Positions 1-64,000 of a DNA stretch of 64,000 bases are shown here, piece by piece (the stretch's first letter is position 1; each line of letters begins with the position of its first letter). This stretch comes from Balanoglossus misakiensis. Lineage: Eukaryota; Animalia; Hemichordata. The DNA is taken from the NCBI GenBank assembly GCA_040954595.2, contig CM082595.2, positions 519,690 to 583,689 of the forward strand. Direction: 5' to 3'. The position numbers and the translations under genes are program-made. A model generated the notes under the pieces. The model was not told the DNA's origin. It ran no database searches and saw only the letters and a list, made by a program, of their open reading frames with translations.

Positions 1-96
1 CCCCTGCTTCGGACAGGGTTGTGTCCTAGTGACGCCTCTGCTTCGTACTGGGTTGTGTCCTAGTGACGCCCCTGCTTCGGACTGGGTTGTGTCCTA
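1..96. repeat. 34-bp tandem repeat, ~2.8 copies, truncated by window start
   Basis: Unit CCCCTGCTTCGGACWGGGTTGTGTCCTAGTGACG starts at 1, 35 and 69 with 1-3 substitutions. Confidence 0.85.
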
Positions 97-786
97 TATG
101 TTGTCAAGGTAAACATTGGTTGTTTGGTCTTCATTTTGTTCAGATTTGTCAAGGTTGGTGTTAGGTTGTGGTCTGTGTACGTTGGTCTTGTTTAGGGTCG
201 GTGGTCTTTTGGGAGGTTTTGGTGTCATTGGTTCGGTTTGTCTGGTAATGGTTGGTAGTTATCTCTGGTTACGTCTTAGCTCACCTTGATGACATTTTGG
301 GAAGTATTGATGACTTTTATGTTGTTTTTTAGTGTTCTTATATTAATTTTGTTTATAAATTTAATAATAATATGTAGTTAAAAGTTTGTATGGTGAATGC
401 TATTTCCATTTTCTAGCTTTGTGGAATGGCATCATACATTGCAACTTAAATTGTATCACTATCCTGTCTTTCCTCTCACTATCCTCTTTCTTAAAAGCTA
501 GGAGCAGAATTGGAAATGACTAAATTTTCAAAATGTTTTCAATTTGGATACTTGTGTTTGTTAAAGTGACAACAAAAAGGTTGTCTAAAGTGCTGCTGAC
601 TAAGCAACCCCAAAACTTGTAAAAATTAAAACTAAAAATTTGCAATGAATTCTGCTCATGGTTCCGTGACAATGTCTTCTTTCTAATGTTATTTGGCATT
701 TGCTTCTGCAAATAAATTGCTTTAGAAATGAAAATGAAATTCAAGAAATTGAAAATCATAGAGAACTTCAACTATATACTGTCACT

Positions 787-804
787 GGACCGCTAGGGGG
801 CGCA
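787..804 (+). promoter_or_regulatory. CTCF-like binding motif
   Basis: GGACCGCTAGGGGGCGCA closely matches the CTCF core CCRSYAGRKGGCGC. Motif match only. Confidence 0.4.
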
Positions 805-1893
805 GCTATTGTAAGCTGTGGATGTCTCAATAAAACCGAGACACATTGCACCAATATTATAATATTCCAACTTTCCCCGCTTATGGCACACTTGGTGTCA
901 TTGGTTTGTCTGGCAGTGATCAGGCATGTGGTTGGACATCACCTAAGGTGAGGACATCACTTTAGGTAATGTCTTGCCCTTGTTTTTAACCTTTGACATA
1001 TAGTGTTTAACCTTTCATGTTATTGCTTATTACTGTTCTTGTTCAATTTATTTGATGTACTTTACAATTTACACTTGGGACAAGTTATAAAGAGAGTGCA
1101 TCTGTCATATATCCCATGTGTTAAATGTCACTCACTGTATGAATTATTTGTAATTTTGCATCATGTACTTAAATTCTGAATTTCTATGTTTTTTTAAGGA
1201 TGACATCCTCAGCAAGGCACGTTTCATATTGTGTTAGCTTCAGGTTTCCAGGTTTTTTCCTGGGCCGACTTGTATGCTGCTATTGCTATGAAATAAAAGC
1301 TGGTTAACTTATATACAAGAATATTGTGTGCTGCATTGTTTTCTGTTTCTTTCCCCATGTCCTATGTATACCATGTGCTACCAGCCTGCTCTTTTAGGTA
1401 GTATATCATATAATGTACACGCCTTGAAAATCACTTTTTTCTTGTATTATGCTGAATGCAACATTTGATTATTCTCTCTTGGAATTGAGAATACGAAGTG
1501 GAGATACTGTGCAAAAATTTGAATGATAGAACTGTCTCAAATTTGAAATTCAAAATGGCTGTCAAATTATTAGTGATTTTTATGAAAACAAAATGAACAT
1601 GCACCCTATTTTTTATATCTTTGTTTTCAAAGAGAATCTTCGCAAACTTCAACATAGGAAAGACACAGTAACTTATACACAAAGACTATATATCTAGGCC
1701 CCATTGTAAAAGTGATTGTATGACACTAACAGAATCAGAAAACTGCTTCGGGAGGGGTGGGGATAGTTGTACGGTAAATGTATTTTGATTATTGCACAAA
1801 ATTTTTAACTTGGCCATCGAGGGCGCTTTTGCCTAGAATGGCCATGTTGCACAGTGCAACGCCCTCATAGGCCAAGGAACGAGTTTATACAAA

Positions 1894-4800
1894 ATGGCGG
1901 CGCCCATTGAAGACGACGACTTGCCTCCAAGGAATGACGATTTTTACTCGTTATTAAACGCACGAAAAGAGGCAAGTGTTGAGTACAGTGTTTATATAGT
2001 TTAAATTTTTAATGATAACATAAAGATCTTAATTATTGAGTGACACGCCGTATAATTCGCTGAAAACAGCGACCCTTGGTCACCGTTTGTGCACGTGCAC
2101 GATATGAATCCGTACCTATGTCAATTTCTCATACATAGTCTATTTTCTTTCAAATAGAATTTTACCTCTTATGTATGGGACTATGGGTGCTTGTTTTCCC
2201 GTCCCAATATTTGCAAAAACATGCTCAGCCTAGCAGTTAGGAGCAGCAAAGTATCATGTAGTGTATAGTGTAGTTCCAGGTTTCACTCAATTTTGCATTT
2301 TTGGAACCAAAAACACCATCCATGATACAAGCCCAGCTTGAGTATGCCTGGCTGCCGCGAAGTGTGTGTATGTGTTGGGAGGGGGGGGGGTAGAGGCATG
2401 GATCAAGATGTGGAGGATAATGTGCAGGCAGTCTTTCTTTACATTTTAGTTCACAAGGAATTATGATTACATGTGAATACAGTAAACGGGACTGAATGTC
2501 ACAATTACCCACGTAATGTTTACAGCAGACCTAAAATAACTACCCACATTCTGTTTAAAACTTTCTTGGAAAATGTAGACGTCATAGGTCATGAATATGC
2601 ATCAGGATCATATAGTTTTATGACACTACTTGTATAGTTTAGCCAAATGATCATTGTATGTTTTGCTCAAACAGGCCACCCAGGATGAGTTAAAAGCAGC
2701 CTATAGGCGAACATGTATGATCTATCATCCAGACAAACACCAAGACCCTCAGAAGAAGGAGGCCGCTGAACAGTTATTCAGCAAAGTTCAAAAAGCATAT
2801 GAAGGTATAACATACAGAATGTCTTTAATATGATATAGGTTTATCAGCACCACAGATTGAGCCACTCAGAGTATTAAACCCTTTCATCCGGGACCACCAT
2901 GATATGGTCCCAATCCATTATTTTATATGGTACATTGATGACTTACTTTTTTTCTATATTTCATGTTTGTTTTTATGTCTCAGTTCTTTCTAATCCTTCA
3001 ACAAGAACAATCTATGACATCTATGGGGTTAAAGGTCTCGAAGCTGGCTGGGACTTGATTGAAAGGACCAGAACCCCAGCCGAGATACAAGAAGAATATG
3101 AACGACTACTGAAGGAGAGAGAGGAAAGGCGTCTTCAACAGAGAACAAATCCAAAGGTGACTCAAGGATCTATGAACACTTCAAAGAGTTCTCCTCAGGA
3201 ATGTCTGATAGAGTATCGGCTAATTTGAGAAACAATACAAATAGTTGTGACGATGAGTTTCTAATCGCTTTTTAGATAATGGAAAAACCAGACATCCAGT
3301 TACTTGAAAAACTACTAGTCTTTGAAAATTTAAATATAATTCTTATTATTTGCAGGGGACCATTACTGTTGGGGTTGATGCGACCAATTTATTTGATCAT
3401 TATGAAGGTTTTGATGACTATGATGATGATAGGTAAGAGAAATCCATCCAATCGTTGATAATCTGTTGATTTGTAAACAAACAACAGGTTAGTATATTTC
3501 AAGTATCAGAACAACACGAGTCATCTATCAAGAGACACATGTCTAACCCAGCTAATATAAAAAAAAGTTTTAAAAAGATAATGTAAGAATGTTAAAAATC
3601 AGCAGCATTGTCCAATTATGCAATGTGTACCAAGTATATTATTTACCACTTTATGTGTTTGTTTATATAGGTCTATTCCTTCTGTTGAAATCAACCACAT
3701 GTCAATAACCCAGGCCATAGAAGCTCCTCTTACTATGACAGAGACTGCCACATTATCAGGACATTTACAAACAGCCAATGGTACGGGCAGTGGACAGATC
3801 TCAACATCATTGAGACATGTGATCTCCTCCAGTGGGTGGGCAGAGGTGAGATGGGGGTGAGATGCAGCCATCATGAATTTGAACTCAAAGCGAGGCCAAT
3901 TGGGAAATCCCCTCGATGTGATTGGTCAACTTTCCCCATTGGCCTCGCTTTGAGTTCAAATTCATGAGGGCGATAGACTTATGAAAAGGGTGTATTTGAT
4001 TTCCTTTAATAGCTCGATCATATCATCTATAATTTCTGTGTTTCTTTTCATTCATATGTCTAAACCTTAGTTTGAATTTGGTGCTGGGAATGGTCCCATG
4101 ATAGGAATCAAAGGCTTTAGAAATATTACCAGGAGAAGGTGAGTAATTGTAAGAGATCTAATTGGCTGTTTCTAACTCATTAGAATGTAAAATCAGTACA
4201 TTATGAGCACTGACCAAAGGTGTTCTTTGTTTTGCCGAGAGATAAGGAATTCTGAGAGAGAAATGTACAGCAACTCAACATCTGTCCATTTCAAGCTGAA
4301 CCAAATGATCATGATGACAACTTTTCTTTTCTAGTTTTGGTACATTTCAAGCTGCTTTCCATGTCACACCAAGAGGGACAATAAGACCAGGTTTTAATAC
4401 AAGTGAGTGCAAGAGGCAATTGTTATTTTATTTTGTTTGATTTTGCTTTGTTTTGTGTACATGTTTCTTTGTATCGCAGTGTTTCATCTAGATGGGGGGA
4501 TTCACCTATTGACATGCTGGCACCCCTTAGCAATTTGTCAAGGGGGGGGGGGGGAACCAGTTCCCCTTAAAATGATGTCATTTACAGTCCCCTCAAATAT
4601 TCCCTTGGTTTGGTTTCAGTGATAGCAAGACAGTTAGATCAACACACAGTTGGTTATATAACATGGAAGTGGGGTGCAGCATCCTCAATGAATACTATGC
4701 TTATACGAGACACTCCGAAAAGTCATCTTATGTTGCAGTGTCAGGTAAGAATTCTGTCACTTTTGATTCTGAGTCTTGCTTGTCTGAACAAAATCAAAAG

Positions 4801-6589
4801 GTTATCATACACTTGCTTATAACACCAAACAAGTACATTGTATAGAAACATGCCTGGCATGGAGTTCTGAATGGATTTTCTGAAGGCTTTCTCACAATCT
4901 TGCTGCAGTCACTCTCTCTATTTGATTCTTTCAACAGTTAGGAATACCTGTATCATATTTACTTGCAAGTTACTCAAGGAAGTTTGAAGAGGAAGGCAAA
5001 GCCAAGATAGCACTCAAGTAAGGCAGAAATTAGTTATTCAAACCATTGAAAAACCCATTTTTATTATTCCTACGTTGAATTAAATAAGTTTATGATGTGT
5101 TTAACTTCCATTGTTTCACAGAGCGGGTACGTTTGGTGCTACATTTGAATATGGTGGAGAGAGAAAGATATCTAGGCACAGCAGACTCGGGGCAACACTC
5201 ACTATTGGTATTCCATTAGGAGTTACTGTACGAATCAAGTAAGTACAGAGAAACCTGTTTTTATAGACACCTCGCTAATCAGGACAGATTTTTCAAGACA
5301 ATAGTTACAGTTTGAATAGAATATTACCTGTCTATAAAGGACACCTCTGTATTGAGACTAAGCCACAACAATGGTTGCATGTATTTGTGAATATCTTTTT
5401 TTCATTGACACAGCTTTCACACTTTCTTTACAGATTAAATCGTGGCAACCAGACATATAGTTTTCCAATCCATCTATCAGATGAAATCAACCCTGTAGCA
5501 ATATTTTATGGAACCATAACGCCTATCACAGCCTTCATTCTGGTGAAGGCATTAATCGTCGACCCGTATCTCAAGAGACAGAAACAGAGGTAGGAGTTCA
5601 TTTCACATTTTAAGCGTGTGTAGTGGATTACTCACAAGTTAGATATAATGTTAATAATAATAAATTATGGATTTTTGCGGACAGGGATGATAAGAAAATG
5701 AAAGAAGAAAATAAAGAAAGAATAGCAAGACAGAAAAGAGAAGCAGAGACAGAGGTAAGTATTTGTCAATCTGTGATGACTTGACAATTTTTTATTTGTG
5801 CTGTGAAAAAAATCAATTATGCATATTAGTATCAAAATTTTAACCCTTACCAAGTATGTGAATTAAATTGTTTAATATTTTTGCATAGGTGGAATTTATG
5901 CAAGAAATGTGTGAAAGGATACGAGAAATAGAAAGCCGAAAGAAAGGCCTGTTGATAGTGAAAGCCTTGTACGGAAAATTAATATCTGAGAGAGGAGAAG
6001 AAGAGATTGGTGAAGCTATCATCGATGTTACTGTCCCAATACAGTGCCAAGTCAAAGATTCTAAACTTCTTCTAACAGAAGTGTCCAAGGTGAGTTCATT
6101 ATTATGAAATCTAAACTATTAAGGAAGTTAACCTGTGACCCTATTATGGGATATACTGTGGATGGATCAACTATTGTTACTTTCCTTGCTATGGAATATT
6201 CTTTTGGAAGTATTACATTTCTTGCTTTTTTCATTGTGTTTCAGAGCTGTCTTCCAGGCTTTTATGATCCATGTGTGGGTGAAGAGAAGAGTCTACGAGT
6301 GTGTTACAGATTTCTAGAGCAACTTCATGAATGTACTGTGCTTGACAACGAATCACTCAAAATACCTAAACAATGTAAGTCAACAAATGTCATTTCTAAA
6401 CCACTGCATGCAAATTCTGTTTCCACATGATGTTGAGAAATGCAAATGTTTATTAGCATGTCACTGAGTAACTTGTTTCCCTATTTGGCCATGTTATTTG
6501 CTGCGGAAAAAGCTATGAGAGTTGGTTTCAAAATGTTTTCATGGAACACATTGTCTCTGTTCACAGCTCACAAGATAAATGAAAGCTGA
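1894..6589 (+). CDS. DNAJC11: DnaJ homolog subfamily C member 11, 15 coding exons
   Basis: Exons 1894-1971, 2675-2804, 2984-3156, 3356-3432, 3671-3845, 4071-4138, 4335-4402, 4620-4744, 4938-5017, 5122-5238, 5434-5589, 5685-5754, 5889-6089, 6245-6374, 6567-6589 join in phase. J-domain [31 protein letters not shown], then [41 protein letters not shown] and [15 protein letters not shown] are DNAJC11 signatures. Intron 1 is GC-AG. Confidence 0.97.
3871..3967. repeat. 30-bp perfect inverted repeat (hairpin or MITE) in DNAJC11 intron 5
   Basis: TCATGAATTTGAACTCAAAGCGAGGCCAAT (3871-3900) is the exact reverse complement of 3938-3967. Confidence 0.85.
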
Positions 6590-7077
6590 GAAAAGTGTAC
6601 AAGCAGATCCTAGTTATTGGACCAACTGGATGTGAACTGGACCGTTACCAGAAGAAAAATTCTGATTGGCTAGTTCATCTGTATTTTATGATGTAAAGAT
6701 GCCCACCAACCAATCAGCAGCTGGCTTCTAAATGTGACCCATGGTCTTCCATCGTTGGTGAACTATTTTATAGCAGACTGTGTGTGTGTGTTGCATATTG
6801 AAATACTGAAGGGCAAAACAAGCTCAGTGGTTGATATGTTGTTAGAAATTCCAAGGCAAGGAAGATGATATGTCATTAATCCCTTTTCTTTGGAAGAAAC
6901 CAACATGAGTAAAGAGAAGAAGATTTAATTTTCTTGCCCCTATTTATAGATTTGACTTCCAACTTTTAAATACATCTAATTACTTTTCTTTCAATGCTTT
7001 AGCATGGGTACTTTGAAGAGGTGTTGATTTTGACTATGGCCAAATTCTTAGTTGCAGTTGATGCATAATACCAAATG

Positions 7078-7108
7078 CATTCATTCATTCATTCATTCAT
7101 TCATTCAT
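7078..7108. repeat. (CATT)n microsatellite
   Basis: About 7.5 perfect CATT units. Confidence 0.9.
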
Positions 7109-8026
7109 ATACTATGAGTTCGAAATACAAACACTGATTTGTAGTTTTGACGATTTTATTCCAGATTGTGTACAGCAGTGTGAAATTTATCCAGTTGAGG
7201 CCCTTCCAATTGTATTACAGTGCTTGATAATTTTAGTTGAAATATTTTTCCAAGGGGTAACTTTTCAGCATTGGTGTTTTTCACTGTATATATTATTGTG
7301 TGTGTCAAGTCCACAGTGTCTGTGTTTAATAAACACTTTGAATTAAAAACCTTTACAATGACTGTTGTCATCTTGTTCTTAGCAGGAGAATCCAGTCTAA
7401 GTGAGTTTTTGATACACACTGGGAAAGTAAAGCCTTTGCAAAATTTCACAGTCCTGATCTGATCCAGATTACTAGAATCACAGATGTAAGAGAACTCAGG
7501 AAGACTCTTTCACCTATTGTTCAGATCATAGCCCTCTACTTGAACAGGATTACAGAATGAATTAATTGGTCAGGCCCCCCCCCCTTTTATTCCATTGTCT
7601 GTAACTACAGCAGGTGGCAATGAGTTGGTTATTCTTTTCTGATTGGCTGGCCTTAGCCAGGTAAGCTGCTTTGATTGGATAACATCACCTGTCTTCACCC
7701 AGCTATGTGGACAGCTCTATCAAGTTGGCCTCAATTGCTTCTTGTCTGTCGAAGTGCAGACATGCTGCTCTGATATTTTCCTCATGTGGACTTGAGTACT
7801 CTACATTCAACAAAAGCAGTAAATTTCACACCATGGGAAAAGAGTTGAAAGACCAAGCTTCGTCAGAAAGTCGTGGAGCATGCCCCAGAAGGATGGAGAC
7901 ACCATCACTACACAGGATTATCAAACCGGGCACTCTGGTATGTGAATGTTATTTTCGTACATTCTAGCAGACTAACTTTTACAGTGATGAATGTAACAGG
8001 CAGGCCGTGTATATTATCCTGATGAG

Positions 8027-8107
8027 CCACTATGGTTTTGTCCAAATCCATTGTTTTCTATGGTAGAGTTCGACCTTTATAGAGGGAATTGGGGGTGAAA
8101 GGGTTAA
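8027..8107. mobile_element. Partial copy of the TTAA-flanked piggyBac-like MITE family
   Basis: CCACTATGGTTTTGTCCAAATCCATTGTTTTCTATGGTAG...GGGGTGAAAGGGTTAA is reverse-complement homologous to 35014-35107. A further partial copy lies at ~8613-8673. Confidence 0.65.
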
Positions 8108-8453
8108 AATATGGACATAGTTATGACTACATAGTTTCTAATATTATTTTATTCAAATGTTCATCTCATTCTGCTGTCCATGTCCAATACATGTGCCATA
8201 CATGACCATTTCCAACAATGATTATCGGAGTATACTGTAGTGAACTTGATACATACGTCAAAATAAACCCAAAAATAATCCGAGATATTTTAAACTGAAC
8301 AAAATTAATTACACCAAGTTAAAAGAAAATACAAGCTCTCATCCCACATTTGAGATTTTAAAAAAATCTTTTAAACTTATATTCAAATAAATACTAACTT
8401 GTTTAAAATTTCCTATTGGTTACAACTTGTCAATCTTTCCAAGGGCTACCTAA

Positions 8454-10210
8454 CTACACCGGTAATGTTTTGCCAACAGTTTTTGTCACTATTGTTGAAA
8501 AAACTTTTGTGAAGAATTTCAGTCCAGTTTGACCTCCTGGAATGTAACTAACAACATACCTGTAAGAAGAAAATACAGAAATTTATTATAAAGTTGTAAA
8601 TTCTACACAATGTTGTAAATCCATTGTTTTCTATGGTATAGTTGGACCTCTAAACAGGGAAACGGGGGTGAAAAATAACTTACCACACTAATGCAATTAT
8701 CTGTATAACAGCACTGACAACTGTAAAAATAGTACTTTTCATCTAAAAGGAAAGGAAACATTAATCAGCATTCATATAAAATTAAATTTCACATAGAATC
8801 TAATCAATGTGCCTGTGTTTCAATATTTATTGTGAAACGGTCAAATACTCACCACCATAGCAAAATATAAAGTAGCAAACATGGACCCAAGGTATGTTGT
8901 TGTAAATGGTAATCTAGATGCTGAAAAAAGGTGTTTGATGTGATTCCAAGGACCCCAGAGAAGAGAAAAACTGAAAATAAGAAAAAAGAGGCAGATTGAA
9001 ACATTAATCTTATAACTTTGTTGCTACGGTAATGCCACTAAAGTCACAATTGATACAGAAATTCAAATCTCTGTGACTGCCAATTTATAAATGCCAGCAA
9101 TACATACCTGCTGATTGTAAATACACTTCCTAGCGTATAAAGAAGTGCAAATTTTCTGGCTTTAACAAGAATGAATGGTGCAAAGAAACCAGCTACAACA
9201 AAACAAAATATTCCGGTGCAAAGACAAGCCATGAAGCCGATGATACGTTGCTTTTTTGTCTGGAAAAAGAAAAGAAAAATGCATTTTAGACTATCTATCT
9301 CAATGTGTAGTGTTCCCTACTGTCTATGAGTGTTCTTTTTGCCTCATAATACTATGTCAGTTGGGTGACACAATTGCACCACAGTCACTATATTGTAATA
9401 GAGGGGCGGTCACTGTGGTAACACATTGAATGAAATCTCAGTAATAAGGCAGTATAGCCTTCTGGTATATTTGCATTGCAACAGCTGCGGCAGTGCAGCA
9501 TATGTTGGAGACAAATCCACATAGTGAAATTAATGATATGCATTTTTCCTTTAACGTTACATGTATCCTTTTTACAAATATTGCGAGTTGAATAAATAGT
9601 TACAAGTCTAATACTTTAAGGCCCTTTTTTTCAATTACACTATGGGCTACCCTCCGTTCCCAAATGAATGTCAAATTCCAATATATGAATTTATTTTGAT
9701 GATGATCAAAGCTAAAATTCTTGAAAGTTGAAGAACAGTTTCCGGATGACGTGTTCTGCACAACGTAAACAAACCCTAGAAATCAACATGTTTACTTCAA
9801 CTTCAAGTTTTCGTGGTATCGATCGTAGACCGTTTTGTGCTAAGGTCTTTGGCTTAAAAAACGTGGCAAAAATCGGGTCGAAAACATCAATAGTACCAGC
9901 GCGTCATAAATCCGATTATGGTGTCATATCGTGCCTAATAACCGCTGGTTTCACTTGTAACGTACTACACAACTATCCAGTGTATCCATCAATGAAATCT
10001 TACCAGAGATGGACACATTGGGTCCTGTTGTGCCTGGTTGAACCAACCGTTGCCATCATCTTCAATCGTGATTTCTTCTTCAGTTTTGCTTCCGAACCAT
10101 GAGCTTATACTGTTCGTGTTGTTAGATGTCGCTTCAGTTGTTTTTGTAGAACTGCTACCTGATTTGGAGGACGAGAGGTATTCCTGTAGCTTAGCATTGA
10201 GGTTCGCCAT
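8454..10210 (-). CDS. SFT2D3: Vesicle transport protein SFT2, SFT2C/SFT2D3-type, 5 coding exons
   Basis: Exons 10210-10004, 9259-9108, 8970-8853, 8742-8684, 8559-8454. N-terminus MANLNAKLQEYL (cf. SFT2D3 MADLHRQLQEYL), LTKKQRIIGF, KARKFALLYTLGS, YVVSYIPGGQTGL and C-terminal KTLPV. Confidence 0.88.
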
Positions 10211-10730
10211 GTTGTTGTTGTGATGTGTGTTTGTTCGTTCACGTACGTCGTTTTACTCGTGAGAAGTACGCCCTCAACGAGGCACTGAACATTTCTGCTG
10301 TTATCCTGCCCGTACGGTTTCTTCTTATAAGAATCTTTCTTATGAATAAGAAATAAGCATTTCTTATAAGAAATTCTTATTCTTATAATCAAAACAATTT
10401 TCCATATGTCAAGATTTTAATTTTTCTATAATATACCATTTACAAACAATTAAGGTATAAAATATAAATTCCTAGCATCATTACAAAAATAGAGTATAAA
10501 ATACAACCTCTCAAACGGATGAGACTTTCCTAAAAACCTGATTTGTATAGATGGCTAAGAAAGTTTTCCAGCACTTTCCAAAGTAGTCAGTTTAACTTTA
10601 TCAGTCTACAAAAGACTTTCTGGGAGTTGTTTATATAATTCCATCAATTTCAAGGATCTCTAGGAATGCTAAGACTTTTGCGAGGAATAATCCTTCTTGT
10701 AGATTGTATGGGATGTGTCAATCGAGCATT

Positions 10731-13700
10731 CTATGGATCAATGAATGACACCATAATGTAGCGTGTACCGGATACTGTTGGAAGACCTTCATGGAAATGT
10801 GTCAAGCGACCTGGATGCATAATACTATATCCAACTTCAAGTCCAACCACGCTGCAGTTGTAACGCAGAAAACGGGCACCACCTCCCTGTAAACAAATAA
10901 AATGTTACACACAATGATTTTAATTCATTCAGTGGTACACACACAAAAAACAGCAAAATGTCTTGGAATATATTTTGGGGGGTAAAATCATTCCACATAC
11001 CTGATAATCAACACCTTGTCTGTTGAGGGCGATATTAACAGTGAACACTGACGCATCGTGATGGGGGCGTAGTGATGGTTGTTCATCCGGGCGATAACGG
11101 ACCATAAAATTCATGATTGCATGTGCCTGTATGGGAGATAGAGAATTTCTCTTTGATGGAGTCCTATTTGGTCTTGAAAATCATAATTAAGGTTTCAATT
11201 GGTTTATCAACAACCACTAAACACAGAGACTTAGTTTCATACAAAATTGCTAGTGAAAATAATAAAAGTTTTAATTTCCGACATTTCTAATTCAATACAG
11301 CATACATACCGGAGAGAAATAGCCAGGGAAGACTTTTTCTTGCATAGGACAGACGTATTCTTTCAAGATGTGCAACCACTGTTTTTCAAATTCGATTTGT
11401 TTCATGTGAACATCTCTGGTCGGCACACTCTCGTATCCTCCTGAGAGTCTGGGATCCTGTAGGTTGCAGACACAATAAATATTGATCAAGCAGTATACAA
11501 TCAAATTAATTTTAAAGAGTAGCGACGGTCTTATATGTATGTGCCAAACCATAAGGGTCCTACCAAGATGGTGGCAACCATAATCTGTGTCGGAGATCAG
11601 GAAAAGACAGTTAATTGGGTGAAAAGAAGTAGACTTACTTTGTGGGAACCATCTGAAAATTGGCCAAAGCTTTCCACTTCATCGATCAGATGATTGGCAA
11701 AAGTTTCACTCATCAGTGGAAAACGGTAGACATCCGGGCATGGCTAAAGTGGATGAAATGTACATCAAGTCTTAATATGAGCATTATACTCATTGATTGA
11801 TTGCCATAGTACACAATGTTAATTGATTCAAAAGACAATAATTGCAATCAATACTCACCATGGGTAAATCATCACCTTTAAAGGCCTGATGATATAAAGG
11901 ATGTAAATATCTAGCTTCCCAATCCTGTGCAGAAAAAAATGTCTTTGTATCTCAGTAAAGTTTTCAAGTTACAAATTTTATTGTTCTGTGTGAAAGAGGG
12001 ACTAAAGAATTCATAATAAACATATTTCCAGATTAAACAGGATTCAGTATGAACTGCAGGGTCATTGTATGTTGAGTGGTTTGTGGTCGATCTTATTTTC
12101 CAAAATCAGGGCAACAAACAAATATTTTTTTACTTTGAGTGATGACAATTTACTTACCTTTTTATTGTCAAATATCTCATACATATCTGGATGTTTCCGG
12201 TGCAGATGTTTTTGAAATTTCTCATCATCGACGAGATGACCAAATTTGGCAGAATTTGTCACATACATGAAGACACCCTATATACAAATATTGAGACATG
12301 AGAACATCAATATATGATACAATATTGATACAAACTTTCATCATAGAGTGTTGACCTGAAATTGCTATTTGCCAAAAGTTGTGTGGTGCAGTGATATAAC
12401 CAATGTTGTGTGGACAATAAAGAAAATAAAAGCCAGTTAAGTATTGCACAATGATTTAGTGTCCAACCATACCTGTTCTCTGAGATGCCTGCAAAATGCC
12501 ATATCAGCATCTAATTCACCATAGGTGTATAGAGGTCGGTATTTCTCTATCACTTCACTTTTGACCAGATAGGCACCGGAAATAAAGGGTACATTCCAAA
12601 CACCTCTGCAAGAAAAGTTTTACAATTTGTTAAAGAACCACGGCTATGCATGAAAATGCCTATCTATTAAAGGACAAAGTTGCTCTCTTTTGCTGCTTGA
12701 CTTCTTGAATGTTTAAACAAGATATGGTCGAACATGCCCACATGGATTATAATTAAAATGAGATTTCTAATTCCCACAAACCTCTTAGTGGAAAACACAA
12801 TATCAACATAGTCTTCAGATCTTGCATAAAAACCTTCTTCATCTAAAGCACCCCAGAAATTACTCCAAACTTTTCCAGGTCTGACAAGCATAGCAGCTAT
12901 AACACGCCTTTTAAAACAAAATACATGGTCGGCATTAAATGATTCGGATGAATAATTTGGAGATCGAATTATACAAATTTTAAATACAGAATTCAGAATT
13001 GAAAAAAATAAAAACTCCATTTCTTACCTGTTTTGTTCAAGAAGCAATCGAAGAGTATCAGGATTGGTGAGTTGTGCGTAAGAATGCACAGAAAAAAAGT
13101 ATTCACACTTCATTGTCAGGCAGTAGTTTCTGTTAAAAATAAGGACAAGAAAGTACAAAGTGAAAAACTATTAACTAAACACTCAGTTTGATAATCATAA
13201 AGAAAAACCATAGACACCATTAACATAAATTAAACAAAATACACTTTTGTTGGTAAAAGGTTTCTATACTCACATAGCCTTGTTTTTTGCTTCCCGGTCA
13301 CTCAATAGATTCGGTGCCTGTCGTACGGAGTTGTACTCTGTTGTGTGGTTGTCTAGGAAACTGGTCACATCATCAGTATGGAAAGGTACCTAAAAAGTAA
13401 TGTCTTACAGTACTTGGCTGGAAACCCATTGCTATAGTAATTACCCATTCTCGCAAGATCTTGCAAGAGTAGGTATAAATGCACAACAATTTAAACATTA
13501 TTATTCCACAACTTTCATTGAGAATCAGCCTTAGCTACTTACTGCATTGTAGATGAAAATATCAATCTTCTTTTTAGGATAAGACAAGTTGGTGAGTCGC
13601 TGGAAAAATTCTGCGATGAAAGGAGTTGGCTGTTCCACAAAGATAGCCATCAATATGCCTGGATAATCTTTAATCTATTACAAAAAGAATGATGTTTAAT

Positions 13701-16634
13701 TACAAAGTCAGTGTTTTTGAATACAACTTGGCATCTTCTGAAATAACTCATTTATATATGCTAGACTCTGAGTCTCTGAGTGTACACTACTCTATAAGTC
13801 AATCACAAACAATAACCATTTCATGAAAGAGCTTAATGTAAAAATATAAAGTTATAAATACAGGCCTTTAACAATAACCACTGCTAAAATAAGAGCTTTA
13901 CCTGTCGATCTGCAAGACTGATCGTATCTTCCTGACACGCAAGACATCCTTTCTCTGGAGTCCAAGAATTGACAAGATAGTTCCCGAAGTGATCAAGGTG
14001 AATCTTGGCTGCACCGTTGCCATGGATAATGACTGGCACTGTACCATAGTTTTTATTCTGGAGCATAGCATTCTTGCCTTCAAATAGCAAATGGACAGTG
14101 TCTGCTAAAAAAACACAGAAATACCAAAGAATTTACAACTGTCTTTTGACTAACTTTTGTCAACATTAGTACATCTGGCTGGAACAACAATACCACAAGT
14201 TATGTAAACAATGTACAACCTGCGAACATTTCCATATTTTACCTTAATACACTACAATATATTATATTACATTACCTTTGAGTCCATTTAAATTCTGAAA
14301 TATGACTGCCAAGTTGTCTAGTTTCATGCCATATTCTTCCTGTGAATAAATTACACAAAGTTGAATAATTGCCACAAATGTAATGTGTCCTCTGCAGTGT
14401 GTCTTTGATAACAACACTAACATTTGTTATAAAACATTGTATGTACTGAAAAACTAAGACAGTTTACACAAAAGGAAACGAAAGTAGCATTTACCCGATA
14501 TTCTGGATTGACATAAATCTTTGAGTAGTAGAGTTGATCAGGTGAATTTTCTTCAACATGTCGCAGTGAAACAATCTTCCAGATCTCTGGCGCATAACCC
14601 ATGAACATTCCAGAATTGAGATAGGGAAGCCCTTTGTCTACTTTGGGATACTGGGGCTACAGAAATGATGGCAAAATGTTATTCTTGTGTGATTCATATT
14701 TTTTATAAATTTAGAAATCCATAACATACAGTTGCCAATTTCAAAGGTTATTTCAAAGCAGTTAATTCTCATGGACTATCATACAATCAGCATTCTACAT
14801 TGAACATAAGCAGAAAGATATTTGAGAGAACATGGAGACAATGTGAAATATCAATATATGTAGGACTGTGACTTACCTCCAAAGATGCATCCGGCCACAG
14901 ATAAGTTTCAGTTGAGAAAACAACTCTGGCATCCATCTTGTGAAATCTGTTCAAAATCTCTTCAGCGCCAGTGGTGAAAATCACATTGTAACTGTAGCGA
15001 CATAAGGCAAAAATCTCTCAATTAAATGTTTATGAAAATGGTGATGGGTGGAGTGGGGAGGGGTCCAGGGGAGATGGAGATGATGATGCATAAAAAAAGA
15101 ATTAATTCTTACCAATCAACAAACAATATAATAAGATTTTTATCATCTGTGTATTTTTCCATGGCATCTTTTAAAAGACCAATTTTCTGACCACCACCAA
15201 GCCACTCTTTCCCCATGCCAAGAACCTAGAAGTGATAGTGGGAAAGGGTGTGTGACAGACAGATAGACACACACACGCACACACACACGCACGCACAGAC
15301 ACACAGCATTGGGGCAAAGTAAAATGGGTGAATCATTGACATGAATAAATGCATGGGTGTAAAAATAATAGTGAGAAGGCAGGAATACTCCCTTTGACAT
15401 AGTATAGGGAAATCCATACCCCATGGTTTACCTTGGTCAACATGTGTGAATTCATTCAGATAGATCATATTTCAGATATAGTGTGTACCAGTCTAGACCT
15501 ATAGACTCTGAACTAAGTGTACATATACAATTCTTGCATAGTTCATAACAGCTCTTCTTAAAGAATGTTTGCTACTGTGGGAACAGATCCACAGTGCACA
15601 GTGTATTACATATACATTCCATCATGAGTGAGCTAGGACTAGCTGTAACAGTGTTACCCTAGCTCTGTGTAGCAACTGGGTTGTAGGTCTTTAGGGCAAG
15701 ACACACAGTTCTGCCACAAAGAGCTTATTATACCATAGATCTCACTTTATAGCAATTATATGTATAACAAATGAATTGATACAATCATAATCAGAAGAGC
15801 AATTTTTTTTAAAGTTGGTGTTTTTCTTTTGTTTCAACTTACAACTTGTTTTGAGATTTAAAAATTGAAGGGAAAAAAGACAGACATGTAGAGCTATGCA
15901 GCTTTGTTTGGCCATTTGGAGGAAAGCCCATAAAGTATGAACCAGACATGACGCCCCTTTGACAAAGATCAAAAGGTCACACTGCTAATTTATTCCTCAT
16001 GGCCAAAACATTCCATCATGATATACTTACATGTAAATTCTCTGAGAGGCCATTTCTGTCCACTGATCTTATAAAACGTTTGTAGCCATCAGTTTCTTCA
16101 GTTGCAACAGTGAAAATAATCAAATTTTCATTTCCTGTGAGAAATGTTAAATAACACATCAGCCAACGGAACTCCATATACCAGTCAATTGTGAAAAATT
16201 GTAGGCAGACATTATACTATGATTTTTTTAACAATTTGGAGTCAAGAACAAAAATCTTATCTTTATTAATTCCCGGAATGATGTTTGTAAATGGAATAAA
16301 CAAAATGAATGATTTCTTGTACTGCATTGAATCGTTGAAATAGGAGTTCAAATCCTCCTCTCAAATTATGTCAGAGTAAAGCTTTTCAACTTTGTTTGTA
16401 CTTAACTTGAAGTGTGAACAATTTGAGGTCAGTTGAGAACGCGAAAACACTCAGATGACCTCAGGCTACACTGTGGCCGCAATTGCTGACAAAGAAACAC
16501 CATCCCTTTTGTGCATTAGAATAAATCCACCTACCTTTACTGTCCTGTTCAGCACAAACAAGAGAGTTTTCAACGGTCCAAATACTGGCAAGAAGGAACA
16601 CCACAAGAAACCTACAACTCCATCCATACTCCAT
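10731..16634 (-). CDS. PLOD: PLOD-A: procollagen lysyl hydroxylase, divergent tandem copy with degenerate glycosyltransferase motifs (~728 aa, 18 exons)
   Basis: Exons 16634-16535, 16134-16031, 15225-15113, 14991-14877, 14656-14495, 14339-14276, 14101-13902, 13674-13543, 13389-13274, 13129-13028, 12907-12782, 12605-12473, 12277-12158, 11924-11859, 11743-11639, 11456-11310, 11126-11001, 10886-10731, GT-AG and in phase. Signal peptide, [45 protein letters not shown]. Confidence 0.93.
15268..15304. repeat. Imperfect (CA)n microsatellite in PLOD-A intron 2
   Basis: CACACACACGCACACACACACGCACGCACAGACACAC. Confidence 0.8.
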
Positions 16635-18376
16635 CGTCCTCAATGATCATTGACTCCGAGTTTTAGGACTCAACCACTTTTGTCCGAGGGATGCACACAA
16701 ATGTTTTTGCTAAGTTCACGTGGGATTTCCTTTAAGTTTGTAAAGAACAAGGTTGCCATTCATCCCTGGACTGTCAGGTTTCTTAGATGGGGGAAGGAAG
16801 TGAACCAGACTATTGTGTGAAACTTTGGGATGTCTAGGATTGTACCTGTACAAATTTTCTTGTTATGCACTGTATGACAAGGCTAGTAGCCTGTAGTTGT
16901 GACGAAGAGAATGTGATAAAGGAAGTTGTTGGCACTGAATAAAGCACACAGAGGATATGTACAGGTTGTTATGCTTGAAAAGAGCTGCTATTCATGAGCA
17001 ATGAGAAATGCACTTGGAATTGTTTGAGTGAAAACTTTATTGAGTTTCTCGCAGATGGAAGAATCTTTATTACTTTTGCTCAGCAATGAAGTAAGTACAA
17101 ACTAAAAACATAATGTAACTGAACATACATGCAACTTTAAATGCTTTTGTTTGTCAAGGAATGTAGAGAGTAGCAAAAAAACTGGCAAAATCCACCAACT
17201 GGTGAAAGAAATGCTACATCTCTTTGAGTTGAGTAAAACTTGATGTTGGGTCAACAATCCCCACAGAAAAAACAACAAGTGAATCATATCTGAGATTTGC
17301 ATGGGTGCATGTAACAAACTTGAAAAGTAGTCAGAATAGTTTTTAAAAGTAAGTAGTTATTGCATGGGAAACAAAGAGACCAGTCAAAGTGATTTAGGTT
17401 GTAATTTTGTCTTACACTTTGGAAAAAAAAGTAGCTTGTCAGGAAAGGACAAGAAGCTGGTTGTTTTTTACCGCAATCACCTCTTTTTGACTTCCCTAGT
17501 CTCTTATACAAGTGTTACCAAACTTGGCTGCCGAGTACATCCATAAAAACTCCTCTCCAACAGGTGTCTGTATTCATTCTAAAATATACTACCTCTCCAT
17601 ATTCAATACGATTTGTCATCTAATTTTGATCACCTAATTTAAAAGAGTTGTTACTTATACTTCTAATTTATACATTTCAAAGAATAAAATTCATAGCACC
17701 ATTTGAAAAATAGAATATAAAATACAATCTCTGAAAAGGACAAAAAAAGATTGATGAGGATCAACCTTACAGCAAGTTGTAACATGCATTGCATAGAAGA
17801 TATTCATGGCAATGTGAACTTGGCAAAGAATCTGAAGTACGCCCCCAATAAACATACAGTTTCTTTGTTGTTTTTAAAAAAGAGGTACATGTACTTCCGG
17901 CAATGTATGCTTGGCACAGGGCATGATGTATGCCCTCAATTGACAAATATATTCTTTTGCTTCTTATTAAAAGCAGCATCCCTTGGCAATGTAAGTTAAG
18001 AAAACAATTAATTAATTATAGGATGTTGAGGCATGCCTGAAGTCATTTTGAAGTACAAGAAAGAATTAAAAAAATTATACATCATGATCAGTGGTATTCT
18101 GTTTATACTGAAAGAAATAAACATCAAAACTTTATATCTGGAAGTCATTTTTTTCATAATTAAGCTATTTCTGTTTGTAAATTGGATTTTTTGCAGCAAT
18201 ACACGAGATGAGATTAAAAAACAGTACAGATTGAGTTTTCATTGGGAAAACCTCACTAGTACACAAATGAGTTTTTTCCCTGAAGTATTAAATGCATCTG
18301 TAGAATCTGAATGCCAAACTGTCATTTGCTCACAATATTCATAGTGGTAAATGCAGTTGAGTCAAACGCTGTCATT

Positions 18377-21300
18377 CTATGGATCAATGAATGACACCAT
18401 AATGTAGCGTGTACCGGATACTGTTGGAAGACCTTCATGGAAATGTGTCAAGCGACCTGGATGCATTAAACTATATCCAACTTCAAGTCCAACCACGCTG
18501 CAGTTGTAACGCAGAAAACGGGCTCCACCTCCCTGTAAACAAATACACACAACGATTAACATTTCAGTCTACAAAAATAGAATTCAATTGACTGCTTTGA
18601 TGTTTGATACTGTTACATTAGAATTGCAAAGTACAGAAACAATAAGTGAGAAATGTAACAATACCTCGTAGTCAACACCATGACGGTTGAGGGCGACATT
18701 TATAGTGAACGTTGACGCATCATGATGGGGGCGTAATGATGGCTGTTCATCTGGGCGATAACGAACCAAAAAGTTCATGATTGCATGTGCCTGCGATTGG
18801 GGAAAACCATAGTGAGATAAGAGAACTGAAATGAAAGGCAAATAACTTTATTAACAAAGCCCAGTTATCATATTTCAGATTAACAGCAGTCTTGTTTGAT
18901 ATTGTTCATTCTCTGTCCCCAATCAAACATAACAAGTAGTCTATCCAACTGGTTCAAAGGCAACTCATCTCATGATCGTACATTTCTGTGAATGTGACAA
19001 CAGTCATACAGAAGTAACAATTTCTTTTCCTACATTTTTCCTGGTGCAATGTGTGATTCAGCAAACTAACTTTACATACCTTAGAATAATAACCTGGGAA
19101 GACTTTTTCTTGCATAGGACAGACAAATTCTTTCAAGAAATGCAACCAGTGGGGTTCAAATTCGATTTGATTCATGTGAACATCTCTGGTTGGTACATTC
19201 TCGTATCCTCCAGACAGTCGAGGATCACTGTTCGAACCGTCGGAAAATTGGCCAAAGCTTTCCACTTCATCGATCAGATGTTTGGCAAAGGTTTCACTCA
19301 TCAGTGGAAAACGGTAGACATCCTGGCATGGCTGTGGATTAAATGTGTATGTTTATGTTATGTTCTGTACATGCTATAGATCATAACATGAAATTCTATG
19401 TTGAAGAACTTGGACCAGAAAAATAAATAGTCAAAAATTTTCAACAACAGTATGTGGTTCACATTTTAAAATGTAACAAATAAGACAATGCGAAATAGTT
19501 GCCTCTGCTGACATCAGGAAACTTTCTCATCATGAAAATTTCCCAGTTTGCAGTACATGTACTACTCACCATGGATAAGTCATCTGCCTGAAGGGTTTGT
19601 TGATACATTGGATGTACGTATCTGGCTTCCCATTCCTTAAAACAAAAGCACAATGGATGTTACATGTATTTACTTCAACTGTGTAGATGTCAAATTAGTA
19701 GACCCTTCCACCCCTGTATTGTATTGTAGATATCCAAGTTTACTACAGAAACAATGCATTTGGACCAAACCATGATGGTGAAAGGGTTGAAAGACACATG
19801 GAAATCTTTTTTACATTCAAAACAATATGGTAGCATTTATATCGGACATATTGACCATTACTCACCATTCTGTTGTCAAATATCTGAAACATATCTGGGT
19901 TCTTCCTGTGAAGATATTGGTGGAAATTGTCTCCATTGATGAGGTGGCCAAATCTGGCAGTGTTTGCCACATACATGAAGACACCCTACAGGACAGGATA
20001 TATGAGATAGGATATAGTTGATTCATGATCTGTGTACACAGAATGTGCTCTCACAATATACGACATACTAGTTAAGTTTTCAAGTCTTGACAGATTGACT
20101 GTATCGCCCCTACGTGGTGGAACTCAGACTAAACATACCTGTTCTCTGAGATGTCTACAAAATGCCATATCAGCATCTAATTCACCGTAGATGTAAGAAG
20201 GTCGGTGTTTCTCTATCACTTCACTTTTTAAGAGAAAGGCACTAGAAATAAAGGGTACATTCCAAACACCCCTACAAGACAGAAAAAAGAAATGCTAGTA
20301 AATGCATGTAAAATTTAGTGGATAAACTATGTACATCACAGATAATAGGAACTGTGGTTACATGTAAGATAGACTGGCAGCCATTTTTCATCAAAATTAC
20401 TGAAAGCAAATCTTAACATCCTCAGATAAATGTCAATAGATTAGTATTCAATGGTACAATTCACTGACCTCTTGTTGAACTTGACAATATCAATGTAGTC
20501 ATCGGATCTTGCATAGAACCCATCATCACCTAAAGCACCCCAGAAGTTACTCCAAAGTTTTCCTGGTCGCACGAGCACCGGCGATATCACACGTCTGTCG
20601 ATAAACAACACAAGCATGACCAATTTAGTCTTGTGAACAGTAAGACTGAATCAACCATTTTTGAAAAGATATATGAATGATAAATCAGTGAATTTAAATA
20701 AAGGAAACTGAAATTTCTACCTGTTTTGTTCAAGAAGCAATCGCAAAGTATCAGGATTGGTGAGTTGTGCGTCAGAATCGACAGAAAAGAAATATTGACA
20801 TTTCAACGTCAGGCAGTAGTTTCTGTTGAAAAAAAGGACAAGAAAAAATTAGGGAAACATTCAGTATGATTAACCACCTGTCGGTTCAATATATTGAGTA
20901 CACACACATGGTATTTTTTTATTTTTTTATTACTGGTAGGTGGTACAGCAAAAACTATTAATCACACATCAGATGTCAAATTTGCAGGAAAAAAATTGTT
21001 GTAAAGGTCAACTGTGTTGATATGTTGCTATACTCACATAGCTTTATTTTTGGCTTCATGGTCGCTTAAGCCATAGGAGTGGGGTACCTCTCGCACTGAG
21101 TTGTATTCTGTGGCGTGGTTTCCAAGGAAACTGGTCACATCATCTGCATGCATAGGTACCTGCAAAGTTTGAGGAAATAATATTATTCTATAACTTTCAA
21201 GGACTGTTTGGGGGGTTAAGTCCCATCAATGAAAATCGGTGTAAAACCAATATGGAGGCCAAACTTACTGCATTGTGGATGAAAATATCAATCTTCTTTT

Positions 21301-24300
21301 TCGGATAAGACAAGTTGGTGAGTCGCTGGAAAAATTCTGCGACGAAAGGAGTTGGTTGTTCCACAAAGATTGCCATCAATATGTCTGGATAATCTTCAGT
21401 CTAGAGGGAAAAAGTATATGCAATTGTGAAGTCAGTAATATAGAATACCATAAAACTTCCAATGAAGTAATAAATCCTGTCCTTTAACAATGCACCACTA
21501 CAAAAATAAAAGAGCTTTACCTGTCGATCTGCAAGATTGATCGTATCTTCCTGACACGCAAGACATCCTTTCTCTGGAGTCCAAGAATTGACAAGATAGT
21601 TCCCGAAGTGATCAAGGTGAATCTTGGCCGCACCGTTGCCATGGATAACGGCAGGCACTGTGCCGTATTCCCGGTTTTGTAACATGCTGTTGTGTCCTTC
21701 AAATCTCAGGGTGACGGTATCTGATCAAAGATGGAAGAAAAGCACATCTATATTTAACTCTTTCACCCCCAGTTTCCTCTATAGAGGTCCAGGTTTACCA
21801 TCTCTGTTGAAAGCTGTTTGACTCTACAGCAGAGTCGCTGTTCATATCTGCCGTACATGTGCATCCCATAAAATCGCCATTAGAACAATGACATCTCCGA
21901 CCCTGACACAGATTACAAGTACTATCACATCACTAATAGGACTTGTTATCTGTTCAGACACTTAACTTTATTAGAGATAGTATGCCACTTTCAAAGTCTC
22001 ATTTTTTTCACAATTGATGACTTTCCCAATCTGATTTCAGAGTGTCCAGTTATTTTCCCTTCTACTCACCTTGGACTCCATTTAGATTTTGAAATATGAT
22101 TGCAAGATTATCCAGTTTCATCTGATATTCTTCCTGTAAATACAGAATATTGACAGCATACAGTTAAAACTCTAGTGAAGGCAGTTAAATTTATTATTCA
22201 AAACTACCTGCATTCTTTCATGGCATCATACTGAGTGATATTTATTCACACACCATCAAAGAAATTTTGCCTTACAATACAAACATGACCAGCTTGGGTC
22301 CTCTGACTACACCAAATACTGCACCTCAAGCGGTATATTGATTAAACATACAAGCCCGCATCATGCTGGTACCAGAATTGTTGCTAAAAATCAATTACCA
22401 GAGCCTAGCTCAAAAACTCAAAAGAGAAACCAACATTGGTACTGCAACTGAAAAAGCGCCATGTGGCCCCTGCACTGTAATGTAGAAAAATAAATATGGA
22501 AAACAAATTTTGCTTACCCTCAATTGTGGATTCAAATAGATCTGTGTATAATAGAGTTGATCATCTCCCTGGTTGTCAATATCTCTGTGCGACACAATCT
22601 TCCAGATCTCAGGCGCATAACCCATGAACAATCCAGAATTCAGATACGGAAGCCCTCTATCAATTTTAGGGTACTGGTCCTATTAAGTAAAGCAAAGAAT
22701 ATAATTTGTAACAACTGACTAAATCCAGTAATGATCGAAAACACACAAATTATTATCATATTTGATCGTGATATCTATGTTGAAATGAAGGGATATTACT
22801 TACAGCTAATGACCTGTCAGGCCACAGATAGATTTCAGCAGAGAAGACAACCCGGGCGTCTAGGACTTCAAATCTTTTCAAAATCTCATCAGCACTTGCA
22901 GTGAAAACAACATCATAACTATGGAAACGTAAAATAAGTTTACATGTACAATGTTTATCAGTAATACAATAATGATGATAATTATGCTGCCGAAAATTCA
23001 AATTTGCATCCACCAATAGATTGACCTTCCTAGCATGAAGTAAAAAGTCATTTTAGGTATTGAGAACTGATACAGTGATAAGTGCCCTTTGAAGAGTATT
23101 CCCCTATCCAGACATTGGCATGTTTTAAAAATAACTACAGGACATACAATGGAATTGTTCTTTAGAAAATTCTTTGCAAGTTATTTGATATTTTAATGCA
23201 GCTTATTTGCAGTAATTAGTCCGGATAAGCTGTACAAGAATGCAAAAAAGTAGACGTAGTCCTTAATACCTGTCAACAAACATGACAATGAGATCTTTGT
23301 CATCTTTGTATTTTTCCATGGCGTCTCGGAGAAATTTGATTTTCTGTCCACCACCTGTGTATCTCATCATGTCTCCACCCAGCCATTCTTCACCCATGCC
23401 GAGTACCTACGGTGGGGAGGGGGAAAGACATTTTAAGATACTGCCAGAAAGATCACACTTTGCATGAAAACTAAAAAAGATTGATATACATGTACAATAC
23501 TGGAGGGGATATGATGTTATATTCATGGAAAATAGCTTCACACATTTGCCTTGACATCTGACAAGTATAGTCAGCCTGATGTACTTACATGTAAATATTC
23601 TGAAAGGCCATTTCTGTCCACTGATCTGATAAAACGTTTGTATCCATCAGTTTCTTCAGTTGCAACAGTGAAGATCATCAGTTTTTCACTTTCTGAAAGA
23701 AATATTGATATAATATCAAACTTGGTCCACTTCTCCCTGATTTCTACATCCTGGTATTTTGCAGATCAGTCTGAGATGTGACAAACACTGTGATACTGTA
23801 AGAAAGCACCCTGTTTAGAGATTTAAATTTCAAAGGAAATCTACAAATAAAGAAAGAAGCCAAACAATTAATGACTGCATTCAAACCGTGGATAATTACA
23901 AACCTTTACTGGAAAGGCCGGGTGTTTAGCTCACCCTTCAACAAAAATTTGCATCTTATTTTGTTAGCAAAGAAAGAGAAGATCGCGGCTGAGAGTTACC
24001 AATGAATAAGCAAAAACAGTGACACAGCGCTAGTACAATTATTGCAGCTATAACACACACTACCAGCACAGCTAGAAAACACTGGATGCATTTTTCTTGC
24101 TATTTTTGGGAATGTACGTAGGATGGACTACAAATATGGGCTATCCATACATGTAGATGATTATTTGAGTGCTATGCAAGGACTATAAATCAAGCATACC
24201 AAGGGTTGTCAGGACGAGAACAGAGAAGGTGCCATTAAAAGTAGTAGTGAATTGACAAAAATTTGAATCTATTTCTACTATTCTAGCTTTATTGTTAAAC

Positions 24301-25634
24301 AGTAGCATGTAGTGAGTGGCCAATGACAACATCACTGGGGCACTAGAATTTCTCAATTATTTTCTAGACCTCTGATTACGTTTAAAAATTTATCTTCCAT
24401 TGAGGTTTGGTTTCGTGTGGCATTATCCTTGAACTATCTAAACAAGGAATGAAAGGCCAAGATGGAACTTCAAGGCTGTGGGCTGGTCAACTTAAATTTA
24501 GTTGAAAACCATGTGACCTTAAAATGGCCTTTAGTAAAAGGATAGTGACTTTGACAGACCATAAACATACCTATTGTAATAATGGAGTTTTTTCATATGT
24601 AAATATAGGTGTTGGCTATTGTTCATTTCATTTGTCAATAAATAACAATAATTGTTACACATACTATTATACAATTCTCACTGAGCATGCAGAATAAGAC
24701 TGAAGTTTATTCAAAGAAGAAAAATTCTGAAATATGACCAAAAGTTACAGTACACTAAATGTCCCTTTAAACCTCACAGCACAAACTTGGTTGTGAACTG
24801 AAACTTACACTACTTCATTTCAATAATGACTGTTGTATTGACATTGTGAAATCGTAAAACGCGGCCCTTTTGTAGAGTAAAAGACGTGATATGACAATGG
24901 CATGTGATCAAATCATAAAGTTGAATGCCGTATGCCTGCCCTGCGGATATCCCAGCCATTCAAAACAAACTCTGTCGACGAGACTTCCTGACTTGGGACG
25001 TGCAAGCGTGTGTGTCCGCCGGGCACACACATACAGCACCGGCCGATCGTATGCTGCTTGGGCACTAAAGTCAAGCGACGTGACAATTTGCACTCTTTGA
25101 GAAAACACCTTAGCTTTATCACTTGTCATATTACTTTGATCACGATTGATGCTTTCTTGATGAAAGTCTAAACAATACTGCGATCAGCGTCCGTCGAGAC
25201 AGCCACGTAGGCAGGCGTATTGAATTTCGGAGGGGGGTCACTTGACCCGGTACCCCCGGGGGTTCTCCAATTCACCAGCTGAACTTTTGGTGATCTGGCC
25301 AAAAGTCGCCTTGAATAATTTTCTCTTTGCTCGGATTTGCCGTCTGAGTTTGCAACCATGCAACCAGACAGTCAACGATTACGAAAATTCCGAAAGAAGT
25401 CTCTCGATCGTTGGTCCTGGTTTACTTTAGAGAAGTAGTCAACAATATTCACAGTCAACGATATTCTGCAAATCGCGTCCCTGCTTCAGATACATCTTAC
25501 ACATGTATATAACAATTAATATAATTACTCTTACCTTCTGATTCTGCACAAATCAGCGACTTTTCCGCAACCAAAATAAAGATGAGAAAGAGAACTGCTA
25601 GAAAGTTCAAACTGAGAATGCCTTGACTCGCCAT
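18377..25634 (-). CDS. PLOD: PLOD-B: multifunctional lysyl hydroxylase/glycosyltransferase, LH3-like (~738 aa, 17 exons)
   Basis: Exons 25634-25535, 23692-23589, 23406-23270, 22918-22804, 22679-22518, 22133-22070, 21720-21521, 21400-21269, 21159-21038, 20822-20721, 20594-20469, 20271-20139, 19985-19866, 19635-19570, 19331-19080, 18790-18665, 18532-18377 sum to 2217 nt. Signal peptide [30 protein letters not shown]; intact [57 protein letters not shown]. Confidence 0.95.
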
Positions 25635-25982
25635 CTTGATGATCTGGATCGGGTCTTGGACTGAACCACTTCTGTCGGAGGGACGTCTTAATATAATCCG
25701 GTGAACGAAGGCAGTCAGTTAGTGATGGTCACCGAGGGCGCTCACATTCCCTATAATTATTATATTTTAGCATAGTTTTAAATGCTAAAAAGACTATTTT
25801 AAGTAACCCCCATCTATTAACTATGGTTTCAGTGTGGCATGAGTAGCTTTGTATTTTTATCTTGAAGGGATATACTAGCGCTCTCTTTAATAATTCCTTG
25901 GTACATTGAAAATACAAATAAACCAAAATCATGGAAAACCACGATAAATTCTCGATTTGTCACACTCGAAAAGGCTTGCGTG

Positions 25983-26026
25983 CAAAACAAAACAAAACAA
26001 AACAAAACAAAACAAAACAAAACAAA
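25983..26026. repeat. (CAAAA)n microsatellite
   Basis: About 8-9 CAAAA units. Confidence 0.9.
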
Positions 26027-26053
26027 CTAAAATAAAATGAATAGCAAGTTGGC

Positions 26054-26175
26054 AAAAGAGGTCAAGCACCGGCTAGGGAACCTATTCCAGCGATAGCAAT
26101 TTATAACTTGAACTTTAAGTGAAAGGAAACAAATTATACATCACTTAAGCCTATCCTCCCTGGCCTCCGGACCTC
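26054..26175 (-). ncRNA. Y RNA-like gene 1 (~122 nt)
   Basis: Minus strand 5'-GAGGUCCGGAGGCCAGGGA...UCCCUAGCCGGUGCUUGACCUC-UUUU. Lower stem GAGGUC/GACCUC with bulged C and the canonical CUUGAC, upper stem GGC-AGGGA/UCCCU-GCC, U4 terminator. Confidence 0.78.
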
Positions 26176-26200
26176 AGTTTTAATTCCACGCGGCATGAAG

Positions 26201-26243
26201 TTTTAAACCAGACACTGTCCACAAAACATAATGTGTGGTGAGT
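26201..26243 (-). promoter_or_regulatory. Type-3 Pol III promoter (PSE-like + TATA) of Y-like gene 1
   Basis: TCACCACACATTATG starts at about -66 (26241); TTTAAAA at -32 to -26 (26207-26201). Confidence 0.6.
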
Positions 26244-27089
26244 AACGTTAATTCAATATAGTGCGTGTCAACCATGATGTTTCTACTAGCTTCAGGTTAC
26301 TGGTCGTACAGCTTTATCACGAGGTGGTGCTATCTTTTTAAAGTTCACTTTCTTCAAGTTGAGTGGGGTGTTTAATATCTAGCCGGAAAGTTCCAAATCC
26401 TGTTTTAGTTTTAGATTGTTGTATTGTGTGATGGCGATCTCAGCCAGTGATATGCAACCCTCGTAGAAATCAGAGACGTATTTGGAAAGTCAGTCCCATA
26501 TTTGGCAAAGCTATTCAAATAGACAAACATATGTTTATAGCAGATACTCGAATATTTTGTTGCAGAGATTGGTTTTGATGTCATGTAGCCAAGGTACCAT
26601 ACCATACGTGTTTCTTTTCGACGAACATTTGCAATGTAAGCTATATAGCAACGATGCACTCGCCATTATCTCACAAGTAATTCCAAAAATTACTCGATAT
26701 TTTTATCGCCTTCAATACGTTTTTCAGACAGTCAAAGAATGTGAGTTGAAGTATCATTTTGTTTCGCGGATTTAGGTCAACATGACTGACAGGACAACAT
26801 AAAATGATTAACGCACGCGCAGGTATAATTGAACGTGTCGCGTTTGTTTCCATGGTGACTCGTAAGAGTTCAGCATTTAAAAAGGTGCTACGGAATAATA
26901 ATTTCTTTGAAGAATGTTTTGCGAGACTATACTCAAGTCACAGTCTTATTCAGGCCACTGCAAAAATGACTGAAAAAGTGAAGAAAACTCATGAAAATCT
27001 AAGTAAAGAAGATATCGGAAAATTGTCAAAAACCAAACGGCTGAAAAAGAGGAAATAGGGCAAAATTCGCAAAATATTTAAATAATACT

Positions 27090-27243
27090 AAAAGGAGGTC
27101 GAACTGCGGTATTAGGGTATAATCTATGACGTAATCATTCACGAAGACTGATTAGCATATGAGAAGCGACTACAAGAATCACCATAATATATAGCAAATT
27201 AAACCATTTTCATACATAAATGTCCTATACCTCCGGACCTCCC
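27090..27243 (-). ncRNA. Y RNA-like gene 2 (~154 nt)
   Basis: 5'-GGGAGGUCCGGAGGUAUAGG...CCUAAUACCGCAGUUCGACCUCC-UUUU. GGAGGUC/GACCUCC, bulged C, GGA/UUC, GCAG bulge, GGUAU-AGG/CCU-AUACC. Same layout as human Y1 (GGCUGGUCCGAAGGUAGUG...CACUACUGCACUUGACUAGUCUUU). Confidence 0.82.
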
Positions 27244-27269
27244 TGCCCAGGTTCGACAACTGAAAACGG

Positions 27270-27311
27270 TTTTATGTCTCCATTTTACTTCTGAAATCTT
27301 TCAACGGTTAG
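27270..27311 (-). promoter_or_regulatory. Type-3 Pol III promoter (PSE-like + TATA) of Y-like gene 2
   Basis: TAACCGTTGAAAGATTTC starts at about -67 (27310); ATAAAA at -32 to -27. Confidence 0.6.
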
Positions 27312-28058
27312 AGTGCATTACCTCGACTGAATGATATATATTATCTCTCCGACTCTCCGTTTCTTATCGTGAATATCAGATAGTGTTCGTTTCAGAAGCG
27401 AGAAAAAATGAAAATGATGATGATTTTGAGCTGGTTACATTCCGAGGAGCATCTAAGTAATATTATCTTGGATACTATTTCATTTGTACGCAGTAGTGTT
27501 GGATTGTGGTATTGGAATAACACAGAAGCATTTTTTATCATAAATTATTACGTCTAATGTATACCTTTAACTTTCCTGGCGCAAAGATCGCCCTCGTGTG
27601 GTAAATGAACAAATCTTAGAAAGTGAGAGTTGCTAGGAAACAACTGAGAGTGGAGAGAGTTTGTTTGTATCTTTCTGGTGAACCGTTTGATATTTGCTGG
27701 GGTTGAATATATATACTTCAAGCGCAATATTTAAAAAAGTTCGAATTCGTTTGTTTAGATATATTAATATGTTGCGAATACATATACTGTAACTGCCCTG
27801 GGTAAAGTAATGGCTGATATTAATGGATATACCCACGCGTGTCCCTATCCTGATAATTACATGATGACAATGAATGTTTGATCCCCGAAAATTGAAAGCT
27901 GAAAGCCAATGAAAAAGCAACGTTGGAGCTCTGAAGTTTGCAGTTTGTATACATCTGTGTAAACTTTACAGTAAAGATATAACACTTTGACTATGAACAA
28001 GGTAAAAATAATTATGAATATTACTTTAATAGTTAATTTATTATAATGTTTCAAAATC

Positions 28059-28211
28059 AAAAGAGAGGTCGAAACGTGGTATTGAGAGATTGCCATGACA
28101 GCGTCATTCACAACGAGACATAAGCAATTAGCGACTACTAGAATCACCATATTTTTTATAACAAATTATTATCAATTATATGAAACTTGTCCCATTACCT
28201 CCGGACCTCCC
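28059..28211 (-). ncRNA. Y RNA-like gene 3 (~153 nt)
   Basis: 5'-GGGAGGUCCGGAGGUAAUGGGA...UCUCAAUACCACGUUUCGACCUCUC-UUUU. GGGAGGUC/GACCUCUC, bulged C, GGA/UUC, 4-nt bulge, GGUA-UGGGA/UCUCA-UACC. Loop homologous to gene 2. Confidence 0.82.
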
Positions 28212-28233
28212 TATCTATTCTGTAGATCAGCTT

Positions 28234-28280
28234 TTCTATAAGTAGCTTTCTTTTTAAGTGAAATATCTTTTAGTGGTGAC
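28234..28280 (-). promoter_or_regulatory. Type-3 Pol III promoter (PSE-like + TATA) of Y-like gene 3
   Basis: TCACCACTAAAAGATATTTC starts at about -68 (28279); TTATAGAA at -30 to -23. Confidence 0.6.
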
Positions 28281-28849
28281 ACTCAAGACACAGACATCAT
28301 ATCAATATTTGCTTTGGTAGAAGTTCTTACCGAATTTTTAAAAAGACCTAGGTGAAAATGTGAACCAAATGTTATTATTCTGTCGTTGCTTATTAAAATG
28401 GTTCCAGAAGTATCCCGATGTACCGAAAATCCAGACCCTTTCTCAGTCATTGTGGAATTTGAAATGAATAGTATGCAGGAATGTTTCTTTATCATAAATT
28501 ATAATCCATTTCTGCCAGCCGCAATAGCGCCCCAAGCGGTCGTGAACAAATCTTGTACGATGAAGTGCAAGTGTGTTGTGTTGTGTGCGGGGTGGGGATG
28601 GGTGGGAGACCAGTTATTTTCGCGGAGAAACTTACGGTACTGTTAGTTATTACCGCAACCTCTGCGAAAAGAAATATGCAGTAAACCTTCGACTCACAAC
28701 TTGAAAGCATAAACCAGGAGGGAAGACCGTGATGAAACAAACCAATTTTAGAGGTTCAAAAAGCATATAGACACTTTTTCATTACCAGATCTTACAACAA
28801 AACGTAAAATTGTATCTTTCAGACTTCAGTAAAGAAATGTCGGAGGTAT

Positions 28850-29296
28850 CTGTGACGCAAGTATGTTGTATAAAAGCCCGAAGAAAACTTTAAGATAAAC
28901 ATCCAACTACTAAAATGTGTTCAGCATACGATGTAAAATAATCCTGTGAACTTGCGTCATGGATATTATGCCTACAAGTGTTTTGAAATATGTTTTTTTA
29001 AATACTCGCAAGTAAACATTGTAAACAAATTTCGTCTAAAATGTGTAGTTTCGTGACGTCATGGACTGGGACTGAATTAATAATTTAGTATGTGACGTTA
29101 CATTTCCATCCTGCGCATGCGTTCATTTGAGCTCTTTGGGGTTTCCCGACATTCAACACAGGGGCACCGCACCCTCGGAGCGAAGAGAAAAGAAAATAAT
29201 AATTGTAGACTGATATCAACGATTTGAGGAACGTTTACTTGATTTTACAGGCGATCCATCGGGTGTTGCCCACCACCAATTTGTAGTAGAGTAAGT
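28850..29296 (+). promoter_or_regulatory. Probable promoter and non-coding first exon of the G-beta gene
   Basis: CpG-enriched; palindromic CRE TGACGTCA (29054-29061) plus three CRE-like half sites, NRF1-type TGCGCATGCG (29112-29121), donor GTAAGT at 29291. The ATG exon has an acceptor (TTGCAG, ~36496) upstream, implying a 5'UTR intron. Linkage is inferred. Confidence 0.5.
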
Positions 29297-32200
29297 AAGC
29301 TTTCAATTCATCTCACTTTCGTAGTCATCGTTTTTGCAATACAAATATAAATTGTAGTTTTGTAGTCGTACGTCGCCGGCATCGTAGGCCGATATTTGAA
29401 TGAAGCGTCGAAAGACATAGCTTGTGACTTCGTCTGCATCTGTATTTATTTGGGAAAATGCATATGAATATTGCACGATCGGTATTTATACTGGTAGGCA
29501 CAGGTGTTCGTTTGGTATTTCCAGGTGTACTTTGTTAGCCATTACCGATTTTTGTGCACCGTACCCGTCTGTGTCAAAGACGCAAGTGACAGCACCTCCA
29601 TCATAGCCCATGTATGTTTCAGTGTAGCTATCGAGATGTCTGCATAAAATACAATAATAATTTGCGAAAATATATTTTCATTCTTCTAGAGTTTCTTTTA
29701 AACCTTTCGAATGAGGAAAAAATTTTGCAATTTCGGAAAAATATTACTTGTATTTTTGCAGCCTGTAAACAGGCGCTGCGCTAAAATAAACGGTGTTTTT
29801 CTTAAATTTTATCGTGGAAAATATTCGATAAAATGGTGGAAAATAGCATGTCCGCCATGATGGATGCGGCGACGTTCCCGACTACTTGAAAAATAGATAG
29901 ATGTCAAATAATCGCGTTTATCCTATTTCCGATTTCCTAATGCAAATAAAAATATCATGTTTGGTTGCGAATTTTGTCAATACGAAAGTACCAAATGTTA
30001 GCGTGAAAGTGTTTTCTGTCGTGAAGATGTTCCCGAACAACGATGATAAGGGTTTGGTGAATTTCCAAGATGGCTGCCCTGCATAATGATTTACTTTACG
30101 GTGTTTTTGATGCAGAACTCCCAGACGGCTCTAGATTAGCTCGGATTTTATAACGTCTGGAGATATAAGATAATGATATCGATCGCCACTTCTTAATTTT
30201 TTTAAAAGTGCATTATCTCATGTGAAAGAAAAAGTTAGTCTTCACCAAGATACTCGAGAGAAATTGACATCAGTTCAGATGAAACATACATGTTGAAATC
30301 GACATCGTGGAAAGCGTTCTTGCTCAGTGTTTTAAGATTGTTTTAAATGCTATAGATAAGATTGCATAGTATGATACTGCATGAAATGGTAATCTTATAT
30401 GACCAGATTATATTTGTTTGGAACATGAGAACGTATAGTAGTTCATGCACGAATCTGAGATGCATTGTAGAGTAAAGTACATTTGGGCATGTGGGGATGC
30501 ATTTTATGTATTCTGGGAGCACAAGAATTTGTCACATATTGGTGTATTATGTACTCATTGTGGTTGAATTAAACCCTGCAGGATATTCATGTTGGTCTGA
30601 CCTGAAAGGGCACATCTACACAATACAGTTCTTCAGAGAGGATTGACTAAAGACTGAAATCATTGTGTTGGAAGTGACCTTGGTAGTCCCACCGAACAAA
30701 TTTGGGTCAGTTGTCAAATTCTTATATGTTTAATTTTCTAAGACCAGCTAAACGTGTGGGTGTGTACATTTAAAAGTTTATCAATGCAACTCCGCAAATG
30801 TGTTCATCTCCCAAATGTGTGGTGTGTTGAGAGAAGTGGGAGGGGCCACACATCTTGTGAAATCTTGTTGTTGTCAAACAAAGAAAACAGTCTTCTGTGA
30901 AATACACTCATTGAAACATTTTCATTATTTCTTCATTTTATCAAATTAATGCTCATGGTTGTCATATAGTTTTGATTTCCATGGATCAATACAAAGTAGT
31001 TGAGAAACCAAACTGTGTGATTTGTAGCTATCATTTGTACATTGCGTTGCTCATTTCGAGTAGAAGCCATTGTTTGTTCAATGCTTTATTGTTGCATGTG
31101 TTGTGGTGACATTTGTGCGAGTCATAAAAAATAATGGTTTGGAAAGAAAAGTTATTATTCATGGCAAACTCTGATTCACTGCAGTACTGTCAGTGTTTTG
31201 TGTTGTTCTTTTTTGACAGAATGAAGTGTGTGTTTTTTAAACCAGTCTTTTGTGTGTGAGCGAAAGTAGGTCACAAAGTTTGGTGGCTGTCACCTATGTT
31301 TTGTTGATGTGCTTGATGTATGGACCATGTTTTCTATGCTGTCTTTGGGTAGCAACCAGAAAAAAAAAATCCTGCCACTAGTCTGATTATGGTATCATGA
31401 CAGTGTCTAAATATTGCAACAGCATGTATGTACACAATGCTATGAATTTAGTAAGGCAGTTGAGTAGTGTTTTTGCCAAAACTCAAATTCTAGTAAATTA
31501 CACTGTAATAAATTTTATAACAGGCTTGCATACTGTTACTGTGGATAAATTTATAATGCTCACTGATTTCATTGCATTGTCTTAAGAATATTTGAAACTG
31601 TAATTTTAAGAATTTGTATAAGGTACATGTGCAAATATCCGTTGTATTTCAGAAGATCTGAAAATATATCTATGTTCAGTGCTGTTGATGTTAAATAGAC
31701 TATGGCTGAGTCTAAATAGGATAAGTCGATCACCAGTTAAAACAGGATAATTTATGCACATAATTTCCCTGAATTGTCTATTTTTACATGGTTAACATAC
31801 GGCTGTTACTGACTATAGTGTTAAATTTTGGTGGGGTATAGTTCATGTACTTTATTTTTATTAGAACATGTTTTGGTCATGACTTCATATATACATATTC
31901 CCCCGAAATCAGGACCCAGTTGTAAAATAGTTAAATTTGCCCAGGGACTGAAAATACCATGCTACATCATTCATGTTGTATGCTTCAAAAACTGTATATA
32001 ATTTTACAACTAGAATTTGTTTGCTCCCCAGCTTTATATACCCATTTTCTGTCGCAGGGGCATTCACTGTAGAATGTATCCCTAGTCTAGCCGTATCTCA
32101 AATTTCTGTACTGTAGTCACTACGTGTGCCTAGTACGGTGATTGTTCAGTTATTTATTGAATATTTATTGTCTGTTTAATTAGTTAAATGTATTAGAGTG

Positions 32201-34190
32201 CTCAGGCATATCCTAAGCTGGAACCAACTATACTCACAAAATTAATTCATATGCTTGTGTGAATATAAAATGTTCTGATTAAATACACTGTGATCCCAGT
32301 TTACTATCTAGTGCAGTCCAGGGTTCCCGGAATATGAAACAGACGTCCAAAATGACAGCTGCAATATTTAGAAAATGTAATTATGGTATTTATTTTATTC
32401 ACACAAATAAAATCTAGTTCACCCCCTTCTCTAAAACAAGAACATACTGGTACAGCTTTTGTTCATCTGTTATTAGCCCCATATTGCATGTGATCAGTTC
32501 ACTGTCCCAAAATTAGGTTACAGTAATAAATGGGCATGGGGCTGTTACTAGAGTTTTATGAAGTTTCTGTAAAAATTCTTATTAGAAGCCTTGGATTGTA
32601 AATGAGGAAACCCTTTGTCCGTTTCCCCAGAAATCTTACGTGTGGCTTTGTAATGGGCATAACAGAATTGTCTGGAAATTCTAAGCTGTACAGATTGATC
32701 AGGTACAAACTCTGATAGTCATTTTACAGCTATTAATATTGGGTGTGGCTTTCAAATAAGAATTAAATTGAGGGCACTGTAGCCCAAAATTGTGTTGGAT
32801 AGCATTTCTTCCGATAATGCACATTATGCAGTTGTGTATCAGAACACGTCAACTTCCATGTTTGATGCTTTGAATACCAGGAAAAAAGTGGTAAAGAGTG
32901 CCTGTCTCTTGATGACCTACTTTTGAACCTGCTTATATATTGTCTGTACTTATAATCCTACATGTTTGAAAAGTTTAGCACCATTCAATTCAGTGTCAAA
33001 CTTGGTTAGCTCTCGACTAACCAAATTAAAGCCTGCGTTAGCCCATTGCTAATGCTGAAGTATTACAATTTGATCATTAGCATACAACTGCATAAATAAC
33101 CATGTGCTGAAAAGTAGAAATTCCGTAGTTTGTCAGTTCCTGAGTAAAGTTGTAAAATATTGAAAAATGTGCAACCCTACAATAGTACATTTATTTCAAA
33201 AAATTGAGAATGTTATTGGTATTTGTAGTAACACACAGGATCAGTCGTCACACTTGATTAGGCATATGATGAAAATAGCCAACCTCCATTCATATGCATG
33301 TTATTTGCAGGTATTTGTGCTTGTTGCCATCCTCTCATAACATTTGGAGTTGCTAGGAGAGTGTTGCATTCAAAATACATACACAACTGTACATTGTCCA
33401 TTTCCCTGATGTGTCCCCATTTGTCAAATTATCTTGGAATACATTTCAATACATTGTGTATTGTTTTTATGCATGTGCAAGATTTGTATAGCTAGTATTA
33501 TGTATTTCTCAGAATGTCATGTGATTAGTGACATGTTTGAATGTCTATGTCATAGATAATTGAGTAAAACTTGTCTGAATTGGTTTGCCAACCCATTGGG
33601 CTTTCCTCAAGGATGGACAACTGGTACAGTCCCGGAGACATCAAGAACAAGAACAGGAAGTGATGTCATGATTGACTTCAATTTAGTGAACCTCAAAAGA
33701 ATTGTGTTCGCAACAGACGGCCAATCGAGATCAGAACAGATACCTTCAGACCCAGAACTACTACTGTGTATTTTATTTTTAAACCCAAATTGGAGAAAAG
33801 AAAAGATGGTTTCACAAACAGGATATGTTTGTGACTGTAAAAATAACTCTAGCATCTTTAGAAGTTTGAGCATCACAGATGCGTCATACGGTAATTGTTA
33901 ATTACTGTACGTCACTGATGTGTGTTCCCAGACTGTGCTTCATGGTCACTGGCAGCTGTCCATTTACAGCCCATCCACCATAGATACTTTGGAAGTGTTG
34001 TTACCAATGGTGTGAATTGTACCAGTGGTCGATAGCATTTGTCTGTTGCAGTATAGTCAAATCCAGATTGTGGCAAATAATGTGAGAAGTATTTCAAGTT
34101 GAAGTGTATGAAAGCGAAATAGATGAGAGCATGTACTGACTTGAGGTAGTAGTATCTTAGGAAATGGAAATTCATGTATTACTGCAATGG

Positions 34191-34324
34191 TACCGTCAAA
34201 CCTGTCTATAGTGGCCAGTCAAGGGACTTTCCTAAGCTGGCCTTTATAGACAGGTCAATTAATGTGTATGTAAATTGCACAGGGGTGGCCACTATATAGA
34301 GGTTGAAACTAACATTTGACTGTA
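34191..34324. mobile_element. Tc1/mariner (pogo/Tigger-like) MITE
   Basis: TA-CCGTCAAA ... TTTGACTG-TA termini; internal ACCTGTCTATA/TATAGACAGGT and TATAGTGGCCA/TGGCCACTATA inverted motifs. Related fragment at ~5244-5358. Confidence 0.6.
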
Positions 34325-35013
34325 CTGTGTATACATGTCAATTGGTGTTTTCTCAAGAATTCTATCAAAAGTACAGGTTCTATTACTTGTGCAAGAGTAT
34401 GGAATGTGAGTGTATGATCATATTACATAGGTTTATGAAATGAAGAAAACAGTGACGTGGTTCTTTTGATGAAAACATCGACATGGATCTGACAGTGTGT
34501 GAAAAATCCCATCTGTATCTTTGTTTCCCACATCAGTTTATATGTGCATATGACCATGGTGTATGATTGTATTCAAAAGTGATTGCAATTTGCACACAGA
34601 CGTTTGTGTATTGATTTTTGTTTCCCAAGCTGACAAAAACATGAATGTGTTCTTCAAGCCGTGAAAAAAGGCGTGAATATTTCTTCGTATATGCAAAATA
34701 AAGAGGATTCTGACAAAGACTTCCAGCTACATGGAAATGTACAAGTATCTGTATTGAGCAGTTTTCGCATTTTCAGTTACAACATGAAATCTGCTTTCAT
34801 ACTCAGAGATAAAACAAAATGGTAGAAAGTATTCAGTTTAATGAATACGAAACTAGCTTAATTAATTAATTTTCTAAGTAGTTAGGATTCCATGGAATGG
34901 AACGGATAAAATGAGAATCGTGTATGAATTGTTTGATGAAAGTAGCTTGGGTGATGATGTGTGTAACTGACAAATACTACATTTACCAGTGAATATTGTG
35001 TGATAAGTTGCAT

Positions 35014-35107
35014 TTAACCCTTTCACCCGTGTTCCCTCTTTAGAGGTCCAACCGTACCATAGAAAGAACAATGGGTTTGGACTGGACCATAGTGGTGAAA
35101 GGGTTAA
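35014..35107. mobile_element. Full-length piggyBac-like MITE (TTAA target duplication)
   Basis: TTAA-CCCTTTCACC ... GGTGAAAGGG-TTAA perfect termini. Related fragments at ~2875, 8027, 8613, 19760 and 21754. Confidence 0.75.
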
Positions 35108-36543
35108 ATGTACATGTATTGTGAGGGAAGAGGTTCATAAGGGACTTTCAGCGAAGAGATTAATCTTTCAGCATAGGGATTAATTACTATGATAGGAGTC
35201 ACGTAATTTGTATTAGCAATTGAGTGTTTTGGTATTTGAGTTTTCTGCTATTTGAATGCTTTTGGCAAGATATTGTAGAAACCTGAGTGTCTTCCCCTCC
35301 CAAACTTTTTTGATGAAAGGTCTTTTTCAATATCAGTTTGTTGTAAAATATCACAAAAGGCCATGTAACATTGTAAGGTCTTGAACCGTGGACACTGTCA
35401 TGATACTGTATATACATGTATCTAATTCTATTTGTTAAAATTTCTGGTTGTTACCTTTGGTGATGTTAACACATACAAGAATGTTAATTTTATGATAATT
35501 TAGAAAAATGTGTGAGTTCAAAATTGATATGAAAAGACATCCAAGTTCCATGAGAAAAAATTGTAAGAGAAATGCCCCTAAAAGAACATTTTGGGAAAAA
35601 ACATAGTCATGATGCTCACCAAGATTATCTCTTCTCAAAATTATATTAAATTCATGAAAGAGGAAATTTTGTCTTGCCCCTTTGAAAGAGGCCATCATGG
35701 TGTCAGGATAGTAATTTATGTTGTGGAAATTACTTGAATTAAAAGCGCATGAAAGTCAGGGGAATGTTAACTGGTTTGAACTCCCAAAATATAGTTGCAA
35801 AAATTGAATTAAATTTCGATTGTAAAAAAAAGGTCTTGGTACAACTACAAGGATCATTGATTAACCTAGTTCCACTGTGTATCTTACCTTATGATTATGG
35901 GCATGCATAGATCACGTGATAGAGAGGGGCCTGATAGTGTTTTCTCAGTCTCTGCTTATTTATTCCTCTGTCTTCGTGAAATTGCATGATAACATTTTTG
36001 TGTGTGTGTATGTGTGTGTAATTATTTGGTACAAAGGAAAATATTAACACTGGATTTAAATTTAAAAAATATAAAATGAGACGGACCAAGTTTTAAAAAA
36101 AATGTTGCTGCCTTTACATGTACTGTGCCTTGGCAGAATTGTAAAATGTATCAACGCATTCGTCGTTTGAATAACTGTAAAGTGTTAATGGAATTCTAGG
36201 CACAAAGCGTTGTCGGAAAAAAGAAGTGAAGTCTGTCTATTGATGTTGAATATTTGTTTGTGATTTATTGTTTTGTGGTCTGTTGCTAAGGAGGCTGTCA
36301 TTGGATTTTCATAATTTATGAAAATATTAATCTCATTATGTTGGGTGGTGGCCATCTTGGATTTTTAGCCTGTCAAGTCGTAAACGCTCCTCAGAAATGA
36401 CACCTTTGTTACCGAGAAAATCTACCTCTGTCTTTCCCCATCATCATCTGTCTGTTCTGACTATATGCTAATTCTTCGTTCTCTTTTGATTTGCAGTTTT
36501 TTTTTATATATAATTCTTTGAAATTTAAAAACATTCAGACATC

Positions 36544-45361
<8,818 letters not shown>

Positions 45362-48300
45362 TAATTTATATTTATTATCATTAATTGTCTTTAAAAAACA
45401 CGTGTATTATTACAAATTGAAACGAGAGAATGTAAAACCACTTTAAAAAAATCGTAGACAAGCTATCAGGCATTTTCAGTAATAATAGAAGATGATGATC
45501 TCCCTCTTGTAGGTGTTGATACAGAGATAGTACAAATTCTTATGAATTGTACTGACTTTTGATGGAGTTAGTAGCATTTTAATAATGTGAAAATTGGATG
45601 TACTAGGTTCCATTATCATGGTATGAGATAGTGGCTTGCCTGTTTGGCCTTGACAACTCAGAACTTTTATCGCAGAGGAGTACTTGAAACTTTTTTTTTT
45701 GGTCTGTTATGATGAGAGAAAAAACGTGTACAGACCCCCCTGTAGTGTTGTTGTTAGATCATTTGTACTGAGTAGCAATATTGTATTGGTTTTTACTCAC
45801 AATTCTGACACCGTTATGGTGCTTTCTGTGAAACCTGCAAAACGAAAAAAAATGAAGCGAATTACCCGAACACACTGCCATGTACATGTAGCTTGGAAGG
45901 GGAACACACACAAATCGCACATAGAGCTTTATAATGCTTGTGAACAAGACATTTTATTCCAGTGGTTTTGGAGTTGTTAGTCTAGAGGCCAATACAGGTT
46001 TGCATTATCTTCAAAAATCGTTTGTATGAGTGAGTGACTGTGGGACCAACCGACTTATACCATTAAATGTTTTTGTTTGAAGAAAACCATGCATCCCAAT
46101 GATTCCTTGGAAACTGTCCATATATCATTCTGAAATAAATTTAGAAAAAAATCATTAAAAAAACCCAACCAAACAGCTCATGCTGTGTGCTGTGTTCAAA
46201 GTAAAAATTGCTTACATTTCATCGTAACGTGTAATTCCGAAATCTAATTGTGACAGTGAAACTGAACAATATGCAATGGTGATACAACAGAGTTAATATC
46301 TCTGAACACAGTGGAATTCTTTTCCTGGTAGGAAATTTAGGAGTAGCTCATTACATAGTTAAGACAATGATTTGTGTTCTGTCGGTAGTGGTGGAGTGAA
46401 GGATTCTCAATGAATACAAGAGCACAGTTAGTATTAAAGTGACAATGTAGTTGTTCTTTTAGTGTGCGTTTATTGTGGCAATATTACAGAAAAGAACGGA
46501 CAATTTTTTGTCAGTTTTCTAGGCTTTTTTTCGTTTTCATCTGAATTGATGTTTTACTGCTTTAAGTGTGGACATATTCCAAGGAAAGGGAGCTGAGCGT
46601 TCTCTGAACCCCCTAACTTTGTAATATTGAAATGTGTCGGTGCACCATGGGAGATGCTTGTGATGGAACTGTATCTGTCACTACAGTGAGATAAAATGAC
46701 CACAGCTCAAGAGGGTCGCCTGAGTGTGTGCATGCGTGTGCGAGTATGTGAGTACGAGTGTGTGCGTGTGTGTTTAGGTACTAGACAAAAATTATGATAA
46801 ACTGAAGTGAGCTGAATCCAGCCTGACTTATCACAGTTCACAGTTCATCACCAGGACAGTTCGCATATTCATTTCTGTCTACAGTTTGTGCTAACTGGGG
46901 GAAAATGGATGTAAATTACAGCACCAAAGAACAACAAGTGGAAATAAAAATGAAAAAAAAAATGATTAGAAGATCAACTTTGTTTTCCCCCCACCCTGTA
47001 TACAGCATTTTACAGAAAAAAAAACAAAATGTCTCTCAACCTTTTCCTGTGTATAGTCAAGTCAGTTCCCAATGACTTTATATTGTTATATTTATTGGCT
47101 CTCGTCGTGTATTTTACAAAAACTGAAATTTCTTTCATGTCATTTTAAGCCCTGCAATGTGTAAACCAATCACTTGTCACTGTTTTTTCTTTTCTGTTGT
47201 TTTTTTTTTGCCCATATTTTTTTTTATTAATCATTGTAGAAGTTGAACAAATACAGAAAAAAAATGTTTAAAAATGACAAAAAGACTTCAGTGTTGGCCA
47301 GGGTTCCATGAGAGCTTATTTAATTTAGTTCACTCAAGTTTTAACCAAAGAGATCTTCTGGAACACTGGCTTAAACCCATTTTTTCTGAGATTACATTTC
47401 ATATAATAATATATATCCAATAGGGACGTAGCTTAAAACAGCAAATGGTCAAATTTGTACTAGGTAAAAACTTTAGCTAGGTCGCAGCCATGTAGCCAAA
47501 AAAGAAAAAAAATGAGAAAAACAAAAAAATGTAGGCAGGCTTTTTTCCTGTGTTCATATTTATGATGACAAGACCATTTATCCTGCACATTTTTTCTGGT
47601 AGTAGCGTCAAAACAGACTACTGTCTTTGTAATTCTGTGTGTAGTGTACTTTTTTGTACATTGAACATTTATTTGAAGAATTAAAAAAAAACAAAGAAAC
47701 AGAAAAAAAAAAAGATTATTAGGTCCTGTATGTCAGAGATACGTGTATAGTTGTGAGCTTGGAGCACAGTTAATGCTGACACCCCCTTGTGTCGAGATAC
47801 TTAATACCCAAATATTTGGAATTTTGCTGAAGCAGGGGATATTCCATTCCCAGAGAAGGGGGTGAAAGCATCAAATTGTGTGCCAAGCATTTCTGGTTAA
47901 CAGGTGCATGTCATTTTACATGAGAAGTGATGTTTTTTCTTTTGGTATTTTACCTAAAAGTTTGACATTGTAAAATGAAGTCCAAACTAGATTTTTGAGG
48001 TCTGTTTACACACACATAAAAACTCAAAAGGTCCTCCACTGCATCAAGGTGTGAAACTCTCTCCTATACTTCCCCATCTCGTCTAGGCTTTGGTGAGAGG
48101 AGTCACATCAGTGGGGGTTATCGAAGAACTCTTGTATCAGAAAGAGACTGGTTGCCACGATGCAATGAATTTTATTTGCTTGATCGAGCAATTGCCTTGT
48201 TACTTGTGCAAAATTGATCCAACCTTATCAGTGTCAATGTGTGTATGTAAAATTAAACTTAAACTGTCAATAAAGCATATTTGTCTTCTGTTAATGTGCG

Positions 48301-49874
48301 GCCTGTTTGATTCTGTGTATGGTAGGATGGCGATAGATTTGTTCTGATGGTGCCAGAAAGTGTCATCTTTGCATGTTATAACGTTGTACACCTGGTGTAC
48401 AAATTTAAGCTTGATGTGTGTCTGGATGTAACTGCTGTGCCCTCTGCATTGTTCTCAATCAGTATGGAATTCAAACATACAGCGTCACCATCTTTAGTTC
48501 TCATGTAACCATATGGGAAAATTTCAAAATGTGTTAATGACCTGCCTGTAAGGGTTGACTGACCATCCAAATTTGTAGGCCAAGGTTAGATGGTACCATA
48601 TCAATGTTACCTCTGTGTTAGACACATTTTAAAGTTTGATCAAGTTCAGCTTTTAATATCTTTTTGCTGCTTTTTGTGTGTGTGTATTTCACATAACAAC
48701 TAGGCAACTGAGTTGCTGTATGTGATAAAGTCACCATCACAAATTTTGGAAAAAAGAGACGAAAACGTGTGGTGTTCATATTTTGGCATCAAATGACCAG
48801 ACTGCTTTCCCCTCAGTATATGTAGGTTGCTTTCAGCTTCTGCAAGAACAATGACAATGTGGAACTGGATGGCTTGTAATTCATAACCCATGCCCATATG
48901 ATTTTACAACTTTGCAAACAAATGTTGACACCATCTGTTGTCTTTCTACGTGCAAATATGGATGTCCATATATTTTTGTTCCACAGACTACATTGGAGAT
49001 TGTTTTTCCACTTTCAGAAAGTGGTTTGTTAAATTCTAGGGGTTAAGTTGCTGGGGTGAAGTCATTTTGATATGTGTCTCTGGTGTGTATTGAAAAATTC
49101 TGCAAATATGGGTCATTTTCAGGGTATGACTATTAATCTGCGCAGATCATTATGCGTCATACGAAATTAGATGCTTGTCTCTTTCTTTATGGTTGTGTCC
49201 AGGATTTAAGTAGGGTTAGGCTAATCGACTTTATCATGGGTAGGTCAATTTGGGAACATTTTCAGAACAAACACAGAGAGTGTAAAAAACTGCCCCAGAA
49301 TCTCTAAGTGTGTATATAATGTGAAAATAAAGTGAAATATGTATTAAACTTGATGGAAAATTTTGCTTAAAACGTCTTGTGAGAGCAATTTGTGATATTG
49401 ACTTTTTAAATAATTTTACACTGCCGTCCCTTCGTTTTAAGGTTTCGCCCACGTCGACAACGAGAGTTTGCGTGGGCGTATATTACCTTAACAGGCAACT
49501 GTAGGCTTCGTTGATGACTATGCATGTCTAGGTCCAGCCTGCATAATGTTGATCAGTCTGGTGCCGAACTTAAACTATAGAGGGCCCACTCACAATTCCC
49601 ACCGCTGGCTGCGTGTAAAACTTCTAATGGTGGTTTGGCCGCAAAATCACAATTTCTTGCAGTTTTTTTGTCTCAAACATAATGTGATGAGACAGCACTC
49701 GTTTATGTCAATCTGGCAAAGATAGTTATAATACCAATGTCACTTCGCAGTTGTATAATTTACATAGTTTCAAACAAAATACACCGAGATTCCTCGTGAT
49801 CTTTAACTAAACAGTATATTGTGGAACAGCTGCAATGCCATCCAGAGGAGTCACATGTTTTTTGAATAAAATAC

Positions 49875-51481
49875 ATGTCGGTTTTTGTACTTTACGATTT
49901 AAATCTTACATTGGATTTTATCATGGTTCACAAAATAGCTTCAGTTGGATTTCGGGTTGCTGTGTTTGTGTCTACTGTCATCATTCTACTGATTGTCGTC
50001 CAAATGCAGATCTATTCCAAGAGAGAGGATATATCGCCTCTTATTCTCACCAGTGGTTTTGGAAAAGATAGTGCCATCCCTTCAGGGGTGGCATTGCAGC
50101 AAGTATCGCCGACGGAGCTCCTCCTTGAAGCGAAAGAGGATGGTGGTCAAAATACAGAACGAACTGCAAAGAATGATGTGGTCGAGTTGCCACCCTTTAT
50201 ATACAAGCAAGACAACCAACTACTACACGAAGTTCGGAAAATTAACAACTCTAATCTGCGATTTGATGGTTTTATTCCACATTGGTTTGATAAAAAGGAT
50301 GTCCTCAGAATGGAATTGATGTCACATGGCAAACTATCAAGCGTTCATTCGTACGAAACTAAGACTCGTCTGAAGAAGATGATCTTTGAGGACGGCAGTC
50401 GACCAAACATCGATAGTTTTGAGAAATGTGCGGACCAATGTGCAATGCGTAAAGGACCCCGCGACATCTATGAAGTATATTCCTTTCATGTAGATCGAGT
50501 TCTCGGACTGAACCGTTCCCTCCCTGCCATCGCTCGACGTCTCATCGATGAAAATGACAGGGAAACAATCTATCCTCTTGTTTGGTGGGATATCAATGTT
50601 CTCCAGCCTGGAAACAGGGAACAAAGCTCCATGTTCCTGTCCTGGACGGACTTCCAAAGAGTTCTCGCTTCTCGCTGTTTTGCCAGGGATAATATGGATG
50701 AATCGATGCGTAATAGCAAATGCACGACAAAAATAAGACACATTGAATGGGGCAGATTAGCACTATACGACTTTCTTTTACAAGTAGGTTTTCCTTTTTA
50801 TTCTGTGTTAAATTTGAAGGTGCTAGAGCAAGGCTCATCCAATTCATGCATTTTAATTCATGGTTTATAAAATAGTATCAAAATATATGTGCCATCGCTT
50901 GATGTGACCTGTTCTCTTTCATTTATAGAATCATGATCGAATCGACAGAAGTTGCTGTGGTTACGACCAAGAGGAGGGCGAAAGATGTTTTAGAGATGAC
51001 AGAAATGCCATTAACAAACAGACGTGCAAAAACGTCAATCTACAATTTCTCTGTAATATATTTATCCGAAAATACGATGAAAGTCGTCTTGTTTTCATCG
51101 ACAATCCATTTTATCTGAGAAGAAGCGCAGACCATTTGAATTACAGGCTTCTGGAAGGAATTAAAGAGTGAGTTTGTGACGATTTTCTTATGACAATCAG
51201 TCAGTAAAGTAACTATGAGATCACATTCTGAATAATTTGAAATAAACTCGATTTTGTTTGTGTCATTTACTGACAGGATTCCTGAATATCCGATATCAGT
51301 TTTAAAATCAGGAAAGTTTCACGATATGATGATGCAGTCCTTGTACATTGATAAAGTGTTCTGGGAAGACCAAGGCGGAAAGCTCTTCATGGAAAAGCTC
51401 ATTAACGTTACTGAAACACGTGCTCAGAAGTTGATGATGTATATAGAGAAGATGGGTATCATCCTCGTTCAAGACTACTGA
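49875..51481 (+). CDS. GASK1: Golgi-associated kinase 1 / FAM198-like type II membrane protein, 3 exons
   Basis: Exons 49875 (or 49923)-50783, 50929-51167, 51277-51481. N-terminal TM helix, [64 protein letters not shown] and SLYIDKVFWEDQGG match FAM198A/B motifs. Confidence 0.88.
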
Positions 51482-51593
51482 TGGACCATCCCCAATTTCC
51501 CCCGGCCCACCCCTTATTATAACTGAAAGCTCCCTTGAAGTCAGTGCCCAGGAAAATCGAAAAACGTGGGACCATCGACCAGTGTTGATTCCG

Positions 51594-54012
51594 TTAACTT
51601 GCACTGAAATCACCCAAGCTGTCTTTTCTCATGATGCTTACATCCAGTGTGATGCTTATAGGCGTTGCCGTGGTTACGGGTGTCACCCTGGGTACTTTGA
51701 ATTGGGATCTTGGTGAATTTTCACGACTTTTGTAACTGACATTGTATGCTCTTGTTCTCTCAGTGGAGTGACCTGCAAAAGAAGGATACACTCAAGATGG
51801 TTTAATTAATCTATAATTTAAAAGCCTTTTAAATAAGAATAGCTACCAAATATTTTATTTCCGTCTTTGACACACGCAGAGGTCGACAGCTGTTATGGAT
51901 TTTATTCAAAAACAAGTAAACCAAATCAACTACATGTACCGTCTTATATCTTTATGTCTGGTCATGTTTGTTTTATTGGGTTGCTGATGCAAAATAAACA
52001 ATAACAGTTATCTCTAAACACGAAATATTCAAATGATATTACCTGTCGTTGTGCACATATTGTTTTTGTTTCCATAGTAACTGTATCCATTGTCGTCTGG
52101 TTTGTGTCTGTGAGTTTTACGAGGCGACGAACAAGTTGAACTCCTGACGGGAATGAAAAGTGGTTTGTTGATTCTGGAAGATTCCCAGTGGCAAGGCGGT
52201 GTCTGTAACAAGGTTTCGCCACAACTGAGACCTGATGATGAGCAGCGATCAAAACCTGACTGAGGGATTCGGATCAAACTCTACAAAAGAGAGAGAGAGA
52301 CGAGATGGGAAGGCTCAAACGGCGGTGGTGGGGATGACGTCAGTCATTAATGATAACATGCAAATTTTACAGGCTTAGACAGGTGTGTTTGTGCATATCA
52401 AAAGGATTTTCTCTTGAATTGCATTGCGGTGTGTTCTTCTGTCGCTCTCACCACAGTCGCTTGCGGGCTCCAAGTCTGTGCTGCGTGCAGGTAGGCGTTT
52501 TTATACTAACCCTTGCACTGTAGCTCCCTTGCACAGGTGAAAGACCAACGAATGTGTATTGGCCAAGCGGGTGTTGCTTCAAATACCCGGGTTCATTCAC
52601 TCCACGTACACCTTTCAAGCTCTTGAGTCGCCTTGGTCGCTGAGGACACAAACACACTCATAAGTTGCATAGCTATAGTACCTTCTCGACACCCTATTTT
52701 GAAAGTCCATCCACGTGCAATTTGTGTTTAACCGAGAGCTATCTCCGTTTTTCATGAAACAAATGACTCTCTAGCTCTGAACATGTATTATCACCGTGTT
52801 GCTTCATCAGCATTGAAAAACCTGTTATACATGTACAGAGTTTGAAGTTTTCACTATTTCCAAAATACGTATAGTCTGTATTGAGTGAGTGAGTGTCGTC
52901 ATTTGTATGAAATTTGTTTAAATGAGTTACCCACCTGATACATTGAATACATGGTGTCACTGTCTTGCCAAAAGTCAAAGAAATCTTCTGCTGTTTTAAG
53001 AAATCAAAGAGTTTAACAAAAAGGGAATACCTACTGAGTATACCAATTACATAGCCATTAACATACACATACATAGAAACCATTCAAAGTTATGCGGGCT
53101 CTCTCCAAAGAGGTTCATTTTTGACAATGACAGGTGTGCTGAGAGTGTGAGTTCATTTGATTTTTTCTGAGTGTCTTATCGAAGCAAAATCCTGGGTGAA
53201 GGTTTTCATCTGACAAATCATCGAGTCTTTCATCAATATCATTTTACACAATGGCCCAATACTTACCCAATTCATGCCTATCTCCTAAAAGTGCTTTTAT
53301 CGATACGTTACTCGGTTCATGGTATGGTTCTAGCCTCTGTAACAAAAATCGATAGCGGGACAATACAAGGTTTAATTGTGCGAGTTGATGGGTCAGTTGC
53401 GGGGGTCAAGTGACAACAAAAGCAGATATATTACAACAAATCAAGACAAAACACAACAATATTGTATAAAACAAACCAAAATAAGATATATGCCAAAAAT
53501 ACAGTGTGTATGGTGATTGTCCAGTCACGATATAATTGCGAGGCAATAGTATTTTACAACACCGATTTGCAAATGCTATTTGGGGGGTTGATGTAGGAAT
53601 ATATTGTGCTGAATTCAAATTTGGACATGGAGACTGGTTTCAAATTGGCTGTCAAAATCGTCTAAAACATCTTGCACTGACAACATAACGATATCCCAAA
53701 CCAGTGGGCTCTGTTAGAAGCACCTGGCGCAAGTCTGGCGTCTTTGTTGTTTGTGAGTCACGGTGGCAACGAAAAGCTAATGCCAGGAGCAAGAAGAAAT
53801 TTGTTCAGGGGTCAGGTACTGAACAAACGGGAAAAACCTGAAGCAATTATGGAAAACGCTTCATTGGGTATAAGGAACGTTTAGTGGCCACAATAGAGAC
53901 CACGTACACAATGTATATACACTATTTAGTACTGGTATCGCCTTGGGTTGATATGATTGCAAATGTATTCAGCTGTTACCTGTCTGTCTGATACGCGTAA
54001 AATCGTTGCCAT
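51594..54012 (-). CDS. Uncharacterised six-exon protein (~234 aa; 5' end may extend to 54135 or beyond)
   Basis: Exons 54012-53980, 53336-53267, 52990-52935, 52639-52511, 52280-52043, 51772-51594 have AG acceptors, GT donors and compatible phases (0,1,0,0,1) with no internal stop. ATG in GCCATGG context. No family recognised. Confidence 0.62.
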
Positions 54013-54018
54013 GGCGAC
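54005..54018. promoter_or_regulatory. RFX X-box motif
   Basis: GTTGCCATGGCGAC is a 13/14 match to the palindromic X-box GTTGCCATGGCAAC and overlaps the putative ATG of the minus-strand gene. Confidence 0.45.
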
Positions 54019-55721
54019 CAAATCACTGGAGGTGAAGAGTTCGAGATGACTTCGCCGCGAAATAAAAGGTTTGAGAAAGTTCCACTGATGCAGGTCTGAC
54101 TGGGTTGTGAGCACTCGGTCGTTGGAATAACTTTCCTGTTAGTCGTAGATCACATTTGAAGTAATTACCGATCAACTTAAGACATATGTACCGGAACAAA
54201 TTGTAAGTATCCACGATTCCAGCGTTCAAAGATAATTCATAAAATCAGATCAAAGATGAAGTGCGTCTTCACACCATCTTCGTTCCGTGGAACTCCAAAC
54301 ACAACGGGCTTTAGACGCACTTGACAGTTGGAATTGTACAATTCTGATTCGGATGATAAAACAGGACAATAAAAATGACCGTGTTCATAAAACTGGTCCG
54401 GCAATGTACATATTGTATTTCTTTGTGGTTCTTCTTTTACTTAAAACCCCGCGAGACATGAAGAAGACAATGACAAGACAATAAAAGTGATGTTTTGATT
54501 TGTATTCAGATCCCCTGCGCTGAGTGCCATCCCTCTCTTGAAACCTAGAACCTTTCAACTCTGAAATTTGTCATTCACCAATGTACGGACAGCGTTGAAG
54601 CTTTTATTTCGCGTCATTATCATAACATAGCCTGAAAGATGAGCTTCAAGTGGGCGACTGTGGAGCGCCAGCAAGCGTCAGGATCTTCAGGTATAAGTGT
54701 ATAAAAGATACTAGTAGTAGTTTAATTGTGTAAAGTTTTTTTCTGCAATTTGGCAGTTGTGGTATATTTGCATCACACGGTCGATAGCACAGGCTTCGTT
54801 GTAGTTTGAACAAGGTACGGGAACTAAGGCAACGCCCACATAAAAGTAGAGAATTGCAACTATTCACGTGAAATGTCGAGTTTCTTTTCTGTGAGTGGGT
54901 TACTAGGTCATACATTCCTGAGAACCAGGCCCCTGGCACGCACGGAAACTGTAAAATGATTGAAACTCACAAAACACTTCAGTTGAAAGATTACATGTCG
55001 ACAGAGATTCTTTTCCTCTGACATTGTGATAATCTGCACAGGTCGTCCTAACGAAAATACGTCAACGATGAAACCATGAAAACGCTCCTGATTTAAAGTA
55101 ACTTTTCGACAGCTCTCCACTCCTCTTCGTGACCTGAGCATTGCGGACAGCCCATGGTCAAGTCTATGATAACAAAGACAGTTTGTCCACGGCCACGCGT
55201 ATTTATTATATTACAACCGAAGAAAGGCAAGTAACCTTTTTCCAACAGGAAAGTGTACATTTGCAATCTGTGGGTGCTTTGAACAGACGTGGTTGTGGAT
55301 TGAACTAAGAGGTCTCCTTTCAAATTTCCGATCGTGACCCAACGGCTTTCAACAACATGACATGTAAGACTATTAAAGTTTGTATCACATGACCAGCGCA
55401 TGAAACCCAGCTTTGTCGAGAACGAGGCTAATAAGTTGAGCACCTAAACAGATCAGAGACAGGCTCTGTTGGAGAAGGATCCTTCTGACCATCGCTGCAG
55501 GGCTAGATATCCACAGAGGTGTTGGACGCCCCCCGCAAACTGCCGAACTTGACTATGATCGTCTGCTTGTATTGATGGAAGGAGGCGTACTCTGTATGGT
55601 GTGCATGTCTGGTTTCACGTAACCCCAACTGGAAAAAAATATAATTTCACTGTCGTACTCTACAAGGCGTACTCTACCCGTACAGGTGTACACACACTAA
55701 AGGAGTTTGCTCAATATAATA

Positions 55722-56169
55722 ATGATGTGTGACCTAATTCGTATACCATTTATTTTGGCCGTGGCGGTTTTGGCCATTTGGACCGTGCCAACTTTGCAAC
55801 AATCACAGGCATGCTCGGAAAAAACCATGGAACAACGCGAGGAAGAAGCAAATGTTGTCTTGTCTGGTTTCATAAACCAGGTGTACAGAAAACCTCACAG
55901 CACTATGTATTCGTGTGAAGTTCGCGTTGTACGGGTTTTCAAGGGAGACACTGTTTTGAACGGTAACATGGATGGACATTCCCCGTTCACCCCAGCAATG
56001 CTCATGGTCGATGGTTTTGGAGACCCCACCATTTGTGAGAACACTGTCACCCGGGGAGACACTAGGCTTTTTCTTCTGGAAAGACAAAAAGATGGAATGC
56101 TTAAGTTGAATTCGAGTGTTGTTCGCATAACTATGAACAACTTAGACCGGGCGGAAGCCGCTGTCTCCG
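55722..56169 (+). CDS. AGRN: Agrin, first coding exon (signal peptide + NtA domain); gene continues beyond the window
   Basis: Signal peptide, then ACSEKTMEQREEEANVVLSG...YSCEVRVVRVFKG...VDGFGDPTICENTVTRGDTRLFLL...LNSSVVRITMNNL, matching the agrin NtA domain. Phase-1 donor G|GTAAGT at 56170. A stand-alone NtA protein cannot be excluded without downstream exons. Confidence 0.85.
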
Positions 56170-56405
56170 GTAAGTGGTCGTGCGAAATGAAATCGACATG
56201 GTCGAAATATACAAGGGGAGGGGGGGGGGGGGTTAATTTCAATGGAGCTGTTTGAGGGCATATTCTGTACCTATTCTTTGGGGGGTTCTGTTGAAAACTT
56301 AAACAATGGTGCATTCTCTCTGTCTTGGTGCTACATTCATTATGTCATAGTACAGTGTATCCCCAAACTTCCAAAGCTCCACACTTTCTGCCGTGATAAA
56401 CATAA

Positions 56406-56555
56406 CATTGATTGAATCATGGAGCTACCACTGTGATAGCTCCATGATTGAATCAATGAATATACTTATTAGCTGCAATGATTGTAGCGGGTACTGCTAG
56501 GTTGACGGTGTGTTCACTGCAGCCCTACCAGCACCCCCTACAATCATTGCAGCTA
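56406..56555. repeat. Two adjacent palindromic elements in agrin intron 1
   Basis: CATTGATTGAATCATGGAGCTA / TAGCTCCATGATTGAATCAATG (56406-56458) and TAGCTGCAATGATTGTAG / CTACAATCATTGCAGCTA (56470-56555). Confidence 0.75.
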
Positions 56556-59500
56556 TCATGTATGTGAAACGGTCACTGATGATAGAATTAGTAGTGTTGC
56601 TAGCTGTCCCTTGGTCAAAACTGGTCTGATCTCCATACAAATGGTTCAGGTAGAACTTTGCAAGGAGTACAGTGTGCAACAGGACATCAAGAGCATTTTA
56701 AGAGTGAATGAATGAATAAACAAAATACAATATAGGCAAAAGCAAGAATATATATGTAGAAAATATACATATAATATATATATTCTTGCTTTTATCTATA
56801 GTGCATTGTATAATGCAAAAACAAGAATGTATTGCTTTTGTCAATACTGTATTAGTTATACTCGTGGGTTTCATAAAAGCAAATCACCCGTCCTGATGAT
56901 TTTGATGTAGAGGTCTGTTTGTGGCCAATTTTCAAAGGCAGCCCCATTGGATTCTTCAATCATTTCTATTATAACCTTGAATTTACCAATCAAGCCCTTT
57001 TCTACTTCATACTTATACAATGAAGCCCCCGGTACATATACATGTCAATGAAAGTGCTTTGTAATGGTCTTCTATTGACGAGCGGTTTGTAAAGAGTTTT
57101 ACAAACACTGGTGAAAGCATTCAAAAGACAGGCACACAATTGAGAATAACCAGGGAGAGAATGTTGCATTCTGCAGCAGGCCATAGTTAGACTACTAGAA
57201 TATAGCAGTATTACTTGCTCAAGAGGTTTTGTCAGTTTTAAAAGCGGTGATGACGTAATGTCTTCAACTAATGCCACGACCTTGTATGAAGTCCTGTGCT
57301 GATAGACTGTGAAATAGTTTGCTGGTGACATGTTACATGCTGTTGATTCAAAGAGACAGTTTAGCATAAAGTCTGCATTTGACGCAAAACTTAATAACGT
57401 TGGTTTATACATTCATACAGTTACCAAGTAATAATCAATCATGTGCCTAGCTGAAGATTGCCTTTTATAGTAAATTAAATACACTTTAATTAACAGAAAA
57501 GGGGTATTAATAAATTAGAACTAAGAAACGGTAATCACTAATGACTTTTAACACTGGATGGTATGCTTGTGGAAATGGCAAAGTTGAAGTTATTCAAAGC
57601 AAAGTGAAGTACCATTTGAGAATGTATTTATAAGTCGTTCAATTATCAATAGTTTCAAGTATTTAATTCTCAATTTAAAAATGTGAAAGTTTTGAAATCA
57701 GAAAACCAAAGCTGCTATTCGTTTATGAGAGTTGGTTTTGTACATTTTGGTGCGTGGGGGTGTATGCATGTGTGGGTGTGTGTGAAATATTTGATCTCCC
57801 TATTTTGTTCAGTGTCTTTAGGTAAACAATTCTGGATCTTTTCTGAAATTTCTGTATTACCCGGTAGTCACAAGCCTATATGTACACACCTGTGTCAATT
57901 TTTTTCAGCCGTTATATGATATGCTTGCCATAAAAAGTTGTAATATGATTCATATTTGAAAGAAAATAGCATATGGAAGGAATGAGTGTAGACTAAACAG
58001 AATCTTAGAGATGTCAAGAAGAGATTTCAACAATTGTCAGCTATTTATAAAATGCATGCAATGACCTGTTGGGTTTTGATGATTGATGTGCAGAACCGAA
58101 ATGGTGCGACGTGAGAAATACCGTACATATTTGTCCTCCCAATCTAGAAGGGTAGGGTTATAATCAGTGTACACAAATACTCTCGGTCAACATATGGATA
58201 TTTGGAGTTGCTGATATCATTACTGTAATAAATGTAATAATCTGAATCATTCAAAGAGAATCCCTGATTGATTTGCTGAAAACTAAACAGAAAATGGCAT
58301 TTCATGAGCAACTTTTTGAGTCTGTATTTCAGTTCCCACAAGACAATTACTGAAGTTCTAGGTGGTCCTGTTACTCAACATATACCAACACTGACATTGC
58401 ATCTGAGGAGTTGCAGTCCTTTCGCATTCCACTGATGGATATTCTTTTAGGACAATGTGGTGTCCAGGCACCCTAGCAGGTTATGTTCAGTCAGGACATC
58501 TGGGAAAAGACATTGAAATTGGCAGACACTCAAGGTAGTTGGTGTAAATCAAGTTTTAGTAGATCAGATTCTTGGGTGTGGCATTTTGCATTTTACTCAT
58601 TGGTATCGTGTGTTTCTTGTGTTGGTGGCAGTTTACCTACAGAGTTTCATTGATCCATTTCGATGGCATTTCACAGCATAAAATGATGCTATTCAATCCT
58701 TTATCAGACTGGCCAATGTGCTATTGTAGTCTTCCTGAAGATACCACATCCTTCCTGGAGTGAAGTCTTTGTAAATGTTTCTGTGTAAGAGTAGTGAGCA
58801 GATTCTTTCTGTAAAGATACTGTGTCCTTCCTGAAGTGCCAGGGTAGTCTATCACGAGGGTGCCATCCTTGTGATGTATAATTGGATGACAGTTAGGGGC
58901 GTTCCCACCCGTTGTGAGCATAACCAGTAGTTGCAACTGCGAGGTAGCAATGACAAGGCTGTGAAAAAAATCCACTTTCAATGGTATAAGATCATCATTT
59001 ATTAAAATTCCTACGCAGATCATTTCCATAATTGGCAGCGCTATACCATAATATGTTTATCAGAGGATTAGCCAATCAGTGACATCCATCACTGCGCTGT
59101 CATTGAAAAAGTTGATACATGCAGGGTGTGTTTCCTAGCAACCTCTACATGCGTCCATAGTTACATGTGCCATACTTTTCAATGCTATCACGCTATAAAC
59201 TCTCTTGGATTGTTCTCGTAACTTCTGATTGTAATACTGAGGGGCTGCGCACATTGGTACTAGAATCTCTGCAAATCATGATGGCTGTGTATAGCTTTAT
59301 CCAAAGACTGGTAACCATATGACATGGCAGTGTACATTATTGACCTGTGTGAACTTTATAGATGCCAACTTTCTCTGATAATATCTGTGATTTCAACCTG
59401 CCCCCCTGGACAGATCTTTTCTTCTCTCAATATTTTGACTGGTGCTAGTCATATTTTATAAATGTAACTTTGAGATAATCCACTATCAGAAATGCTGTGA

Positions 59501-62500
59501 ACTCACATGAAAGTGTCGAACCACGGCCATCATTTCACCTTCTTCAATCACCATTCATGGCAGTCGCACAAAGATACACTTGTCTACATTTTATGAGATG
59601 GTGTTGAACCTACCAGCTGGAATGAAATGGGTACCTCTGTACAGGTACTTGAAGTCTTCAAGTTCCCTTTATGGCCTTATACACTTCTACAGGGCTAAAT
59701 AAAATGCCCAGTTGTCATTGTGTGCACCCGACATCAATCAGTATTGGTTCCTGTCAGTGCCAGTGAAGATAATGAAATTTGCTGGTTTTATAGGTACACC
59801 TCTGACAGGTTGCCTAGAAATTGTTGCAAGGAGGTCATCAAGTCCTTCTAAGATGTGTCACTTTAAGAGAAAATTCGCAGGTGTGCAGAAATTAATTCTA
59901 AGCCAGTTATTAGTTCCTGATTGATTAGTTGGTGATTTATAATGACCAGAGCTGAACTCAAATAGTCGTCAAAGAACTTCTTCCCATGTATGTACATGTA
60001 TGTGTCCTGCTCTCCAGATTTCCTTTGGTTGCCCCTTCCCAAGATTCCAGTGTGCTTTGTGGTAAAGGTCAGAGGTCAAGAAGGACCTTTCCCACGTTTC
60101 AACTTAGATTATGAAGCCCTTGGAGACACAGAGGAGTTTCATGGTGTGTGGTTCCTGAAAGTGGATTTTTATTGCTAAATGAACGTACAAGGGAACGTCA
60201 TTACTGAAAGTAGCTGTTCCTGTGTCCGTCTCCTAAATATAATCATCGTTTGTGCATTGAGCAGAAAAAATACACGAAACAGTACTTTTCACTTACATTG
60301 AATCTGTTTCATCTTCAGTCATTACATGATTTGAACAATCAGGAAAATAAGTGTCTGATCATTAAATGTAGAAGTTTTGGTTGGAGCACTGTGGGAGGTT
60401 ATATGTAAACCTAGGTGGACATTTGAACCAGGTAACATAATGGTGCGTGCGAAATTCTTTGTCTGGGTCTCTGTTGACACCCTCCAGTTGACCTCAAGGA
60501 TATGCCAAGTGGACCAACTGGGTTAAATGAGCATGAATGCCCACTTAAATGCACGGAATGACAATGTCGTCAAAAACCACTGTCGCCGAAAGCCACATGA
60601 GGAAGAGCTGGTCTCGGCCAGGTGGAGTGCAGCACAGGTCAACATTCAGAGAGAGAGAGGGGTCGCCCACACACTCATTTACTGTAATGTTCTACAGACA
60701 CCAAATACTGAAAGAAGCCACACACAGAATATGCATCTTCTATCTGTCTGTGCATATTTTTCTTTTGTATATCCTGTCGTCCATTCAATGTGCAAGATTC
60801 ACCTATTGTGTGTCTTCTGTCAGGCAGTGTTTTCCAGTGAGTGAATTGAGATGACTAAACTACATTCAATGAAGACTAGGCATTGTGAAAGACGCTAGTG
60901 AGTGGATTCATTACAGAAGTACTTCAGATAATTAAGACAGGAAATAGGAAGACAATGAGGAGTAATCCCTGATGGAGAAAAAAACGAGCTGTGGGAGGAT
61001 TGAAGATAATAATCAACTGCTTCATAATTAGCATAGCATTGAAGATTATCTGAGTGAATTACTTGGAAAGAAGACCATTACAATGAATGATGATGACACT
61101 GAAAGTCATGTGGAAAGATGTCTTTGTTAATTATTTTTATGGCTGAAATGTCCTGCCTGCATAATGAAAATATGAAATGGCGTATTCACAAGAGACTATC
61201 AGAAAACGACAAACCTCAAAATGTATGTACACAAACCCAGAGAAATTGTAAGGTTTCCAAAATATATGCATTGATGATGCATTATCAAAGGGGTCATCAT
61301 TGTTCAGTTAACGCACCCATCATTCATCAGCGATAACATCACAGTCCACTACATATTTATGGCAGAATTGCCGTATAATTATAGAGTCTAGTCAATAGGT
61401 TAGTGCATACAGGACAATAAGAACTTCATATTGAAATTTGGCCGACGCAGAGATAAGTTGAGGACTACTCAACACAGATGTGTTTCCACAGTCAACAGTA
61501 AATTGATGTGAGTGACAACATTCTTCTGTTGTCAGGTGAAATGTTCAATGTTAATAAGTGAAAGATTTGACCCCTCCTAAACCATCATCTGTTGCTTAAA
61601 CACCGTTAAACTTTCTAAGTTCAAGATCAAAGCGTCCTAAATGGGCTGGCCAAATAGTTAAAGAGAATGGGGTTTCCGTGTGCAAACAGTGGACAATGGA
61701 ATGAGTGAACAAGAAATTGGCTTTGGTATGTGCCTGTGAAGTATCTGGGTGTCTAGGCCTCAATTATCATTATGGTGGTGATAGGCAAAAGGCTCTTGGT
61801 GTATTAAAAGTCTACATTGTGAAGTCGGGTTCGACTGATTACGTTCATATGGGTCACTCAGGTCATCTGTGCATTCGATAGCTGTGGAAATTGAAAACCT
61901 GCCATGTAGACAGTGGAGCTTCTGTGATTTGCTATTCAAGAAGCACCGAGCAGTGACCTTTGACCTCCTCTCCACCTCTGGTATGTCATTTTTATCGCTC
62001 AGTCCTGTTAGCAGTGGTGGTGATTTACATCCGAAATAAAGACTCCAGTTATCCCCTACCCAGCTTCAGAATGTTCTGTATGTAAATTTTTATTGGGAAA
62101 CTGTGATTTTGATAAGGCTAATTCTGTCTTAAAACACTTGAGTACTTGTACGTCAAATCGTGCGACGAATATCAAGTAGTATAAGAAATGTCTCATTCAT
62201 GCGTGTTCAGACATAATAAATGATTTCATATATAATAAGATATGGAATGTTTTATAATTCATACAGGATGTGTTGCGGAGTTTACTAATATTTTGAAGTC
62301 TGAGTCTGACCAAAATAAAAGTTGATGTCAAAGCGAATACTGTTAGCCCTTTCTCTTGGCGCTATGTACAGTTACTCAACTTTGATAAGGATTGTAATCT
62401 GTTCTAAAATATCTGATAATGATAGCTGGTTTTGCAAAATATGATAAAGATTTTAGAAATTGCTAGTAATAATACCTGATACTTCATACTTGATAACTTT

Positions 62501-63178
62501 TGATTTTGAGGAAATGAATTTGTGAATGTTGTCTGTCAGGAAAGTAACATAGTGTCCATGTCAGATGGTTACCAATAGAGATTTGACCTCATCATCAGCT
62601 GCACTATATTTATTTGACGACCATAACCACTTGGCCTATTTCACTTGGGACCCGCGCGGCTTTCTCTGTCTGAGACTCTTGCACACTCTGAAAATGTTTC
62701 AAGTGTGTATCGTTTGCGCTAATCTGCAAAATTCCTGCACGGTCTGTGCCGTTCAGCGCGACGATTGTCAGTCCATATCCGCGCAGTCAATTTGCAAAAG
62801 AAACTTTTGGTGGTGAGAGTTTGGTGATGCTAATTAGCCATGACAGTTACATAAAGGTGTGTAGAGTTGTCTTACTGGGAGAATAGCGTGTAAACAAACA
62901 GGATGGCCATCAGACTGCCCCGGGCGCTTTTGTGTTGTCCGAGGAATGAAATTGTGTTGAAGGTTGTTTGTATTACGGTGTCTGGCATTTCCATTACATA
63001 GGCCTTTGAACAACTGTGAAGCCCCTTGCATTGTTTAACTGTGTCCAGAATTGGACCGAGGGGTTAAAAAAAGTTTAACATGTAATGTTCTGTTGTGTAC
63101 CTGTGTTACAGTTACATAATCAGAACTGCTACGATCTTTTGTTTTAGAGTGTCATTTATTCATAGATTTCCTTCTGCG

Positions 63179-63281
63179 AGATAGACAAACTTATTGGCAT
63201 CCAGTTTGTCTTGGTGAAGACCCTAGAGCAAGATAGACAAACTTATTGGCATCAAGTTTGTCTTGGTGAAGACCCTAGAGC
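63179..63281. repeat. 52-bp direct tandem duplication with an internal hairpin
   Basis: AGATAGACAAACTTATTGGCATCMAGTTTGTCTTGGTGAAGACCCTAGAGC at 63179 and 63231 (1 mismatch); AGACAAACT/AGTTTGTCT stem. Confidence 0.85.
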
Positions 63282-64000
63282 TGGTCTCTCCCAGATGACA
63301 CTAATTCTAAAGTTTAAATCAACATATTGAACACTAAATAGTAACTGTGTACACCTGTTTGGAGCAAATCAAATATTAATGACCGTTTATCATCTGATAA
63401 CAGAATATCTTGTACACACCTTTATTTATTCATGTGTGTTCACTTCAAGAAATCGCTTCTGATAACAAAACCCACTGCGTGTTGCATATCAGCAAAGTTC
63501 AGTGGGAAAATGGGAAGTTTTGGACGTTTTTCCGAGGTAGACTCCACAATAGAAATAAAGAAGAATCCTGGCCGACTGTACAGCACTATTGGAAGCCATA
63601 CCACAGGAGATGCACATTTAAAACAAAAATGCTTAGCCTTAAGAGTTGTGTTTTCACAGAAAGAAATATACAGTGGGGAACATGACTGTTTTAATTTAGC
63701 CAACCATCCATTTGAAAAGGTCAAGTTTACCTTTGACAACAATGGAATTGACAAAACTATTGTATACAAAAGGGCTGGGCCTGGTGTTGATTGAAGACGG
63801 CTATTAGACCCACAGTACCTGTCAATTTGGGTTTCAATTGATAGTCAATTGATTGGTGCTCATTTTGTCGGCCAAGTATGAGACTTGTAAATAAAGATTC
63901 GTGGGTATTTGCTAAGTCGACTTGCTTCATTAAAATTGCTCTTAAAGTGTATATGCACTTTTGGGTAATAATATTTCTTCTCATTCATTTCTTATGCTTT

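Follow-up and report, generated by a model that had tools for sequence, protein, structure and literature searches.

A tandem duplicate of an LH3-like PLOD gene in the acorn worm Balanoglossus misakiensis with a probably inactive glucosyltransferase site and a retained hydroxylase site

One of two neighboring PLOD genes in B. misakiensis, PLOD-A, is probably a glucosyltransferase-dead but hydroxylase-competent copy of its LH3-like neighbor PLOD-B: an intact, spliced tandem duplicate, a reading to which, by analogy with human LH3, we give a probability of about 70%. Both genes lie on the minus strand of the window (the whole 64,000-nucleotide stretch analysed here) and were located by a six-frame motif scan and by reading of the sequence; the gene models were built on GT..AG boundaries. 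PLOD-A (10731..16634) has 18 coding exons for 728 aa, with a degraded glucosyltransferase (GT) site, all introns GT..AG and the frame open; PLOD-B (18377..25634) has 17 coding exons for 738 aa, with the GT and hydroxylase (LH) sites all intact. Neither model contains an internal stop, and the proteins are 78% identical. PLOD-A begins with an exon homologous to exon 1 of PLOD-B (16535..16634), which supplies a start codon and a predicted signal peptide with its hydrophobic core. The extra exon of PLOD-A is due to an intron (A intron 15, 11457..11638) that the intact copy lacks (compare 19080-19331), such that exon 15 of PLOD-B corresponds to exons 15 and 16 of PLOD-A.

The lesions are concrete. 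Exon 3 of PLOD-A (15113..15225) is 113 nt long and that of PLOD-B (23270..23406), with its full glycoloop, 137 nt; the difference is an in-frame 24-nt deletion, internal to the exon and flanked by short GGTGG repeats, that turns a 15-residue segment of PLOD-B (letters not shown) into WLGGGQK. In LH3 numbering, taken from alignment with LH3, eight residues of the G72-G87 loop are missing, the V80 position among them, and S113C falls across the junction with the next exon. Exon 4 (14877..14991) carries D115N (codon 14987-14985) and A140T; FVDSYD of PLOD-B becomes FVDCYN. Exon 5 (14495..14656) carries D190P (codon 14542-14540), a GAT to CCT replacement requiring two changes, within the altered NQGDDQLYY segment; GTRY is common to both copies. 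Other GT residues are retained: D112, Y114, D191, Q192, W75, K89, E141, W145, N165, H253 and N255. The pair, the deletion, the two exon lengths and the residue changes had been listed in an earlier note on this DNA, and all are present in the gene models. That note had also counted the Mn2+ ligands D112/D115 and the catalytic pair D190/D191 as degraded, which holds for D115 and D190, whereas D112 and D191 survive. Set against an LH3-type bifunctional enzyme, PLOD-A falls short three times over: in the full glycoloop with W75 and V80, which PLOD-B possesses (eight residues deleted, W75 kept); in the DxxD pair with H253 (one aspartate replaced, H253 kept); and in the poly-Asp pair (the first aspartate replaced).

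Two further points concern the same region and its neighbor. Rescue of the glycoloop by an alternative exon is ruled out, as no other exon in the window supplies the missing 24-mer, and no second close copy of it was found there. The accessory domain carries D392H/D394Y in exon 10 (13028..13129), which the earlier note had missed. This double change was considered as a second catalytic loss and then downgraded, because position 394 is variable (D in 27/163 PLODs) and the accessory domain of LH3 is described as silent (PMC6082870, PMC11897130).

The comparison set consisted of PLODs of 660-860 aa (163/184 fetched), and is similarity-biased and insect-rich. Within it D115 is present in 159/163 proteins; the column of D190 has D in 161/163 and P in none; and the loop from W75 to K89 measures 14-16 residues in 155/163, versus 7 in PLOD-A. 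Among the eight with a shorter loop, the six examined comprised three from tapeworms, one unnamed and two models that start inside the loop. Given this conservation, the GT lesions of PLOD-A are not chance.

The other end of the protein has fared differently. PLOD-A belongs to the family along its length: it is 71% identical over 728 columns to the Ptychodera PLOD, which aligns end-to-end with LH3. The hydroxylase ligands had been claimed as kept, and they are: the Fe2+ triad H667/D669/H719 and the 2-oxoglutarate residues R729 and Y656 [ligands of human LH3 as given in PMC6082870] are retained, with N676, R599, D597, D611, H613 and L715. The sole change among the checked hydroxylase and dimer residues is T672V, in the dimer cavity; it and P418A (B numbering) are near-invariant sites also changed in PLOD-A. 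These retentions do not all carry the same weight. Exon 18 (10731..10886), with L715, H719 and R729, matches PLOD-B at 153/156 nt and is a gene-conversion tract, so that retention of H719 and R729 is not independent evidence; H667, D669, Y656 and R599 fall outside recent tracts, the first three in exon 17 (11001..11126; dS 0.48), where T672V also lies.

A separate observation concerns exon 15, where PLOD-A has His at LH3 position 595 (11643-11645) and PLOD-B and other enteropneusts have Asn. His595 occurs in 17/163 other PLODs, the vertebrate LH3 rows checked among them; in PLOD-A it completes a second, gating Fe2+ site known from human LH3 (PMC6082870).

Sequencing runs X1, X2 and X3 represent one recorded sample and may themselves be the source of the window. 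An X1 DNA contig (14000-15245) carries the deletion, D115N and D190P unchanged; an X2 DNA contig (14582-15245) carries the first two unchanged. Over exons 3-5 the variants in that X2 contig (three SNPs and three indels) are all intronic; elsewhere, 5/10 exonic variant codons alter the residue, in a small and mixed sample. Contigs from X3 skip four introns of PLOD-A exactly (13386/13540, 13674/13902, 14338/14494 and 14656/14877) with 0-1 mismatches to PLOD-A, and one of them carries D190P. They are read as a low-depth spliced transcript of PLOD-A, from a single run labelled 'DNA?', at contig depth 2-5; coverage is little over the coding exons of PLOD-B and nil over exon 3 of PLOD-A, and these contigs cannot rank the two genes. 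A processed retrocopy is an unlikely source of the joints, as they are absent from X1 and X2.

PLOD-A is under purifying selection. Over 425 unconverted codons dS is 0.97; had the A branch evolved neutrally, about 32 stops should have arisen, and none is seen. If dS is divided equally between the two branches, dN/dS for the A branch is roughly 0.22-0.24 in each of the three domains. The usual marks of a pseudogene are a disrupted frame, neutral rates and lack of spliced transcript; PLOD-A has an open frame, intact over its 18 exons as first reported, dN/dS of about 0.2 and four spliced introns. The earlier note had named neutrality, absence of expression and uncollapsed haplotypes as possible undoings of its proposal; the missing stops, the X3 joints and the divergence of the two copies speak against each.

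Rates do not single out the transferase. The proposed check by per-domain dN/dS came out flat, at 0.19/0.23/0.22 for the GT, accessory (AC) and LH domains of the A/B pair. Private residue changes number 71 in PLOD-A versus 29 in PLOD-B (p=3e-5), and the A branch is 2.9 times as long as the B branch in the GT part and 2.3 times in unconverted AC+LH: the acceleration is gene-wide. The share of A-only changes is likewise no different between GT and LH (28/12 versus 17/8, p=1.0). Gene-wide acceleration with flat dN/dS looks like general relaxation.

Selectivity appears instead at the positions that the family rarely changes, and there gene conversion has to be taken into account. Conversion between the two genes is strong, in either direction, and blurs the last exon: pS varies among exons (permutation p=0.0002), and two stretches, of 91 and 87 nt, are identical where introns are otherwise mostly unalignable, the 91-nt one in a tract that covers the 3' half of exon 7 and runs on into the adjoining intron (13846..14048). 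Outside the tracts, PLOD-A breaks 6/33 positions conserved at ≥95% in the GT domain (the deletion counted once) versus 0/39 in LH (Fisher p=0.007); at a 90% cut-off the counts are 6/40 versus 1/54 (p=0.039). With tracts and B-shared changes left in, the whole-domain test gives p=0.087 (95%) and 0.034 (90%); the boundaries of the tracts were drawn by eye, after that test. The claim of 'selective' GT degradation accordingly stands for near-invariant positions and fails for overall rates. The longest unconverted stretch is that from exon 3 to mid-exon 7 (exons 9, 11, 13 and 14 are unconverted too). A divergence peak is the described signature of selected differences maintained under gene conversion (PMC3924837); exons 3 to mid-7 fit it, though indels alone can also block conversion.

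The same facts allow a less generous account, which we consider unlikely: PLOD-A is a dispensable copy in slow decay, in which the GT site happens to break first while conversion from PLOD-B keeps the hydroxylase looking intact. Conversion is clear, and H719 and R729 lie within a tract; the excess of private changes in PLOD-A, and three amino-acid changes in exon 10 of one A allele, point the same way. However, PLOD-A shows neither a stop nor a frameshift, although neutrality predicts about 32 stops, and it has gathered at least four GT mutations with its frame intact; the unconverted LH exons have a rough dN/dS of 0.22 with none of 39 invariant sites broken, H667 and D669 needing no recent help from PLOD-B; and the transcripts are spliced.

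The argument that the GT site is dead, as opposed to merely altered, is drawn from mutagenesis of human LH3. There V80K or V80G, W75A, D190A or D190S, and D191A each leave no detectable glucosyltransferase (Glc-T) activity, with hydroxylation unchanged; S178D, the reverse change in LH1, rescues that enzyme (both PMC10342707). D115A strongly impairs Glc-T (PMC11897130), and the glycoloop becomes ordered on UDP and stabilises it (PMC6082870). PLOD-A carries its own D115N, D190P and loop deletion, different from the mutants of the literature, and their effect is read across from LH3. As three independent hits fall at LH3-critical positions, PLOD-A has likely lost all or nearly all of its Glc-T activity, and its GT site is very likely crippled. 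The shortened loop would fail to close over UDP-glucose; N115 would weaken binding of Mn2+ and the diphosphate; P190 would remove the acid that activates the donor; the separate C-terminal hydroxylase domain would go on working.

Retention of D112, H253, W75, Y114, K89, E141 and D191 leaves room for a residual or altered activity, and another account builds on this: PLOD-A would keep a changed transferase, with a different donor or acceptor, or a low activity like that of LH1, its site being opened up by the shortened loop. The residues that remain include two of the three Mn2+ ligands, the two aromatics that stack on UDP, and K89, E141, W145, N165, D191 and Q192; purifying selection acts on the GT domain; and human LH1, with Ser at the position of 190, holds about a tenth of LH3 activity (PMC10342707). 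Set against this, a single change at any of the three sites cripples LH3, where the loop is required to stabilise UDP; H253 and N255 sit at the edge of a conversion tract; and similar lesions in tapeworms have proceeded to wholesale decay of the domain. We hold a changed transferase to be improbable.

Partnership offers a third account. The interface residues known from the LH3 dimer (PMC11897130, PMC6082870) are the same in the two copies: L715, F639, Y642, F673, D565 and R695. PLOD-A might act mainly by heterodimerising with PLOD-B through the shared L715 interface, dampening glucosylation per hydroxylation event; T672V sits in the interface cavity, however, and the identity of exon 18 may only reflect conversion, and we find this very improbable. 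A second set of contacts is also largely shared: at the positions reported for LH3 to touch COLGALT1 (PMC11897130), PLOD-A equals PLOD-B at 229, 231, 241, 264, 265, 446 and 452, the exceptions being 226 and 230. As these residues are mostly matched, galactosylation downstream of PLOD-A may be preserved.

That the two genes are haplotypes left uncollapsed, or a misassembly, can hardly be entertained. None of the listed contigs reaches across the full interval from PLOD-A to PLOD-B, and adjacency rests on the assembly of the window; but the proteins are 78% identical, dS is close to 1, and the introns cannot be aligned and differ in number, against an allelic difference within PLOD-A of about 1%. 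A second allele of PLOD-A itself is moreover present in X1, at half depth.

Over 13012-13120, in the half-depth X1 contig and in an X3 contig, this second allele retains H392/Y394, whereas the 3' end of its exon 10 shows B-like bases; it also has a loose end resembling intron 10 of PLOD-B, and may be a segregating conversion tract.

Best matches to exon 15 of PLOD-B, by identity, are those of Ptychodera flava (80%), Glandiceps talaboti (79%) and Saccoglossus kowalevskii (74%); over full length PLOD-A is 71% and PLOD-B 77% identical to the Ptychodera protein. In a 29-row tree the two copies are sisters (0.99) within enteropneusts and have Ptychodera as their neighbor, while vertebrate PLOD1 and LH3 group elsewhere (no PLOD2 row was included), as a lineage-specific duplication would predict. 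Unconverted columns alone give a bootstrap of 82 for the pair (64 for the GT part). It is likely, though not firm, on these sequences that the duplication postdates the split from Ptychodera. Each of three annotated enteropneusts has one PLOD cluster, with the caveat that annotations can miss copies. A search with exon 5 of PLOD-A returned only Ptychodera and Saccoglossus PLODs (2 matches/3 candidates), both with the D190 acid, and no orthologue of PLOD-A; no close A-like relative appeared among 331 proteins with a BLAST match (the best 120 of 1779 for the profile, the best 150 of 4896 for representatives). Among the sampled enteropneusts, PLOD-A seems restricted to a single lineage. No report of a GT-dead PLOD in invertebrates or hemichordates was found in the open-access literature, supplements aside; the consulted parts of PMC13382579 and PMC5120351 hold nothing on such an enzyme in invertebrates.

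DNAJC11, an SFT2/Got1 gene, a G-protein beta subunit, FAM198 and agrin lie in the window at about 2900-6500, 8450-10210, 43500-45050, 49900-50900 and 55700-56250, respectively; human 1p36 carries DNAJC11, GNB1, AGRN and PLOD1, and this suggests an old linkage group. Introns and UTRs of the window also contain short, dispersed repeats at which contig depth is very high, at about 8027-8110, 8617-8670, 11564-11629, 19749-19801 and 21753-21801.

If PLOD-A is a hydroxylase with a dead transferase, a division of labor can be sketched. PLOD-B would keep the essential glucosylation of collagen IV, which that collagen is known to need (PMC7619536, PMC3044864), and PLOD-A would add hydroxylase capacity; collagen handled by PLOD-A would carry Hyl or Gal-Hyl and not Glc-Gal-Hyl, unless PLOD-B finishes the same chains. 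Its GT and accessory domains would stay constrained as a scaffold for folding and for docking of collagen and COLGALT. Enteropneusts have collagenous gill bars and a collagenous proboscis skeleton (PMC13554239, the consulted part of which does not mention PLOD), a plausible putative place for the use of PLOD-A.

A far broader version can be framed, and we think it rather doubtful: that uncoupling of hydroxylation from glucosylation has been repeated in animals by one route (8-residue loop deletion, D115N and loss of D190, in the acorn worm and in a frog PLOD1); that PLOD-A has become a specialist hydroxylase serving fibrillar collagen in the gill bars and proboscis skeleton, so that the vertebrate division of labor between LH1 and LH3 was replayed independently; and that selection holds the GT exons apart from PLOD-B against conversion.

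What PLOD-A brings is not a new kind of enzyme but a variant of a known one. If the hydroxylase-only reading is true, nature has carried out a loss-of-function test of the LH3 glycoloop, and a vertebrate-like split into glucosylating and hydroxylating PLODs can arise again in a non-vertebrate deuterostome with collagenous skeletal elements. The pair, 78% identical and with a handful of differing sites, is a compact system in which to ask why producers of collagen should favor hydroxylysine that bears no glucose, and whether the GT and accessory domains do something other than catalysis.

Known PLODs provide the frame for these statements. Human LH3/PLOD3, dPlod and LET-268 share with both copies the GT-AC-LH layout, the signal peptide, all the Fe2+/2-oxoglutarate ligands and the dimer residues; fly and worm have one PLOD (PMC7619536, PMC3044864). 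PLOD-B equals human LH3 at every GT site checked; PLOD-A lacks eight glycoloop residues, D115 and D190, and sits beside an intact copy. Invertebrate duplicates, apparently adjacent, occur also in Opisthorchis and Clonorchis, as pairs with consecutive locus tags; but both PLODs of O. felineus retain all 10 core GT and four LH residues checked, unlike PLOD-A.

Tapeworm PLODs (Spirometra, Sparganum, Schistocephalus and Mesocestoides; P0047, P0063, P0172, P0201/P0334) resemble PLOD-A in a degraded GT domain with HxD..H..R intact, but are far more eroded: W75, Y114, D115, E141 and H253 are gone, which raises the question whether these species glucosylate collagen at all. GT decay with intact hydroxylase ligands is found also in the unnamed proteins P0065, P0070, P0189, P0198 and P0208; 24/147 new representatives could be scored in both domains, some of them likely viral or poorly aligned. 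The models of PLOD1 from the frog Pyxicephalus adspersus (P0191/P0332) have, like PLOD-A, a 7-residue loop from W75 to K89 and N at 115; they have D112E/D115N, W145Y and the Ser of LH1, and with several exons missing may be incomplete or degenerate.

A parallel in kind is that of vertebrate LH1 and LH2: paralogs with the hydroxylase intact and the GT site weakened. LH1 lacks the D190 acid (it has Ser178) and differs at V80 (PMC10342707). The parallel drawn at the outset with the split between LH1/LH2 and LH3 survives as to independent origin, since PLOD-A groups with PLOD-B inside enteropneusts; it needs amendment as to the nature of the split. Human LH1 and LH2b retain some measurable Glc-T activity (PMC10342707, PMC12279948); the vertebrate split is therefore one of degree, and the lesions of PLOD-A go further.
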